From: a virus
DNA length: 64,000 nucleotides
IMG/VR virus record: IMGVR_UViG_3300020437_000004
Span: 1 to 64,000 of that record
Strand: one strand, 5' to 3'
The notes under the pieces were generated by a model. The model did no database searches. It saw nothing but the letters and a program-made list of their open reading frames with translations, and was not told the DNA's origin. The position numbers and the translations under genes are program-made. Positions 1 to 64,000 of the stretch are shown here, piece after piece (position 1 is the first letter of the stretch; each line of letters opens with the position of its first letter).

Positions 1-86
1 TCCGCTTTCTGCTCATCACCATGCACTTCAACAAGTGCTTCCTCATATAGTGCTTCAATTAGATCGGTGTTTGCTTGACAACTCAT
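1..86 (-). CDS. small hypothetical phage protein (runs off window start)
   Basis: Manual translation from ATG at 86: MSCQANTDLIEALYEEALVEVHGDEQKA..., open to the window edge. Confidence 0.5.
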   Translation of the reverse strand, partial: MSCQANTDLIEALYEEALVEVHGDEQKA

Positions 87-132
87 AATAAAATTCCTGG
101 AATAATGTGAATAATGGTTAATATAGTGGCGG

Positions 133-606
133 TTACCTCATGTAGAGGTGTCCGCCTGCCCAGTCAACTTTGTTTGGGTCTAGTAGAAATTTGATGTGAT
201 CAGGATTCTGAAAAGTGTATCTTACATGCTTAGCGGGTGATTTCCATGATGCAGGTTTATACACGTCACCAGTATTTTTATCGATGAATGTAACAACTGA
301 TCTCTCTCTATACTCTTGTCTGTCCTCTGACCACTCACATGAAACAACTTTGTAATACTTCTTACCTTCGATTGCCTTGAAAACGTCTAAGTTTGCTGTG
401 CCGTTTTCGATCTCAGCAAGTCTATCTAATTGATATTGAGATGGTGTAGATCTCACTTCACCGCCGAATGTTGGACGCTTATACATTGCGATAGTATAAA
501 GTTTTAGATTCTCAGTAAGTGCATCGCAATAACCTTGAGTATAAGACTTAACGAATGCCTTATTAGTCTTTTTGACTGATTCGCCGATTACTTTAGTTTG
601 AGTCAT
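133..606 (-). CDS. conserved phage hypothetical protein (FIDKxTGxVYKPASWKxPAK family)
   Basis: 157-aa ORF directly downstream of promoter cassette 1; C-terminal motif is common in marine phage early proteins. Confidence 0.8.
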   Translation of the reverse strand: MTQTKVIGESVKKTNKAFVKSYTQGYCDALTENLKLYTIAMYKRPTFGGEVRSTPSQYQLDRLAEIENGTANLDVFKAIEGKKYYKVVSCEWSEDRQEYRERSVVTFIDKNTGDVYKPASWKSPAKHVRYTFQNPDHIKFLLDPNKVDWAGGHLYMR

Positions 607-628
607 GTTTGTTTGTTTAATTACTCTT

Positions 629-687
629 ATTATAATGGGTAAATGTGTGGTAGTGTATTCTTATGTGACACTAATAAAACTGTCACA
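629..687 (-). promoter_or_regulatory. early promoter cassette copy 1
   Basis: TATAAT on minus at 629-634; GGTAGTGTATTC; palindrome TGTGACA-ctaataaaac-TGTCACA at 664-687. Confidence 0.8.
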
Positions 688-702
688 CAACTGGTTGACT
701 TT

Positions 703-915
703 TTATGGTCTTACCTCGTATTTTAAATGCTCAGCATGATAACCAATAAAATCAAATATTCGATTTCTTAGGTCATCTTCATTGTATGCTGTCCACCTAC
801 CTAGACATCTTTGGTGCATTACATATTCCTCTTGGGGTGTAAACTGCAAATCTGGGTCTCCGTCTCCTACTTCACTTAAGTAGAGTTCAATTTCTGTTAC
901 TTGATAATTCTTCAT
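703..915 (-). CDS. hypothetical protein
   Basis: 70-aa ORF with strong SD (AGGAGG) upstream. Confidence 0.75.
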   Translation of the reverse strand: MKNYQVTEIELYLSEVGDGDPDLQFTPQEEYVMHQRCLGRWTAYNEDDLRNRIFDFIGYHAEHLKYEVRP

Positions 916-927
916 TATGTTAACCTC

Positions 928-1104
928 CTATGGTAGTTGGTTAACATATACTTGTCTCTTGAATCTTGAGACTATCTCATCAAGTGTTTTTAAATCAATA
1001 TCATCGATATTGTCATTCTCTTCGCCAACATAATAAAATGTGTTGTGAATGTCTTTGATGAGATCTAAGAGTGAAATCTCGTTTGCTGTGTAATCTGCTG
1101 ACAT
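928..1104 (-). CDS. hypothetical protein (not in ORF track)
   Basis: Manual translation MSADYTANEISLLDLIKDIHNTFYYVG...QLP*, 58 aa, fills the gap downstream of cassette 2. Confidence 0.7.
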   Translation of the reverse strand: MSADYTANEISLLDLIKDIHNTFYYVGEENDNIDDIDLKTLDEIVSRFKRQVYVNQLP

Positions 1105-1130
1105 AAGTTTGATTGAATGATTATATTAAT

Positions 1131-1189
1131 ATTATAGTCACTAAAAACACGGTAGTGTATTCTTATGTGACACTAATATAACTGTCACA
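1131..1189 (-). promoter_or_regulatory. early promoter cassette copy 2
   Basis: TATAAT 1131-1136; ACACGGTAGTGTATTC; TGTGACA-ctaatataac-TGTCACA at 1166-1189. Confidence 0.8.
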
Positions 1190-1463
1190 TGTTTGGATAT
1201 TCTTCTTCTACTTTATGCTTAAAGTCTATTAATCCTTCGTGGATTTTAAACAATTTAAACATATCTACATCGCTGAAGTCATCCCACTCAGCAACATATC
1301 CCACTCTCTCGATATCTGGTTGACCATTCTTAAATTGTGGTGCATATCTGAAATCGCCATCGCTATCTAACCAAAAACACATGCCGAAATCATCGCTATT
1401 TGTAAAACCGTAAGGTGTAGGGGAAAAGTTATGCTTTTCCCTTAATGGTATGTTAGTAGGCAT
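1185..1463 (-). CDS. hypothetical protein
   Basis: 92-aa ORF, coupled to upstream ORF; its TGA lies inside the cassette palindrome. Confidence 0.75.
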   Translation of the reverse strand: MPTNIPLREKHNFSPTPYGFTNSDDFGMCFWLDSDGDFRYAPQFKNGQPDIERVGYVAEWDDFSDVDMFKLFKIHEGLIDFKHKVEEEYPNM

Positions 1464-1870
1464 TACTTTCTCACCTCGTAGTATTCTCTAACTATTGAAG
1501 TTTGCTCACCAAACTGTTTGATTAGAAAATTTCTATATCTTACTGCTTGGGTGCCTAGGCATCTAGCGATCGCTCTCTCATTGAATGAAATTTCATCTAT
1601 CTCCCATGAGTCGTTACGAATAGCATCAACAAAACTACCACTACTGTGATCAAATTTGTTGTAAGTTAATGTCCCACCATTGCTATTTCTACTTAAATCG
1701 TTTATATCGTGAGTATAGTAAACTGTAGCGATGTGCTGACTACCAACATAAACATTGCTAGTAAAACAGTTATCTGTTTGATATGAGTTGTGAATCATTA
1801 CATCATTTTTAAGTGATGTGCTTTCTCTCTGTTTGATTGCCTGTAATACTCTTGTTTGATAGATGTCCAT
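1463..1870 (-). CDS. hypothetical protein
   Basis: 135-aa ORF downstream of cassette 3. Confidence 0.7.
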   Translation of the reverse strand: MDIYQTRVLQAIKQRESTSLKNDVMIHNSYQTDNCFTSNVYVGSQHIATVYYTHDINDLSRNSNGGTLTYNKFDHSSGSFVDAIRNDSWEIDEISFNERAIARCLGTQAVRYRNFLIKQFGEQTSIVREYYEVRK

Positions 1871-1895
1871 GTGAGTAATTTATGATTATATAATC

Positions 1896-1954
1896 ATTAT
1901 AATCATTAAAAACACGGTAGGTAGTTTATATGTGACACTAATCCAACTGTCACA
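1896..1954 (-). promoter_or_regulatory. early promoter cassette copy 3
   Basis: TATAAT 1896-1901; ACACGGTAG; TGTGACA-ctaatccaac-TGTCACA at 1931-1954. Confidence 0.8.
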
Positions 1955-2867
1955 CACTATTAATACGTTTGTCGATTAATTCCTTATATTCTGAATGTAA
2001 CTCACATCCAATATAATCACGTCCTAATTGCTTACTAACCATTGCGGTAGTCCCTGATCCCATAAATGGATCTAAAATTAGGTCACCTACTCTACTCCCT
2101 GCTAAAATACACGGTTGAATGAGATCAGGCGGAAATACTGCAAAGTGACTTCCTTTATATGGTTTATTAGTTACTGACCATACAGATCGCTTATTCTTCT
2201 TAGGATAAGATTTAGTTAGTCCAGTATGGGGACTTAATCCTGTGCCTTTATTATGATACTTTCCTTTACTTCTATCTCTCACTCCCCAGTCTTTAGCATC
2301 TTCCTTGATTGCTTCATTGTCATAAAAATATTTCTTATTCTTACTGAATAAGAAAATATACTCATGTGCTTTAGTGCATCTATCTCTCACGGATTCGGGC
2401 ATCGGGTTAGGTTTATGCCAAATAATATCTTGCCTTAAATACCATCCATCCTGACGTAATGCAAACGCTAACATCCACGGAATACCGATTAAATCCTTTT
2501 CTTTTAATCCCTCTAACTTATTACCACGTTTATTACATTTATCAGGTAAATCTTGCTTAGTCTTACTTACTGATTGCTTAGGATATGACTGACCTTTTCC
2601 AGGACGATAATTATAATAACTATCTCCTATGTTTAACCATAGTGTGCCATCATCCTGTAAATTATCTCTTACTAAGCGAAAGATCTCCACCATATTTTTA
2701 ATATATTCTTCTGGTGTTTCTTCCTGACCTACTTGATTCTCTTCTCCACCATAATCCCTTAGTCCATAATAAGGCGGTGATGTTACACACATTTGTGCTT
2801 TATGCATCCAAAGATTTGGAAGTGTTTCTCTTACGTCACCATAGACAATAGTATTACGGTCGATCAT
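1950..2867 (-). CDS. beta-class N4-cytosine/N6-adenine DNA methyltransferase (orphan)
   Basis: Motif IV TSPPYY at N-terminus, motif I LDPFMGSGTT at C-terminus, IWHKPNPMPES. Confidence 0.9.
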   Translation of the reverse strand: MIDRNTIVYGDVRETLPNLWMHKAQMCVTSPPYYGLRDYGGEENQVGQEETPEEYIKNMVEIFRLVRDNLQDDGTLWLNIGDSYYNYRPGKGQSYPKQSVSKTKQDLPDKCNKRGNKLEGLKEKDLIGIPWMLAFALRQDGWYLRQDIIWHKPNPMPESVRDRCTKAHEYIFLFSKNKKYFYDNEAIKEDAKDWGVRDRSKGKYHNKGTGLSPHTGLTKSYPKKNKRSVWSVTNKPYKGSHFAVFPPDLIQPCILAGSRVGDLILDPFMGSGTTAMVSKQLGRDYIGCELHSEYKELIDKRINSV

Positions 2868-3076
2868 TCTTTAAGTTGGGGAAAATGTGTAGGTGTGAAT
2901 TCATCTAGTTTAACATTATAACCTATTACTCTAGGTGTTTCATATTCATCTTTTACTCTATTATAATACGATGCATGACTATCAAGATATGCCTGTATTT
3001 CTTCTGCTAAGTGAAATGGATTGATCTCAGCATCGTTGCCTGCTTGAATTTTGAAACAGTAGGTAATTTCTTTCAT
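2864..3076 (-). CDS. hypothetical protein
   Basis: 70-aa ORF, ATGA overlap with the MTase. Confidence 0.7.
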   Translation of the reverse strand: MKEITYCFKIQAGNDAEINPFHLAEEIQAYLDSHASYYNRVKDEYETPRVIGYNVKLDEFTPTHFPQLKE

Positions 3077-3078
3077 AG

Positions 3079-3153
3079 TTAGTGATGTGGGTTGTAATAG
3101 TTGAGCATTAAAAAGATAATAAAGATAATAACGAGAATAGTGATTACTAGCAT
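3079..3153 (-). CDS. 24-aa membrane microprotein (not in ORF track)
   Basis: MLVITILVIIFIIFLMLNYYNPHH*, a single hydrophobic helix that fills the intergenic gap. Confidence 0.55.
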   Translation of the reverse strand: MLVITILVIIFIIFLMLNYYNPHH

Positions 3154-3359
3154 TGAATTGATTGAATAAGTTTTAATTCTTGATAATTATATACGGTCTT
3201 TCTGTCTCCATTGTCATCAATTAATACTGTCCAGTTTTCAGTAGGTGTAAATCCTTTTCTGTCAGTATCGTCCTTAATGTAGTTAATTAAAACTGTGTAT
3301 GTATCACCCTTATATGATACGATATCACCTAGTGATATATCTTTGACTGAGTTATACAT
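3147..3359 (-). CDS. hypothetical protein
   Basis: 70-aa ORF in a tightly packed operon. Confidence 0.7.
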   Translation of the reverse strand: MYNSVKDISLGDIVSYKGDTYTVLINYIKDDTDRKGFTPTENWTVLIDDNGDRKTVYNYQELKLIQSIQC

Positions 3360-3631
3360 TATGCTAACTCCCTATCGTCAATAATCTCTAGCATTAATTG
3401 ATATGCCTTTGATGGGTCATCTTCATTTACATATGCTTTAAGATCTTCATAGATGTATTCATCACAATTATTAAATGTGTATTTCTTGAATTGCTCTGTG
3501 TCCATTGATTCAATTTCTTTTTCAACTTGATCTTTAGCAAGTTTGAGCAATTCTTCGTTACTCATAGTTGTGATAATATACTCTACATACTCCTCTTTGA
3601 TCTCTTGTAAATCACCAGTTTTTACAGTCAT
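3359..3631 (-). CDS. hypothetical acidic protein
   Basis: 90-aa ORF, coupled at both ends. Confidence 0.7.
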   Translation of the reverse strand: MTVKTGDLQEIKEEYVEYIITTMSNEELLKLAKDQVEKEIESMDTEQFKKYTFNNCDEYIYEDLKAYVNEDDPSKAYQLMLEIIDDRELA

Positions 3632-3792
3632 GATAATCCCTCCCAGATTGAAATAAATGTTGTAATCCAGTCACGATTTGCAACTGACATTGATGATAAA
3701 TCTTGCTCATCAGCACTTAACATAGGTAGATTGTGATCTGTGCAATACTGCACATAAATGTCACTTAACCAGTTGATTTGATTGTCATTCAT
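3628..3792 (-). CDS. hypothetical protein (not in ORF track)
   Basis: MNDNQINWLSDIYVQYCTDHNLPMLSADEQ...WEGLS*, 54 aa, ATGA overlaps at both ends. Confidence 0.75.
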   Translation of the reverse strand: MNDNQINWLSDIYVQYCTDHNLPMLSADEQDLSSMSVANRDWITTFISIWEGLS

Positions 3793-3971
3793 GATGTAAT
3801 CTCCCAAAATTTCTTGACTGCTGCGTCAGCAATAACAGGCAAATAACCTAGTTTTGAATTTTGCTCCATAGCATATAATTGATCATCAGTTAGACCATTT
3901 TCTTTACGAAAGTCTTCCCAACATTCGTCATAGCATTGATCTAAAAGTGCTTCCTCTTGAGTGAAATTCAT
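3789..3971 (-). CDS. hypothetical protein
   Basis: 60-aa ORF. Confidence 0.7.
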   Translation of the reverse strand: MNFTQEEALLDQCYDECWEDFRKENGLTDDQLYAMEQNSKLGYLPVIADAAVKKFWEITS

Positions 3972-3972
3972 G

Positions 3973-4233
3973 TTAGTTAACTCCTATGATGTTGAGTGCA
4001 TTGTTGTAAGCAACTGCTCTTGCTTCGATAACCTGATCTCTCACTCTCTCACGGTCTAGACTATCACCACCACCCCATGTTACATGAGTGCCTTCTTCAC
4101 ATAAATCTAAAACATTGAGAGTAGCAAGTGCTAACTCTTGTCTTGTTAATCCATCGATAGGATATAAACAGTCAGGATGCTCAGGTGAATAGAATGATTC
4201 ACAATAGTCAAGAAATTCTTTGAAGTTGTGCAT
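3973..4233 (-). CDS. conserved cyanophage hypothetical protein
   Basis: 86-aa ORF; FxDYCESFY and WGGGDSLDRERVRD motifs typical of cyanophage early proteins. Confidence 0.75.
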   Translation of the reverse strand: MHNFKEFLDYCESFYSPEHPDCLYPIDGLTRQELALATLNVLDLCEEGTHVTWGGGDSLDRERVRDQVIEARAVAYNNALNIIGVN

Positions 4234-4254
4234 GTGATTTGTTTAACTATTAAT

Positions 4255-4313
4255 ATAATAACAAAAAAGCACACGGTAGTGTGTTACCGTGTGCCACTAA
4301 TAAAACTGTCACT
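4255..4313 (-). promoter_or_regulatory. early promoter cassette copy 4
   Basis: -10 TATTAT 4255-4260; ACACGGTAG; TGTGCCA-ctaataaaac-TGTCACT at 4290-4313. Confidence 0.75.
4263..4294 (-). terminator. Rho-independent terminator overlapping cassette 4
   Basis: 10-bp stem GCACACGGTA/TACCGTGTGC with 6-nt loop, followed by T6 on minus. Confidence 0.7.
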
Positions 4314-4375
4314 CTGACAATAGACTTTCTCTTTTACATAGGTAAGCATTACCATTGATTACTGCATCAATATAA

Positions 4376-4513
4376 TTATTGTTTACAGTATGATTGATCA
4401 ATTTGGCATAACTGGTCAGTTTTTTGATCTTGGATTGCTGAGAATTTTTTGATTGCATTGATTCCGAAGTTGACTGTGAAAAAGATAATAATAAAGGTTA
4501 GAGCGTATCTCAT
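4376..4513 (-). CDS. small membrane protein (not in ORF track)
   Basis: MRYALTFIIIFFTVNFGINAIKKFSAIQDQK...CKQ*, 45 aa, TAATG overlap. Confidence 0.65.
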   Translation of the reverse strand: MRYALTFIIIFFTVNFGINAIKKFSAIQDQKTDQLCQIDQSYCKQ

Positions 4514-4833
4514 TAGTAATTCATGATTTGTTTAGTGGGGACTTGATTAATATAACCTTCAATAAATTCTTTACATTCACAAACAGTATCATATCCACCG
4601 ATCTTAGTGTATATGAATACACCATTATCTAATTGCTTACGAGCATTAACTCTATACTTGTAAGCATTATAATCACCTACATGTGCACCACTAAGATCTT
4701 CAGTAATAGTAAATGCACTTAATTGGATACCGTGATCATTCTCTACATAATCCTCGGATACGAAAACATGCTCACTATATGTTGAGACGTTTAGATCTAG
4801 GTGTGAGTTGATGATCGCTAGTTGGTCTTCCAT
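4513..4833 (-). CDS. hypothetical protein
   Basis: 106-aa ORF downstream of cassette 5. Confidence 0.7.
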   Translation of the reverse strand: MEDQLAIINSHLDLNVSTYSEHVFVSEDYVENDHGIQLSAFTITEDLSGAHVGDYNAYKYRVNARKQLDNGVFIYTKIGGYDTVCECKEFIEGYINQVPTKQIMNY

Positions 4834-4856
4834 GTGATTCTGTGTGATTACATCCT

Positions 4857-4914
4857 ATTATAGGGCATAGGTGAGCAAAGCACAAGTTTATGTGACACAA
4901 TATTAAATGTCACA
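4857..4914 (-). promoter_or_regulatory. early promoter cassette copy 5
   Basis: TATAAT 4857-4862; TGTGACA-caatattaaa-TGTCACA at 4891-4914. Confidence 0.75.
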
Positions 4915-5145
4915 TTTATATCCATCATTATAATATGATTCAATTATATTCATTTCGTCATCACTCAAATCCCATTTAAAATTACTAGGAAACAAGTTAA
5001 TCAATTTTTTAAATGCTTTATTACTGACTTCATTACTTCCGAAGTCATGTCGATCTCTCTCCACACATTCGTGGATATATCTCCACTCTTTAGTAGTGAA
5101 GTATCGTCTCACCTCATCATACTGATGTTGTGTTAATGGTCTCAT
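4903..5145 (-). CDS. hypothetical protein
   Basis: 80-aa ORF; its last codons are encoded by the cassette palindrome. Confidence 0.7.
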   Translation of the reverse strand: MRPLTQHQYDEVRRYFTTKEWRYIHECVERDRHDFGSNEVSNKAFKKLINLFPSNFKWDLSDDEMNIIESYYNDGYKCDI

Positions 5146-5146
5146 T

Positions 5147-5326
5147 TTAGTAGGATGCTTCCTCTAATTGGTCGATAGGGTTATCTTGAATACTGCAATA
5201 TGAAATATCGTCAGTATGATAAGATCGATAAATTCTCTTCCATATGGTATCGAATTCATCCTGATCTAAGTTTTTAAAGATAACTTGACCTTTAAAGTAA
5301 ATGTGGTAGGTTGTTGTTGTCTGCAT
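5147..5326 (-). CDS. conserved cyanophage hypothetical protein (not in ORF track)
   Basis: MQTTTTYHIYFKGQVIFKNLDQDEFDTIWKRIYRSY...ASY*, 59 aa. Confidence 0.7.
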   Translation of the reverse strand: MQTTTTYHIYFKGQVIFKNLDQDEFDTIWKRIYRSYHTDDISYCSIQDNPIDQLEEASY

Positions 5327-5501
5327 TTAAGTCCTCTAGATACATCCATTCGTAACTACTATCCTCGGGATCTTCATTGTTAATAATGTATTCATTGAAA
5401 ATAGCATCGCTATTACCAATATTTGAGTCATCTACATGTCGTTTAATATTTGTCATGTAGGTATATCTCATTGATGAGAGTGCGAATTCAATGGTATTCA
5501 T
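5292..5501 (-). CDS. hypothetical protein
   Basis: 69-aa ORF, ATGA overlap with the upstream oxygenase. Confidence 0.6.
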   Translation of the reverse strand: MNTIEFALSSMRYTYMTNIKRHVDDSNIGNSDAIFNEYIINNEDPEDSSYEWMYLEDLNADNNNLPHLL

Positions 5502-5983
5502 GACTGGGGAAAGTAATTAAAGTTGATTACACATCTATCCTGAGTGGATGATGTGCCATAGTGAATTGTCTCGGATGGAAATATAACCATCCTACCCTTA
5601 ACAGACTCTACTTTTTGGTCTCCTACCATCGTATAACCATCATTACTATTAACATAGTAAATTCCAGTTAAAGCGTTAGGAAATTTATGATCTGTATGTG
5701 GGTGTGATGACGTGGGCACTTGCGAGCGAAGTTGCAAGTTTGCTTTAATCTTAATGAGTGCACATGCATTTAAGTTATACAATAATGGTTGCATTGCCCT
5801 ATCTTGACAAAAGTCAGATTGTGGAAATCCATTATTATAAAACATATGCACCATTTGTGATCTCGAATCGGGGTCAGTTGATACTATCCTACGACAGTAT
5901 GACCACGAAAAAGTGTCACTCAATAAAAGATCATGAATCTCTTGTTGAATAACACTAGGGACGAAATCATCAATAATCCTCAT
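5498..5983 (-). CDS. Fe(II)/2-oxoglutarate oxygenase
   Basis: HxD (PHTDH), distal His (IHYG), Arg (DRCVINFN), VESVKGRMVIFP. Confidence 0.85.
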   Translation of the reverse strand: MRIIDDFVPSVIQQEIHDLLLSDTFSWSYCRRIVSTDPDSRSQMVHMFYNNGFPQSDFCQDRAMQPLLYNLNACALIKIKANLQLRSQVPTSSHPHTDHKFPNALTGIYYVNSNDGYTMVGDQKVESVKGRMVIFPSETIHYGTSSTQDRCVINFNYFPQS

Positions 5984-6108
5984 TTGTTAAATGGCGAATT
6001 GAAGTATGCCTTATTAACTGTGTAAACAGTCACTAGTGCTACTGCAATACCCAAAAAACCTAACCATAGAATAGGTGAATGTGGGAAATCGTATGTTGGA
6101 ATTTGCAT
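5980..6108 (-). CDS. small membrane protein (not in ORF track)
   Basis: MQIPTYDFPHSPILWLGFLGIAVALVTVYTVNKAYFNSPFNK*, 42 aa, one TM helix. Confidence 0.7.
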   Translation of the reverse strand: MQIPTYDFPHSPILWLGFLGIAVALVTVYTVNKAYFNSPFNK

Positions 6109-6129
6109 GTGTGTTTGTTTAACCTCTAT

Positions 6130-6188
6130 ATTATATGGCACTTAACCTATGTATGGTAGGGTCTTGTGCCACTACTTGATCTGTCATA
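6130..6188 (-). promoter_or_regulatory. early promoter cassette copy 6 (inside 3' end of 6131..6706)
   Basis: TATAAT 6130-6135; TGTGCCA-ctacttgatc-TGTCATA at 6165-6188, same 30-nt offset as copies 1-4. Confidence 0.7.
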
Positions 6189-6706
6189 CAATAGATTGAC
6201 CCGAGTGACACTCGTATGCCATCGTCAGGTGGTAGTCCCATGTGATACATATGCGATGGGAAAATTAAAGTTTGTCCCATATGAAATGGCACTCTCTCTA
6301 TTTCTTCGTTTGCATTATTGTAGAATACAGTATCACCTGATTCACCAGCTGCATGATATACAACTGAGATAAGATTAGGCATGTCACCATCATTATGGAT
6401 TTGTGACTGCATATTATCAAATTGCATATTCAATAGTGTCCTCATAGTTTTAGCATGTAATCGATGCTCCATGAGTGCATTAAAATATTTGATAAACCAT
6501 TCATCCTCACTACCCACAAATACACCATCTTGCACTACCATAGTGCCAAAGAATCGTGCATTCTCATAGCAGGCATAGGGACTATTAGTCCATCTAACAG
6601 GATATTCAACTAATCTGTTGGCAACACTATCTACCATCCAGTCAGGAAAAAGACCACTAACAACTTCAACCAAAACCACTCCCTCCTTTAGATTTAGGTC
6701 TATCAA
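6131..6706 (-). CDS. Fe(II)/2-oxoglutarate oxygenase (prolyl-hydroxylase-like)
   Basis: IHNDG (HxD), GESGDTVFY, YHMG, RVS. Confidence 0.85.
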   Translation of the reverse strand: MIDLNLKEGVVLVEVVSGLFPDWMVDSVANRLVEYPVRWTNSPYACYENARFFGTMVVQDGVFVGSEDEWFIKYFNALMEHRLHAKTMRTLLNMQFDNMQSQIHNDGDMPNLISVVYHAAGESGDTVFYNNANEEIERVPFHMGQTLIFPSHMYHMGLPPDDGIRVSLGSIYCMTDQVVAQDPTIHRLSAI

Positions 6707-6872
6707 TTACTTCAATTCTATCTATAAGAATCTTTTTATTCCACCATAACTCTTGGATTTCTTGCCATGAATCCAACACTTTAGTGGAATTATCTTTGCA
6801 AATAACCTTATAGCAATGCCTATCATATGGGGCACTACTGGTCTCGGTGAAGTAATTAGGAAGTGAGATCAT
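6666..6872 (-). CDS. conserved cyanophage hypothetical protein
   Basis: 68-aa ORF, PYDRHxYK motif, basic KGFG-like C-terminus. Confidence 0.7.
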   Translation of the reverse strand: MISLPNYFTETSSAPYDRHCYKVICKDNSTKVLDSWQEIQELWWNKKILIDRIEVIDRPKSKGGSGFG

Positions 6873-7087
6873 AGTCTATCATTAAGTAATTGAATTTGCC
6901 AATTATCATCCCCACCTTCTAGTCGGTCAACCCAAAACCAAAAGTCAGGATAGTCAGGTGCTGAGCAAAACACCCTATTACCTCTAATATGCTCAACAAT
7001 AACCTCATTCTTATTGTTGAGATATTTGGTAAATATCTGTTGTGCCTTATTACTTTTAGGCACAACTAATGCTCTATTTTTAAGCAT
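6869..7087 (-). CDS. hypothetical protein
   Basis: 72-aa ORF, V.PKSxKA motif. Confidence 0.7.
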   Translation of the reverse strand: MLKNRALVVPKSNKAQQIFTKYLNNKNEVIVEHIRGNRVFCSAPDYPDFWFWVDRLEGGDDNWQIQLLNDRL

Positions 7088-7922
7088 AGTCTAGTCTTGT
7101 AAGTAAGTTGTCTTTAAATGGTCTGAGTCTATCGATGCACATTTTATGATATGTTTCATCGATCTCAAAACCAATAAATTGTCTATTCTCCTCTACTGAT
7201 ACCTGAGCGGTTGTGCCTGCACCCATAAATGGGTCTAGCACTACATCATTGACACTAGACCACGTTTTAATGTGACCTCGTGCCAACTCCTCAGGCATTG
7301 TAGCAGGATGTTTATATGATGCTTTAGACGATTGTCCAAATCCACCACTATTTTTAATTCTCCATATGTTTGTCCTTACTCCCCACTCTTTAATCGCATT
7401 ACTCTTACGATTAGGGTCATGTGTAGTGCCATCCTTTTTGCGTGATGTAGCATTACCCCATGATGTGATGCCTGCCCACTTGTTTTTCTTATCTTGAATA
7501 AGATTAATAGTTTTGGGACGTCCTTTAGATAGTATGAAACAATACTCAAATACTTGAGTATATCTTACTGACTTGACTCCACTAGCGAATGCTGTGCCTG
7601 TTTTCTCATATATCATTGTGTCGTGAAGTCTCAACCCTAAATCCATAAAATGTAAACATTGACGAAAACTAGATCCAGTCTCGGATCCTTTTATTGTCGC
7701 ATCGTTTACATTCCACATTATTACACCACCTTCCTTTAACACTCTGACCAGACCAGTAGCAACATCCTTAAAGACATTAAAATCCCACTTGCTACTATCA
7801 TTATATGTGCGTAAATCGTCGTAAGGCGGTGACGTTACGACGAGATCAACACTTTCTTTATCCATGAGTTGCATACCATCGATACAACTCATGTGATAGG
7901 TATCATTAAGCGATAGTTTCAT
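7080..7922 (-). CDS. beta-class N4-cytosine/N6-adenine DNA methyltransferase
   Basis: VTSPPYD (motif IV), HPATMP, LDPFMGAGTT (motif I). Confidence 0.9.
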   Translation of the reverse strand: MKLSLNDTYHMSCIDGMQLMDKESVDLVVTSPPYDDLRTYNDSSKWDFNVFKDVATGLVRVLKEGGVIMWNVNDATIKGSETGSSFRQCLHFMDLGLRLHDTMIYEKTGTAFASGVKSVRYTQVFEYCFILSKGRPKTINLIQDKKNKWAGITSWGNATSRKKDGTTHDPNRKSNAIKEWGVRTNIWRIKNSGGFGQSSKASYKHPATMPEELARGHIKTWSSVNDVVLDPFMGAGTTAQVSVEENRQFIGFEIDETYHKMCIDRLRPFKDNLLTRLDYA

Positions 7923-8526
7923 AAACTGTGTGGATAAATTTCTGTGTCCTTCTTACACTACCGTAGATAGGTGTGATACAAATAAGATCTTCATTGTGCA
8001 CTCTAAGAGTAGAAAATCCGTTGTTGTTTTTACCAGTCTTAGTAACTGAGTCAGTCCAACCAGTAGCAGGATTCATAGCAAGTGACAAGTCAACTAGACA
8101 TGCAAACACCTCAGGAAATCCATTCTCTTTTTGTGTCAACTTAACACAAAAGATCTTATCAACCTTGGTCTTACTGTGATTGTTACCAGTAGCGAATGAT
8201 GATGTGCTACTACCGAGTGACATTTTGTTTTCGATCTCTTGCTCTAAGAGTAGAGCATCGTAACCAACTGTCTCCTCACTAATGTAATCAACACCCAAAT
8301 CTACTGCTGAGTCCTCAAGAGCAGGGTTAAAGATGTTTGCAAGAAATTTAGTTTTGTCAACTGTATTGTCCTCACCAAAGAATGTATCTAGGTTAGACTT
8401 CTTACCACCACTACAAATGTGTAGTGCTTTAGCAACACGGTCTGAAGTCAACTTGACTGCTTTAGGGACGATACGCTTAAGTGCTTCAGCGAGTTGGATG
8501 TTGTCTGCTTGGGGTCTGAGTTTCAT
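7906..8526 (-). CDS. putative PD-(D/E)XK restriction endonuclease-like protein
   Basis: GYD-x8-ENK fits the (P)D...(D/E)xK catalytic pattern; overlaps the MTase by 17 nt. Confidence 0.5.
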   Translation of the reverse strand: MKLRPQADNIQLAEALKRIVPKAVKLTSDRVAKALHICSGGKKSNLDTFFGEDNTVDKTKFLANIFNPALEDSAVDLGVDYISEETVGYDALLLEQEIENKMSLGSSTSSFATGNNHSKTKVDKIFCVKLTQKENGFPEVFACLVDLSLAMNPATGWTDSVTKTGKNNNGFSTLRVHNEDLICITPIYGSVRRTQKFIHTVYETIA

Positions 8527-8547
8527 TGTATTTGTCTGATTGATCTT

Positions 8548-8605
8548 ATTATAGCGTCAATAAAGACGGTAGTGCAATGTAGTGGTCAGTTTCTCAAGTG
8601 TCCTA
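8548..8605 (-). promoter_or_regulatory. early promoter cassette copy 7 (degenerate)
   Basis: TATAAT 8548-8553; ACGGTAGTG at the same offset as copies 1-4; GTGGTCA-gtttctcaag-TGTCCTA at 8582-8605. Confidence 0.65.
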
Positions 8606-8715
8606 CTCATATGCCTGTAACCACTACCAACATAGATCTGACCTGCTACAACACTAAGAGTTGCAACACCCCAAAAAATGTAATACCATTTAGATTTGAT
8701 TTGATACCTTTTCAT
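8557..8715 (-). CDS. small membrane protein (not in ORF track)
   Basis: MKRYQIKSKWYYIFWGVATLSVVAGQIYVGSGYRHM..., 52 aa, one TM helix. Confidence 0.7.
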   Translation of the reverse strand: MKRYQIKSKWYYIFWGVATLSVVAGQIYVGSGYRHMSRTLEKLTTTLHYRLY

Positions 8716-8717
8716 AA

Positions 8718-9977
8718 TTAAACAATAGATGTGGGTGCAACACCCTTTACAAAAATCTCATCGACTACTCTCTGTAGTCTCTTGACAACTGCATTACCAT
8801 AATTGTTATGGATAGGGACTGTCAAGTAACCAGTTGGTTTTCTATAAAACTGACATGCACCTGCAGGAATACGACCTTCAGCGATCGCTTTAGTGTCATC
8901 CTTATGCATACGAATCACACGACCAATAGTTTGTGCCATTGATACAACATTGAGATTTCTCAATAGAATGCAATGGGTCAGACCGTGGACGTTGATACCC
9001 TCAGATAGAATAGAATAGTGCATAACAACAAATTTCTTGTTGTTATCCTTACCCCACTCAGATAGAGTTGTCATAAACTCTTCTCTGTTTACTTTCTTGT
9101 CATTAATATATGCACCATATTTAGATGTGACATGTAGATAGTCATAACCTCTGAGTCTCAACTGAGACAATAGAGTAGTGTGACCGATCATGTTGCCGAG
9201 GATACGACTAGATGGGACTGCAATCAACACCTTAGATGCTGACTCCTCATCAAGTGTGTCTAGCACATTGATAACTGTCCTTGTTTGTGTCTCATGCATT
9301 GTATCTCTATCCAAATCCATTTCAGTAGTAAATGGGACGATAGTAGGTGACACAATACTACCGTTAGCAATCAATTCTGGTGCAGGGACTGACTCCAATA
9401 CATCACCATAAACAAATTTGTTATTCATACCTCTAGTATGAATGCCTTCATTCTTTCTTGCTGTGCGTGGTGTCGCTGTGAAAAAATAACATTTATCTGC
9501 AACTTTACTTGACTCCATTGCTTTAGGGAAAAACTGACGTGTTACACTATTGTGTGCTTCATCAAAATAGATAGCATCAATAGGAATATCAGACTCCAAT
9601 ACACGATGTAGTGAATGATATGTTGTAAATATAATTGCATTCTCATGTAGAGCACGGCAACCCTCAACAAAATTAGCAATCTCTAGTGCCTTGGTTGTGC
9701 TGTAATAATGTGTCTCACCTGAGTGAGCATGACATACACGACCTTTAACTTGCTCCATGAAATCATCACACAACTGTTGAGCAAGTAAGATACGAGGTGC
9801 TACTACAACAATATGCTTAGGTCTATTGAGATACATGTTAGGTGTCTCTAATAGTTTCTTAGCATGCTGTATCATAATAAATGTCTTACCACCGCCTGTT
9901 GGGACGATGATCTGACCCTTGTCTGCTGTGCTCATAGCATCGAGTGCTCGTTGCTGATGTGGGCGAAGTGTGATCAA
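8718..9977 (-). CDS. SF2 DEAH-box helicase (ResIII-like)
   Basis: LRPHQ Q-motif, PTGGGKT Walker A, DEAH, TATP, LSEGIN, QTIGRVIR; start moved to TTG at 9977 because the promoter and terminator lie in 9999-10055. Confidence 0.85.
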   Translation of the reverse strand: MITLRPHQQRALDAMSTADKGQIIVPTGGGKTFIMIQHAKKLLETPNMYLNRPKHIVVVAPRILLAQQLCDDFMEQVKGRVCHAHSGETHYYSTTKALEIANFVEGCRALHENAIIFTTYHSLHRVLESDIPIDAIYFDEAHNSVTRQFFPKAMESSKVADKCYFFTATPRTARKNEGIHTRGMNNKFVYGDVLESVPAPELIANGSIVSPTIVPFTTEMDLDRDTMHETQTRTVINVLDTLDEESASKVLIAVPSSRILGNMIGHTTLLSQLRLRGYDYLHVTSKYGAYINDKKVNREEFMTTLSEWGKDNNKKFVVMHYSILSEGINVHGLTHCILLRNLNVVSMAQTIGRVIRMHKDDTKAIAEGRIPAGACQFYRKPTGYLTVPIHNNYGNAVVKRLQRVVDEIFVKGVAPTSIV

Positions 9978-9998
9978 TGTATTCGTGTCGTTAGACGT

Positions 9999-10055
9999 AT
10001 TATAACATAAAAATGGGGTGCTGTGCACCCCTAGGTCAGTTATTCGATTGTCACA
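9999..10055 (-). promoter_or_regulatory. early promoter cassette copy 8
   Basis: TATAAT 9999-10004; TAGGTCA-gttattcgat-TGTCACA at 10032-10055. Confidence 0.65.
10009..10031 (-). terminator. Rho-independent terminator overlapping cassette 8
   Basis: GGGGTGC-tgt-GCACCCC stem followed by ATTTTT on minus. Confidence 0.6.
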
Positions 10056-10097
10056 ATGGTGGGACGAAACAAACATAATAAAGAATGTTGTTTCGCC
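10009..10097 (-). ncRNA. candidate ~90-nt small RNA
   Basis: Bounded by a TTGACA-16-TATTAT promoter and a terminator; 5' hairpin GGCGAAACAACAU/AUGUUUGUUUCGUC at 10063-10097. Confidence 0.35.
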
Positions 10098-10103
10098 TTT
10101 AAT

Positions 10104-10131
10104 ATAATAGCATATAATTATCTCTTGTCAA
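10104..10131 (-). promoter_or_regulatory. sigma70-type promoter
   Basis: TTGACA (10126-10131), 16-nt spacer, TATTAT (10104-10109). Confidence 0.55.
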
Positions 10132-10444
10132 CCTCTGGTAACATATCATTTCCAGGATGATCATCTATCTTTCCTTTATATGATTTACCATATTGTTTAA
10201 TTGCTTCTACTTCAACATTACCCCACTCATTTGGATATACACAAATACAACACTTATTCATAGGTTGTCGTGACCCTTCGGGATTAGGTTTAGTGGATAC
10301 ACAAATAGTGATGTAGTCATCACTAACAAATTCGATAGTGCCTTCTAGACCATCATACTTTGCTTTGCGTCCAACTTCTAGGTGTTTCATAATGTTTCGT
10401 AATTCAACCCTATCTGCATTACTTATGATAAGTGGGATAGTCAT
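10118..10444 (-). CDS. conserved cyanophage hypothetical protein
   Basis: 108-aa ORF; GTIEFVSDDYITICV motif. Confidence 0.7.
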   Translation of the reverse strand: MTIPLIISNADRVELRNIMKHLEVGRKAKYDGLEGTIEFVSDDYITICVSTKPNPEGSRQPMNKCCICVYPNEWGNVEVEAIKQYGKSYKGKIDDHPGNDMLPEVDKR

Positions 10445-10613
10445 GTTTCAAGTGTAACTTTTCAATAATCTGAGAGATAGTATCACGGTCAACAGTTGAA
10501 ACACCATTGTATTCTCTCCACATCTTAGACTGGTAGAGGAATAAACACTTTCTAACGAGATTCTTCTCGTGATCAGTTAGTATGGCATCTTTTGCAAACA
10601 CGTTGATCTCCAT
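10419..10613 (-). CDS. hypothetical protein
   Basis: 64-aa ORF. Confidence 0.65.
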   Translation of the reverse strand: MEINVFAKDAILTDHEKNLVRKCLFLYQSKMWREYNGVSTVDRDTISQIIEKLHLKHDYPTYHK

Positions 10614-10645
10614 CGTTATTTGTATTTATTATAACGATACCATTT

Positions 10646-11362
10646 TTACTTTGTCCAATATAACAGCGTTTGCTCATACATCAACTCTTTAACCTTTTTA
10701 GGATTGAGTCCTGCTACTCCTAGATCATCCTCTGTGTATGGGTGCTTAAGTTTACTAGCAACATCTAACAATTCATTGCGTTGCTCAATACCCATAAACT
10801 TGAATGCCATCATATATCTATTCCACAAGAAATATGGTGTGGGTGTGCGTCCTGAGTGTGGGATTCTACCATCGAAAATGACCACTCTGCCAGGTTTTGG
10901 CACTACTGCGTGGACGATATCTAACTCGTGATCATAGAATATAGTTTCTCCACCATAGTTAGGTATCCAAAACTGATTCATATAGACAATCATAGTGCAT
11001 TGATTATCACACCAGTATGGTGCATCACAATGGATTCTGGGTGCATCACCATGTTTCAACACATTCATATATGCTGAGTATAATGTCTCCCGTGGGGGCA
11101 CGGGCACATGTGAGCAATTTTCGAGTCTGTCTAACACCCATTGATATAGATGATGTCCTGAGCATTGATCAAAAGGTTTGCTTCCATGATGATCTACACT
11201 ATAGAAATCATGTGTATAGTATGTCCCTCTAAGATCTACTTTCTCAAGATTAGTTTGTGGCAAATCTTGTCTGCCATGATAATAAGGTAACTCTATTGCT
11301 TGCCGACAAATATCATCGTCAAGTATGTCAGTATCATATATTTTAATTAGAGGGTGCTTCAT
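10646..11362 (-). CDS. Fe(II)/2OG oxygenase, prolyl-4-hydroxylase-like
   Basis: IHCDAP (HxD), YGGETIFYD, VPKPGRVVIFDGRIPH. Confidence 0.9.
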   Translation of the reverse strand: MKHPLIKIYDTDILDDDICRQAIELPYYHGRQDLPQTNLEKVDLRGTYYTHDFYSVDHHGSKPFDQCSGHHLYQWVLDRLENCSHVPVPPRETLYSAYMNVLKHGDAPRIHCDAPYWCDNQCTMIVYMNQFWIPNYGGETIFYDHELDIVHAVVPKPGRVVIFDGRIPHSGRTPTPYFLWNRYMMAFKFMGIEQRNELLDVASKLKHPYTEDDLGVAGLNPKKVKELMYEQTLLYWTK

Positions 11363-12069
11363 TCAATAAATCCAATGGTGTTGTTAAACTCATCATATCC
11401 TCTGTCAATGTTAGTCATTTGATATGCTGTGATATTCATAGTCATCACATATCTATTGCTATCACTATTGTTTCTGCCTGTCCTATGCTTCAACCAACCA
11501 GGAAAATATAATACATCATTTGTCTTTACTGGAATTTGGATCCAATGATCCTGTCTAGGTAATTCATAACCATCGTCAACAGGTTCTGCATACTTAAATG
11601 TATGCAAAGGATTGAGAATTTCTAGGTTACCACTACCTTCTGGCACATCTAAGTATGCACAAACTCCCACCTGCACATTGTGATGATGATGCTCTAACGT
11701 TGTTGCCTTGGGTGGATGTCTATTAATCCAACTCTCTGACATATTACGATAGACACCTTTAAGTGACCACATATCCCATATCCTATCTACAACACTAGGG
11801 ATGTGGTTGTTAGTCAAGTCATCAAAACATTGCCATCCGTGTGGTGGGTCATGTCGGCATCTACCAACTGACGATACTCCACCCTCTTCTAGTGCTGAGT
11901 TTAGATAGTTAGACTCTGGACTCTCGATAAAGTCTAGAAATATATCTGTCTCCTTTTTAATATCCTTCCATATATCTGAGAGATTATACTGTGATCTAAA
12001 GATAAAAGGATAAGGATTAACTGATTCTAAACCATCGCCAATCGACTGGTCTGGTAATGCTGTGAGCAT
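11359..12069 (-). CDS. Fe(II)/2OG oxygenase (TIGR02466-like)
   Basis: WINRHP...EHHH, AYLDVPEGSGNL, LYFPGWLKH, RYVMTMN; true start may be slightly downstream. Confidence 0.85.
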   Translation of the reverse strand: MLTALPDQSIGDGLESVNPYPFIFRSQYNLSDIWKDIKKETDIFLDFIESPESNYLNSALEEGGVSSVGRCRHDPPHGWQCFDDLTNNHIPSVVDRIWDMWSLKGVYRNMSESWINRHPPKATTLEHHHHNVQVGVCAYLDVPEGSGNLEILNPLHTFKYAEPVDDGYELPRQDHWIQIPVKTNDVLYFPGWLKHRTGRNNSDSNRYVMTMNITAYQMTNIDRGYDEFNNTIGFIE

Positions 12070-12739
12070 GATATAAAGAATAATGATGTACTGGAATACT
12101 CAAGGATATTCTCTCTTCTGACGGTTGTGCTTGATGATAACATCTTGGTGGGATGTATAGGGCATCACCTGCATTTAGCACAACATCTATAGCAGGTGTG
12201 AAACTATCATAGTCTATCATAGCATCGCCAGGATCTCCCTGTGCGACAAACGTTGCCCTTCTTTCATTATATACTTTCCAATGTGTCTTGCCTTTTAATT
12301 GCACGATGAAATTATTAGGCAAGTCCTCATGTATATAGAAACTATTTGACTTGCCTTTACCACAATATATTTGAAACTGACTATCACCTGAGAATATTTG
12401 TGACCACTCACCTACCATCTTCATGACCTTCTCACTTCTGTAAGAATAGTTGTTAATGATAAATGTATGTCCCTCTCTGAATAGTTGAAACAACTCGCTC
12501 TTTTCTTCCCATGCATGTGGTGACCATGAGCGTGGATGTTTATGTGGGTTTATCTTTCTTATCTCATGTTTACTTACAACATCGATATCGAAAAATTGTG
12601 GCATATTAAGGCAATATTCGACATCTTTCCATGAGCATATGTCATTGCACTCTTTCTCATCGATGACTTGCTCATAATAATATGGCACATCGAGATCCCA
12701 GTTTCTATCAAATAGTTTAAGGGGAAGTAAGAATGTCAT
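12017..12739 (-). CDS. JmjC/cupin-4 oxygenase (RoxA/YcfD-like)
   Basis: FYIHEDL, FIVQLKGKTHWKVY, LNAGDALYIPPRCYHQA, RISLS. Confidence 0.85.
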   Translation of the reverse strand: MTFLLPLKLFDRNWDLDVPYYYEQVIDEKECNDICSWKDVEYCLNMPQFFDIDVVSKHEIRKINPHKHPRSWSPHAWEEKSELFQLFREGHTFIINNYSYRSEKVMKMVGEWSQIFSGDSQFQIYCGKGKSNSFYIHEDLPNNFIVQLKGKTHWKVYNERRATFVAQGDPGDAMIDYDSFTPAIDVVLNAGDALYIPPRCYHQAQPSEERISLSIPVHHYSLYHAHSITRPVDWRWFRIS

Positions 12740-13391
12740 CAGGCATCCCTCGGAAATTAAAATTCAACACGATTCTATACTGATTGATCTTAGGATTAGA
12801 TGATGCATGAAATCTATTACCATCAAACAATACAAACTTATTCTTCTCTGGTTTGACTCTCTCTGCTATCGTGTAATCCTGTGTGAATATCTCATTGATA
12901 CGTCTATTGACATCACCATTTGGGTCATCACATTGATCGAATAGAATAGTATCTCCATCACTATCGTGGAAATAATATATACCAGTCATATGCTTACTGT
13001 CATGATCTGTGTGTGGTGTGTTGAAATCCTCCACAAAATGATTATGATGTAGCATTGCTAACCTGAGTCTAAACAACTCAAATGTCCCACGTCCTAACCT
13101 GTCCTGTATATGATCTACAATAGGAATAAAGAGATCATAATATTGTGAGACTGGTTGTCCATCATGAAACAACACATGTGTCCATCCAACACTTGTGCGT
13201 TTAGGTTCTGACTTTAGATCAACATCATCAGTATTGAGATTAATATTACCAAATTGATAATTATAACCACTACCAAATGTTACGTCATGTGGTAGAAAAT
13301 ACCAAGGGAAACCCCTTGATGTCATTGTATCAGTCAGTCGATTCAGATAGGTTGTCGTTAATAGATTCGATAGACTTCTGGATACTACCAT
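12717..13391 (-). CDS. Fe(II)/2OG oxygenase
   Basis: NTPHTDH, YYFHDSDGDTILF, FDGNRFHAS, RIVLNFN. Confidence 0.85.
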   Translation of the reverse strand: MVVSRSLSNLLTTTYLNRLTDTMTSRGFPWYFLPHDVTFGSGYNYQFGNINLNTDDVDLKSEPKRTSVGWTHVLFHDGQPVSQYYDLFIPIVDHIQDRLGRGTFELFRLRLAMLHHNHFVEDFNTPHTDHDSKHMTGIYYFHDSDGDTILFDQCDDPNGDVNRRINEIFTQDYTIAERVKPEKNKFVLFDGNRFHASSNPKINQYRIVLNFNFRGMPDDILTSP

Positions 13392-14010
13392 AATTAATAT
13401 GCTGTGAGTATAGTGTCACGTTAAATGAGTAAGAGATTCTTTCCTCACTACTTTTGTTTGCTGCTACTTGATGTAGCATGTCTGCAGGGAAAATAATCAA
13501 CTGATCGACCTCAGGTTTGTATGATGCAATCTCATAGTTGAGTGGATTCAAACCATGTTGATAGTTATGTCCTACACCCCATGATTTAAACTTATGCAAC
13601 TCATCAAAAGGACGCATAAACGTGATGTCACCTGACTTCTCGGGCACTTTTGAGTAATATACTCCACCAAAGATTGCACCAGGATGTGAATGCACATGAT
13701 TGAGATCACCAGGCCCATTTATGTTTAACCAACCATTTGTTATCAACATAGCGTAATCTCTAAAACCTAGATCTTGGCACGCTACATCAACAACCTCATA
13801 GATTTGCTCTGAGAGATATTTCAATGGTGGTATGGTATGCATTCTTTCACTACCCCAGTCATTTGACTGGAAACCACCTTCGTTAGATGCTTTTCTACCT
13901 GACATCGCTCCACGATGCACCGTAGCAAATTCGTTAAAATGATCAGTATCTAATCCACAATTTTCCTTGTGCCAAATGCCACGAGGAAACCAATAATCAC
14001 ATTTAATCAT
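13330..14010 (-). CDS. Fe(II)/2OG oxygenase (TIGR02466-like)
   Basis: WLNING...VHSHPG, GVYY, IIFPADMLHQV, RISYSFN. Confidence 0.9.
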   Translation of the reverse strand: MIKCDYWFPRGIWHKENCGLDTDHFNEFATVHRGAMSGRKASNEGGFQSNDWGSERMHTIPPLKYLSEQIYEVVDVACQDLGFRDYAMLITNGWLNINGPGDLNHVHSHPGAIFGGVYYSKVPEKSGDITFMRPFDELHKFKSWGVGHNYQHGLNPLNYEIASYKPEVDQLIIFPADMLHQVAANKSSEERISYSFNVTLYSQHINYGSIQKSIESINDNLSESTD

Positions 14011-14379
14011 TTAGTCCTCAAAGGTAAATTCCTTGTCAGTAATGTTAGGGTCAACATGCATTTTAAAGAGATAGAGTGCCTCTACCGCTCCTTGCAGTTT
14101 ATTAAGTTTATCTTTCTTCTCTTGTAGTCCTTCAAGAGATACACGAGTAACAGTAGATGAGTAAGACATATTGTCTAGTGCTTCGCTCATTTTCTGATAC
14201 TCTTCAGTTGCTTCCTTATGCTGATCGCAAAAGTCTTGCACTAGCTGGTCAAAGGTGAGTTTAACAGGATTACCATCCTCATCACACATAATGCCACGCT
14301 CTTCTTCACGAGAGACACCTGCCAACTCGTCAATTTTAATTTCTTCTGTAGTTTGACTACTGAGATTGTTTGCTTCCAT
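14011..14379 (-). CDS. hypothetical coiled-coil protein
   Basis: 122-aa ORF with a heptad-rich C-terminal half. Confidence 0.7.
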   Translation of the reverse strand: MEANNLSSQTTEEIKIDELAGVSREEERGIMCDEDGNPVKLTFDQLVQDFCDQHKEATEEYQKMSEALDNMSYSSTVTRVSLEGLQEKKDKLNKLQGAVEALYLFKMHVDPNITDKEFTFED

Positions 14380-15245
14380 TAATCGAACCTCTCTAGGTTT
14401 TTATTTAGTGAGTTAATCTTCATGTGATCTTTAATACGGTCATTTAATTTGGTATTCTCAATAAACGATTTAGTTTTGAGATAATCCATCATTCTTTCCG
14501 CTTTGTAATCCTCATCGTTTGCAGTTTCGATGATGACATTAAACTCTTTTGTGTCTAACCACTTGCGTGGGATGGGAATCCATTGACACAATGGTGTCCC
14601 TGCTTCAACAATGTGGTCTCCCTCCATTGCATGCCAAAACAGTTGCACATTGATCTCATATGAGTATGACGGATCTACGATCCCTGTTGGTGCACTAAAT
14701 CGTTTGTCATCACTATATGATACTGGGATCTGCAAAATCACAATATCAGGGTGTGCCATGACCCTCCAAGGGGTCTCTAGTTTAACTACCTGCCCTAAGG
14801 TAGGTTGTGCTTTATTAACTAGATCACGCATACCATCAGTCTGTCTCTCAATGTGAGACGTGACATACTTACCACCAACAAACAACTGACGTGTCACCCA
14901 TTGAAATGTGCCTTTCTCTGGGTCTGGTCTAATTGCAAAGTCGGCAGGTGCAGGCAAAATCCATCCACTATCCATGATCGCAGTGATAGCAGGGCATGTG
15001 GCTGCATGCTCCTTGATACCATTGTCTTTCATTTTTAGGTTGTCGAATGTCTCTTTTAGTGCCAATACAGGGCAATCACTCTTGTTTTGGTATTGCTCTT
15101 TTAATGTATTGATTCGCCATTGACGTTTCAACTTTTGTGATGGGTATAGTGGGAAAAATTCGGCAACTCCTGCATCCATTGAATAAAATCTTATCCAAGG
15201 TTTCTGGAATTTACCCTTGATCTTCTTCCACATCGTCCTGACCAT
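14379..15245 (-). CDS. hypothetical protein with dUTPase-like fold
   Basis: TGIVDPSYSYEINV and HIVEAGTPLCQWIP resemble dUTPase motifs III and IV; motifs I and II not seen. Confidence 0.55.
   Translation of the reverse strand: MVRTMWKKIKGKFQKPWIRFYSMDAGVAEFFPLYPSQKLKRQWRINTLKEQYQNKSDCPVLALKETFDNLKMKDNGIKEHAATCPAITAIMDSGWILPAPADFAIRPDPEKGTFQWVTRQLFVGGKYVTSHIERQTDGMRDLVNKAQPTLGQVVKLETPWRVMAHPDIVILQIPVSYSDDKRFSAPTGIVDPSYSYEINVQLFWHAMEGDHIVEAGTPLCQWIPIPRKWLDTKEFNVIIETANDEDYKAERMMDYLKTKSFIENTKLNDRIKDHMKINSLNKNLERFD
14402..14408 (-). promoter_or_regulatory. T4-type late promoter (CTAAATA)
   Basis: TAAATA core 23 nt upstream of the 14379 start. Confidence 0.5.
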
Positions 15246-16854
15246 AAATGTATCCTCTTAGATACTCATACTGAGTTGGTAATTGTTTTACTGAATTATA
15301 TATTGCTTCACGATCACGTTGCCAATCTTTGTGCACTTGCTCCACCTCACCCTTTCTGAGTGGGTATATATGATGTGCTTCAGCAACACTATGCTCGTTG
15401 ATAGGACGGAATCCCATACCAGCTGCAATATATACGAGACCATCAAATTTATCTGCTGACCAGAAATTCTTTCTCAGACCTTCATACAGTTGAAAATATT
15501 CCCTTCGTGATTCTAGCATAGAATGCCATCCAAGGCAATCATTCATATACTGTGTCAGGTCATGATTACTGAATAGTGCAGTATTTTGAGTAGCATCCCT
15601 CCAATACTTCGTGTCTTCACGTTGTGACAACACATAATGCATGCCAATAAAGTATTTCATAGACTCAATGGCATGATCGACAGTATAGTTATAACTGTCA
15701 ATATCAATCTTAGTTACGTTACCACGACGTTTGAGTGAGTCCACCAGATACAACAGATTCTCATGTGTAGTCATCAGACCAGTAGATTCTAGTGGCTCCA
15801 AGAAACCATATGCTAGTCCAATACCTACAACATTCTTGACCCACGCTTTCTCACGTTTGCCATGTCTGATACTAATCAGGCGATAGTCAGCATTGTCGGC
15901 AACTTTGGGCGAATATCGTTTTGCCAGATAACTTACAAACTCTTCGTGTGCAATGTCAGGGTCAATATATTTTTTACTGAATACATATCCTGCTCCTACT
16001 CTATTCCATAGTGGAATGTTATAACACCATCCATTAGACATTGCTACACAATCTGTGTAATTGTCCATCTGATTTTTACGATCCGTATATTCAACCCTAG
16101 CAGTCATTGCCATGTCGTTGAATAACACATCATTAAATGAGATAAACTTAGATCCCATCATACCTTCTAGGATCAGAGATTTAAAACCTGTGCAGTCAAT
16201 GTATAGGTCTGCTTCAATCATCAGACCTTCATCCCATCCCTCTGTGATATTTACTGACGTGATATGTCCTGTTGCATCTTTACTACAACTACCTACGATA
16301 CCCTCATATACTTTGACCTTCTTAAACTTTTTGCGTAGAAACTCACCAAACTTCTCACTATCCATATGGTATGCAGTATCCTGCTCCATATTCCAGTTAC
16401 GCATTTCTTCTGAAATATATTGTGGTGAGAGTTTATTCTGCTCTGATAGAATAGTATTTGGATTAAAGAAACGTGCAAACTCTTCGGGTGGATACAAGTG
16501 TGGATACTTTACTTGCAACTCAAAGAATGTCATATAATCACTACGATAATCGTTGTGATCTATGCGTCCAAATGGATATTGAAACCTCTCTCCGTTATTC
16601 TCTCTAAAGTTTTTAAATGCAATCGATGACTTGTAAGTAGCATTGCAATATGGCATCCACTCCTTGTCTTTGATGCCAAGAAATCTAAAAAACCTATTAA
16701 TATGTCCGAGTGTAGATTCTCCTACTCCAATAATATCTCTGCCTTTAGGTTGGATCAGGGTTACCTCAGCATTTGGGAATGCTTTCTGCATAGTTGCAGC
16801 TGCCATCCATCCAGATGACCCACCACCCACAATACAAAATGACTTATACTGCAT
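15211..16854 (-). CDS. flavin-dependent halogenase (tryptophan halogenase family)
   Basis: GGGSSGW FAD loop, ATYK catalytic Lys, WCYNIP, FLEPLESTG. Confidence 0.9.
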   Translation of the reverse strand: MQYKSFCIVGGGSSGWMAAATMQKAFPNAEVTLIQPKGRDIIGVGESTLGHINRFFRFLGIKDKEWMPYCNATYKSSIAFKNFRENNGERFQYPFGRIDHNDYRSDYMTFFELQVKYPHLYPPEEFARFFNPNTILSEQNKLSPQYISEEMRNWNMEQDTAYHMDSEKFGEFLRKKFKKVKVYEGIVGSCSKDATGHITSVNITEGWDEGLMIEADLYIDCTGFKSLILEGMMGSKFISFNDVLFNDMAMTARVEYTDRKNQMDNYTDCVAMSNGWCYNIPLWNRVGAGYVFSKKYIDPDIAHEEFVSYLAKRYSPKVADNADYRLISIRHGKREKAWVKNVVGIGLAYGFLEPLESTGLMTTHENLLYLVDSLKRRGNVTKIDIDSYNYTVDHAIESMKYFIGMHYVLSQREDTKYWRDATQNTALFSNHDLTQYMNDCLGWHSMLESRREYFQLYEGLRKNFWSADKFDGLVYIAAGMGFRPINEHSVAEAHHIYPLRKGEVEQVHKDWQRDREAIYNSVKQLPTQYEYLRGYIYGQDDVEEDQG

Positions 16855-18313
16855 ACAATGTCCTATTGTAATAATCTAACGGATTGACTCCTAGTCTAGC
16901 ATGATTCCACTCGTGTGTCCAACTGTTGAGGTGTGAGTCCTCAGGAATTCCACCATGAAATAGGATCTCACTTTCAATAACATCAGTAAATGGATTCCAT
17001 CCATGACCTGCCATCACACAATAGAGTGAGTCTCCATCAGCATTTTGCCAATTTAGTTTATTACCAAAATTATGTGACTCCTCTAGCATTGTGATCTTCG
17101 CTGCCTCAATCATATTACCATCAGGATATCTTATTTGCGATACCGCTTTCCAGTAATCTGAGTCATGACGCTGTGTAAGAGCATAATGAAGAGCAACAAA
17201 AGAAGCAAAACCATCGAATGCAAATGCTACTGCCTTGTTATATGTATCCCTCATCATTTGAGTGGTGTGCGGTTTCCACATCCTACAGAATTTGAGTAGG
17301 AATTCATGCACCGACAACAATCCATTAGATTCTAATGGTTCGATGAAACCACCAGACAATCCAATAGACACCACATTACCACACCATATCTCTTTCTTTC
17401 TTCCTGTCTTAAAATGTATCTTTCTAAACTCTTCAGTATCATATTTAAGGAAAGATGCAAACTCTTTTAGTGCACTTTGATGATCCTGATACTTACTAGA
17501 GAATACATATCCCGTCCCAATACGGGCAAATGTGGGCACTGTCCAGACCCAACCACTACTCAATGCTGTGCACTGTGTATATGATTTTAATTCCTCTTGT
17601 TTATCTTTATATTCTAAACGTGTGACCCATGCTGTATCATTTGGCAACCAGTCACTATAATCTAACCACTCAGAATTGTTGAGTAGAGATGTAAATCCTG
17701 TGCAATCAAAATATAAATCTGCTTCGTGTTGTTTCTCATCTATCCACAGATATTTTATATCGTCTCCTACCCTCTCAAAATCATCTACTGTGCCAATAAT
17801 ACGCTTGACACTCTGGCATTTATTGTCTCGTAACCACTCAGCGAATTTTACAGCATCAAAGTGAAATCCAGTATTCTTTTTGATTTTAAAATTAGGATCC
17901 TTGATAGGTAACAGGTTATGCTCTGCACATTCTGCTGCTATCCAATAATCTCTGGCAAATTTATCATTACTCCATCCTTTCTTATATTGATTCCAAAACC
18001 AGACATCAGGGTGTGCCAAATTATAATTTGGCGATCCAAATGGATATTGCCATGGTGTGTCGTCCACATCATGAAAATTACTAAATCTTACACTAATCTT
18101 ATATGTGGCATCACATGCCACCATCCAGTCCTCATCTTTGAGTCCTACATAATCTGCCCAGATCCTAAAATACTGAGTCGTAGACTCTCCTACACCCACA
18201 GGGGGTTTACTAGGTGACTCTACGACTGTGATGTCTGCGTCTGGAAATTTTGTCAGCATTGTGGTTGCTGTCATCCAACCAGATGACCCACCACCAATAA
18301 TATAAATTTTCAT
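16844..18313 (-). CDS. flavin-dependent halogenase (tryptophan halogenase family)
   Basis: GGGSSGW, VGVGESTT, ATYK, WVWTVP, FIEPLESNG. Confidence 0.9.
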   Translation of the reverse strand: MKIYIIGGGSSGWMTATTMLTKFPDADITVVESPSKPPVGVGESTTQYFRIWADYVGLKDEDWMVACDATYKISVRFSNFHDVDDTPWQYPFGSPNYNLAHPDVWFWNQYKKGWSNDKFARDYWIAAECAEHNLLPIKDPNFKIKKNTGFHFDAVKFAEWLRDNKCQSVKRIIGTVDDFERVGDDIKYLWIDEKQHEADLYFDCTGFTSLLNNSEWLDYSDWLPNDTAWVTRLEYKDKQEELKSYTQCTALSSGWVWTVPTFARIGTGYVFSSKYQDHQSALKEFASFLKYDTEEFRKIHFKTGRKKEIWCGNVVSIGLSGGFIEPLESNGLLSVHEFLLKFCRMWKPHTTQMMRDTYNKAVAFAFDGFASFVALHYALTQRHDSDYWKAVSQIRYPDGNMIEAAKITMLEESHNFGNKLNWQNADGDSLYCVMAGHGWNPFTDVIESEILFHGGIPEDSHLNSWTHEWNHARLGVNPLDYYNRTLYAV

Positions 18314-18331
18314 ACTATAAATTATAGCACA

Positions 18332-18739
18332 TTAACTAGGATATGGCTCCCATGCCATACGTCCTTCTACTTGAATTTTCTTAACATCCTCTGTGAATGC
18401 AGGTGCACTACTTGGACTAGGCACGTTTGCTTTTACTGCTGCAACATGATCTTTAAATCTTGTGCCACCATCTAGTTGGTCTTTGTAAATCATGTCCAAC
18501 TGCTCACCCACAGAACCATAGGCAATCGTGCGTGCAACAAGGTATGCTTCTGCCTGATTTTCTAGCTCTGCTCTTGGGTAGATAACACCATTAACCATAC
18601 GGTGCTCGTTGGTTGTGTCGTCAGGGACTTCCATCCACTTCATAGTAGCATCAGCACCATCGTAGATTTGAAACTCGTCACCGTCTTCACAAATGTCGGT
18701 GATCATTCCAGACTCACCGTGGATAATTGCTTTTTTCAT
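18332..18739 (-). CDS. putative tail-fibre assembly/chaperone-like protein
   Basis: AYGSVGEQLDMIYKD...HVAAVKA motif, typical of small genes next to phage fibre genes. Confidence 0.5.
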   Translation of the reverse strand: MKKAIIHGESGMITDICEDGDEFQIYDGADATMKWMEVPDDTTNEHRMVNGVIYPRAELENQAEAYLVARTIAYGSVGEQLDMIYKDQLDGGTRFKDHVAAVKANVPSPSSAPAFTEDVKKIQVEGRMAWEPYPS

Positions 18740-18762
18740 TGGTTTTCTGAAAGAATCTTAGT

Positions 18763-18769
18763 TATTTAG
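18763..18769 (-). promoter_or_regulatory. T4-type late promoter (CTAAATA)
   Basis: 24 nt upstream of the 18739 start; nearest obvious promoter upstream of the halogenases. Confidence 0.6.
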
Positions 18770-19575
18770 CCATAATATTCGTGGACTACCACAACACCTA
18801 CACGTCCAGATGCACCTCTGTTACTGTGCTGTGATCCATTACCACCTGCTCCCCATGCACTATGACCTTCGTGTCTATGAGAATAGTTACTTTGTCTGTG
18901 TGAGCTGGGTTGCGATCCACCATAGTATGATCTACCACCTGAGTGGTTACCATATGAGTGATGAGATCCATGACCATTACCTCCACCACCGTGGACGTTT
19001 AGGTTACCACCTGAGCCGTTACCTCCATATCCACCTGAGTGTTGTTGAGAGCAGTTTGCACCAACTCCACCACCTGCTGAGCAGTAACCACCAAAACTAG
19101 ATGAGTTACCGTTACCTCCACAACCTGAGTAGTTTGTGCCACCACCAGGATTTCCTACTGTAACAGATACTGAGCTGACATTCTGCACGTCAATAACTCT
19201 TTGTGACATACCACCTGCACCACCTGCTTCGGTATATCCTGACCCTCCACCACCTGCACCAACAACGGTGACCATGATAGATTTACAGTCACTAGGTCTT
19301 GTCCATGTGCCATTAGATGTCCACACCTGCACAGCTCTAAAACCTGATACTGCAGACGCTTCAACCCATGACAGGTTTGTGCCATCGGTCTGTAGGAATC
19401 TACCTGACTGACCTGACTGGTTAGGGATAATATACTTTGATGATCCAGTAACGTTACCGTTAATAGTAATGTTACCCACAATCAGAGTCGCATTGGCAGT
19501 AATACCACCAGTGGTCAAAGTGAAACCCGAGATGCCTGCAAGGTCTTTTACATTTGTAACTCTAAGTGTGCTCAT
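18766..19575 (-). CDS. glycine-rich, His-rich virion fibre/adhesin-like protein (paralogue A)
   Basis: Polyglycine motifs, MSTLRVT-type N-terminus, late promoter ATAAATA at 19604-19610. Confidence 0.7.
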   Translation of the reverse strand: MSTLRVTNVKDLAGISGFTLTTGGITANATLIVGNITINGNVTGSSKYIIPNQSGQSGRFLQTDGTNLSWVEASAVSGFRAVQVWTSNGTWTRPSDCKSIMVTVVGAGGGGSGYTEAGGAGGMSQRVIDVQNVSSVSVTVGNPGGGTNYSGCGGNGNSSSFGGYCSAGGGVGANCSQQHSGGYGGNGSGGNLNVHGGGGNGHGSHHSYGNHSGGRSYYGGSQPSSHRQSNYSHRHEGHSAWGAGGNGSQHSNRGASGRVGVVVVHEYYG

Positions 19576-21161
19576 CTGAAATACAACTCCACCCTTGCTG
19601 ATCTATTTATTCCGTTACGGTTCTGGCAACAGTTGATACGGTCTCCTGCTGAGTAGTTACCAAAGTTACCAGTCATACCAATACCACCTGATACGTCATC
19701 AGAGTTCATGTCTGCTTCTGGATAACCACCAGACCCACCACCGTTTTCATTCCATCCAAATCCCCAACGTGTGCGTGCCCAACCACCATTGTTTCTGTAG
19801 TTGAATCCGTAGAATCTAACGTGTGACTGACCAGAGAAATTACCAATACCACAGAATTCGTTGGCATTAGACTTATAGAATCTATCTACCTGATTCCAGA
19901 AGTTGATAGGCTCAATCCTACCACCTCTACCATATCCTGTGTTGAAATCTGTTTCAAACCATGTCCATCCTCTGTTACTACTAGGGACGCATCCTCCGTT
20001 ACCAATATCTGGCCAAATTGCCATGATATCCTTGGCACGGAATCTATTCATAACTTCAAACTTAGCATCACCATCGTTGGTGTTTGTTGATCCTGTGTTG
20101 AGAGTATTGTTAGATGTCCAGTAACTAGATCCCCAGTTAAATGTGGTGCCACGAGTTGCTTTCATACCCATCATCCAACCACCACCTAACCATCTATTAT
20201 CCATCAAACAATAGATTTGGGTTGCTCCTACGCCAGGTAAGTTAATCCAATAAACTCCATCACCTGCACCAGGATTTCTAATCTTGATTTCCTCTGCAGA
20301 TTCTGCAGGGTTACCAGATGATTGACCATAAGAAGTATCGGGCGATGTTGGGCGTCCATAGAATTCATGGACTACGACAACACCTTGTCTACCACTAGCA
20401 CCTCTGTTACCGTGCTGTGATCCGTTACCACCTGCACCCCACGCTGAGTGCCCTTCATGTCTGTGACTGTAGTTACCTTGTCTGTGAGAAGACGGTTGTG
20501 ATCCACCGTAGTAACTTGCTCCTCCTGCATGGTTTCCATAAGAGTGATGAGATCCGTGGGCGTTTCCTCCTCCACCAAATACGTTTAGTGTACCACCAAT
20601 ACCTTCTCCTCCTAATCCACCTTCGTGCTGCTGAATACAATTCGATCCTCCTCCACCTCCACCAGTGACATAGGAGCCGAAACTTGAAGAGTTGCCGTTT
20701 CCACCACATCCTGCGTAATTTGTACCTCCGCCAGGATTTCCTACTGTAACTGATACAGATGTTACGTTGTTTACATCAATGACACGTTGAGACATTCCGC
20801 CTGCCCCACCTGCCTCACAATAACCAGATCCACCACCGCCTGCTCCGACGGCTGTAACCATAATACTTGTGCAGTCAGACGGTCTATTCCATGTGCCGTT
20901 TCCTGTCCACACTTGCATACTTCTAATACCTGCAAGACCTGCTGCTTCAACCCATGAGAGTTGACTACCATCAGTCTGCAAGAGTTTGCCTGCATTACCT
21001 GCCTGCCTTGGGATAATATGATCAGAGTTACCAGAGATAGCTCCGTTAATTACAATATTACCTACAACCAACGGAAGTGTTGCTGTAACACCACCATTAG
21101 ATAGAGAGAATCCACCTGTGTCGGTTAGATCATTAATTGAAGATACTTTTAAAAGACTCAT
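19572..21161 (-). CDS. glycine-rich fibre protein with C-terminal fibrinogen-like domain (paralogue B)
   Basis: Same Gly/His domain, followed by DGVYWI...IYCLMD...GGGW (fibrinogen C-terminal domain signature). Confidence 0.7.
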   Translation of the reverse strand: MSLLKVSSINDLTDTGGFSLSNGGVTATLPLVVGNIVINGAISGNSDHIIPRQAGNAGKLLQTDGSQLSWVEAAGLAGIRSMQVWTGNGTWNRPSDCTSIMVTAVGAGGGGSGYCEAGGAGGMSQRVIDVNNVTSVSVTVGNPGGGTNYAGCGGNGNSSSFGSYVTGGGGGGSNCIQQHEGGLGGEGIGGTLNVFGGGGNAHGSHHSYGNHAGGASYYGGSQPSSHRQGNYSHRHEGHSAWGAGGNGSQHGNRGASGRQGVVVVHEFYGRPTSPDTSYGQSSGNPAESAEEIKIRNPGAGDGVYWINLPGVGATQIYCLMDNRWLGGGWMMGMKATRGTTFNWGSSYWTSNNTLNTGSTNTNDGDAKFEVMNRFRAKDIMAIWPDIGNGGCVPSSNRGWTWFETDFNTGYGRGGRIEPINFWNQVDRFYKSNANEFCGIGNFSGQSHVRFYGFNYRNNGGWARTRWGFGWNENGGGSGGYPEADMNSDDVSGGIGMTGNFGNYSAGDRINCCQNRNGINRSARVELYFR

Positions 21162-21164
21162 TAG

Positions 21165-21974
21165 TTAACCCCAGAATTCGTGCACAACAACAATACCCTC
21201 ACGACCTCGGGCACCCCTGTTACTATGTCGAGATCCGTTTCCACCAGATCCCCATGCTGCATGTAGCTCATGTCTGTGTGACCAGTTTACTTGGTTATGA
21301 CCTGCAGGTTGTCCACCACCGTAGTAACTAACACCTGATGCATAGTTACCATAAGAGTGATGACTACCATGACCATTACCCCCGCCACCATGCACGTTTA
21401 GTTGTCCACCACTACCGTTACCACCATAACCACCTGCGTGCTGCTGTGAGCAGTTAGCTCCTACACCACCAGATGCACTACAATATCCACCGAATGATGA
21501 GGTATTACCATTACCACCACAACCTGAGTAGTTAGTACCTCCACCAGGATTACCTACTGTGACAGATACAGATGAAACGTTAGTCACATCAACTTGGCGT
21601 TGTGACATACCACCTGCACCACCAGATTCTGTATATCCTGATCCACCGCCACCTGCACCAACACATGTGACCATGATGTTTTTACATCCCTCTGGTCTAT
21701 TCCATGTGCCATTAGCAGTGAATACTTCCATTGATCTGATACCAGATCTAGTTGTTAATGATGACCAAGAAGGTGTTGATCCATTAGTGGTTAGAAACTT
21801 ACCACCTTGCCCTCCTTGTGAAGGTACAACGTAGTTTGATGATCCACCAATAGTGCCGTTGATAACAAGGTCACTAACAGTTAAAGTACCATTGATCGAA
21901 ATGGTAGTATTGGTGATACTAAAACCATTAACACCAGAGGTATCTTGAATTGTATTAACTCTTAGTAGTGCCAT
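21165..21974 (-). CDS. glycine-rich, His-rich virion fibre/adhesin-like protein (paralogue C)
   Basis: 269 aa, same length as and collinear with paralogue A; late promoter CTAAATA at 22020-22026. Confidence 0.7.
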   Translation of the reverse strand: MALLRVNTIQDTSGVNGFSITNTTISINGTLTVSDLVINGTIGGSSNYVVPSQGGQGGKFLTTNGSTPSWSSLTTRSGIRSMEVFTANGTWNRPEGCKNIMVTCVGAGGGGSGYTESGGAGGMSQRQVDVTNVSSVSVTVGNPGGGTNYSGCGGNGNTSSFGGYCSASGGVGANCSQQHAGGYGGNGSGGQLNVHGGGGNGHGSHHSYGNYASGVSYYGGGQPAGHNQVNWSHRHELHAAWGSGGNGSRHSNRGARGREGIVVVHEFWG

Positions 21975-21975
21975 G

Positions 21976-22311
21976 TTAATTCACAAACGGTTTAAGTGCT
22001 TCGTAGAAAGACCCAGTATTATTTAGCTTACCTTCATCTATGTCTTTCCATAGTTTTTCTAGTAATTGAGCATTAGTCGGGCGATATTTAGCAACATCAA
22101 AAGTCAAATCCTTGACTTTATTCAAGATCAATACTGGATCATATTCTCTATTATCGCTAAATGTAATGTTGTATGGATCAATATTTGTCAATACATAACC
22201 TGCACCAGGATATACTGCCTCAATCGCCTCTTTGAGCACAACTTCATCCTCAGGGATAGTTTGCTTATCCCTTACACGGTCTAGGAATTTTCTCCAATCT
22301 GATTCAATCAT
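21976..22311 (-). CDS. putative fibre assembly/chaperone-like protein
   Basis: YRPTNAQLLEKLWKDID motif resembling 18332..18739. Confidence 0.45.
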   Translation of the reverse strand: MIESDWRKFLDRVRDKQTIPEDEVVLKEAIEAVYPGAGYVLTNIDPYNITFSDNREYDPVLILNKVKDLTFDVAKYRPTNAQLLEKLWKDIDEGKLNNTGSFYEALKPFVN

Positions 22312-23213
22312 TAGTTACCTCTGACCTCCAAAGCCATTAGTGTGCTGACACTTCTCATGTCATTGCTACCTCTATCATTTATGTAGAGATCTCTTACTGA
22401 CCCACTCCATGATGCAGACGCCCCAACAGTGTATGTGACAGCGTTTGTGGTGCCAGGTGTGTCATGATAGTGCACTGGCCACGAATACATGTGGTCACTG
22501 GTGTCGTCACCAGTATATGTAGTAGCAACAGATCCACTACCAACGTTGTTGTTTCCGCTTAGTCCACTAGTGATTAGGTTACCATCACGGAAGAAACCAA
22601 ATGATGTAACATGTCTAGCGTTACCTGTAATCATTGCAATCAATACAATCTTAGAGTTTGTATGTGTAGGTGCAATGGATACCTCTAAGTCAGGTATCTG
22701 AGTTAAGTTGTTATCTCTAATCAAATAACGATTAGGGGGTGTTGATGCAAACTTTGCCTGCACAACCTCACCCTCTTTTAGGTCATTCTCCTCTCCACCA
22801 AGAATAAACCATGTTGCATTATTTTCAACAGTAACAGTATTACCACTAGCAATTTCCACAGGACCTGCAGTGAAACCGTTAGTAAATTCTACTCCTCCGT
22901 TTGCAATAGGTCCTACAGTGATATTCTCACCGATTGTAGGTCCATTTGTACGAATGATAGAGTCTTCACCTACGGCAGGACCTCCACCACCCACGTCATC
23001 CCAACCTGGCACACCTGCTGCAGCATCTTGTAAATAGATTTGTGCCATATCTTCGGTGGTATTATACACCAAAGTACCATAGGCAGGTGTCCCAAGACCA
23101 TTAATTGCAGTTTGAGTAAGAGCAGGCAGGTTGATCTGCTCTGTCACAGTTAGAGCAGTAATAATTGCTCTTGTGGCAGCGTCAATCTGATTACCATTAA
23201 TCTTAGTAGACAT
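22311..23213 (-). CDS. virion structural protein (fibre-related)
   Basis: 300 aa, Thr/Gly-rich beta-strand C-terminus; late promoter CTAAATA at 23234-23240. Confidence 0.65.
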   Translation of the reverse strand: MSTKINGNQIDAATRAIITALTVTEQINLPALTQTAINGLGTPAYGTLVYNTTEDMAQIYLQDAAAGVPGWDDVGGGGPAVGEDSIIRTNGPTIGENITVGPIANGGVEFTNGFTAGPVEIASGNTVTVENNATWFILGGEENDLKEGEVVQAKFASTPPNRYLIRDNNLTQIPDLEVSIAPTHTNSKIVLIAMITGNARHVTSFGFFRDGNLITSGLSGNNNVGSGSVATTYTGDDTSDHMYSWPVHYHDTPGTTNAVTYTVGASASWSGSVRDLYINDRGSNDMRSVSTLMALEVRGN

Positions 23214-23235
23214 CTACTTCCTCTTGATATTTTAT

Positions 23236-26200
23236 TTAGATAACCAACTCTCTTACATGGATAGTGTCACCTGTTTGTGGCACTGTGCCAATAGAGAAAT
23301 CAACAGAGTTTCCACTCACTTGATAGTCAACACCAGGCACCTGACATACTCCATTTAGGAATACTAATAGAGAGTAAGATGTATGGTTAGGGGAGATAGC
23401 GAAGGTTGCAGTTGCTCCATCACCATTGTATGTGGTGCCGTTGTTGCTGTTAGCAAGACCAGTAGCAAGTGTATACTTATCGGCAGCACCGTAGTATCCA
23501 GTTACTTCTAGGTTACCTTCAACATGGAAGTTACCTCCAATCTTCATTCTATTTGTAGCGTCAGGTGCTATACCAACACCATAGTGTGTAACGCCACTAT
23601 AACGATTAGATGTGATAGGCGTAGTATCACTCAATCCAAACTTATACCATGTGCCTGCATCATAAATCCAACCAAGTGCTTGACCTGGTTGCCAATCAAT
23701 GTTGTAACACATGTCTCCTGTGTTGAATGCAGAATCTGCCTGTGTAACAGGAAGTCCAGATCCGTCATCCTCAGCAAGGAATGTCTTTCTCAGCACCGTG
23801 CCATCGTCGTTAGAGTATGTAAACTCTAGTGACTGGATCTCATCCTGTGATGTAACTTTCTTCTGGAAAGTAACAGGACCTGAGAATACTGATTCCAACT
23901 GGTTAGATGCACCACCAATAACAGTTAGTTTATCAGTCAGCACCAATTCAGAGAATGTCTCAATCGTTGTGCCTTCCTCACCCAACACGTTAAGTTGTGC
24001 AATATCTTCGTTAGTGATCTGACCTGTAACTGGGTTAATAACCTGGTTACCAACAAACAACTCACCATCACTGTTAACACCTGAGTAGTATGCAACACCT
24101 GCTGATTCTTTGAGTGACTGTGACAATCTAACCTGAGCAGGTGACAACACTTCCACCTGTGTAGATGGGAATGCAGTTGAATAGTTACCTGGTCCGAAAC
24201 CAAGGTATTCAAACGTGTGACCTGACGCTCTAAGGATAGAGTATCTTCTCAGCTCAACCAGTAGCGGTTGCACGCTGCTATCAGCGTTAAGTTTCAGAGG
24301 AATCTTTCTTTCCTCTGCATCACCCAGACGTGCAGTAACTGAGATACCATTCAACACGTTAGATGCTGTAGTATATCCTAAGTTATTTTGTGACTCCTGT
24401 AGATAATACTGTGTAGTCTCTTTTGTGATAGAGAGCTGAGTATTCTCATTTGGTGTAGGAGATGCACCGTCAGTTGTCTTCACTAGACCCAACACTTCAT
24501 TATCTGCAACAGAGATAGATGCTGCAGGGTCTGCAACAGGATTGTCTCTGTCAAATGCAGGGTAGAGATCAACTGTTTGTTGAGAGAAGTTGAATTCGTT
24601 GAAGTTAGTTGTTGTTGGGCTAACTGAAGCATTAAGAAGAGTCAGATAGTATACACCATCTGTGACACCTCTTTCAAACTCTTGATATGTCTCGACTGCA
24701 TAGATGTAATATGTCCGTGAGTATGCAGGAGAGTTAGTCTCGGAAGATCTGGGCTGAATAACGAAACCAGTAATCGGTGTCCTAGGCACTGGGAATGCGT
24801 CTTTATCAAGGACGTAACGATAACGATAGATTCTGTCAACAAGGTTTCTAGCATCAGGCACCCTACGGATGAATGTAGTAGGTGTGAATCCGAGGTTTTG
24901 ATATGTTGTATTAGACTGTAGTGTAGTATAAATTGTATTCTGACTACCATCTACTTGGATATACCAGTTGCTTTGCACGCTATCCCACTTGAGAGGAGAG
25001 TCATCATCACCAGGTGATGTGCCTGTTACAGTAGGACCTGAAGGTGTAATCTCTGCGTAGTGTGTAGTTGGCTCAGATGCACCAGATGCAACCAGTAGCA
25101 CATAAACTCTATCTGGGGTGTTTACGTCGTCTCTTCTAGCACCAACTGTATAGCCTTGGACTTTTGAAGGTGGTTTGCCAGTTTCTACGGAGTAACCATA
25201 TAGGAATAGTTTTGTAGGATCTGCTGCTGCTCTAGTCTTATTAATATCAATGGTCACCCAGTTAACTGAGATCTCTTCAACATCTGATAGTCCTTTTGGT
25301 GGGATAACGTGAGTTATTTGCCCAGCCTTGTCTTTTGTAAAACTTGCCGACTTAAATCCTGTTGATCTAAGTGAAGTATTTCCGAAGTTACTGTTACTAT
25401 TAGTGATAGAAAGGTCGCCACCACTATTGCTAAAGAAATGATCGCCAAATCCCACAGCGAAAACAGAAACGACTTGAATGAAAGCGTCGTTGGATGCTTT
25501 GATATGGCAGTTACGCCATCCTTTACGGTATTTTGCCAGTCCATTAATATGTGCTCCACTACCTGCTGCTTGTGCTTCATATTGTCCTGTTGTTGGATTA
25601 TATAAAACAAATGCTCTATCGTCTTTTTGTAGAGAGATACCTGTAAACTGTGCCACAACCATGGATTTGAAACCAGTTGCCTCGGCACCATCAGCGTGCA
25701 TACCATTGATACCCCAAACTGATCTTAGCGAGCAGTTGAATACATATGGAGATGCAGAGTCAACAGTATCAATCTCAACTTTAACAAGGACGTTACTACC
25801 AATAGCATTACCAGATGGCTCAGCACTCATCTGATAAGTAAACTGGTTACCTTGTGCAGACGTAACAAAGAATGATCCATTATACAATAACTGATCCTGC
25901 TCAGTAGGACCTGTTACACCAGAAATATTAACAGCAACACCAACAGAGAAACCGTGGTTTTTGGGGTTACCCAATTCATCCACGGTAAATGCAGTAGCAG
26001 TCTGTCCGTTTCTAATGATCTGTGATACAGCAAATTCATCAGAGATCGGACCTACAATTCTGTTTTCCTCAACTCTTGCCTGTAACTGGTCTTGTGCGAT
26101 AATACCAGATGAGTCGGGGATTGTAGCGTATGCTTTAGAGATCTTCTGATAGTAGAGGTTTAGATCATCTGTATTAGCATACTCAAAACATGTTAGTTTA

Positions 26201-26808
26201 TGATGTGAGAAGTTAGGTGCGATCTGTGAGAGGTCGTCTCTATAGAATACACCATTGTTGTCCCCATCAAAGAAGGACATCTGCCAGAAATATGTTGCAC
26301 CAGTTAACCTAAAGATCGCAGTAGGATCAGGTTCATTAGCAGCAGTAATACCGAGACTACCCTGTACTGTGGGATAAGGGACATATTTCGGAACGATTTT
26401 GGTTCGACGTAAGTCCGAACCAACAACAGAGCAACCACGAGGGACAATAATACCACCACGAGTTGAATTAAATTTATAAAGCTCATTGGATGCAGACGTT
26501 ATATCAAAGTTAGTATTCTCATTAAATGGTTGGATCTGGTTAAAATCTGCAAGACCTGGTCTATTGTCTAGCACATACTCGGAAGGATACAGATAGATCG
26601 AGAATGCATCGAATTCGTCATTACTAAGACCAACTCTGTATGAAAATCTCGATACTTCTAGAAATGCACGTTGCAACGTCTTAAATGGACGTAACGCTGA
26701 GTTACCTCTATTATCAAAACTATCTGACGCATCAAAATCATCGGGGTTAACGTAGATAATACGTCCAGTCCTCGATGTAATGATATTTTTAAGACGAGTA
26801 AGTGCCAT
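23236..26808 (-). CDS. large virion structural/tail-fibre protein (possible beta-helix)
   Basis: 1190 aa; IYV...DSFDNRGNSALRPFKTLQRA N-terminus typical of cyanophage fibres; late promoter ATAAATA at 26829-26835. Confidence 0.7.
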   Translation of the reverse strand: MALTRLKNIITSRTGRIIYVNPDDFDASDSFDNRGNSALRPFKTLQRAFLEVSRFSYRVGLSNDEFDAFSIYLYPSEYVLDNRPGLADFNQIQPFNENTNFDITSASNELYKFNSTRGGIIVPRGCSVVGSDLRRTKIVPKYVPYPTVQGSLGITAANEPDPTAIFRLTGATYFWQMSFFDGDNNGVFYRDDLSQIAPNFSHHKLTCFEYANTDDLNLYYQKISKAYATIPDSSGIIAQDQLQARVEENRIVGPISDEFAVSQIIRNGQTATAFTVDELGNPKNHGFSVGVAVNISGVTGPTEQDQLLYNGSFFVTSAQGNQFTYQMSAEPSGNAIGSNVLVKVEIDTVDSASPYVFNCSLRSVWGINGMHADGAEATGFKSMVVAQFTGISLQKDDRAFVLYNPTTGQYEAQAAGSGAHINGLAKYRKGWRNCHIKASNDAFIQVVSVFAVGFGDHFFSNSGGDLSITNSNSNFGNTSLRSTGFKSASFTKDKAGQITHVIPPKGLSDVEEISVNWVTIDINKTRAAADPTKLFLYGYSVETGKPPSKVQGYTVGARRDDVNTPDRVYVLLVASGASEPTTHYAEITPSGPTVTGTSPGDDDSPLKWDSVQSNWYIQVDGSQNTIYTTLQSNTTYQNLGFTPTTFIRRVPDARNLVDRIYRYRYVLDKDAFPVPRTPITGFVIQPRSSETNSPAYSRTYYIYAVETYQEFERGVTDGVYYLTLLNASVSPTTTNFNEFNFSQQTVDLYPAFDRDNPVADPAASISVADNEVLGLVKTTDGASPTPNENTQLSITKETTQYYLQESQNNLGYTTASNVLNGISVTARLGDAEERKIPLKLNADSSVQPLLVELRRYSILRASGHTFEYLGFGPGNYSTAFPSTQVEVLSPAQVRLSQSLKESAGVAYYSGVNSDGELFVGNQVINPVTGQITNEDIAQLNVLGEEGTTIETFSELVLTDKLTVIGGASNQLESVFSGPVTFQKKVTSQDEIQSLEFTYSNDDGTVLRKTFLAEDDGSGLPVTQADSAFNTGDMCYNIDWQPGQALGWIYDAGTWYKFGLSDTTPITSNRYSGVTHYGVGIAPDATNRMKIGGNFHVEGNLEVTGYYGAADKYTLATGLANSNNGTTYNGDGATATFAISPNHTSYSLLVFLNGVCQVPGVDYQVSGNSVDFSIGTVPQTGDTIHVRELVI

Positions 26809-26834
26809 TTACTGTTTCCCTATATGGTTATTTA

Positions 26835-29039
26835 TTATGGGGTTGGAGCACCGCCACCTTCACCACCAGTTGAAGTCTTAGTCATATTCACGACCTCAAA
26901 GTCGGAAGATGAAGACTCAAAACCATTAACAATAAAAGATACGTTTGTGTTTGCTGCACGACAGACTAGGTTTTGACCAGGTCCGACAACGATAGATGAA
27001 TTCTTTTCACTAACGTTTGCAGCGATTGCCTTATCATAGAATAGGTAATCACTTACGTTGTAAACTCCTGTTGCAGAAGTTTGAATACCAGATGAGATAG
27101 TTGCTACATTGAAGGTTAGGTTTGCAGCACCTCCACCACCTAGATCACTATCAAGGATAGTTACAGTATTACCAACAGTGTGATTCTTACCACCATTCAA
27201 GACTGTCACAGTTGCTGCACCTGTAGATGCTGCGACTACAACAGAGAATGATTGTCCAGTGCCACTACCGTTAGTAGATCCACTGACTGTGTATGTCCCT
27301 GCAGTCCTACTTGCATCGGCAGCACTGATAGTATCAATGGTAAGAATCTTACCATCTACAACTTCCGTCATAGATCTTACACCATTGTTAAGAGTAGGAG
27401 AGTCATAGAATTGATCACCCACAGAGAATGCTGCTGAGTTTCTATCAATAGAAACTTTCAGATGATTAGTTGCAGGATCCCATCCATGGACGTAACCATA
27501 AGGACCTACGCTTACACCGTTTGCTTCAACAGTTTGTGTGATACCACCGATAGTAAATGTATCAGCAGCAGCAAGTGGCTCACCTGCAACATTGTAGATG
27601 TAAACTCTTGTGTAAGTAGGAGTCAAACTAACGTTAGCAGTAAAACCACGACCACCAGTCTGTGAAGGATCAAGTCCATCCTCAGAGTAGATATTCAATA
27701 GGTTACTAGTAGAATCTGTGATGCTGATAGTTACTGTGCAACCTGCTTGTCCTGCAGTACCTACCTTAGTAACACCTGTAGTATACTCAGTACCTGATCC
27801 ATTAGGACCTTCAGTGTCATCTGCTGAAAATCTAAATGCGTTACCTGCGTTTGTTGCGTTACTTTGATCAAAGATATATGTCCTGTCAAGGTCTAATTGT
27901 AGTGCCTGATTATAGATATGATCGGTTGCACTAGCACCTGTAAGAGACAAAACAAACTTAGTAGAGATTGTTTGAGATGCAGTTGCACTGAATGATACAG
28001 TTGCTGCTGCACCACCTGCGAATGTAAGTCCCTCGTCAGTTGTAAACCAGTTAAGAAGATACTGTCCATTGTTTGTCAAGAGTGTGACATTGGATCCGTT
28101 GTTGTGGTTAACATCAGATGTGCCGTAAGACCCACGAGTAACAGTAAGATCATTACCTGCAACACCTGTGACCTCTAGGATCTCATTGTCAATCAAGATA
28201 AATCCACCAGTCACAAAACCAGTAGAGTCTGTAACAGTAAGAGTTACGTCACCTGCAGCATATGTGCCACCCTCATCAATGGTAGTGGTAGTAGCAGATG
28301 CTGACCATGCAACAGACAAACGACCTGCAGGAATATTTGCAGGAGTTGTGCCAAGTGCACCACGAGTAACAGTCAGGACGTTAGTCGTAGTGTTAATTCC
28401 AGAGGAATTGATAGAAATAATTTCGTCTGTATTATCTGAGTTAGCAGGGTCACCAACAGTTAGATACATACCGTCAGCAAGACCAGTATTTCTATCTACG
28501 TTAACTGAAGTGCCACCTGTGCCAATATCAGCGATCTCAATATATGCAGAAGTACCTCCTGCCTGCACACCACGGTTGGATGCAGTAACACCAGAAGTTG
28601 CACCAGTAATAGTCTCACCATCGACAGGAGTACCAGTCAGAGAGTCAGCAGCGAAACTAAGTTGAATAATCTCAGCAATCTTTGTGTAGTAAGTTACAGC
28701 AGTCGTGGGTTTGAATACATCAAGAATAGTGCCAGTCGCACCGTTAGTAGATGTAAAATTAGTGCCAGGAATTGCTTGTGAATCTTGGAAACCTGGATTA
28801 AGATCCAAGTAGTAAGATGTGATTGGATTGCCTTTTGCAAATTTATATGCACTAGCATTCAAACCATCTAGGTGTAGCACCTGATCGTAATCTCTCAACG
28901 CTAATCGATATGAGCTACCAGATCCATTCTGGTTGCACACATTGACTACCGTCGATGCTGTGTCTGTGATATTCGCCTTATAAAGCGTCGTATCTGTGGT
29001 TGCTGCGGGTGATACGGCAGCTAGTCTACCTGCTGTCAT
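26835..29039 (-). CDS. virion structural protein with internal repeats
   Basis: 734 aa, Thr/Gly-rich, two tandem ...EI...LTVTRG..GT repeats. Confidence 0.7.
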   Translation of the reverse strand: MTAGRLAAVSPAATTDTTLYKANITDTASTVVNVCNQNGSGSSYRLALRDYDQVLHLDGLNASAYKFAKGNPITSYYLDLNPGFQDSQAIPGTNFTSTNGATGTILDVFKPTTAVTYYTKIAEIIQLSFAADSLTGTPVDGETITGATSGVTASNRGVQAGGTSAYIEIADIGTGGTSVNVDRNTGLADGMYLTVGDPANSDNTDEIISINSSGINTTTNVLTVTRGALGTTPANIPAGRLSVAWSASATTTTIDEGGTYAAGDVTLTVTDSTGFVTGGFILIDNEILEVTGVAGNDLTVTRGSYGTSDVNHNNGSNVTLLTNNGQYLLNWFTTDEGLTFAGGAAATVSFSATASQTISTKFVLSLTGASATDHIYNQALQLDLDRTYIFDQSNATNAGNAFRFSADDTEGPNGSGTEYTTGVTKVGTAGQAGCTVTISITDSTSNLLNIYSEDGLDPSQTGGRGFTANVSLTPTYTRVYIYNVAGEPLAAADTFTIGGITQTVEANGVSVGPYGYVHGWDPATNHLKVSIDRNSAAFSVGDQFYDSPTLNNGVRSMTEVVDGKILTIDTISAADASRTAGTYTVSGSTNGSGTGQSFSVVVAASTGAATVTVLNGGKNHTVGNTVTILDSDLGGGGAANLTFNVATISSGIQTSATGVYNVSDYLFYDKAIAANVSEKNSSIVVGPGQNLVCRAANTNVSFIVNGFESSSSDFEVVNMTKTSTGGEGGGAPTP

Positions 29040-29046
29040 TTTTTAA

Positions 29047-30387
29047 TTACCATCCTGACTGGAAATGTGATTGTAGTCTAAGTTGTCCACCTAAGACTGG
29101 GGCGGAAATAGGACCACCGAAACTAATACCCACCTCAGCGATGTTATTAGTAGAAAGTAACGTTGCGTCTGCGTTAGGGAATTGAATCGTTACTGCCTCA
29201 GTAATATTAGAGACATCAATAGTAACTAAACCGTTTAAATCGTTAGGGTTGTTAATCTTAGCAGATTCAAAGGTCTTGTTAACCAACGTTTGAGTCTTCA
29301 ATTCTGTTACAAGAACCGAAGGATCAGTAGTATTTAGGGGAGCAGAAGGGTCGTTGTTTGGGAAACTAAAAGAATAGTTTTGGTTGTCTTCAATGTTAGA
29401 CAAGTCAAAAGTTACTTTCCTATTAATACCTACACCTGCAGTAGTATCTGCAAAAATTGCACCCTGATATACTTTATTACTTAGTGTTTGAGTTGAGTCT
29501 GTACCAACGAGAGTAGCATTAAGATCATCAAATGTGATCGTGCGATCAGCAGTAATACCAGAGGAATCAAAGATAACCTGTGGTGTTGGGTTTTGAGGAT
29601 CACCAGAGGGAGTATTCGAGAATGTGGGGTTAACCATATTCTTGTTGAATATATTCTGCTCTGTAATGTCGTCAATCAGCGTTGATTGTGTTTGTGTTGC
29701 ACCGAAATCAGGCAGTCTATAGATATGTGTGCCTGGTGATTGCCATGCGTCACACTCTAACTTAGCAATCTTATCGGTAGATGTAGATCCAGTAATAGAC
29801 AACTCATTATCTTTGATGATAAGAGTCTTATTTGTCAGTGTCTGGAATGTGTCGTTAGCAACGAGAGTTGTAGACGTGTTTGCACCTACATCTGGCAAGT
29901 CAAATCTTTTTGTACCTGACTGTGTAGAGATAGTATCAGCATTAAAGAATGCTCTCTTAGCAGGGTTTTGATCACCTGTTAGATAGAATTCAACGTCTTT
30001 AAACTGAGTCAGACCCTGTACAGTAAAATAACCACTACCCTGAGGAGTGATTTGTACATTGCTGTTAGCACTAGCCGTATCAATAGCAGTGATGTTTACC
30101 GTTGAAGATCCATCAGTGTTTGCTACTCTAGTGTTATAGATTGTCGCAGATCCAAAGGTTATACCAATCTCATTTGCTTGTGCTTGGTAGAGTCCTGTGT
30201 CCCTGTCCAAATCGAAACATAGACCAGGCGTGGACGCTGTACCTGCACTCACACCTCTATGCAACTGGTTAACTTTGGCTTTGCGGTTAGGTTGTAATGG
30301 ATCAGAAATAACTACAGGGAGAATCGACTCGCCAGTAACCTCTGCATCCGTTATAGTACCTAATTGTGATATTCTTTTGGTTGCCAC
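29047..30387 (-). CDS. virion fibre protein
   Basis: GTG start; repeated TLV.....QTL.NKT shaft motifs; late promoters at 30398-30404 and 30414-30421. Confidence 0.7.
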   Translation of the reverse strand: MATKRISQLGTITDAEVTGESILPVVISDPLQPNRKAKVNQLHRGVSAGTASTPGLCFDLDRDTGLYQAQANEIGITFGSATIYNTRVANTDGSSTVNITAIDTASANSNVQITPQGSGYFTVQGLTQFKDVEFYLTGDQNPAKRAFFNADTISTQSGTKRFDLPDVGANTSTTLVANDTFQTLTNKTLIIKDNELSITGSTSTDKIAKLECDAWQSPGTHIYRLPDFGATQTQSTLIDDITEQNIFNKNMVNPTFSNTPSGDPQNPTPQVIFDSSGITADRTITFDDLNATLVGTDSTQTLSNKVYQGAIFADTTAGVGINRKVTFDLSNIEDNQNYSFSFPNNDPSAPLNTTDPSVLVTELKTQTLVNKTFESAKINNPNDLNGLVTIDVSNITEAVTIQFPNADATLLSTNNIAEVGISFGGPISAPVLGGQLRLQSHFQSGW

Positions 30388-30413
30388 AACCGCTCGCTAT
30401 TTAGTTACAACTT

Positions 30414-30421
30414 TATTTATA
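30414..30421 (-). promoter_or_regulatory. T4 late promoter TATAAATA
   Basis: Exact consensus match upstream of the fibre operon. Confidence 0.75.
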
Positions 30422-30934
30422 CTAGTCAAGAGTCAACCTTTGTCGGTATTCTTCAGCATAAGTCCCTCTTTGACCGTATACACCCCATCCTAACCAACTA
30501 TATGCAGGTTTCATATACTGGTCGATAGTTTTACCTCCTTCTTTTAGGTCTGGAAGTATGGATTGGAATTGATATTCATTCATCATATAACGAGTCTGAC
30601 ATGCAAGACTACTAGGATCGCAATTATATTTCATTGCAAATGCTCCTAGACCCGCATACCTTGCAAGGGATGTCCATTGGATCAGACCATAACCACCTGT
30701 ATGACAGTTTTCGTATTCTACTCTTGCTCCACCTTCACATATATTAGAGTGAAACATTGATTCTTGTTTAATATTACCTAGCACAGTGGCTAGAGCATTC
30801 TTGTCTGTAATTCCTTGTGTTTGTAATTCTTTCAATACATATGCCTCTGCAAAGGATGCATCAGGCATTTTATATGTCATGCTCGCTGCTAATAGAATCT
30901 CAAGCATCGGGCACCTCCTCAAAGTTAACAACAT
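30422..30934 (-). CDS. phage lysozyme-like muralytic enzyme (phage tail lysozyme family)
   Basis: LATVLGNIKQES catalytic Glu, GYGLIQWT; hydrophobic N-terminus, likely start MLEILLAA. Confidence 0.7.
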   Translation of the reverse strand: MLLTLRRCPMLEILLAASMTYKMPDASFAEAYVLKELQTQGITDKNALATVLGNIKQESMFHSNICEGGARVEYENCHTGGYGLIQWTSLARYAGLGAFAMKYNCDPSSLACQTRYMMNEYQFQSILPDLKEGGKTIDQYMKPAYSWLGWGVYGQRGTYAEEYRQRLTLD

Positions 30935-31187
30935 ACCCTTCCAGATCCCACATCAGTGGGTGACATTCCTCCTCACAAAGATAACAGGAATACTTGAATA
31001 AGTCTTCCATTGTGTATTCTGAGGATGTCTCTGCATCTAGAATGATCTCTTCGTCTTGTTGCATAAATTCTGGCAACTCATCAAAGGTATAGGGCATACC
31101 ATTGATTTTATAACACTTGACGATTTGACGTCCTTGATCAGGTAATTCTAGATAACAATAGTTTTCGCTTACCTTGACCTGTAACAT
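30900..31187 (-). CDS. conserved cyanophage hypothetical protein
   Basis: 95-aa acidic ORF. Confidence 0.7.
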   Translation of the reverse strand: MLQVKVSENYCYLELPDQGRQIVKCYKINGMPYTFDELPEFMQQDEEIILDAETSSEYTMEDLFKYSCYLCEEECHPLMWDLEGYVVNFEEVPDA

Positions 31188-31442
31188 TTAAAAATCCTTC
31201 GTCATTTCTCTCATGGACTCTGCTACATATACTCCGACAGCAGCAGGGTCTGGGACAAATTCCTCAGCGTCTGGGATGTTTACATCATCTGGAAGTTGAG
31301 TGTAACCCATAACTGGGGTCAGCAAAACTGCTTTTTCATCTTTCGTAATAACTTTGATCGTGTGACCCTTTTCGCAAAGTTTCAACGCAAAGTCAAAGTT
31401 ACTTTCAATCTCATCTTGTGTGAGAGTAATAATAGTGCTCAT
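31188..31442 (-). CDS. hypothetical protein, Phd/YefM antitoxin-like N-terminus
   Basis: I.....E...NF......KGHTIKV......VLLTP pattern, acidic C-terminus. Confidence 0.4.
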   Translation of the reverse strand: MSTIITLTQDEIESNFDFALKLCEKGHTIKVITKDEKAVLLTPVMGYTQLPDDVNIPDAEEFVPDPAAVGVYVAESMREMTKDF

Positions 31443-31627
31443 GGTGTGATTGTAAGTAGATCTCTAGGGACTGCTGCTTGGAAGTTGGCAAGAGTTTCAG
31501 AGAAACCTTCTCCTCCTTCCTCGTCCCACTTGTATTTAACAACTTCTTCATAACCTGCCTCATCAAGGATGGTTATCTTCCGTTGACTCATCTTCACAAA
31601 AATGTGAGCGACGGCATCTGAGTCCAT
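31439..31627 (-). CDS. conserved cyanophage hypothetical protein
   Basis: 62-aa ORF. Confidence 0.7.
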   Translation of the reverse strand: MDSDAVAHIFVKMSQRKITILDEAGYEEVVKYKWDEEGGEGFSETLANFQAAVPRDLLTITP

Positions 31628-31658
31628 AATATAGGGGGGTCACTCCCTATACTATACA

Positions 31659-34256
31659 TCAATTCAACAGGACTGGCAAGCCATAAATCTGAGTAGGTCC
31701 TGCAGAGCAACCTGCAGCGAAGAATCCAGTATTCACACCGTATGATGCGATACCGTTGTTTACTTGGTTAATGATAGCACCACCTGCTGCATTAACGATC
31801 TCAGCGATACCACCTGATGAGGTGTTAACGAAAGTAAAGTGTGCACCAGTTGTGCCTGACACTACGTCTGCCATACCACCCACAAGAGTTGTGGCATTAG
31901 CAATACGAATGTGTAGTGGTGGTGTAGCGGGTGGGATACCTGGTTGGTCAACACATGCATCAACAATAGATCCCTTGACCATCTGGAATACACCAGAGAC
32001 CTTAGGCATAACGTCAAGACTAAACATATTAACGAATGCCAACTCACCAGATCCTAGGAATTTACTGATCCAGTTTGCTTCCATAGTAATCTCACCGTCA
32101 GCAACCAGATCAATAGCGTTACCTTCAATCTTAGTTACCTGTGCTGACATATTAATTTTATCTGCTGCCTGTATTTTAACGTCAGCACCTTGGACTGTAA
32201 CAATACCAGAGTATGCAATGGTATGGTCACCGTGCTTCACTTCAACAGATGATTGCTCTTTGCTACTACTACTCTTCGTAGGCACGGCTAGAGTTGATCC
32301 GCCTTCTCTACGTCCCCATTTATCAGTGCCTGGCTCCTTAGGATATGCAGGATAGTCGCTGCGACCATAGACAGGTGTAGGTGGTTTAAAGAAGTTAGCA
32401 TTGTCAGTGCGGAATGCATACTGCCCTCTTTCATTCTTAGTCTTAGGTTTAGAGGGTTTAGATGATCCTGTAGTTTCTGTAGGATCTCCACAACTCTGAT
32501 TTATATTCATAGCACCAACAACTTCAATGTTGAAGTTACCCATGACCTTCAAGAAGTAGTCACCTTCTACAGTTAGAGTCTTATTACCTTTTACAGTTTC
32601 GCAAGAATCCTTCGCAATAATTCTCGTGTCATTGTTAGGGACATTCTTATGGACATTGCCAAGTTTATCCTCAATAGTAGATACACCACCAGGACCACTG
32701 ACAATACGCTTTTCCTTCTTAGGTGTAGCGTCCTCAATAATGCTTGTGCCATTTAAAAATGTTTGAGTAGTTTGTCGGTAAGGATCGATCTCACCAAACA
32801 TATCATTAAAGAATCCTCGACCGTCTTTCTGCTCCTTACCCCATTTACCTGCAGGTAGTGGATTCCCACTTTGTTTAAGTGTCTCTCCAAAAGTGTCGCA
32901 TTGGGTAGTCCCCAGTAATGGAAACCACCCTTTCGTCTTACTGACCTTCGTCGTTCGTCCGCAGTCCTTTGCAAATAGTGCCTTAAGGATACCCATGACG
33001 ATACCCAACAGAGATCCCCAGTCCAACTTAGAGAAGTCTGTAGTAAGAATAGTTTTAATATTACCAGTAAGTGCTGTCACACCTTTGCCTGCCTCGGATA
33101 CACCAAGGATACCAGTCATCACTGTGCCAATAGTTTGTGCTGTATCTGACATGGCTTTCTGTGCACCATTCAGCATACGATCAATGATATTATCTACTTT
33201 ATTAGCTACGCCATCTAACGCATCAGTAATCTTATCCGTAATACTATTTGCCAGTCCATTGGCAAAACTAGAGATGTCACCTAGTGCACTGTTAACCAGA
33301 CCTAACCATGATGGCACAGGCATACAGAAGATATCTAGGATCTGCGATAGGAAAGCCATGATAACTTTCAACACTGCCATCGGCACAAACTTTGATACAA
33401 GTTTCACGATCAAGTTTACTGCCTTGGAGATTGCTTCTGCCATTGCTTGCTTTAGAGGTGCAAGCATACCAGATAGACCACCACTTACAAAGTTTACAAT
33501 CTTATTCAGTCTTTCTTTAATTGGGTCGCCAGGTATAATTTTACCAGTGATGATAGAAACATATGTGCCATCCTTACCTCTAGCGAGTTGGTTACCCATG
33601 TTGCCCAACTCTTTCAACATACGACTTAAGTCAGTCTGGAATCCTTTACCCGCAGATCCATTTACACCATCAGCAACACCTTGCATCTCAGATGGGACAA
33701 TAGCAGGGTTAGTCGTAGGGTCACCATGACCTGAGTTAACAACTGCTGCCTTACCTAGTGCACCTCTAGACTCATCTTCTTGACCACCAGGATCTGCAGG
33801 TGGTGAAACAACTGCTACAGCAGTGTTACCTGAGTTTACCTTTTCACCTGTAAGTGTCTGTGCTTGTGGTGGATTATCATCATCTTTCTTTGCTTCTTCT
33901 GGGTTAGCAGCAAAGGTGTCACCCTTCTGATCTTTAACAGTATGGAATGCACCCATAACCATAGGGATCTGACCTTCTTCACCATCCATGAAGAAACCAA
34001 CGACCATTGCACCTTCCTGCAATTCGCCCTTGGATCCGATCTGTTTTACCTGTGGTTTATCTGTAGGGACTAGACACATTGCCCACGGCAATGCCTCGGT
34101 TGGCATTTTCTTTAGGTAATCCTCTGAGTCATTACCACCAGTATGCCATCCATAGATACGCACCTTGACACGACCAAGTTGCATCGGGTCTTTATTAGAC
34201 TCGACTTCCCCGACCCACCAAGTGAATCCGTCCGATCCAGAATAATCTGTTATCAT
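31659..34256 (-). CDS. gp5: baseplate hub/central spike protein gp5 (no internal lysozyme domain seen)
   Basis: GFTWWVGEVE..DP..LGRVKVRI OB-fold; V+GFF+DG...Q+P+V+G; late promoter CTAAATA at 34279-34285. Confidence 0.9.
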   Translation of the reverse strand: MITDYSGSDGFTWWVGEVESNKDPMQLGRVKVRIYGWHTGGNDSEDYLKKMPTEALPWAMCLVPTDKPQVKQIGSKGELQEGAMVVGFFMDGEEGQIPMVMGAFHTVKDQKGDTFAANPEEAKKDDDNPPQAQTLTGEKVNSGNTAVAVVSPPADPGGQEDESRGALGKAAVVNSGHGDPTTNPAIVPSEMQGVADGVNGSAGKGFQTDLSRMLKELGNMGNQLARGKDGTYVSIITGKIIPGDPIKERLNKIVNFVSGGLSGMLAPLKQAMAEAISKAVNLIVKLVSKFVPMAVLKVIMAFLSQILDIFCMPVPSWLGLVNSALGDISSFANGLANSITDKITDALDGVANKVDNIIDRMLNGAQKAMSDTAQTIGTVMTGILGVSEAGKGVTALTGNIKTILTTDFSKLDWGSLLGIVMGILKALFAKDCGRTTKVSKTKGWFPLLGTTQCDTFGETLKQSGNPLPAGKWGKEQKDGRGFFNDMFGEIDPYRQTTQTFLNGTSIIEDATPKKEKRIVSGPGGVSTIEDKLGNVHKNVPNNDTRIIAKDSCETVKGNKTLTVEGDYFLKVMGNFNIEVVGAMNINQSCGDPTETTGSSKPSKPKTKNERGQYAFRTDNANFFKPPTPVYGRSDYPAYPKEPGTDKWGRREGGSTLAVPTKSSSSKEQSSVEVKHGDHTIAYSGIVTVQGADVKIQAADKINMSAQVTKIEGNAIDLVADGEITMEANWISKFLGSGELAFVNMFSLDVMPKVSGVFQMVKGSIVDACVDQPGIPPATPPLHIRIANATTLVGGMADVVSGTTGAHFTFVNTSSGGIAEIVNAAGGAIINQVNNGIASYGVNTGFFAAGCSAGPTQIYGLPVLLN

Positions 34257-34277
34257 TATAATTGGTATGGATATAAG

Positions 34278-34745
34278 TTATTTAGGAAGTTTTACGAAAT
34301 GAAATTCGCCATCCTTCTCTTCTTTGCCCCAAACAAATGCACCTGATCTTAGTCTACGACCATTGTCGAATGACCAGTAATCAGTGCCATTGAATCTTGC
34401 AAGTGCAGTTATGTTAACATCATTTACTACACAAGGACCGTTTGTCTCTCCCCACCATGTCCCATCGTCCATCTTGACGAAGACAAAACCGCATCCTTCT
34501 TTGTTTCTTTTTAGATCTAAAGTATCACACTCAATTATATCTTCGTGAATACGTTTATATTTTGCTCTGAAATGTTTATAGGGTTTATTAGGACCCTCAT
34601 ACTCATACCAAGATTTACATTCTAAAATCTTACCCTTTTTGATCTCAGTCCATTCAATGTGGATTAGTGGCCACTTTTGTGGATCTGAATATGCTTGAGA
34701 TTTATTTGAGTAATGTCCACACAGAGCCTCTTCAAAGCTACTCAT
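34278..34745 (-). CDS. cpeT: CpeT/CpcT-like phycobilin lyase
   Basis: GHYSNKSQAYSDP..WP.IH..W, SWYEY....PY, D.G...G..VWG motifs. Confidence 0.8.
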   Translation of the reverse strand: MSSFEEALCGHYSNKSQAYSDPQKWPLIHIEWTEIKKGKILECKSWYEYEGPNKPYKHFRAKYKRIHEDIIECDTLDLKRNKEGCGFVFVKMDDGTWWGETNGPCVVNDVNITALARFNGTDYWSFDNGRRLRSGAFVWGKEEKDGEFHFVKLPK

Positions 34746-34766
34746 CGTCTGAAACCCAACAAGCTA

Positions 34767-34795
34767 ATTCTATTTGTTATTTTGTTTCTTGTCAA
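34767..34795 (-). promoter_or_regulatory. sigma70-type promoter of cpeT
   Basis: TTGACA (34790-34795), 17-nt spacer, TAGAAT (34767-34772). Confidence 0.75.
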
Positions 34796-34910
34796 GCCCT
34801 TTCTTTGCTTGCTCTCTCATCATCCTAGCGTATACAATTTCTGCTGATGACCAATGATCTGGATCTTTGATTATTTTGTTTGCTGCCTTTTTTACTTCTT
34901 TTAGTCGCAT
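34770..34910 (-). CDS. small basic hypothetical protein (not in ORF track)
   Basis: MRLKEVKKAANKIIKDPDHWSSAEIVYARMM..., 46 aa; TATAAATA at 34942-34949. Confidence 0.65.
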   Translation of the reverse strand: MRLKEVKKAANKIIKDPDHWSSAEIVYARMMREQAKKGLDKKQNNK

Positions 34911-34957
34911 TTGTTACATATTTGTTAGAGTTTGCTAACTCTATTTATAACAAATAC

Positions 34958-35089
34958 TTAACGTTTTACATCATGGGCACAACCGTCACCCTTGTAGTTA
35001 TCCGTGTCGTAATATCCACCTCTAGACCCAAAGTATAGAGTCGCCATTACAAATGGAAAAGCAGACCACAGGAGTATGTTACCTAGCAT
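34958..35089 (-). CDS. small membrane protein (not in ORF track)
   Basis: MLGNILLWSAFPFVMATLYFGSRGGYYDTDNYKGDGCAH..., 43 aa. Confidence 0.7.
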   Translation of the reverse strand: MLGNILLWSAFPFVMATLYFGSRGGYYDTDNYKGDGCAHDVKR

Positions 35090-35153
35090 CAATATACCTC
35101 GCTACGCATACACCCCAAAAAGTAAATGCTCCAAAAAATATTAGATATTCCAT
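35079..35153 (-). CDS. 24-aa membrane microprotein (not in ORF track)
   Basis: MEYLIFFGAFTFWGVCVARYIDAR*. Confidence 0.45.
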   Translation of the reverse strand: MEYLIFFGAFTFWGVCVARYIDAR

Positions 35154-35452
35154 CAGTCTCGTTGTCTCCAATCGTCAGGTCTATCTTGTCTAAACCAGTC
35201 TGCGATGTCTCCTGCATCAGTGAAACCCCTTTTGTGTTTACTTGAATCGGGGTCTCCAATATTCAAGTTATTCAGAAAAGAGTCGTCTGGATTCGTTGCC
35301 AACCTCCTTGCTGTTTGCAACATCCCTCTTGCGGATGTATTTGTTTTTGCTAACTTTTCTGCCCAAATCATATCTTCCAAACTAACTTCCATACCTGCTG
35401 CGATGCTCTTACAAATTTCTTGTAGGCGGAGACGATACTGGGTTGATAACAT
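35153..35452 (-). CDS. conserved cyanophage hypothetical protein
   Basis: MLSTQYRLRLQEICKSI...LGDPD motif family. Confidence 0.8.
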   Translation of the reverse strand: MLSTQYRLRLQEICKSIAAGMEVSLEDMIWAEKLAKTNTSARGMLQTARRLATNPDDSFLNNLNIGDPDSSKHKRGFTDAGDIADWFRQDRPDDWRQRD

Positions 35453-35456
35453 AAAT

Positions 35457-35600
35457 TTACGGTTGCTTTTTCTTTAGTTGTTCATAGAGGATTGCTTGCA
35501 TAAAAGACTTAGGTCCTTTTTCAAGCAGATCTTCCTTCCACTTAATACTTTTAAGTGTAGGAGGATTCTTTAGTTTGTTTGTTTTTTTGCGACGTGCCAT
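35457..35600 (-). CDS. small basic protein (not in ORF track)
   Basis: MARRKKTNKLKNPP...WKEDLLEKGPKSFMQAILYEQLKKKQP*, 47 aa. Confidence 0.6.
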   Translation of the reverse strand: MARRKKTNKLKNPPTLKSIKWKEDLLEKGPKSFMQAILYEQLKKKQP

Positions 35601-35683
35601 TACTTTTTAAATACACCTGCCTTTGCAAGCAAGTATACAGACAATGTAGTCCAAAACAGCACTTCTAGTCCAACATTATTCAT
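35600..35683 (-). CDS. 27-aa membrane microprotein (not in ORF track)
   Basis: MNNVGLEVLFWTTLSVYLLAKAGVFKK*. Confidence 0.6.
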   Translation of the reverse strand: MNNVGLEVLFWTTLSVYLLAKAGVFKK

Positions 35684-35685
35684 AA

Positions 35686-35913
35686 TTAATCTTCATAAAT
35701 TAAGCACTCTGGCTCATCTGGGTGTTGGTCACAGAATAGCTCAATGCAGTTAGGATCATGGTGATCTCCTGCTTCGATCTCTTTCTTGTGGTGCTCAACA
35801 TAGTCCTCCAAATCATGCAACTCCAACTCGATGTGGCGACGCATTTGTGGATTTGTGGTAGGATCGCTAAGGATTTGCTTATCCTTCTCGATGTGTGCTT
35901 CGATGCTTTTCAT
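35686..35913 (-). CDS. cp12: Calvin cycle inhibitor CP12
   Basis: C-terminal LFCDQHPDEPECLIYED Cys pair; ATAAATA at 35938-35944. Confidence 0.9.
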   Translation of the reverse strand: MKSIEAHIEKDKQILSDPTTNPQMRRHIELELHDLEDYVEHHKKEIEAGDHHDPNCIELFCDQHPDEPECLIYED

Positions 35914-35936
35914 GTGTGATACCTGTGTGATTACTA

Positions 35937-37355
35937 CTATTTATCTTCACGGATCGAATCTTTAGTAAGATAAAGAGTGGTTGTTATGCCATCCTTACGA
36001 TAGACATGTTTTAGACCTGCAATCAGATACTTACCACTATATACACGATCTTGCTTGACGTCATTCTTATTCTCCGTTTTAGATGCGGGAATGCTGACTT
36101 TAACCAATTCGCCTACAGCAAGAGCGGTGTTACCTGGTACGACGATTGTTAGTTGTATAGCATTTAGTAATGCATACCTAGCAGTAGCATACGATGATAC
36201 AGATAGCGTGTCAAGATATGTCCTGGTTCCCCCTTCTGGATCTCCACCACCTGCAGGTTGGTGAATCCAAGTAGGCATGACTCTTAGTTTGAATCTAGTA
36301 GCTGCTTGTGCTTTAGAATCAAAACCCGTGTCTTGAAATGGTCTGCCCGTGTCAATCGTCGATGCTTTATCAAATATAGATTCAAACGTAGTTTCAAAAT
36401 TCTTTCTCTTCACCTCAGTGGTATTATTCTCACCACCACTTGAGGATGCTGTTGGTAGATGTGTCAATCCTAGAGAAGGGACTGATACACCAAGCACAGA
36501 TGTTTTATATAAACCTGTCCTTAATTTTTCTAGATGATTAACTTTATCTGGAAATGTAATAGTTTCAATTTTAAAGTATTCTTCTACTGCAGTTTTAGTC
36601 TCTACACCTGACTGCATGTAGGTATATGTTTTAATCTCATCGTTTTCATTACCCTCACATAGTCTGTCAATAGATTTGTAATGAAATCCATGCTTATTTT
36701 CATAGAATAAGAAACCTGATTGCATGTTAGATCTCTTACCTGTGCCACCCTCTTGTCTCAATACCTTATCGCTAAGATATGCAATAGTGTCATAGGGTCT
36801 CCAATTAGGGCAACTGAAACAAACTTTGCTAGGTTTTTCAAAGTTTTTATTTTTTGCTTTTTCACCTGCCTTGAGATATTCCTTTGCAATAAATCTAGGA
36901 AGATTGTCCTTGTCTTTGTGCTTCTCACAAGGTCCGAATGCACCAAATACTCTGTTTGCTTCATTTAAGAATGCTTCATGTGACACGAGATGCAGGATAT
37001 ACATCGCTGCTCTCTCATTCTTGATGAAACTACCCATCTTAAAGATTCGGAAGATAACCTCTAATGGATCCTTGTTTGAGCTCTCTGAGGTAATTTTAAT
37101 CTTTACAATTTCCTTACCACGAATCTTTTTGTATAGATCAATAGAGTCAACGATTGCTATGTCACACCTTAGGAAAGGACTATCAATAGACTCATAGTAT
37201 TCTATAGATGCAACAAGATCACCAATATCAAAGACATTATCACCCTTAAGTCTATTCTTAGGTGACAATGGCTCAGACCACTTCATCCTACCCTCTTCAC
37301 CAAAGGCAATGGATGCTTCATTCAGCTCTACAATTTTCGCTCTTCTTTCTGCCAT
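35937..37355 (-). CDS. baseplate hub protein (gp27-like)
   Basis: 472 aa; YESIDSPF, FYENKHGFHYKSI and V.GN..L..G motifs of contractile-tail hub proteins; position next to gp5. Confidence 0.6.
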   Translation of the reverse strand: MAERRAKIVELNEASIAFGEEGRMKWSEPLSPKNRLKGDNVFDIGDLVASIEYYESIDSPFLRCDIAIVDSIDLYKKIRGKEIVKIKITSESSNKDPLEVIFRIFKMGSFIKNERAAMYILHLVSHEAFLNEANRVFGAFGPCEKHKDKDNLPRFIAKEYLKAGEKAKNKNFEKPSKVCFSCPNWRPYDTIAYLSDKVLRQEGGTGKRSNMQSGFLFYENKHGFHYKSIDRLCEGNENDEIKTYTYMQSGVETKTAVEEYFKIETITFPDKVNHLEKLRTGLYKTSVLGVSVPSLGLTHLPTASSSGGENNTTEVKRKNFETTFESIFDKASTIDTGRPFQDTGFDSKAQAATRFKLRVMPTWIHQPAGGGDPEGGTRTYLDTLSVSSYATARYALLNAIQLTIVVPGNTALAVGELVKVSIPASKTENKNDVKQDRVYSGKYLIAGLKHVYRKDGITTTLYLTKDSIREDK

Positions 37356-40300
37356 TATTTAAGTGTAGGTGTGTAGGTCAAGTCAGCTTGTGTTTCTCTG
37401 AATCTAGAGAATCTAGATACAAAGTATGGATCTGCTTCATTCCATTGATTTGAGTTAGGTATTACGATAGGCACTTCTTCTGGTTGTGATGCTTCTCCAC
37501 CACCTGCACCCATTGCTGCAACCTTTTGATTCTGAGCTTCAACTGCCTGCATGACAGCCATGTTTGCATTCTCTTTAGTCTTTCTCTTGTTACTATTCTC
37601 TTCAGATTTAAAACCAAGTAACCGTTTACCAACGTCTTTAACGCTGTTGAATACTTGACCTGCTTTATCTAGGGTCATTTTAACTACCCTTGTTGCAGGA
37701 TCTAACTGCTGATTCTGTGGCTCGGTGTCACCTTTACCCTTAAATGCATACTCACCTCTTACATTCTTCTGTTGATCGCCACTAAAGTTACCACCTACTC
37801 TTCCTCTATCTTTAGCACCCGATCCTCTCTTTCTCCTCTGGATAGGCTCAATGTTTGGTTTGATTTTATCACCCTTAATCGTCTCTGTAGGTTTAGTTTC
37901 TGGTGGCTCAACCTTACCCCATACGTCTCCCATCTTCCATGTCACAAAGTCCTTTGTAGACATGTTCATATTATCACTACTTCCAAATTTGAATCTTCTT
38001 CTCTGCTCTTTTTTACCTAGACCTAAGAAACCTGTCTTGACTGTGTATGTAGGATAGTATACGTCAACCATACGCATACCTGCTGCGATACCATGGTCAT
38101 CAACATAACCTCCAGCTTTGTATAGTGATTCATATGAATTGATAGATTTATATTTTGCTTCACCACCATCTGCAAATCCTTTTGGTGTTGCATATCCTTT
38201 ACTTACTGCTTCTCTCATTCTTCTACCAGTAAGACCAGAATCTGTTTTTGTCTTAGGTGTGTTGAATGGGACGATGAATGCTGATCCACCACTTGCTCTA
38301 TTAGGCATTCCAACCCACTCTAGACCGTGACCAATGAATGATACAGAGTTACCACCATCCAAACTTACAGGATAACCAGACTGAGGACCGTTGATCCATC
38401 CACCTCTAGCATACTCTGGGACTTGTGGTTGTATTACACCACCACCTGCAAACCAGTTGCCAGGATTCCACCATCCACCTTCGCTGCTCTTAGGTGATAC
38501 TGCATGGATTATTTTATTCATTAATCCAATAACAGACTTCTCACCTCCACCAATCATCTTGTTGAGAGCTTTGATCTGATTACCTTCTTCTTGTATCTGT
38601 GATTTATCTTCGTCAACACCGCCTGATCCACCTGAGCTCTCTGATCCCATGACACTCATGGGGACACCAAATACTTCTGCTAGTGGTGCAATAAAGTTGC
38701 CGATCATTGACTTCAGAGGACCTGGCAAGAATTTTGCAAACATAGATCCTACCTTTGCAATAACAGATACGATAGAGATACCAACCGCTTTGATAGGTAG
38801 TGCCAACAACTGTGACAGTGCCATGACCTTACGAGTCATCATCTGTCTGTAGTCATTTGCAAATTCAAACATAGCACCCAACTTGGATTCACCCTCGGAT
38901 GCTTCTCCACCGTCGTCCATCTTGGGGACGACTACCATACCACCTGCTGCCTTTTCAATCGTAACGCCATAGTTTTTAAGTTTCTCAGCATAGCTCATAT
39001 TGTAATAAGCCATGTATTCATCTGTAGAAACCTCTTTGTCATTAATATATGCCTGACCAGTATCCATGTCGAATCGACCAGATACCCTCTTCGTAGGTTT
39101 GAATTCCTTCTTCGGTGTAGGTTTAGGTTTTTCTACTTTTGGTTTCTCGTCTTTCTTACCGCCTCCTGCAAAGAAACTTAAGATAAAAGTCAATGCCTTC
39201 ATCAAACCAATCAAAGGTGCAAATGCTACCGTGCCAAAGAATGCACCAACCTTCTTGATCATTGGCATAGCAGGCTCAATAAAGTCTAAGACCTTATTAA
39301 ATGCACCACCAAGTGCCTTAAAGAAATCTCCTGCTGCCTGTTGTATAGGTGCAAAGACAGATGCAAATACTTCTCCGATTGCTCCGAAGAATTTCATGAA
39401 TGGATCAATGATGGGTTGCATTGCCTTACCAATACCACCACCTACAGCACCACCAACAAATGCACCTGCTGCACCTGCCAACGCACCTGCACCAGGTATT
39501 CCAGTCGCTGCACCCAGAGAAGCACCGATTGCTTGACCTGCACCTGCACCAACACCTGTGCCTATTGCTTCTCCTTGCTCTGCACCAGATAACCGTGCTG
39601 CTGCATATGCTGCACCACCAAATACTGCTGCACCACCAACTCTACTACGCAGAACGCTACTTGCTACTTTCCTGAGCTTTCCTCCTAGTCCACCTGCCTT
39701 CATCAGGTTTTTGACCATGCCAAAAAGCATGCCCACAACTGCTTTTATGCCTTTGAGTGCTGCTAATGGATTCCTAAGTATCGTGAATGCTGCAAATATA
39801 GGTGCTAAGCCCAGTGCAAACTGCATCACACCAAAGAATCCTCGTAGTGACAAAGGATTCTCTAAAAACTTTATTAAACCTTTTCCTGCTGTGCCTAGTA
39901 AGAAGGTGGTGACTCCAAATGCCCACTTACCTATAGCATATAAACCTTTTGCTAATGCTTTGACTTTATCTGGATTTTTCATGATCCAGTCAAAGATTGC
40001 AAACTTAACTATCCCTGCAAATAACCATGTTGCAATACTACCAAGCATCGCAAAGAAACCACCGAATGTTTTCGCTGCTACACCAACAAAACCTGCAATA
40101 ATCTTTCCAGATGTAGTCTTTACCTCTGCTGCGTCGTCTCTCTTCTCTCTTTGTGCTTCTTTCTTATCCTCTATCTTCTGACGTGCTGCATCACGTTTTT
40201 CATTAGAATCTTTTAACTTCCTATATCTCTCATCAATACCTTTCTGTGAGATTTGGAATTGCACCATCTCTTTCATGGCAATAGTCTGTTTCTCTAGTGC

Positions 40301-40471
40301 CAGTGCAATAGAGTTTAATGTGCCACCAAGACTATTTGCTGCATTAAGATTCTTCTTTAAACCTGTAGTAATCTCTTGTGTTTCCTTACTGGCACTCTTA
40401 TCCACCCCCTTAAAAGATACCATCTTATAAAGGGCAGGTTTTTTAATAACTGTCTTGGGTTTTTCTGCCAT
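37355..40471 (-). CDS. tape-measure-like/baseplate hub protein
   Basis: 1038 aa; charged coiled coil followed by long Gly/Ala amphipathic helices. Confidence 0.6.
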   Translation of the reverse strand: MAEKPKTVIKKPALYKMVSFKGVDKSASKETQEITTGLKKNLNAANSLGGTLNSIALALEKQTIAMKEMVQFQISQKGIDERYRKLKDSNEKRDAARQKIEDKKEAQREKRDDAAEVKTTSGKIIAGFVGVAAKTFGGFFAMLGSIATWLFAGIVKFAIFDWIMKNPDKVKALAKGLYAIGKWAFGVTTFLLGTAGKGLIKFLENPLSLRGFFGVMQFALGLAPIFAAFTILRNPLAALKGIKAVVGMLFGMVKNLMKAGGLGGKLRKVASSVLRSRVGGAAVFGGAAYAAARLSGAEQGEAIGTGVGAGAGQAIGASLGAATGIPGAGALAGAAGAFVGGAVGGGIGKAMQPIIDPFMKFFGAIGEVFASVFAPIQQAAGDFFKALGGAFNKVLDFIEPAMPMIKKVGAFFGTVAFAPLIGLMKALTFILSFFAGGGKKDEKPKVEKPKPTPKKEFKPTKRVSGRFDMDTGQAYINDKEVSTDEYMAYYNMSYAEKLKNYGVTIEKAAGGMVVVPKMDDGGEASEGESKLGAMFEFANDYRQMMTRKVMALSQLLALPIKAVGISIVSVIAKVGSMFAKFLPGPLKSMIGNFIAPLAEVFGVPMSVMGSESSGGSGGVDEDKSQIQEEGNQIKALNKMIGGGEKSVIGLMNKIIHAVSPKSSEGGWWNPGNWFAGGGVIQPQVPEYARGGWINGPQSGYPVSLDGGNSVSFIGHGLEWVGMPNRASGGSAFIVPFNTPKTKTDSGLTGRRMREAVSKGYATPKGFADGGEAKYKSINSYESLYKAGGYVDDHGIAAGMRMVDVYYPTYTVKTGFLGLGKKEQRRRFKFGSSDNMNMSTKDFVTWKMGDVWGKVEPPETKPTETIKGDKIKPNIEPIQRRKRGSGAKDRGRVGGNFSGDQQKNVRGEYAFKGKGDTEPQNQQLDPATRVVKMTLDKAGQVFNSVKDVGKRLLGFKSEENSNKRKTKENANMAVMQAVEAQNQKVAAMGAGGGEASQPEEVPIVIPNSNQWNEADPYFVSRFSRFRETQADLTYTPTLK

Positions 40472-43400
40472 TATCGTCTAAGAATACCAGGTGTCAATGG
40501 TTGAGTGACTTTCTTGTAGGTCTGACCACCGCCACCTCCACTATTTATTGCGATAGGCATGGATATAGGTAGACATACAGGAGTGTCAGTCTGCTCAAGT
40601 GCTTCCTCTGCCTTTGCTCCATCTATCATCATTTGACGGTCTGCTTCATTCCTATTTTCTAGTTGTTGATATTTGTCTATTGATGATTGGATTGGGACGT
40701 CTTCTTTCTTAGGTTTTCTCTTGAATCTACTGAATATATTTACAACCTTAGTAATAAGATCCTTAACACTTGATCCTGCTGTAGGCACACTTTCTCCTGT
40801 AGGGACAGCATCAGCAGCAGGTATCGCTGCAGGATTAGCTCCTTGCATCTTAGGCTGAGGTGTCTGACCTCTAAATTCTTGTGTCTGTGGCATATCACCA
40901 TCTGTATCACCCTCTACCTCTGCACCAAGTTGTGCTGCAGCAAACGATCTATGATCACTTGGCGATGCATCTAAGTGAATATGGACTGATCCACTAGGTT
41001 TATTTCCTTGCAATCCAATGACAGACTTAGGTCCTACCATTGATCCTACACTGGTTTTAATACTGTCAAAGTGGTGAAATTGCATCCTGTCCTTACCATG
41101 ATTAGCAATCACCACAGTGTTATGACTGTCACCACCTGCGTATACAACTTTACCAGTAACACCTGCAACAACTGGTGTGCCTCTATCTAATCCTGGTCTA
41201 TTCCAATCTCTTACTGCAACATAGTCTCTAGGCACGATAGGATGACCACCTAGTCTATTGTTGTTATATGAATGACTATCAGATTTATTATGGTGTAGAG
41301 CATAATCACTGAATGGAGTTTGAGGTGTCAGTTTAACATCAGCAACTGCTCCATTGGTTGATAACAAACCACCTTGTGAATATCCCTGTATCTCTTTCTT
41401 CCTTTGGATCTTCTGATCCATTCTCCTATACATCCCAATAGAAGGAGATTCACCCATACCAGTCCTAGAAGATCTCTTCTTCTTGGTGACCATCTTCTTG
41501 ACAAAGCTGCCAATTCCAATGGCAGCACCCATGAGAAGACCACCCACTGCCATTTCTTCTGTATCTTCATCAGTATCCATTGTATCTACAGCTCTCTGTA
41601 GAATACCAATAAGACTATTCTTACCTACACCTATCATCTTGATAGTTGTAGACAAATCACTCTGTGGTTTCTTTCTCTCCTCTGCCATCAAGTCAACCTG
41701 TGGCACAGGAATTGCTTTCACACCACCACTACCACCTGAGCTTGCAGATGCACCACCTCCAAAAATCTGAGATACTACTGACAGTTGAGGACCTAATATC
41801 TTCTTGACGTTAGGTGCAAATATACCAAAAAGTGCAATACCACCAGTAATAGCAGCAACTAGACCCTTACCTAAAACATCTACTGCTAGTGCTAATCCCA
41901 TCAAAGGTGATGGTGTGAGTCTATTCTTAGATGATATCTTAGGTTTAGTATCCTGCTGAGTAGGAGCTGGAGTGAAAGTTGCTCTATCTCTATTCTTATC
42001 AAATTTAGGAGTCTGACTTCTACCTCTAAATTCTCCACCCTGATCAAACTGCTCAAGATCTGGTTTCTTCTCTGATCCTTTTGCATTTGCTACCTGATCT
42101 AATTCTATATCTCTGCCAGGATCCTTACGTCTTATAACATCCCATGCAAATCCTATAGGATTTAAAGTAAATGCGACAATATTCTTAATTAAATTGAAGG
42201 TAAACGACAATACCTTAAAGACTGTCTTAATAGCACCACCTAATACAAAACCTACAAACTTTGTAATAGGTATAATTGCCTTCATTATAGTGCCGACAAT
42301 ATTACCCAATGCTTTAAAGAATGTGCCGAGTAACTCTTTCATTGGCTCAAGCACTGGCATGAGAGGAGCTAGGAATATGTCCTTCATCATTCCAAATGCT
42401 CGTGCAATAGGCTCAAAGATAGGTTGAATAATAGGTCCTATCTTACTACCAATGAATCCACCTAAGAAGTCACCAATAGCAGCACCAATCATAGGTCCGA
42501 AAGGTCCTAAGAATGGTAACAATGCACCACCTGCTGCTGCTCCCGCTACACCACCGATTGCTTTACCTACACCTTCACCTGCTGCTGTGCCTTTTGCCTC
42601 TCCTTCTCTATCTCCACCCATGATGCGACCGATACCACCAACTACGGATGTAGCACCTGCCAACATTGTGGCACCACCGCCAGGTATCCTTCCTTTCAAT
42701 CCTTTGAATGCATTACCCATACGTCTGGTAGCACCCATCTTCATGCCACCGATCTTAGACGTCGGTCTAACTCTATTCTCAAATGCTTTTAATCCGCCAG
42801 GCTGCTTACGAGCTGCCTTACGCATCGTATTATACTCTTCTTTAGTATAAAACTTATTAGTCTTTTTGTCGTAATATCCGTTTTTTACTCTTTCAGTTGC
42901 TTCTTTAGCACCCTGCTCAGTCTTTCTAGCACCTTCAAAGATATTGGTTAGTTTACCTACATCACTAAACAACTTCCATGGCATGAGTAAGTATTGTGCA
43001 CCTCTAAGTGCTGCAAGACCTACCAATAACTGCATTCCTCCCTTAAAGAATCGGAATACCCTATTGATCTTATTCTCTCCTAAATTATCTGTCCGACCAA
43101 ACATATTGGTCAGTCCATTTAAGACATTATTAACACCAAAACTCGTTATCTTATATACAAACTTAACTAGAGATGCTACTACTTTAAATACTTGTTTAAT
43201 TGCTTCTCCATTCTTCGACATCCAGTCGAGACCACCAAACAAGAGAAATGCACTAAAAATTGAGCTGAAGAATCCACCGATCCTATCCAACATCTTCTGG
43301 AAAGGAGTCAATTCCTTCTTTCTATTCTCTTTCTCCTTCGCTATCTCCTTGCCTTTCTCTAGATTCTTAGACATGTCCGCAGACTTGTCTCTCTTTCCTC

Positions 43401-43677
43401 GTAACTTCTCTCTTTTCTTCTGGACTTTTAGGCGTGAAGCGATAAGTTTCTTCTCTTTATCCTTACCTACATCATATTTTCTATCTGTCTTGACTTTGCT
43501 TACAATGTAATCCTTTTGGAATTCAGTAATGATTGCCATCTGCTCGATGGACTTACCGATGCCCTCAGTGGTCTGTCCGAGTCTGTTCACACTCTTCCGA
43601 AGTCCATTCATGTTGGTGCCGACCGTAGTCGTGGACTTGAAAGGTTTAACAGTAACGAATGACCGTATTGCTGACAT
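40471..43677 (-). CDS. tape-measure-like protein with M23 peptidase domain
   Basis: 1068 aa; GTPVVAGVTGKVVYAG...HFDSI...VHIHLD (M23 HxH). Confidence 0.7.
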   Translation of the reverse strand: MSAIRSFVTVKPFKSTTTVGTNMNGLRKSVNRLGQTTEGIGKSIEQMAIITEFQKDYIVSKVKTDRKYDVGKDKEKKLIASRLKVQKKREKLRGKRDKSADMSKNLEKGKEIAKEKENRKKELTPFQKMLDRIGGFFSSIFSAFLLFGGLDWMSKNGEAIKQVFKVVASLVKFVYKITSFGVNNVLNGLTNMFGRTDNLGENKINRVFRFFKGGMQLLVGLAALRGAQYLLMPWKLFSDVGKLTNIFEGARKTEQGAKEATERVKNGYYDKKTNKFYTKEEYNTMRKAARKQPGGLKAFENRVRPTSKIGGMKMGATRRMGNAFKGLKGRIPGGGATMLAGATSVVGGIGRIMGGDREGEAKGTAAGEGVGKAIGGVAGAAAGGALLPFLGPFGPMIGAAIGDFLGGFIGSKIGPIIQPIFEPIARAFGMMKDIFLAPLMPVLEPMKELLGTFFKALGNIVGTIMKAIIPITKFVGFVLGGAIKTVFKVLSFTFNLIKNIVAFTLNPIGFAWDVIRRKDPGRDIELDQVANAKGSEKKPDLEQFDQGGEFRGRSQTPKFDKNRDRATFTPAPTQQDTKPKISSKNRLTPSPLMGLALAVDVLGKGLVAAITGGIALFGIFAPNVKKILGPQLSVVSQIFGGGASASSGGSGGVKAIPVPQVDLMAEERKKPQSDLSTTIKMIGVGKNSLIGILQRAVDTMDTDEDTEEMAVGGLLMGAAIGIGSFVKKMVTKKKRSSRTGMGESPSIGMYRRMDQKIQRKKEIQGYSQGGLLSTNGAVADVKLTPQTPFSDYALHHNKSDSHSYNNNRLGGHPIVPRDYVAVRDWNRPGLDRGTPVVAGVTGKVVYAGGDSHNTVVIANHGKDRMQFHHFDSIKTSVGSMVGPKSVIGLQGNKPSGSVHIHLDASPSDHRSFAAAQLGAEVEGDTDGDMPQTQEFRGQTPQPKMQGANPAAIPAADAVPTGESVPTAGSSVKDLITKVVNIFSRFKRKPKKEDVPIQSSIDKYQQLENRNEADRQMMIDGAKAEEALEQTDTPVCLPISMPIAINSGGGGGQTYKKVTQPLTPGILRR

Positions 43678-43868
43678 TAGAGATTAACTCGATTCCTGTT
43701 ATTTTCTGCTGCACGGCGTCTTTCTTCTTCTTGAAGATAGGCTAGTAACAAATTAACATAGACATCTCTCTCCCATGGGATCATATTCTCTAACTCAGTC
43801 AAAGAATACTTGTGATGCTGCATCAAAGCAAAATTAGTCTTGTATAGGTTTTCAAGACTATCATGCAA
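43677..43868 (-). CDS. gp51: baseplate hub assembly catalyst
   Basis: NFALMQHHKYSLTELENMIPWERDVY. Confidence 0.85.
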   Translation of the reverse strand: MHDSLENLYKTNFALMQHHKYSLTELENMIPWERDVYVNLLLAYLQEEERRRAAENNRNRVNL

Positions 43869-43873
43869 CAGAC

Positions 43874-44584
43874 TTATGCGAAAAAAGCTGCTAAGCCCTC
43901 AAATACAATGTCATTATCTTTTTTGGTCTTAGGATTCCTCACACTCATGGTATAACTGAGTTTTGGAATAGTTTCAAAGAATTCTTGGATCTTCGCAAAT
44001 TGGTCTGAATTCAGACTCTCTAGGAAGTCAACTGCTTCTTTTTTAGTGAAACTATCATAAACTTCATCACCATCGAATGCTTGACCAATACAACTTGCTG
44101 CAAGTTGGAAAACGTCATCAATGGTTTGCTCACCATCTGTCATATTCTGTTGGACGAAAATGTCGAGTGAAGGATACTTCATTACGACTCCAACATCATC
44201 AGTAAACATGATTTTAGGATTATGATTATCAGGTACTTGTAACTCAACCTTGTCTAAAGGCACTGATACATCCACCTGTGTTTCACCATCATCAGGCATT
44301 GTTACCTTGAATTCACTAACCTCTCCGACCGCTTTTGATCTGATTTTGAGGAAAACATACTCAATTTCAAAAGTCGCGAGTTTTTCAACTTCCTTGTCCA
44401 AGAGAGACGTGCAGTTCTTAATGATAGTTTTAACTGCCTTAACCATCTCCTTTTCATCCTTCGATTCCATGGCGAGATAGAGGAGTTTCTCTTCTTTAAC
44501 AAGGAAAGGACGGTAAGTAAGTTTCTTACCCGTGATCGGGATTTTAAGGTCATGCTCAGGTAGTGCAATTTTGGGTAATGGCAT
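43874..44584 (-). CDS. gp26: baseplate hub subunit
   Basis: YRPFLVKEEKLL, FLKIRSKAVGE, MKYPS; late promoter CTAAATA at 44609-44615. Confidence 0.9.
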   Translation of the reverse strand: MPLPKIALPEHDLKIPITGKKLTYRPFLVKEEKLLYLAMESKDEKEMVKAVKTIIKNCTSLLDKEVEKLATFEIEYVFLKIRSKAVGEVSEFKVTMPDDGETQVDVSVPLDKVELQVPDNHNPKIMFTDDVGVVMKYPSLDIFVQQNMTDGEQTIDDVFQLAASCIGQAFDGDEVYDSFTKKEAVDFLESLNSDQFAKIQEFFETIPKLSYTMSVRNPKTKKDNDIVFEGLAAFFA

Positions 44585-44611
44585 AATATACTCAAATACT
44601 ATATGTTTTAT

Positions 44612-45445
44612 TTAGACCCCAATACCGACGAAGTTTTCGAGACTGGAATCTATGCTAAGTGAATCAAGCACAGAAGAGTTGTCCATTGGAATTTGGACAT
44701 CCTTAAGTGCACCTTTAAACATCTTAGCATTGTTTGGTGTGTCCATACGGTATCTCTCGTAATAGAAAGAGATATCCAATTTAATTAGATCCGTAGGTCC
44801 ATTATTTAGTGTGATTGCAGACATGTCAAATGGAAATGCTCCATACATTGTCCAACAGGCAGATACACCGTTGAAACGCTGCATATAGGTTGCTTTTTGA
44901 CCATTATCTTTAGTCCTAGTCTGCTTTCCAACGTAGTTGGATGCTAATTCCCATTTAATTAGACGAAGTTTACTTGTATATTGATCATACATACCCACTC
45001 TATTCTCTGAGTCGGATGCTGTGTAATTCATCCATCTCTCAAAATACTCTCTATGATACATGTCTTTAGGTAGCAAGAATGATACTTGCATTTCACTAAA
45101 ACTAGTATCAGTGGCAAATCTTCTCATTGCACCAACGTCTCTTACTGTGCCAACAGTAATACGTCTGCCAGGTATACTCACAGTGTCAGCATAGTAATTC
45201 ATCATATCAGCATGCTCACGGTATTTCCTCATCTGCGTCTGGTCTTCGATACCGACGAATCCAAGTACGTTATCAAGGAATTGGTTACCAGTCAAAGACT
45301 GCTCAGCAAAGTCACCGCCAACACTTGTCATAACAGGTGGCGGGTCAATTACCACTTGGAAGAGATTAGATCTTGCAGGCTCTTTATTACCTGTCCCGAT
45401 TAACTCTCTAAAAGTGTTTATTGAATTGGGTTGTTTGTAGCTCAT
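44612..45445 (-). CDS. gp54: baseplate tail-tube initiator-like protein
   Basis: PARSNLFQV, YFERWM, GAFP..MSAI.L tail-tube fold; synteny. Confidence 0.6.
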   Translation of the reverse strand: MSYKQPNSINTFRELIGTGNKEPARSNLFQVVIDPPPVMTSVGGDFAEQSLTGNQFLDNVLGFVGIEDQTQMRKYREHADMMNYYADTVSIPGRRITVGTVRDVGAMRRFATDTSFSEMQVSFLLPKDMYHREYFERWMNYTASDSENRVGMYDQYTSKLRLIKWELASNYVGKQTRTKDNGQKATYMQRFNGVSACWTMYGAFPFDMSAITLNNGPTDLIKLDISFYYERYRMDTPNNAKMFKGALKDVQIPMDNSSVLDSLSIDSSLENFVGIGV

Positions 45446-45912
45446 ACTCTGCTCCAGATTACGCTACTAGGCACTGGCACTTTGACTCCCATTCTTGTAA
45501 ATAGAAACTGCTCTAATGGCAGTGGGACATAATCTGTAAATGCCGAAGGTGGCACTATGTATATATTTGATGCACTAGACATAAAGTATTTATGATAGCA
45601 ACGCGAAGGATATGTATTTGCACCTCCTGCCCATGATTTTCCTACTATTTGCCTTGCAGATGGGCGTAAATAGTGGATATTACCACCACTAAACTGTCCT
45701 AAAAAGTTGTCTACATCAGTCACAAGAGTTAGTGGGTGCATGTCATACCAGTCTAATCGTTGTGATTGTGCTACATAGTCATAGAATAGAATATCACCTT
45801 CTCTGATAGGACGCCCTAAAGACTCTAGACCATATCTAACCTGTGAGCGATACCAATCCTTAGATTGACTACGCCCTCCTGCTAGCTCTTTTACGTCTTT
45901 GAATAAACTCAT
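45442..45912 (-). CDS. gp2: DNA end protector protein
   Basis: WYRSQV, YDMHPL, GGNIHYLRP..R, CYHKY. Confidence 0.8.
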   Translation of the reverse strand: MSLFKDVKELAGGRSQSKDWYRSQVRYGLESLGRPIREGDILFYDYVAQSQRLDWYDMHPLTLVTDVDNFLGQFSGGNIHYLRPSARQIVGKSWAGGANTYPSRCYHKYFMSSASNIYIVPPSAFTDYVPLPLEQFLFTRMGVKVPVPSSVIWSRV

Positions 45913-46343
45913 ACCTTAAGGTGTTTTTCGGTGAGTATCATAAATTCCATGTTTCTGTCAAGACAGTATTCAGTCGCTGCTTTCCATTTTGCCTGATTAA
46001 TACCGTAGGTCTTGACCTCATTAATAAACTTTTTTGTTTGTCTCTTAGGTCGTTTTGGCACCATACATTGCTTCTCTGGTTTAACCTCAACGATGTATTT
46101 CTTGATTTTATTGTCTTTTGTGCGTGCCTTTACATAGAAATCAGGGAAATATCGGTGCACACGGCGATCCACAGGTGACACATAGGGGATAATAATCTCT
46201 TCACTACCCCATTGGAGCACATTTTCATTCTTATCACACCAGACCATAAACTTTCTTTCCCACAAACTCCTATAAATAATATTTGTAGGATCACCTTTAT
46301 ATTTTTTCGGTTGTGATGGTCTGTATCTTCCCGAATATGCCAT
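45909..46343 (-). CDS. gp4: head completion nuclease
   Basis: KYKGDPTNIIYRSLWERKFM, HRYFPDF, EVKP, NQAKW. Confidence 0.95.
   Translation of the reverse strand: MAYSGRYRPSQPKKYKGDPTNIIYRSLWERKFMVWCDKNENVLQWGSEEIIIPYVSPVDRRVHRYFPDFYVKARTKDNKIKKYIVEVKPEKQCMVPKRPKRQTKKFINEVKTYGINQAKWKAATEYCLDRNMEFMILTEKHLKV
46271..46278 (+). promoter_or_regulatory. T4 late promoter for gp48 (inside gp4, antisense)
   Basis: Exact TATAAATA ending 63 nt upstream of the gp48 ATG. Confidence 0.7.
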
Positions 46344-47361
46344 GGCAAATAATAGACTATTAGTATTCCCTAGATCAAAACCGTATGGCGGAAGTCGCTC
46401 TGAGACCAGAGGCGACGTAACTTCTGCTGACGCTTATCCTACACAGGTGATTGATTACCTAAAACTTGACATTTATGATAGTCAAGAGAGTAATCCTTAC
46501 AATGAAATAGGTGGTGACTCAAATAATGTCATCGCTAACTCTATATATTTATACCTCCCTTCCAAACTTTCTGAGCAATTCAGTGCTAACTACACCAACC
46601 ATAAACTAGGTCAGGTTGGTAGTAACCTAGTGCAGATGGGTCAAGGTGGTATGGCAGGTGACGGTTTTACAGATAGTATTCAAGAAGCTGCAGATGCTGC
46701 AAAAGCACAACTTGGTTTTAAGATGGCAGGAGATGCTATCAATGCCGTTGTTGCTAAAACTGGTGGATCCAGTAGTTTGTCTGCTAACTCTCTTTCAGCA
46801 TTAACCCAAAAACGTGTCTTCAACCCCTACGAGGAGACTACATTTGAGGGTATGAATTATAGAAGACACAATTTTAACTTCAAACTAGTGCCTAAAAGTG
46901 CGAAAGACGTAGAAATGATCGGTGAGATCATTAAAACTCTTCGTATTGCTATGCTACCTGGCAGTAGTAAACAGAAATGGTTGACTATCCCTGATTTCTT
47001 CAAAATCAGTATAATTAGATATAGTGACGACGGTCAAACAGAAAAAATACAAACACCTGATAAAGAAGGTGGTGTGTTGCAGGATCTATACAGATTCCCA
47101 ACAAAACTAGTGCTAACAGATATGGGAATTGACTATTCACCTGATGGCAACTATGCCAGTCTCAAGTCATTCTTCGGTGAATCGAAAAACTTCTCTGAGT
47201 ATGATTATGGTCCTGTTAGTTATAACTTATCACTTACATTTAGCGAAACTGCTCTTCCAATCAAGAATTTCTACGATAAGAATTTCCAATACGACTCTGA
47301 AGGTGAATGGAATTGGGAAGATTGGGCAGGTGAAGGAGATTCAACTGAAACAAGCTCATGA
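46342..47361 (+). CDS. gp48: baseplate tail-tube cap
   Basis: IYLYLP, FNPYEETTFEGMNYRRHNFNFKLVPKS, LTFSET. Confidence 0.9.
   Translation: MANNRLLVFPRSKPYGGSRSETRGDVTSADAYPTQVIDYLKLDIYDSQESNPYNEIGGDSNNVIANSIYLYLPSKLSEQFSANYTNHKLGQVGSNLVQMGQGGMAGDGFTDSIQEAADAAKAQLGFKMAGDAINAVVAKTGGSSSLSANSLSALTQKRVFNPYEETTFEGMNYRRHNFNFKLVPKSAKDVEMIGEIIKTLRIAMLPGSSKQKWLTIPDFFKISIIRYSDDGQTEKIQTPDKEGGVLQDLYRFPTKLVLTDMGIDYSPDGNYASLKSFFGESKNFSEYDYGPVSYNLSLTFSETALPIKNFYDKNFQYDSEGEWNWEDWAGEGDSTETSS
46546..46553 (-). promoter_or_regulatory. T4 late promoter for gp4 (inside gp48, antisense)
   Basis: Exact TATAAATA on minus, ~200 nt upstream of the gp4 ATG. Confidence 0.55.
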
Positions 47362-48407
47362 GTCAATACTTTTCCTACTTACCTAACATCAAGGTCAGAA
47401 AGACTGGTTATCGTCAAGATAGCACGTCTCCCTATGTTAATGCGAAGAATATCTTCCGTAGAGTCAAAATTCGTGATGAGTTGGATGACATCATTTTAGG
47501 ATTTGAGAAATATTACATCAAAAACAGCGAAAGACCAGATCAACTCGCTCAGAAGTTTTACAATGATACTAAGTATGATTGGGTTATTCTACTTTGCAAC
47601 GAAATAACCAATCTATACAATGATTGGCCAATGAATGAATATGAGTTGACTGAGTATATTGTAAGGAAATACAATTTCACAAATCCCACTGATATTGGTA
47701 AAACTAGGCATTGGGTCACTAAAGAGGTCAAAAGAGACGGTAGAGTGTATCTGCAAGAGGACATGGAAGTGCCTCAAAACTTTGAATTTACCCTACCTGG
47801 CGGTGAAGTGATTCCACAGGCAGATCTTGTAAGACCCATTTCTTACTATCAACACGAAATGAGGCAAAATGAGCGAAAACGTCTTATTTACATTTTACGT
47901 CGAGAATACCTAGATGACTTTGTAGAGGAATTCTTCAGTTTGGTGTCTTATTTGCCAAACGACGAATTAGAGGTAGATATCTTTGGAAAGGAAACAAAGA
48001 CTACTTTCCGCACAGTCCAAGAAATCTTCAAACCGACGAAAAAGGAATATACGACCGAAATCGGAAAAACACCAAGTATCACATTCTTGGCACAACAGCA
48101 ACTTACGTCCAGAGTGTATACACCTGGCACAGGGTCTACAGTCAATGGCACGAATGTTGCATCAACATTGTCACCTTTCGATTCAGCAGGAGCGTTTACT
48201 GGGGATGGATCTACAACGACTGATCAAAATACTTACAGTAGTGGTAGTAGCAGTAGTAGTAGCTCGAGCAGTAGCTCTTCTTCTTCTAACTCAAGCTCTT
48301 CATCTTCTTCTTCTTCCTCCTCATCATCTTCTTCCTCCTCAGGATCCTCTGGGTCGTCAGGATCATCAGGATCAAGTGGCGGTGGATACTATGGAGGAGG
48401 TTACTAG
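47358..48407 (+). CDS. gp53: baseplate wedge subunit with Ser/Gly-rich tail
   Basis: MSQYFSYLP, RPDQLAQKFY...YDWVILL.N.I...YNDWP. Confidence 0.9.
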   Translation: MSQYFSYLPNIKVRKTGYRQDSTSPYVNAKNIFRRVKIRDELDDIILGFEKYYIKNSERPDQLAQKFYNDTKYDWVILLCNEITNLYNDWPMNEYELTEYIVRKYNFTNPTDIGKTRHWVTKEVKRDGRVYLQEDMEVPQNFEFTLPGGEVIPQADLVRPISYYQHEMRQNERKRLIYILRREYLDDFVEEFFSLVSYLPNDELEVDIFGKETKTTFRTVQEIFKPTKKEYTTEIGKTPSITFLAQQQLTSRVYTPGTGSTVNGTNVASTLSPFDSAGAFTGDGSTTTDQNTYSSGSSSSSSSSSSSSSSNSSSSSSSSSSSSSSSSSGSSGSSGSSGSSGGGYYGGGY

Positions 48408-48437
48408 GTATTAATACTTAACGCGACCCCCCAGACC

Positions 48438-48468
48438 AAAAAATACCCCGAATTTTTTTTCGGGGTAT
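48438..48468. terminator. terminator hairpin at the convergence of gp53 and the minus-strand block
   Basis: ATACCCCGAA-tttttt-TTCGGGGTAT stem, T-run on the minus side. Confidence 0.7.
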
Positions 48469-48494
48469 CTGTAACTGGAAAGTCGATTTTGGTT

Positions 48495-48740
48495 TCAGTT
48501 AATATAACCGTGCTGTTTTAAATATTGCAACGCATCCTTCAATCCACCCAAAGGTTTACTACCTAGGGCAATCTGAGGGTAGTGAGCATCACCTCCGAAT
48601 TCCATTTGGAATTGTTGCTTTGTAAAGTCTTCATCAAGGAAATATTCTCGAAAGTTACATCCTAGTGCCTTTAAAAGTTGTGCTGCCCTCTCACACTCCT
48701 GACTTTTGTTAGAGTAGATGGTTGCAATATTCATTGTCAT
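48495..48740 (-). CDS. glutaredoxin-like protein (no CxxC)
   Basis: IYS..SQECERA, F..EFG.DA.YPQI. Confidence 0.7.
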   Translation of the reverse strand: MTMNIATIYSNKSQECERAAQLLKALGCNFREYFLDEDFTKQQFQMEFGGDAHYPQIALGSKPLGGLKDALQYLKQHGYIN

Positions 48741-48961
48741 GGTTTGTGTGCTGCAAACTTGTCATGATTACCGTCGCCTGGCATCTTACCAAAGGCAACG
48801 TATTCGATTGCTTGCTTCGATCCCTCTAGTCTTTTGAGATCGCTTTCGTTTTTCACATACTCTTCGTATGCTTCTTTCAACTCTTCGTTTCTTGCGGAGA
48901 GTTGCATTGTCCTCTTCGTAAAACGTTGGAGGAGTTGCTCATAAGATTCAACTGATTTCAT
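48737..48961 (-). CDS. hypothetical coiled-coil protein
   Basis: 74-aa ORF. Confidence 0.7.
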   Translation of the reverse strand: MKSVESYEQLLQRFTKRTMQLSARNEELKEAYEEYVKNESDLKRLEGSKQAIEYVAFGKMPGDGNHDKFAAHKP

Positions 48962-49431
48962 TCACCTAATCTGTGGATAACAGGTTTTTCGTTTTTCAAT
49001 ATATTATATAGTTTCATACACTCTGCACATGATACAGGATAAAACTCTGCAGAGGGATCAAACCCATCGTATCTCTTTGCTTGATTGATAACTATAGATC
49101 CATTCTCTCCTGACACTGACCTGTGAAATGTGCCACGAGGTATGATCAATGCACCACTATGCACATCAAGGTGCACTATATGGTATGGGAATTTCCATTC
49201 CTCATTGACCAACTCAAACATCCTTGTCCCTGAGACTACTCTATTGTAGTCATCTTGGAAAGAATGAATATAGAATTGCTTACCTCCCACACAATCAGGT
49301 GGGGGTGACTGAGCAGGTCCTTCATGGACTACTAAGTCAGCAGCATTGGATTCATCTACTGATATGTCATAAAAAATAACACCGTCTGTTTCTCTAAACA
49401 CACGGTGTTTTTTAAAATGTATGTCACTCAT
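48958..49431 (-). CDS. conserved cupin-fold hypothetical protein
   Basis: FYIHSFQDDYNRV, LIIPRGTFHRS. Confidence 0.7.
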   Translation of the reverse strand: MSDIHFKKHRVFRETDGVIFYDISVDESNAADLVVHEGPAQSPPPDCVGGKQFYIHSFQDDYNRVVSGTRMFELVNEEWKFPYHIVHLDVHSGALIIPRGTFHRSVSGENGSIVINQAKRYDGFDPSAEFYPVSCAECMKLYNILKNEKPVIHRLGE

Positions 49432-49888
49432 GTGACCGCCACTCCTTCCTCATCTTTTTATATGTATCGTTGTTAGCAACGATGTCTCTAACTTTCTTAA
49501 AGATCTTTGCAGACTTTGCATACTTACTGGTAGCATGGTCTTCTTCTTGTGGTCTCACGTTACCATCATCGTCATACTTTTTACCAGAGTTATGGTTTGC
49601 GTAACGACGTGCTCTTGTGAAACCCATCTCCAAAAACTTACGACACATGTCCATGCCTATAAAATCTTCTTCGTCTCTGTAATCTAGATACATTGCGAAG
49701 ATTTTATTCGCAGACTCTACTGCAATCTCTGGAGTCTTAAATCTCCAATGAGCACATATGTCGTTAGTATAAGGGCGTACCAGTAAAACTCCTTGCTCCC
49801 CCCTTCCAATGCGATAAAGCATCCGAGTTTCTGTATCTGTAAAGTCAAGAGTCTTGTAATCGAGGTCATAATCAAACTCTTTCATCAA
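49424..49888 (-). CDS. DUF4385-like protein
   Basis: YRIGRGEQGVLLVRPY, DMCRKFLEMGFTRARRYANH. Confidence 0.8.
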   Translation of the reverse strand: MMKEFDYDLDYKTLDFTDTETRMLYRIGRGEQGVLLVRPYTNDICAHWRFKTPEIAVESANKIFAMYLDYRDEEDFIGMDMCRKFLEMGFTRARRYANHNSGKKYDDDGNVRPQEEDHATSKYAKSAKIFKKVRDIVANNDTYKKMRKEWRSHE

Positions 49889-50346
49889 CCCCCATCAACT
49901 TCACAACCTGCGATGGCACCACTAACGATACCAAGAGGGATAGACCAGATATAAGCATCTGATTCAGAGATAGCACCTGCTACACCGCCACCAAGGATAC
50001 CGCCTAAAACGGCACCCTCTGAGCAGTCGTTTGTGTCTTCCTCTCGTGGGACAGGGACAGCACGAGGACCGTTGTCCCTATATGGTGGTCTCCAATATCT
50101 GTCTCCATAACAGGGGACAGCGACAGTCTTGCGTTTGTAGTCAACGTAGCCAGGACTATCTGAGGTGCCAGGAATATATACTTCCTTATATCGTTGCTCA
50201 TAGCATGTGCGAGAGCGAGATCCAGACCACCCACGATACTCACGCTCACCAGTAGTAGGATTGATTGATCCGTTGTGGTGTGCGAAAGCAGTAGTCGGAG
50301 TGGTGATGACACCCAGAAGTGTCATGGCAGTTAACATTGACTTCAT
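49885..50346 (-). CDS. secreted glycine-zipper protein
   Basis: Signal peptide ending AFA; C-terminal GAVLGGILGGGVAG...GIVSGAIAG. Confidence 0.7.
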   Translation of the reverse strand: MKSMLTAMTLLGVITTPTTAFAHHNGSINPTTGEREYRGWSGSRSRTCYEQRYKEVYIPGTSDSPGYVDYKRKTVAVPCYGDRYWRPPYRDNGPRAVPVPREEDTNDCSEGAVLGGILGGGVAGAISESDAYIWSIPLGIVSGAIAGCEVDGG

Positions 50347-51240
50347 TTAGTCTTCTTCGGCAAGTTTAGCAAAGTAGGAAAGGTCTACGTCCTCATCCTT
50401 CTGTAATGATTCTACCTTATCTCCAAACCCTGTGCGAAGATCAGGGACACTTTGTGAAGTGTCTTCCTCTTCGTAAGTCTCAGGGTCAGGACGCTTAGGT
50501 GTAACCTTAAGCACAGAATTGAGACGTGCTTCCAATTCTTCGTAAGATTTAAACTGTGATGGGTTGGTAAAGTCCTTAAGACTATAAGATTGTTTCCAAA
50601 CTGCTTCCAACTCAGCGTCAGTCATCTTACCAAGAGTAGATGGGTTAGCAAACCCACTCTTATCATAATTCCAGAAACCTGCAACCTTACAGATCTTCAG
50701 ACGGAAGTCCGCACCATTCCAAAGATCGAATGGATTGATTGCTTGCTCGTCTTCAAACTCAGGTTGTGCAGCAGCGACGATCTTGTCATGAATCTTCTTA
50801 CCATACTTGTAGAGGAAGACCTTGCCCTCATTCTCAGGATTCATTTCATCCTTAACAACATAGATGTTGCTGTAGTATGAGAGTTTACGCTTCTGCTTTC
50901 GTGCAATTTCCTTGTCAGAATCGTTGCCACTATTCCACAACTCTCGGTTGAGGTCAGAGACAGGATCCTTTTGTCCTAGAGTAGTCAAACTATTTTCAAT
51001 ATACCATCCACCAGGACCTTGGAAGGCATGACTCCAAACCTGTGCCCAAGGAAGGTCTTCCCCATCAGGCTCTGGAAGGAATCGAATAACAGCATACCCA
51101 TTACCGCTCTTGTCAAGAGTTGGTTTCCATAGACGCTCATCAACTTGAGCACTGCCCGCAGGCTTTTGTAGTTTCTCAATCTCCTTTGTAAGTTTTGCAA
51201 AGGAAGATCCAGAAGACTTCTTGAGTGATGCAAATGACAT
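50347..51240 (-). CDS. gp32: single-stranded DNA-binding protein
   Basis: MSFASLKK, D.SGNGYAVIRFLP, WYIENSLTTLGQKDPV, acidic tail; start reassigned to the ATG at 51240 (GGAG SD). Confidence 0.95.
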   Translation of the reverse strand: MSFASLKKSSGSSFAKLTKEIEKLQKPAGSAQVDERLWKPTLDKSGNGYAVIRFLPEPDGEDLPWAQVWSHAFQGPGGWYIENSLTTLGQKDPVSDLNRELWNSGNDSDKEIARKQKRKLSYYSNIYVVKDEMNPENEGKVFLYKYGKKIHDKIVAAAQPEFEDEQAINPFDLWNGADFRLKICKVAGFWNYDKSGFANPSTLGKMTDAELEAVWKQSYSLKDFTNPSQFKSYEELEARLNSVLKVTPKRPDPETYEEEDTSQSVPDLRTGFGDKVESLQKDEDVDLSYFAKLAEED

Positions 51241-51296
51241 TTTTGTATTCTCCGTGTTTGTATTTGGCATTAGTGCCACCATTCATGGTGACATAC

Positions 51297-51318
51297 TATT
51301 TAGGTCTTGTCAAGACCT
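51297..51318 (-). promoter_or_regulatory. gp32 late promoter with adjacent palindrome
   Basis: CTAAATA at 51297-51303 overlapping AGGTCTTG-T-CAAGACCT at 51302-51318. Confidence 0.5.
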
Positions 51319-51452
51319 TGTGTTTTATTCCTGATAATTATATTCTCTCCATCATGTGTGAAAATAATCTCGTCATCGGGATCCCAAAGTAACTCCTCCA
51401 TGACATCATTCAAACGTTTCATGTCTTCCCATAGTTGATCAGGATTCGGCAT
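51300..51452 (-). CDS. conserved cyanophage hypothetical protein (not in ORF track)
   Basis: MPNPDQLWEDMKRLNDVMEELLWDPDDEIIFTHDG..., 50 aa. Confidence 0.7.
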   Translation of the reverse strand: MPNPDQLWEDMKRLNDVMEELLWDPDDEIIFTHDGENIIIRNKTQGLDKT

Positions 51453-51798
51453 TGTTTAACTCCTTCTTCCATCCTAACAATTTATCTTCCATAACTTGTA
51501 GCACAGACATGAGATCCATACCACCTGTCGTCTTCATTGATAGTGTGTCTACTCTGTCCTTAATATATGCAACAGACTCATCGCTATCATCTTCATGTGA
51601 TGCGAGTGCTAGTCGTGCATAAAATAACTTCTGTTTAGCAATCAACTCTAGCGTCTTGTTGATGTGCTCAATTCTTTTCTTGACATCATACTCTGCAAAA
51701 CCTGCAGACATCTTTAGCAAGTCAGTGTAACATACTTGGATGTCTTCGAGTGACTCTCTTACTTGATCGCTGTGGAAAAATTCTTCTTTCTTGGTCAT
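51439..51798 (-). CDS. conserved cyanophage protein (DUF1825-like)
   Basis: FF.SDQVRESL, LI.KQKLFYARL.L; synteny upstream of gp32. Confidence 0.65.
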   Translation of the reverse strand: MTKKEEFFHSDQVRESLEDIQVCYTDLLKMSAGFAEYDVKKRIEHINKTLELIAKQKLFYARLALASHEDDSDESVAYIKDRVDTLSMKTTGGMDLMSVLQVMEDKLLGWKKELNNAES

Positions 51799-52040
51799 AG
51801 TGGGAGGACACCTCTTGAGGTGCGTTTAACGTAATTAAGTTGTTGAGCATCCCATTTGATTTTATCTTTCAATGGTCGAGAGATCAGTTTATTAACAACT
51901 TCAATCTCTATTCCATACTCTTCACATACTGTAGTGACTGCTTCAATATAATTTAGCAGTCCTTCACTGTCTTTAACAAGGTTTTCTACCAGTGAAGTAA
52001 ATTTACCTTGTGTCATAAATTCCTTTTCAATATCATTCAT
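51795..52040 (-). CDS. gp33: late transcription coactivator
   Basis: YIEAVTTVCEEYGIEIE...KLIS.PLK.KI...A. Confidence 0.9.
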   Translation of the reverse strand: MNDIEKEFMTQGKFTSLVENLVKDSEGLLNYIEAVTTVCEEYGIEIEVVNKLISRPLKDKIKWDAQQLNYVKRTSRGVLPL

Positions 52041-52663
52041 TTGGTGACCTCCACATACATGCGAGAGACTCCACCAGATTCAATGAGACCTGAGGGAAAT
52101 GCATTCGCTGCAATAGTCATGCGGGGTCCATTAGTGGTGTTAGGTTGTGCGTAATGCCTTATAGTAGGAGGGAAACAGATAAACTTACCTGCCTCTGTAG
52201 GCTCCTCATGCATTATGTGGTATTTTGTGTCCGTATAATCTCCAAAAGGTGAGATGTTAGTATTACTATACCACGGATTCGGCAAAAGCCAAACTGTTTT
52301 ATCTTGTGGCAAACCAGATGCATAATAATTACTGCTTAGGAAACAGTTAGGATGCGTGTGGTCAAAGAAATGATCACCAGGATCATTCTTGTTTGCCCAT
52401 GACGATACAAATTTAAAAGAGGTAGCGTTGGGTGCTATCTCTTTCCTTACTTCTTCCAGACATTCATTCATCCATGAAAATAAATCAGCAAACTGTGGTA
52501 GATCATGTAACTGTTTACCTGTCCCACGAGCATTAATACCTGCCCAGATCCAGTTAAAATCATTACGTTTCCACTGTAAGTTTTCTAATTCATATGCAAC
52601 CTTCTCTACGTCGCCAGGATAATAGAAGCGAAAGAAGGGGATGCCTAGAAAAGTATCTTTCAT
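52037..52663 (-). CDS. Fe(II)/2OG oxygenase (TIGR02466-like)
   Basis: SWAN...DHTHPN, FPPTIRH, RMTIAAN. Confidence 0.85.
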   Translation of the reverse strand: MKDTFLGIPFFRFYYPGDVEKVAYELENLQWKRNDFNWIWAGINARGTGKQLHDLPQFADLFSWMNECLEEVRKEIAPNATSFKFVSSWANKNDPGDHFFDHTHPNCFLSSNYYASGLPQDKTVWLLPNPWYSNTNISPFGDYTDTKYHIMHEEPTEAGKFICFPPTIRHYAQPNTTNGPRMTIAANAFPSGLIESGGVSRMYVEVTK

Positions 52664-53334
52664 TGACGAGATTCAATATACTGTCTGTATTCTTTAATGT
52701 AATCAAGAAGTTTGTTGATATACTTCTCTTTATCATATCTCTGCTCGACTTGCATCTCGCCAGACTCTGATACAGATATTGTAACTAACTTGTCAACCTC
52801 AATGCCAGTGTGCTCGTAATACATGTAAGCATAAGCACTACACTGCACGAAATAGTTTTCCAACCACTCAGGTTTTTTCAATTCCTTTGTGGTTTTGAAA
52901 TCAATTACAGCAAGCTCGCCATCAAACTGAGCAAGGCAATCAACACGGCCAGCGAGATATAGATTGCGAGAAAATAAAGGGGCTTCAATAAGATGAATAT
53001 CAGTGATCCGATCAAGATCCTTACGAGCAGCCCTAAAAAGGTACGAGGTAAGACCCTCGCCTTGCGTACGATTTTCCACATCTTCATTTCTTAGATACTT
53101 TTCTACTAGGTTGTGATACTTGGTGCCTCTCCAAGAAGATTTCATACGAATCTTCTCTGCCTCGTGGTATCCGACACGCTTCTGCCACTCAAGGATACCT
53201 GCCTTAGATTGATGACCGATAACTGTGGTGACAGATGGCACCCACACCTTGTCAAGTTTGTAGAATCTTCCCTGCTCTAGGGTGCGTGATTCTAACTCAA
53301 GGATCTCACAAGGAGGTCCTACATGATTAAACAT
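52660..53334 (-). CDS. PD-(D/E)XK exonuclease
   Basis: PSVTTV, RGT..H, AGRVDCLA, IDFKT, Y..Q..AY. Confidence 0.9.
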   Translation of the reverse strand: MFNHVGPPCEILELESRTLEQGRFYKLDKVWVPSVTTVIGHQSKAGILEWQKRVGYHEAEKIRMKSSWRGTKYHNLVEKYLRNEDVENRTQGEGLTSYLFRAARKDLDRITDIHLIEAPLFSRNLYLAGRVDCLAQFDGELAVIDFKTTKELKKPEWLENYFVQCSAYAYMYYEHTGIEVDKLVTISVSESGEMQVEQRYDKEKYINKLLDYIKEYRQYIESRQ

Positions 53335-53340
53335 AATTAA

Positions 53341-54081
53341 TTAATATCCAAGAGATAATTTGCTAACGAGATACTCTTTCACGAGACCTGACCTTACTAT
53401 ATCATCAATACCAAACTCTACGCAAGTAAATGATGGCATTTGCTTAAGAATTCTAAGGAAGTCTAGGATACCTTCTCTCTCATTAGATTTTGTCAAGTCT
53501 GACTGAAAGTAATCACCACAAAAAATAATTTTGCAGTCTTCTCCAACACGAGTGATAATAGAATCTAACTCGTGGAAGTTTAGGTTTGAAAACTCATCAA
53601 CAAGAATGATAGAGTTATCAAATGTGGTGCCTCTAATAAAAGAGGTTGACCAGAATGAAATAGTTTCTTGTGCTCTAAGATTAGAATACAATGCTTCAAA
53701 ACTATTGTCATCAGGCATCTCAAACATATACTTCACCATATTTTTATATGGAATTTGATATAGGTTTGATTTGTCTTCATGATCACCTGGCAAGAAACCA
53801 ATCTCCCTTGTAGGGACGAGTGACCTTACCATGTAAACCTTCTCATACTTTGATGCAGGGTCAAGACATTGTTTCAATGCAAGATACAAAGAGATGAATG
53901 TCTTACCTGTCCCTGCTGCACCATGGAGCACTAGATTCTGTCCCTTACCATATGCTTCCCAGATCTTCTCCTGATTCTCTGTGAGTGGCTCGATGGTTTT
54001 AAGGTGCTCAAGGTTGATAGGTTTCTTCCTTCGCAATACCTTGGTTGGGATATTTGCTAGTGACTTCTTTGGTCTAGGCAT
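53341..54081 (-). CDS. phoH: PhoH-like ATPase
   Basis: GAAGTGKT, IGFLPG, FIRGTT, DEFSN, DIVRSGLV. Confidence 0.95.
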   Translation of the reverse strand: MPRPKKSLANIPTKVLRRKKPINLEHLKTIEPLTENQEKIWEAYGKGQNLVLHGAAGTGKTFISLYLALKQCLDPASKYEKVYMVRSLVPTREIGFLPGDHEDKSNLYQIPYKNMVKYMFEMPDDNSFEALYSNLRAQETISFWSTSFIRGTTFDNSIILVDEFSNLNFHELDSIITRVGEDCKIIFCGDYFQSDLTKSNEREGILDFLRILKQMPSFTCVEFGIDDIVRSGLVKEYLVSKLSLGY

Positions 54082-54311
54082 TAGGTGTATTGACTAAGGT
54101 TTGCTTTAGGGTGTGCTGCTTGGACTTTAGACATGACTTCTTTGAAACCATCAGACTGTTTAGGTTTGCCGTAGGTTGTGCCTGCGACACCTTTTGACCA
54201 GTCTTTATCCCAATCGGGATTGTCTTTTCTCCATTGATCGTATTCCGCCATGGTCATACGAAACTCTTTCTCTTCACCTGTCTCTCTGTGTTTTACATTG
54301 TAGGTTGGCAT
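54081..54311 (-). CDS. conserved cyanophage hypothetical protein (FmdB-like N-terminus)
   Basis: MPTYNVKHRETGEEKE...; start reassigned to MPTY, which is coupled to thyX. Confidence 0.7.
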   Translation of the reverse strand: MPTYNVKHRETGEEKEFRMTMAEYDQWRKDNPDWDKDWSKGVAGTTYGKPKQSDGFKEVMSKVQAAHPKANLSQYT

Positions 54312-55006
54312 TAGTCTATCCTCAAACATGGTTGGATGTCATCCCATCCTTCGGGACAACCGCAGTCTTCGCACCATTCAAGTGCTTTAGAGACGATAGG
54401 GAATTGACACATGAATACTTTTTTACAAGCATTTGCAATGTCCATGTGCTCTTTTTGTGTGCCATTAGCAGACCTCAATTCAATATAATGAATCCATGAT
54501 CGGACTGATCCTGTCATGTAGATTCTGGTTGGTGTTGCCAAAGGCAATACCATTCTAGCACACTCTTTAGCAATTCCGTGTCTCAACAACTCATTATATA
54601 GATCAACTCCTTCGTTAAAATACTGTGCAATCCTACCCTGCAGGAAATACTTCTCCTTTTGTGGCACATCATCAATACTATTCTGTCTATTCTTACTGTC
54701 TTGACGACGTAGATCAGGGACAGGGATCTCACCTAGCAGATTAGTATCAGCATATCTCTGTGAGAACTCTTGAAATGTGAAGCTACGATGCCTCAGAATT
54801 TGAGCTGCGATTGCTCTTGTAGTATTGATCTCAAGTGTCAAACTTGCCTGCTCAAATACAGACCAATGATTATGTTTGATGCAATAAGATAGAAGTCCTT
54901 CTACCTTTGGATTGTCTTGATTGTTTGGGTTGCTTACTCTCGCAATGTAACCCATTGTTTTTTCTGCCTCAGGTGTGACGCTTACGAGACAAACTTTATT
55001 AGTCAT
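54311..55006 (-). CDS. thyX: flavin-dependent thymidylate synthase
   Basis: HWSVFE, QILRHRSFTFQEFSQRY, ECARMVLP, R......Q.EH. Confidence 0.95.
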   Translation of the reverse strand: MTNKVCLVSVTPEAEKTMGYIARVSNPNNQDNPKVEGLLSYCIKHNHWSVFEQASLTLEINTTRAIAAQILRHRSFTFQEFSQRYADTNLLGEIPVPDLRRQDSKNRQNSIDDVPQKEKYFLQGRIAQYFNEGVDLYNELLRHGIAKECARMVLPLATPTRIYMTGSVRSWIHYIELRSANGTQKEHMDIANACKKVFMCQFPIVSKALEWCEDCGCPEGWDDIQPCLRID

Positions 55007-55277
55007 GCTTAAAAATTAGACGTGCCATTACTAGTAAACCAAATGATTTCAAGTAACCCAATACAGGTAGTCCAAACGTGCCAACCATGATCCAATTCCA
55101 GAAGAACATAAAAACAAGAGGAGATATAAACAGTGCACCCAATGCAGCAGCGACCTTACGTCCTACTGTTTCGTTGTCCATTGCTTTAATCTTCTCTGTC
55201 CACTCCTCTACAGTCTCTGCAGGAGCAGGAGTTTCTTCAATTTTTTTTGCTTTTCTTGGATCGATATAGACGCTCAA
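54999..55277 (-). CDS. membrane protein
   Basis: Two hydrophobic helices. Confidence 0.7.
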   Translation of the reverse strand: MSVYIDPRKAKKIEETPAPAETVEEWTEKIKAMDNETVGRKVAAALGALFISPLVFMFFWNWIMVGTFGLPVLGYLKSFGLLVMARLIFKHD

Positions 55278-55717
55278 GACCTATTACCCCATCGAATTTC
55301 TGGAAATGCTTCTTTAACTACCGCTTCTGTGATGCGATACTTCTTGTGTAGAGACTTATTAACTGCTTTAATAAATGCCACAGCGTCATCTTTGTAGAGA
55401 CCCTCTAGCATCTGAATAAACATATTCTCTACCTTCATGTTAGGGAGGTTGTCTGCACCACCCTTGAAGAAATAGTAAAACTTCTTTGCTTCTACAATCA
55501 AATTAGTATGCTCTGTCCCCAACGGTGCTTCGTTAGGTGTGTAAGGTACGTCCTCACCAAGAGGCACACGAGGCACGACTGACCCATCAAAGTTGATAAT
55601 GAATAGTGTGCGAAGTGCTTGACTGTTGTTATCACGAAGAATTTTAATTTTCTCTGCTTTTGTCTTAGCAGAGTGAGTCTTTTGCAAGACCTCACAAATC
55701 ATAAGTTTTTGTGCCAT
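55274..55717 (-). CDS. conserved T4-like phage hypothetical protein
   Basis: PYTPNEAP.G...L, E.MFIQMLEGL. Confidence 0.8.
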   Translation of the reverse strand: MAQKLMICEVLQKTHSAKTKAEKIKILRDNNSQALRTLFIINFDGSVVPRVPLGEDVPYTPNEAPLGTEHTNLIVEAKKFYYFFKGGADNLPNMKVENMFIQMLEGLYKDDAVAFIKAVNKSLHKKYRITEAVVKEAFPEIRWGNRS

Positions 55718-55719
55718 GA

Positions 55720-55962
55720 TTAATCATCAGTGTCAGTAATTGTATCATCTTCCTCTGTCAAACGCAAGTAGAATAGATCTTCTGTGTCCAGAAAATTACC
55801 ATTCTCATCATACATCTCGGGATGCATGACTATTTTAGCATAGTCTGCCTTTTCTTGCCACTCGTCAAATGCTGCTTTGATATTCCAAGAGATCAAGAAT
55901 CCAACAAGGAAACTACCTAACGTGAGGAAGAAGGCAATGTAAAGGAAAGAAAGATCCGCCAT
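55720..55962 (-). CDS. membrane protein (DUF2973-like)
   Basis: TM helix followed by HPEMYDENG; late promoter CTAAATA at 55990-55996. Confidence 0.7.
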   Translation of the reverse strand: MADLSFLYIAFFLTLGSFLVGFLISWNIKAAFDEWQEKADYAKIVMHPEMYDENGNFLDTEDLFYLRLTEEDDTITDTDD

Positions 55963-55988
55963 GTAATTGCCTCCTAAGACTGTTGTTT

Positions 55989-56339
55989 TTATTTAGTAAC
56001 TTTTTTCCTGCCTGGTCTCCTATCCCTTTCATATTTCCATGCATCCTCAAGGATACCGTAGAGATACTTTCTAATCTTTCTTGCTTCTGGTTTTGGGATG
56101 TGTCCGTATGCTTCACGCAATACTTTGTCACCTCCCTTGATATATGCATCAAGATCTAGGATAGTATTGTTTAGAGAGTTAGCAGTTGGGGATTCAATAA
56201 ACTCAGTAGTCTCCTTACGAGTATACTTTGCTCCTTTTAAATACCCATACATGTTAAATAAGAAACGTTTCTTCTCGAATGCTTCATCAATCGATCGCTC
56301 GATCAACTCATATAATTCGTTAGCGTTTCTGAGTTTCAT
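55989..56339 (-). CDS. conserved cyanophage hypothetical protein
   Basis: MKLRNANELYELIERSID..., EAYGHIPKP.ARKI; start reassigned to 56339. Confidence 0.75.
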   Translation of the reverse strand: MKLRNANELYELIERSIDEAFEKKRFLFNMYGYLKGAKYTRKETTEFIESPTANSLNNTILDLDAYIKGGDKVLREAYGHIPKPEARKIRKYLYGILEDAWKYERDRRPGRKKVTK

Positions 56340-56590
56340 TAGAGGAATTTGCCTTCTCGTAGATGTTTTACAGCATCGGTGCAACCACCGACTTTATTCC
56401 CACCAATGATTACCTGTGGGAAGGTAGACCCCATACCAAACTCCGCATAGAATTGGTTGCGGTCGAAGTTAACATCGAGTTTCATCTCGTTGTAACTCCA
56501 TCGATTCATATTATACACTTCTTTAATTTTTGTGCAATAAGGACAACCAGATCTTGTATAGATTGTTGTCGATGGTGGAATCTTTGCCAT
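56339..56590 (-). CDS. nrdC: glutaredoxin
   Basis: YTRSGCPYC, TFPQV, GGCTD. Confidence 0.9.
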   Translation of the reverse strand: MAKIPPSTTIYTRSGCPYCTKIKEVYNMNRWSYNEMKLDVNFDRNQFYAEFGMGSTFPQVIIGGNKVGGCTDAVKHLREGKFL

Positions 56591-56600
56591 AATATTATAG

Positions 56601-56627
56601 AAAAAAAGAAAGGGGTCAGAGACCCCT
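56601..56627 (-). terminator. Rho-independent terminator
   Basis: AGGGGTC-aga-GACCCCT stem followed by TTTCTTTTTTT on minus. Confidence 0.8.
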
Positions 56628-56651
56628 GATGGTATTATATATCCTTTCTAC

Positions 56652-57020
56652 TTAGAAAGCATACTTCACACCCAACTTACCTCCGTATCCGTTGTCTGCA
56701 GAGTCTGCAGTAACAAAAGAGACTTCAGTGTAGAGATCCATCGCCTCAGAGAGTGGAAGACCAAGACCTGCCTTACCAGAGAAGTCAGTGTCAGTGTCAC
56801 CACCGTCCACAGAAGTCACTGCTGGACCTCCTTGGACGTAGTAAGATGCGATTCCAACTTGTCCTTCGTAACCAACGTGCACGTCAGTCGTCGTCCCAGT
56901 ATAATCCGAGCCAGTCCAAGAGGAGTTTGCTTCGATATTAATATACGGTCCTGCAAAGGAAGCAGATGGGGCTACCACAGCTGCGGTAGCAGCAAGAGTT
57001 GCGATTGCAGTTTTGATCAT
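56652..57020 (-). CDS. small outer-membrane beta-barrel protein
   Basis: Signal peptide (ASFA), alternating amphipathic strands, C-terminal GVKYAF. Confidence 0.7.
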   Translation of the reverse strand: MIKTAIATLAATAAVVAPSASFAGPYINIEANSSWTGSDYTGTTTDVHVGYEGQVGIASYYVQGGPAVTSVDGGDTDTDFSGKAGLGLPLSEAMDLYTEVSFVTADSADNGYGGKLGVKYAF

Positions 57021-57069
57021 GTGTTTTTTACCTTTAGTTTGAGTTTATGTAACAGATAGTTACAATGGG

Positions 57070-57077
57070 TATTTATA
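57070..57077 (-). promoter_or_regulatory. T4 late promoter TATAAATA
   Basis: Exact consensus ~50 nt upstream of the beta-barrel gene. Confidence 0.7.
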
Positions 57078-58227
57078 CTATTGACAAATCACGATCCCCT
57101 GACAATCCACAATGTAATTGATACATGCATGTAATGCCAAAGATATGTGTGTGATCTGGTGCATAGTAGTAGTCAGGATGCTGTGTGAGGTGAGAATTTT
57201 TGCCCTCTCCCCACGAAGATCTGACTTTGTGGATGAGTCTACCATCATTCCACCATTTTTGTCCAACCCTTGTGACACTTTTCTTACTGACCTTCTCCCA
57301 GTATCCAGAATTGTGAGCACTACCATATTGATAGTGGAAGGCAAGGGCATCAACATATGCCTCTACCATTCTTAGATACCAGAGATTAGCGAGTAGTCTC
57401 TCCTCATTTGTTTGGCCATTAACCAAATAGTCGCAGATTCTTTTTGCGACCATATCATAATGTAATAGCGAAAGTGCTTGCAATGGCTCGAAGAAGAGCA
57501 AAGCGTTACCATTGAGTGCCAACTTATTATTGACAATCATATCGGGTGCGTAAGATGGAGTCCACTCGAAGAGGTCTCCATGTGAGTATACAACCTCAGC
57601 ATCTACATGTGACTGATAGTCCCTGTGAAACAGGTAACCTGTCCGTGAGATGCCTTGCTTAGGAAATGGAAGACTAAACTTCCATCCATATTCATGGGCG
57701 AGGTGGTAGGTATACTCTGGGTGACCATGTATTTTATGGTCATCGAAATATAATACACTATTGACACATGGAATGTCAATCTCTTTTCTATAGTTGCTGA
57801 GAGCACCTGAGCAGTTGATTACGAAATCATATTCATTGCTAATAGAATTAAGAGCAGTGATACGTTTTCCAATAAACTTTACTCCTTTATATTTCTCTAG
57901 ATTCTCTTGGAGAAATGGGTTAAGAGTCTTAGTGTAAAAGTGAATAGCATCTGCATGTAGAAATCTATGATAGAAATGCTTTGAGTTACCCCAGTCAACA
58001 AACTCAATGCCCTTCTTATAGGACGCAAGTCCTAGGGCAATAAGATCATCGATAGTTAAACCCAATGTGCATTCTATCAGTGATGCAAATTGAGGTGTGG
58101 TTGACTCACCAACAGGAAGTTGTTGGGTGTCGGGATCATAATAACAATCAACTTTAATGTTGTAGGTCAAGAGATTCATGATGGTAATTAAACCACCACT
58201 ACCTCTGCCAATCACTGCTACCTTCAT
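57073..58227 (-). CDS. short flavin-dependent halogenase-like protein
   Basis: GRGSGG, LPVGESTTP, SYKKGIEF (catalytic Lys), GWKFSLP, FFEPLQA; only 384 aa. Confidence 0.8.
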   Translation of the reverse strand: MKVAVIGRGSGGLITIMNLLTYNIKVDCYYDPDTQQLPVGESTTPQFASLIECTLGLTIDDLIALGLASYKKGIEFVDWGNSKHFYHRFLHADAIHFYTKTLNPFLQENLEKYKGVKFIGKRITALNSISNEYDFVINCSGALSNYRKEIDIPCVNSVLYFDDHKIHGHPEYTYHLAHEYGWKFSLPFPKQGISRTGYLFHRDYQSHVDAEVVYSHGDLFEWTPSYAPDMIVNNKLALNGNALLFFEPLQALSLLHYDMVAKRICDYLVNGQTNEERLLANLWYLRMVEAYVDALAFHYQYGSAHNSGYWEKVSKKSVTRVGQKWWNDGRLIHKVRSSWGEGKNSHLTQHPDYYYAPDHTHIFGITCMYQLHCGLSGDRDLSIV

Positions 58228-58589
58228 TCTCCTTCTAGATACTCTCGAATTTCTGCTGCTCTTGTTTCAGAGACACTCATCTTTTCTTTAGGTGAGTCTA
58301 GTCCAACTTCCTTTCGGTAGTCTTCCACTATCTTATCATAGGGGACTTCTCTCAATTCGTCAACAATGTTTTTGCCTGACGGTTTTGTATCAAGATCTTT
58401 GATGGTATTGATATTGCTATTCCAATACCTCTTCATCTTCTTAAGCATCTTATGACGACCATCGGGATCGTCTTTATACTTTTCGATGACCTCACGCAGA
58501 AGTTTCAACTCTTTAGTTGTCTTCTGTATTGTTTTGTCTGCCCAGTCCTTGTGTCTTTTACGACCTGGCTGGTCACCAAATCCATTCAT
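58224..58589 (-). CDS. hypothetical protein
   Basis: 121-aa charged ORF, coupled on both sides. Confidence 0.7.
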   Translation of the reverse strand: MNGFGDQPGRKRHKDWADKTIQKTTKELKLLREVIEKYKDDPDGRHKMLKKMKRYWNSNINTIKDLDTKPSGKNIVDELREVPYDKIVEDYRKEVGLDSPKEKMSVSETRAAEIREYLEGE

Positions 58590-61500
58590 TACTGTACTCC
58601 GTTAACTCTGATTTTGAATCTGACTCGATCACGGTATTCTTTCTTATCTATAAACCAATACATAGACTCCTTGTTATGTGACTCTTGGTAGAATGCATCA
58701 TACACAGGACGTTTTGTATCTCTGTAACCTCGACCAGATGGCTCGTATCCAATCTTAATTTCTGACGGTATGTCTTTAGTTAGTGGATTGTAATTAGGAG
58801 CACTGGATCTATGTGCTGCGATGGTAGGACTAAATGGTGCAACATTATTATCGGTGGAGTAATCCATGATCCGATCAGTATACTTAGGTGGCCAGTAGAA
58901 TTCAAATTCCTGACCCTCTCCATATCCGTCACCCCAGTCCAAGACTTCGAGCAATTCTATTGTAGCATAGAAATTTGTAATTCGCTTAGGACCTGCCTTG
59001 TTGCTGTAACCTTCATTCTTTGCCCAGAAAGTTATACCAACACGAATCTTGGCAGTGTTAGCACCGATGCCATGATCCTCTACGTTATCATCATCCTCTG
59101 GAATCAACCAGTAGTCTTGGATAAAGTATCCCATCTCATAGTTTGTAAGGACTTCTGGATTCTGTTGCATACCATCGTAGAGGTTGTCAAGCATCCACTG
59201 TAAGTCACTAGTTGCTACGAAACTATTCATCTTGGTATCCCACCATGAGAAACCATCGTCAGAATACTTTGCAAGTCTTGCATAGTGTGTCTCTGATTGG
59301 ACGTGTCTCTTTACAGCAGTGGGTGCACCAGTGCCATCCAAGTAGATAGGACCTGTCTTGCCATCTTTGAATAGCATTCTGGTGACAAGTTGATTGTAAT
59401 GTTGTCCTTTATCTTTCTCTTTGAATCCATATGTATCAATGTATGCATTCCTATCACTGCCATCCCATCCACGGAAGGACATAGCAGCACGGTTATTAGA
59501 TCCTCCCTGATCTGCTGTCCAGTGTGTGTAGCGTGGGTAATCATCATGGTCATGGATCTGATTATTAGCATCCATGTTTACTGCTTGCTGATTCTCCCAA
59601 ACAGTATAGTATCTCTGCCAGTCTTCAATCTCTGAGTTTTTACCTCTGTCATCTAGGTTGTGCATGTAGCACATATCAAATCCTGTGATCTCACCACCCA
59701 CACCCTTAGAAGATTCTGCCTCTGGGTTGATAGTTGATGGGTATGGAATTGACCTAGCGTCACCTGGTTGTGTCTGTAGACGGAGGTTGAATGTTGATTC
59801 AAAGAGATAATTATCTTCATCAAGGATGCCTAACCTAGGTGTAATCTGTCCACTAGTAGGTCCTCGTTTGATCTCTGTGACTTTGAATTTAATTACGTCA
59901 CCCTCAACTACCTCAAAGAAATCATCATCATGTAACTTCTGTCCGATCTCTGGCCATGCTCCTGCTCTAAACTTCTGCTCCCAAAGAACGTTATTGTTTT
60001 TCCAAAGTTTTAATATGAATACCATGCAGTCACCTGCAAGACCTTGAGTAATACCTCCAAGACTACGCAAAGAGAATTTACCTTTGGTTACTATCTTACT
60101 CTTCTGTGTCCTGTTAACTTGGAATAGATACTCACCATTACATTTACCACATGAGATGTCTCCACTATCTCCTGTGACGTCAATGACCTCAGATCCACAA
60201 TCATTTCTCATCAACAAGACATCTTTAAATGATTTCTTAAACAGTCGTGGATCACAATCTGACTTAGAAAGTAGAGGTTTAGTTATAGATGGAGGTTTGT
60301 CCTCTCTCCACACATAACATTCAATACCCTCATAGGCTGTAGCACCACCTGCCCATACAACTTCGTGCCAGAATTTACAATCATCAAAGTCACTGTCACC
60401 ACTGATTAGATCCTCCCACCACTGCCAGTGATCACCTTTCCATACTGTGTAGTCTCTACTGTCACTAACAGATCCTTCTGGGTTGAGTGATTCATCAGAG
60501 AATAAAACATAATTAGATTCTGAGGATGATACACCATCAATCCTCCATCCATCTGACAACTGAGAGAAGTTTGTAAATGTATCACCTACGTTATAACTGT
60601 TGAGTTGAGCACCATTAGAGACAAGCAAGAATCCTAAGTTGCCACCCTTGTATTGTTGAAGGATGTTGATAGGTATCATATGCTGTGTCATACCAGCCTC
60701 ATTAGTTGCATCCACAACCAAAAGTTGTGCCCATCGTGGGACACCATCTGTCTCAATGTATGCCATCAAGGTATTTCTATACCCTGCCCTACCTTTTTCC
60801 ACATCTATATTCATTAAGATGGTGTTGTTTACATCATTTGGAATTAGGTAATAGTTTTTGTTAGAGTCCTTGGTAGGTGGCTCTTCTATTGTTTGCTTAC
60901 GAATAGAATAGAAATGATTATCCATTTCTATGTTGCCAGTGCTTGCTTTATCTACCCGTGAAATTCTAATCGTCCCGTTACAATCGTCTCCATGTCCATC
61001 AAGAAGACAGACAGATTCATTGTCATTGTATATCCTATCAGCAAAATTACTATTAGCAGAGTGTAGATTCTGGAAAGTAATAGGGTAAGTGCCTGCTGAC
61101 ATGTTGGTAAATCTTTCAGTCTGACTACCTCTCGTGCCTCGACGCTCAAATGTCTTGTTGTCAATAGTAAAACTATCACATGTCACACCTGCAATATTTG
61201 GAGAGTCTTTCCATGACCACTCGATAGTGAAGTCACAGTTACCAGAGACTGTAATACTTTGACCAGAGAATTTTACTTCTGCTGTAGAGAATAGTTTGTC
61301 ATAATACCTATGTAATTCTTGTGCCTTTTCTTTCTTACCTAGGTATGGATTCATGGCTGCAGCATCTTCATATGCCCATCCTAAAATTTCTACGAAACCA
61401 TACCCACCTGCGTTTAAGGTTGCTCTCTCACCATTGCCTGGTGTGTCAGGCTCACCTGGTTTAATTGTAAGTAGAGTATCTTTTCTAGAGTTGGAATAGT

Positions 61501-62977
61501 ATTTGTATACTGCAACTGATCTATCGTCTTTCTTATTCTTATGTAAGTAGAAGACAGGTTGATTAGATGTCAGTGTATATCCTGTTGGAGGTGTAGAGGA
61601 TGTGCCATAGTCATGATTAGTGCCTGCCTTGTTACCTTCCAACACCATGAATGTGACATCAAAACTAGCACTGTCACCAGTAAATGATGCTGTGGTTTCT
61701 GTGCCTACAGCAGGTAGGTCACCAGTGTATGTGCAATACCATCTACTATCAAACTCACCATTGTCATTATATACTTCAACGTTAACAGTGATGTTAGCAC
61801 TACCAAGAGTAGCACTGTATGTCCTGTTACCTGCAGACGTATAGATTTTATTACCGCCAGGATTATCGATCTTACTACCATTCCATGACCCATCATAGTT
61901 TGTGGTCACACCTAATAGATTATGCAGACCACTACCATAAGGTTTAAATGCTAGAGCAGCACCTTTCTGTGTCACATACTCATAGATACCAACTCTATCT
62001 GGATAGCAGTTAGCAATACAGAATGACTTGATGTTACCGTTATATCCTCTAGGGTAGAAGGTAACACAATCCTGTGAAGGTGGTTGCCATGCACCATCAA
62101 TGTATGGTTTAAACAAACACTCTAGTGCTTCCTCTACACACTTACCCCAGTCATCATTTTTCTGCTCAGGTGGACAATAGAATTGCTCTCTTGTATCAGT
62201 CCTCTCCCAGTATCCATCACCAATATCTTTAACTAAATTATCTCTTTGCAACTCCCATATTTTATCACAGTCTTTACCTCCTCCACCGATAGTTGGTGGA
62301 AGAATACCTGTGCCAGGTGTAGGTATCTTAATAGGAAATTCTACACACGTACTAGGATCTGTAGCATACTTCTCACACTCTGGACAGAATGGTAAGTATG
62401 GAAACATATCACAGATCATATCGATCGGTGGGTCTACCCTGAGATCAGGTATATCAAACGGAGGTAGATCAATATCAGGTTGTCTAATCCCACCATCATC
62501 AAGTCCTAGAGGAGGATAACATCTTCCAACCAACTGTCTGATAACTTCCCTAGGATCTATATCCTCATCAGATGGAGGAAGTGGAGGGGGTGTAGGTAGA
62601 TCAGGTGACGTGCCTCGCTCAGGACTGTTAGGTATAGGAATAGGACCGTAACATCTATTCGCAGGGTTGTCAGCAGGATCATCATAAGTTGGCACACCAC
62701 TACTAGGAGGTGGCGGTGGTGTGGCGAGTGTGATTCTGACGGGATTAGATGCATCCAACGGGTTAGGTTGGAGTGACTCCTGTCTAAACGGACCGTAGCA
62801 TCTTCCATCAGCACCAATGATGGGATCACTAGGCTGCAGAGTCCCAGCCGCTTGCCTTGGGTCACTAGGAATATACTGTGTAACATCCCTAGGGTTGGCA
62901 GCGTCGAGTGCGTTAGGTTGTAATTGAGGTATCTGTGGTGAATAACTTCCACCATAACACCTTGGGTCCGCTGTCAT
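58589..62977 (-). CDS. large virion structural protein with Pro-rich, RCY-repeat N-terminus
   Basis: 1462 aa, beta-rich, many Cys; late promoter ATAAATA at 63000-63006. Confidence 0.7.
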   Translation of the reverse strand: MTADPRCYGGSYSPQIPQLQPNALDAANPRDVTQYIPSDPRQAAGTLQPSDPIIGADGRCYGPFRQESLQPNPLDASNPVRITLATPPPPPSSGVPTYDDPADNPANRCYGPIPIPNSPERGTSPDLPTPPPLPPSDEDIDPREVIRQLVGRCYPPLGLDDGGIRQPDIDLPPFDIPDLRVDPPIDMICDMFPYLPFCPECEKYATDPSTCVEFPIKIPTPGTGILPPTIGGGGKDCDKIWELQRDNLVKDIGDGYWERTDTREQFYCPPEQKNDDWGKCVEEALECLFKPYIDGAWQPPSQDCVTFYPRGYNGNIKSFCIANCYPDRVGIYEYVTQKGAALAFKPYGSGLHNLLGVTTNYDGSWNGSKIDNPGGNKIYTSAGNRTYSATLGSANITVNVEVYNDNGEFDSRWYCTYTGDLPAVGTETTASFTGDSASFDVTFMVLEGNKAGTNHDYGTSSTPPTGYTLTSNQPVFYLHKNKKDDRSVAVYKYYSNSRKDTLLTIKPGEPDTPGNGERATLNAGGYGFVEILGWAYEDAAAMNPYLGKKEKAQELHRYYDKLFSTAEVKFSGQSITVSGNCDFTIEWSWKDSPNIAGVTCDSFTIDNKTFERRGTRGSQTERFTNMSAGTYPITFQNLHSANSNFADRIYNDNESVCLLDGHGDDCNGTIRISRVDKASTGNIEMDNHFYSIRKQTIEEPPTKDSNKNYYLIPNDVNNTILMNIDVEKGRAGYRNTLMAYIETDGVPRWAQLLVVDATNEAGMTQHMIPINILQQYKGGNLGFLLVSNGAQLNSYNVGDTFTNFSQLSDGWRIDGVSSSESNYVLFSDESLNPEGSVSDSRDYTVWKGDHWQWWEDLISGDSDFDDCKFWHEVVWAGGATAYEGIECYVWREDKPPSITKPLLSKSDCDPRLFKKSFKDVLLMRNDCGSEVIDVTGDSGDISCGKCNGEYLFQVNRTQKSKIVTKGKFSLRSLGGITQGLAGDCMVFILKLWKNNNVLWEQKFRAGAWPEIGQKLHDDDFFEVVEGDVIKFKVTEIKRGPTSGQITPRLGILDEDNYLFESTFNLRLQTQPGDARSIPYPSTINPEAESSKGVGGEITGFDMCYMHNLDDRGKNSEIEDWQRYYTVWENQQAVNMDANNQIHDHDDYPRYTHWTADQGGSNNRAAMSFRGWDGSDRNAYIDTYGFKEKDKGQHYNQLVTRMLFKDGKTGPIYLDGTGAPTAVKRHVQSETHYARLAKYSDDGFSWWDTKMNSFVATSDLQWMLDNLYDGMQQNPEVLTNYEMGYFIQDYWLIPEDDDNVEDHGIGANTAKIRVGITFWAKNEGYSNKAGPKRITNFYATIELLEVLDWGDGYGEGQEFEFYWPPKYTDRIMDYSTDNNVAPFSPTIAAHRSSAPNYNPLTKDIPSEIKIGYEPSGRGYRDTKRPVYDAFYQESHNKESMYWFIDKKEYRDRVRFKIRVNGVQ

Positions 62978-62982
62978 TACAA

Positions 62983-63651
62983 CTAGTTATCTTCTTTGTT
63001 ATTTATTTCCTCTTCCATAGTCTTGTATGCCCACTCATCTGTGTGTCCAACTGACCACCATTTAGGTAGAGTTTCTACAGCATAGTTTTGTGTGCAGACT
63101 TTGAAGTCAGGTTGTAGTAGAGCATCATTGTTTACCAAACTGTTGTCAAAGAATTGACATCTATTGTTAGGTTGTGCAGCAAACTGTCCATTGTCCAGTG
63201 CAATAATATTAAATGTCTTATGCTCAGGATCATGCTCTGAAAAGTTTGTATCCAATACAGAGAAGTCAGGGTGTGCTGTATCAATAGTGAATTCATATTC
63301 ACCAGGATGCATCTTCCTATCTTTACCAAAGAAAGAGCAGCGACCAAGGATAGGTTTCTCAACCACTGTAATATTGTAGTCGAAACAATCCCACAACTCT
63401 AGGACATCTAGTGGTAGTTGATTATCTTTATCATAATCTTCCTTCCATACGAATGCACTGAGTGGTAACTTGTCAAACAGTGCACCGTAATCAGTCAGTA
63501 GGGTCTCAAAGTATAATGCTTTCGCTTGTATACTTCTTACTGAGATCCAAATACCAGGTGTGATCTCTCCATGACCCTTCTCTAGGTCATAAAGATACTC
63601 TTTCTTTACCCATACCTTTCTTGGAGGTAAGGGGTGGACTAGATAACTCAT
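62983..63651 (-). CDS. conserved T4-like phage hypothetical protein
   Basis: VWVKKEYLYD, GALFDKLPLSAF, LDNGQFAAQPNNR. Confidence 0.8.
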   Translation of the reverse strand: MSYLVHPLPPRKVWVKKEYLYDLEKGHGEITPGIWISVRSIQAKALYFETLLTDYGALFDKLPLSAFVWKEDYDKDNQLPLDVLELWDCFDYNITVVEKPILGRCSFFGKDRKMHPGEYEFTIDTAHPDFSVLDTNFSEHDPEHKTFNIIALDNGQFAAQPNNRCQFFDNSLVNNDALLQPDFKVCTQNYAVETLPKWWSVGHTDEWAYKTMEEEINNKEDN

Positions 63652-64000
63652 TCTTTAATGTAATTGTTTTCAATAAGCCACTGCTTAGTGAGTGGAGTGG
63701 GTGGATATACTTCCCACATAGGAGTGCCAGATGCACAGACTTCAAGTGCTTCCTGTGTCATGCCCTCTTCATGACCTGCCCAGAATGCCTCCTTCTCCCA
63801 TGGGATCGCTTTAGGATTCTGGTAGTATGCTTTTGCTGCCATGTCTGCCCACAGACCAGGCACATCCTCTTCGGGTTTGATAATAGCAAGTAGTGTATTA
63901 TCTAGCGTCCCTGCCATACAGTCTTGTGCAGCATGCCAACCCTCATGCCTGAGGACTGCCATCAAAATATGAGGACGACTAACCCATGCCTCATTCAGAT
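63648..64000 (-). CDS. HEXXH-motif protein (5' end outside window)
   Basis: Frame is open to the window edge; LRHEGWHAAQDC zincin-type motif. Confidence 0.7.
   Translation of the reverse strand, partial: LNEAWVSRPHILMAVLRHEGWHAAQDCMAGTLDNTLLAIIKPEEDVPGLWADMAAKAYYQNPKAIPWEKEAFWAGHEEGMTQEALEVCASGTPMWEVYPPTPLTKQWLIENNYIKE

Follow-up and report, generated by a model that had tools for sequence, protein, structure and literature searches.

Dyad-bearing promoter cassettes of a P-TIM40-like cyanophage and the host regulator PlmA as a candidate reader

The window analysed here is a 64,000-nt stretch of viral DNA, and its nearest record is that of the cyanophage P-TIM40, to which it is 87% identical. 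Judged from sequence, the source phage is a marine, P-TIM40-like member of the T4-like cyanomyoviruses. Eight cassettes, each combining a two-armed inverted repeat (dyad) with a -10 box, lie on the minus strand between positions 629 and 10055. Cassette 1 (629..687) consists of a dyad at 664-687, a CACTACC box at 649-655 and TATAAT at 629-634, and precedes a gene at 133-606 (DUF7717). Cassette 2 (1131..1189; dyad 1166-1189, CTACCG 1150-1155, TATAAT 1131-1136) stands ahead of the genes at 928-1104 and 703-915, and its distal arm contains the TGA stop codon of the upstream ORF. Cassette 3 (1896..1954; dyad 1931-1954, CTACCG 1915-1920, TATAAT 1896-1901) is preceded by a methyltransferase gene whose stop lies within the dyad arm, and is followed by the genes at 1463-1870 and 1185-1463. 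Cassette 4 (4255..4313; dyad 4290-4313, CTACCG 4274-4279, TATTAT 4255-4260), in which the inner A/G pair of the dyad is mismatched, heads a block that runs from 4233 to about 2864. Cassette 5 (4857..4914; dyad 4891-4914, TATAAT 4857-4862) lacks the CTACCG box and precedes the gene at 4513-4833. Cassette 6 (6130..6188; dyad 6166-6187, ATGACA...TGGCAC; TATAAT 6130-6135) carries its CTACC shifted 5 nt upstream, and the whole promoter lies within the 3' end of the upstream ORF, with a small downstream gene starting at 6108. Cassette 7 (8548..8604; CTACCG 8567-8572, TATAAT 8548-8553) has a decayed dyad at 8583-8604 (AGGACA...TGACCA) that sits within a 52-codon ORF, and is followed by a gene at 7906-8526 and a methyltransferase gene at 7080-7922. 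Cassette 8 (9999..10055; TATAAT 9999-10004) heads a helicase gene and has a good distal arm, TGTGACA, and a variant proximal arm, CTGACCT (10033-10054). At its expected -35 place (about 10010-10031), a G+C hairpin with a T-run (-13.7 kcal/mol) is a predicted intrinsic terminator, a reading that we keep for this hairpin, unlike for the dyad.

The cassettes share a strict layout. The gap between the dyad and the minus-strand -10 box is 30, 30, 30, 30, 29, 30, 29 and 28 nt in cassettes 1 to 8, and the box reads TATAAT in seven copies and TATTAT in one, in agreement with the 28-30 nt that an earlier note on this DNA had given. The two-armed site is 24 bp long (TGTGMCASTT-N4-AASTGKCACA), spans -65 to -42 and is centred near -53.5. 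Five copies carry CACTACCG as a -35-region box. CTACC(G/A) occurs 13 nt ahead of a -10 box at five places only in the whole 125-kb contig, and these are precisely the five at which its reverse complement, a conserved (C/T)GGTAG, had been noticed. The sequence at the -35 position is ACACTA or TACACT; the region is not sigma-70-like, as its earlier description as a poor -35 implied, and a terminator hairpin takes its place in the cassette at 10032 and in many environmental copies. A start codon follows every cassette after 20-27 nt, and the leader after the -10 box is A/C-rich and has no Shine-Dalgarno sequence. The earlier claim that the cassettes are promoters heading blocks of small genes holds.

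A pattern search of the window finds exact GTGNCA-N10-TGNCAC in the promoter cassettes at 665, 1167, 1932, 4291 and 4892. At 6166 a single position is mismatched; at 10033 two are, and these both fall in the right arm (TGACCT). The match at 8582 has more than two mismatches, and its best register (8583-8604) carries four. By chance, 0.11 exact dyads are expected per window, and none of 100 shuffles reaches six matches. One further exact match, at 17790, is located inside a 495-codon coding ORF and has no -10 box, and we therefore reject it as a cassette and regard it as a chance occurrence. The eight palindromes of the earlier note are thus six good dyads, five exact and one with a single mismatch, whereas those at 8582 and 10032 are decayed.

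The arrangement is conserved among cyanophages. P-TIM40 carries eight dyad cassettes at 48.9-55.0 kb in its small-gene region, of which six are orthologous to copies in the window (at 53762, 53288, 52467, 50296, 49698 and 48885 for cassettes 1-6). The two phages differ at 4% of positions in the arms and 6% in the -10 box, as against 29% in the dyad centre and 23% in the spacer. The dyad, box and -10 of cassette 7 are the same as in P-TIM40, and its spacer differs at three positions. The early region of Syn9 has the same dyad, 29-32 nt ahead of TATTCT or TATACT. The scan of related cyanophages that the earlier note had proposed thus recovers the motif in P-TIM40, in Syn9 and, by pattern scan, in at least 120 IMG/VR contigs. 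Among the IMG/VR matches listed, a -10 box lies 28-34 nt downstream in 264 of 288 dyads, with a gap of 30 nt in 181, 31 nt in 51 and 29 nt in 23. The dyads of whole phage genomes are grouped in a single region of 10-15 kb, a reversed-pattern control finds none, and 1.15 Mb of phage DNA holds 281 convergent dyads versus one everted.

A 2016 study by Doron and colleagues reportedly described a "novel regulatory element" of early genes in T4-like cyanophages, Syn9 and P-TIM40 among them, and is said to have found it conserved among cyanomyoviruses and metagenomes. The dyad of the window is very probably this element, as the earlier note had thought conceivable for Syn9; the identification draws on what that study reportedly described and on the occurrence of the dyad in the records of both Syn9 and P-TIM40. 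Both concern the same phage group and the same location in a small-gene region, the nearest relative of the window was itself studied, and there is probably no difference between the two elements. We believe that the promoter type is already published, and that the window adds one more genome to it.

We compared the cassettes with other known promoter types. NtcA sites (GTA-N8-TAC at -41.5) and class I and II CRP sites likewise place a dyad upstream of a -10 box that has no usable -35, but neither the arms (TGTGMCASTT) nor the spacing nor the centre at about -53.5 fits them. The arms read TGTGA-N14-TCACA and GTA-N8-TAC is absent, and both types are rejected on spacing, as had been argued earlier. 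A sigma-54 promoter (-24 TGGCAC, -12 TTGC) would have TTGC four to five bases past TGGCAC, near the start site. It is also rejected on spacing: the bases after TG(G/T)CAC are ATAAG or ACGGT, and this element is about 45 nt away from the inferred start. Cyanobacteria are not known to have sigma-54.

The distal arm has a counterpart in the hosts. CGRE1 is the site of PMM1637, a PlmA-type GntR regulator, in the yfr2 small-RNA promoters of Prochlorococcus and marine Synechococcus; PMM1637 binds the motif in pull-down and EMSA experiments that included an R50A mutant, and it raises expression from the yfr2 promoter (Lambrecht et al., 2018; PMC6191309), so that the host site acts positively. The exact bases of CGRE1 are uncertain: the published text fits either an everted palindrome, CAAC-N13/14-GTTG, or a motif that starts at the GTT(G/A) of the arm, and both readings overlap the arm shared by phage and host. 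That arm, GTGMCAGTT(G/A), is exact in four copies of the window and also occurs in host yfr2 promoters, where a GTGMCAGTT-like arm is present in 23 of 36. In 15 of these 23, the first G of the arm is followed precisely 52-53 nt later by TAnnnT; the corresponding distance to the -10 box in the phage is 51-53 nt (52 +/- 1), matching the host geometry. Phage and host also share the orientation of the arm, a G at second-arm position 15 and a setting ahead of a promoter that lacks a good -35. The proximal arm is where they differ. In host yfr2 promoters it resembles the phage arm at 3-8 of 10 positions, being degenerate, or, in several hosts, the second arm abuts upstream in the opposite, everted arrangement, whereas in the phage the two arms form a near-perfect convergent dyad, which is lacking in the hosts. 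The full dyad occurs nowhere in three complete Prochlorococcus genomes and is no commoner than the reversed-pattern control in two Synechococcus genomes. Phage and host thus share the arm and the spacing, not the whole site. Each of the three Prochlorococcus genomes has one GntR gene, and one Synechococcus has one above the cut-off. A literature search found no paper tying CGRE1 or PMM1637 to the promoters of T4-like cyanophages.

Each promoter has three parts, namely the two-armed site, a lineage-specific -35-region box unlike a sigma-70 -35 (here the five-copy box described above) and a consensus -10. The -10 box would be used by host RNA polymerase with its primary sigma factor, and a dimeric protein bound to the two-armed site would replace the contribution of the missing -35; the cassettes would be activated early in infection. 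The most likely reader would be the single GntR-family regulator of the host, PlmA (PMM1637 in Prochlorococcus MED4). In their distal arm, in the way it is oriented and in its spacing to the -10 box, the cassettes match the yfr2 promoters that PMM1637 binds and activates. We give an even chance to the reading that these are early-class promoters of a P-TIM40-like phage whose dyad is most likely read by host PlmA as an activator. Since phage and host promoters use one shared DNA word at an equal spacing to the -10 box, PlmA is a testable candidate reader, and the "host factor" of the earlier note thereby gains a concrete candidate; the virion-delivered reader that it had offered as the other option finds no support.

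The reader may instead be a phage protein, brought in with the virion or synthesised at the very start of infection, or another host factor acting on the same early cassettes, in which case the likeness to yfr2 would reflect mimicry, competition or coincidence. We consider this possible but rather doubtful. It would account for the confinement of the symmetric dyad to phages (281 in the 1.15 Mb, none in the three Prochlorococcus genomes) and for the divergent second arm of the host sites, and the "novel" label reportedly given in 2016 suggests that no host counterpart was recognised at that time. On the other hand, a Pfam search of 20 early-region ORFs of the window found no DNA-binding domain, a search for a GntR gene in four related phage genomes and in the partial contig of the window found none, and a 9-base arm common to phage and host, with matching orientation and 52-53 nt from the -10 box, is hard to obtain by chance. 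The site could also be a shut-off operator: a host repressor, or a protein produced once infection is under way, would bind there and end early transcription that the -10 box alone initiates. The perfect TATAAT of most copies would suit such an operator, and the early classes of related phages are reported by Doron and colleagues to fall off fast. We hold it to be unlikely, however: a span of -65 to -42 misses the -10 box and the start, which are the usual place of repression, and with a -35 region that is either non-canonical or gives way to a hairpin, initiation can be expected to receive some help. Moreover, yfr2 promoters have this arm at the equivalent position, and its effect there is positive (PMC6191309).

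The palindrome might, finally, be mainly a nucleic-acid structure, either a 3' mRNA hairpin or terminator of the upstream gene or a recombination module for gene shuffling like the promoter-early stem-loop (PeSL) cassettes of the T4-type coliphages RB49 and phi1 (Arbiol et al., 2010; PMC2839356). PeSL cassettes have a comparable layout: they too are short repeated intergenic elements in a plastic small-gene region, at the seams of gene gain and loss, and they too join an upstream stop codon, an inverted repeat and an early promoter. In the window, the upstream stop codon often lies inside the dyad, the folding energies of perfect copies are -10.7 to -12.0 kcal/mol, the cassettes cross-match each other over 43-74 bp at 80-91% identity, and a gene replacement (691-945) adjoins cassette 1. 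However, the stem-loops of PeSL cassettes vary in sequence and are G/C-rich terminators beside a full sigma-70 -35/-10, whereas the repeat of the window is conserved in sequence, is not a terminator, keeps a fixed, rigid distance to the -10 box and has no -35. We therefore reject PeSL membership, which entails a terminating stem-loop and a consensus -35/-10: here two copies fold weakly and ACACTA or TACACT stands at -35. A U-tract was looked for after the dyad hairpin in the window copies and none was found, the copies at 4291 and 6166 fold at just -3.6 and -4.9 kcal/mol, and pairing is not kept, so the dyad is rejected as an intrinsic terminator as well. Across 260 natural copies, sequence and not pairing is maintained: about 30% of sites have a mismatch at the inner M/K pair, and positions 6 and 15 are anti-complementary. 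The arms show no hairpin covariation, and the dyad behaves as a protein site, not a hairpin. A mainly structural or recombinational role is accordingly very improbable, and recombination between cassettes may be a side effect.

The reader of this promoter type decides how the most abundant phages of the ocean take over Prochlorococcus and Synechococcus without the MotA and AsiA of T4. The yfr2 match points to one host protein, and the PlmA question is directly testable because the purified protein and a reporter assay have already been described in the literature. It is a tentative but close to evenly balanced proposal that T4-like cyanophages borrow PlmA from the host to set their infection programme going, their early promoters being perfected, symmetric versions of the PlmA sites of yfr2. 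If so, the first phage transcription would be coupled to the signalling of nitrogen and light in the host, and the broad range of hosts in which the same programme works would be explained by a single factor universal among cyanobacteria.

The window spans the leading 64 kb of a viral contig of 124,853 bp, and positions 600-10100 are matched by Cyanophage P-TIM40, a T4-like cyanomyovirus of Prochlorococcus NATL2A, with 86.7% identity over 89% of the length. Every gene in positions 1-12,000 is encoded on the minus strand, and the promoter cassettes are therefore read on that strand. The inverted repeat GTGNCA-N10-TGNCAC (the dyad) has six exact matches in the window, compared with 0.11 expected from shuffles. 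Five of them, at 665, 1167, 1932, 4291, and 4892, belong to the eight copies claimed in the earlier note, while the sixth, at 17790, is a chance match within a 495-codon ORF and without a -10 box. Copy 6166 departs from the pattern at one position and copy 10033 at two, and the copy at 8582 was not recovered by a window scan allowing up to two mismatches. The eight claimed sites are real, but two of them have decayed. As also described in that note, the gap from the dyad to the minus-strand -10 box is 28-30 nt. Every copy shows the same layout of dyad, gap, TATAAT (TATTAT in one cassette), a 20-27 nt A/C-rich leader, and the start codon. Five copies carry CTACC(G/A) 13 nt ahead of the -10 box, and the contig has no other occurrence of this sequence; the poor "-35" TACACT indeed reads so with a 17-nt spacer. 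In cassettes 2, 3, and 4 (numbered by position), the upstream ORF ends within the distal arm, far from the -10 box, and its TGA stop forms part of that arm. Cassettes 6 and 7, the most decayed of the set, are contained in the 3' ends of the ORFs upstream. In cassette 8 the -35 region is occupied by a G+C hairpin (-13.7 kcal/mol) that carries a T-run.

Two consecutive minus-strand hairpins within 10010-10090, at 10056-10090 (-14.8 kcal/mol) and 10010-10031 (-13.7 kcal/mol, with the T-run), part the helicase gene from the upstream oxygenase/endonuclease block, and they are likely a terminator boundary ahead of the first cassette to be read. The leaders after the -10 box (606-628, 1104-1130, 4233-4254, 6108-6129, and 8526-8547, minus strand), such as AAACAAACAAAC preceding ATG, are without a Shine-Dalgarno sequence, and the same A/C-rich type is seen in many environmental (IMG/VR) copies. 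A ninth cassette-like copy lies outside the window, in an intergenic gap at contig positions 68346-68367 (minus strand), about 2.5 kb from psbA and remote from the early region; it consists of the arm GTGACAATT, four bases, AACTGTCCT, 30 nt, TAGAAT, an A/C-rich leader, and ATG. An S-TIM4-like genome also has one isolated additional dyad copy, at 129.5 kb. The decayed copies at 8583-8604 and 10033-10054 share a variant proximal arm (near the -10 box), AACTGACC; TGTCC is found in cyanophage Syn9 and in the copy at 68346, and GCGGCCC in hosts. The substitution of C for the arm's A thus recurs in decayed copies, Syn9, copy 68346, and hosts, and it may mark weaker natural sites.

Eight such cassettes are present in P-TIM40, all within 48.9-55.0 kb; six have orthologues among the window copies, whereas the other two lie beyond the contig start. 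The decayed cassettes 7 and 8 are also kept in P-TIM40, with three to four base changes each. Across the six orthologous pairs, 4% of positions differ in the arms, 6% in the -10 box, 29% in the four central bases of the dyad, and 23% in the 30-nt spacer. In the small-gene region of Syn9, the same dyad lies 29-32 nt before TATTCT, TATACT, or TATATT, ahead of gp55, 61, 63, 68, 73, 75, and 89/90. A scan of IMG/VR with the dyad, 30 nt, and TATAAT as the query matched at least 120 contigs, many with two to five copies. Among the matches listed, 0.97 Mb of IMG/VR DNA contains 288 dyads, and for 264 of them an oriented TAnnnT follows at a distance of 28-34 nt; 181 have a gap of 30 nt, 51 of 31 nt, and 23 of 29 nt, only 153 dyads being selected for the 30-nt gap by the query. 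The 24-bp consensus at unselected positions among these matches is T-GTG(C/A)CA-(G/C)TT-N4-AA-(G/C)-TG(G/T)CAC-A, and a purine is conserved 6 nt past the -10 box. This purine is likely the transcription start, which would put the centre of the dyad at about -53.5. Lineages differ in their -35 region, which can be TTGAAA-like, C-rich, a terminator hairpin, or, in the present contig, CACTACCG. In whole phage genomes, the dyads are grouped within one 10-15 kb region, and the reversed dyad pattern used as a control gave zero matches.

An inverted repeat could act as a hairpin or as a protein site. For the perfect window copies a fold of about -11 to -12 kcal/mol is possible, with no U-tract after them; the folds of copies 4291 and 6166 are weak (-3.6 and -4.9 kcal/mol). 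Among the matches listed, 161 of 260 distinct sites have a complementary inner M/K pair (144 expected under independence), and about 30% of sites carry A/G or C/T mismatches there. Positions 6 and 15 of these matches are anti-complementary (G..G 93 and C..C 57 vs. G..C 39 and C..G 28; Fisher 7e-8), and this persists when each contig contributes a single site (median p = 3e-5). G..G and C..C represent one asymmetric site in two orientations. Because sequence and not pairing is conserved, the dyad appears to be read by a protein as double-stranded DNA. The asymmetry is systematic: instead of showing perfect symmetry, most of the listed sites join one CAGTT and one CACTT arm (93 vs. 57 by orientation).

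Doron et al. 2016 reportedly found a novel regulatory element controlling the early genes of Syn9, with similar results for P-TIM40, and the elements are said to be conserved in genomes and metagenomes. The window element is very probably this published cyanophage early-promoter element, and the promoter finding is to that extent already known. The mechanism proposed in the earlier note, a dimeric activator substituting for the -35, is the best reading. According to PMC7238727, the expression classes of P-TIM40 and Syn9 were characterised by Doron et al. 2016, and cyanophages of this type are without motA/asiA and T4-type middle promoters (PMC5780444). Beyond cyanophages, the closest described layout is that of the PeSL cassettes of RB49/phi1, which depend on genuine terminators together with complete sigma-70 promoters (PMC2839356). 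Compared with P-TIM40, the window has two additional genes (5498-5983 and ~3794-3965), a 2OG-Fe(II)-oxygenase-like ORF and a 60-codon ORF, and 691-945, adjoining cassette 1, is a non-homologous gene replacement. The cassettes align to one another across 43-74 bp, and such cross-matches would allow PeSL-like shuffling.

The exact dyad is absent from three complete Prochlorococcus genomes and one Synechococcus genome, and a second Synechococcus genome has three, equal to its reversed-pattern count. CGRE1, a palindromic motif of 21-22 nt beginning 55-57 nt before the starts of the yfr2 small RNAs, is bound by the host GntR protein PMM1637 (PlmA), as shown by pull-down, EMSA, and an R50A mutant, and PMM1637 increases reporter expression (Lambrecht et al., 2018, PMC6191309). 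CGRE1 is absent elsewhere in the MED4 genome (PMC6778093). A search of 44 picocyanobacterial genomes with Rfam RF01701 located the yfr2 genes, and 36 upstream regions were read. In 23 of the 36, a GTGMCAGTT-like arm precedes the RNA model by 55-65 nt, and in 15 of these 23 promoters TAnnnT follows the arm's first G by exactly 52-53 nt, which is the phage geometry. The host second arm, past the first arm and four bases, is weak, typically (C/T)AG(C/A)G..C, and, like the commonest phage class, has G at position 15. In six hosts a second good arm adjoins upstream in everted order, an order seen once in phages vs. 281 convergent dyads. Each Prochlorococcus genome searched has one GntR gene; no GntR match reached threshold in the present 66% contig, one 89% phage genome, and three others that are complete or nearly so. 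Pfam searches of 20 early ORFs from the window yielded no DNA-binding domain. In arm, orientation, and spacing the phage site agrees with a PlmA-type host site, but in whole-site arrangement it does not, so it looks like a symmetrised form of the host site rather than a copy. The chances that PlmA reads the phage dyad are about evenly balanced, and a named host candidate for the dyad's reader is what the present analysis adds.
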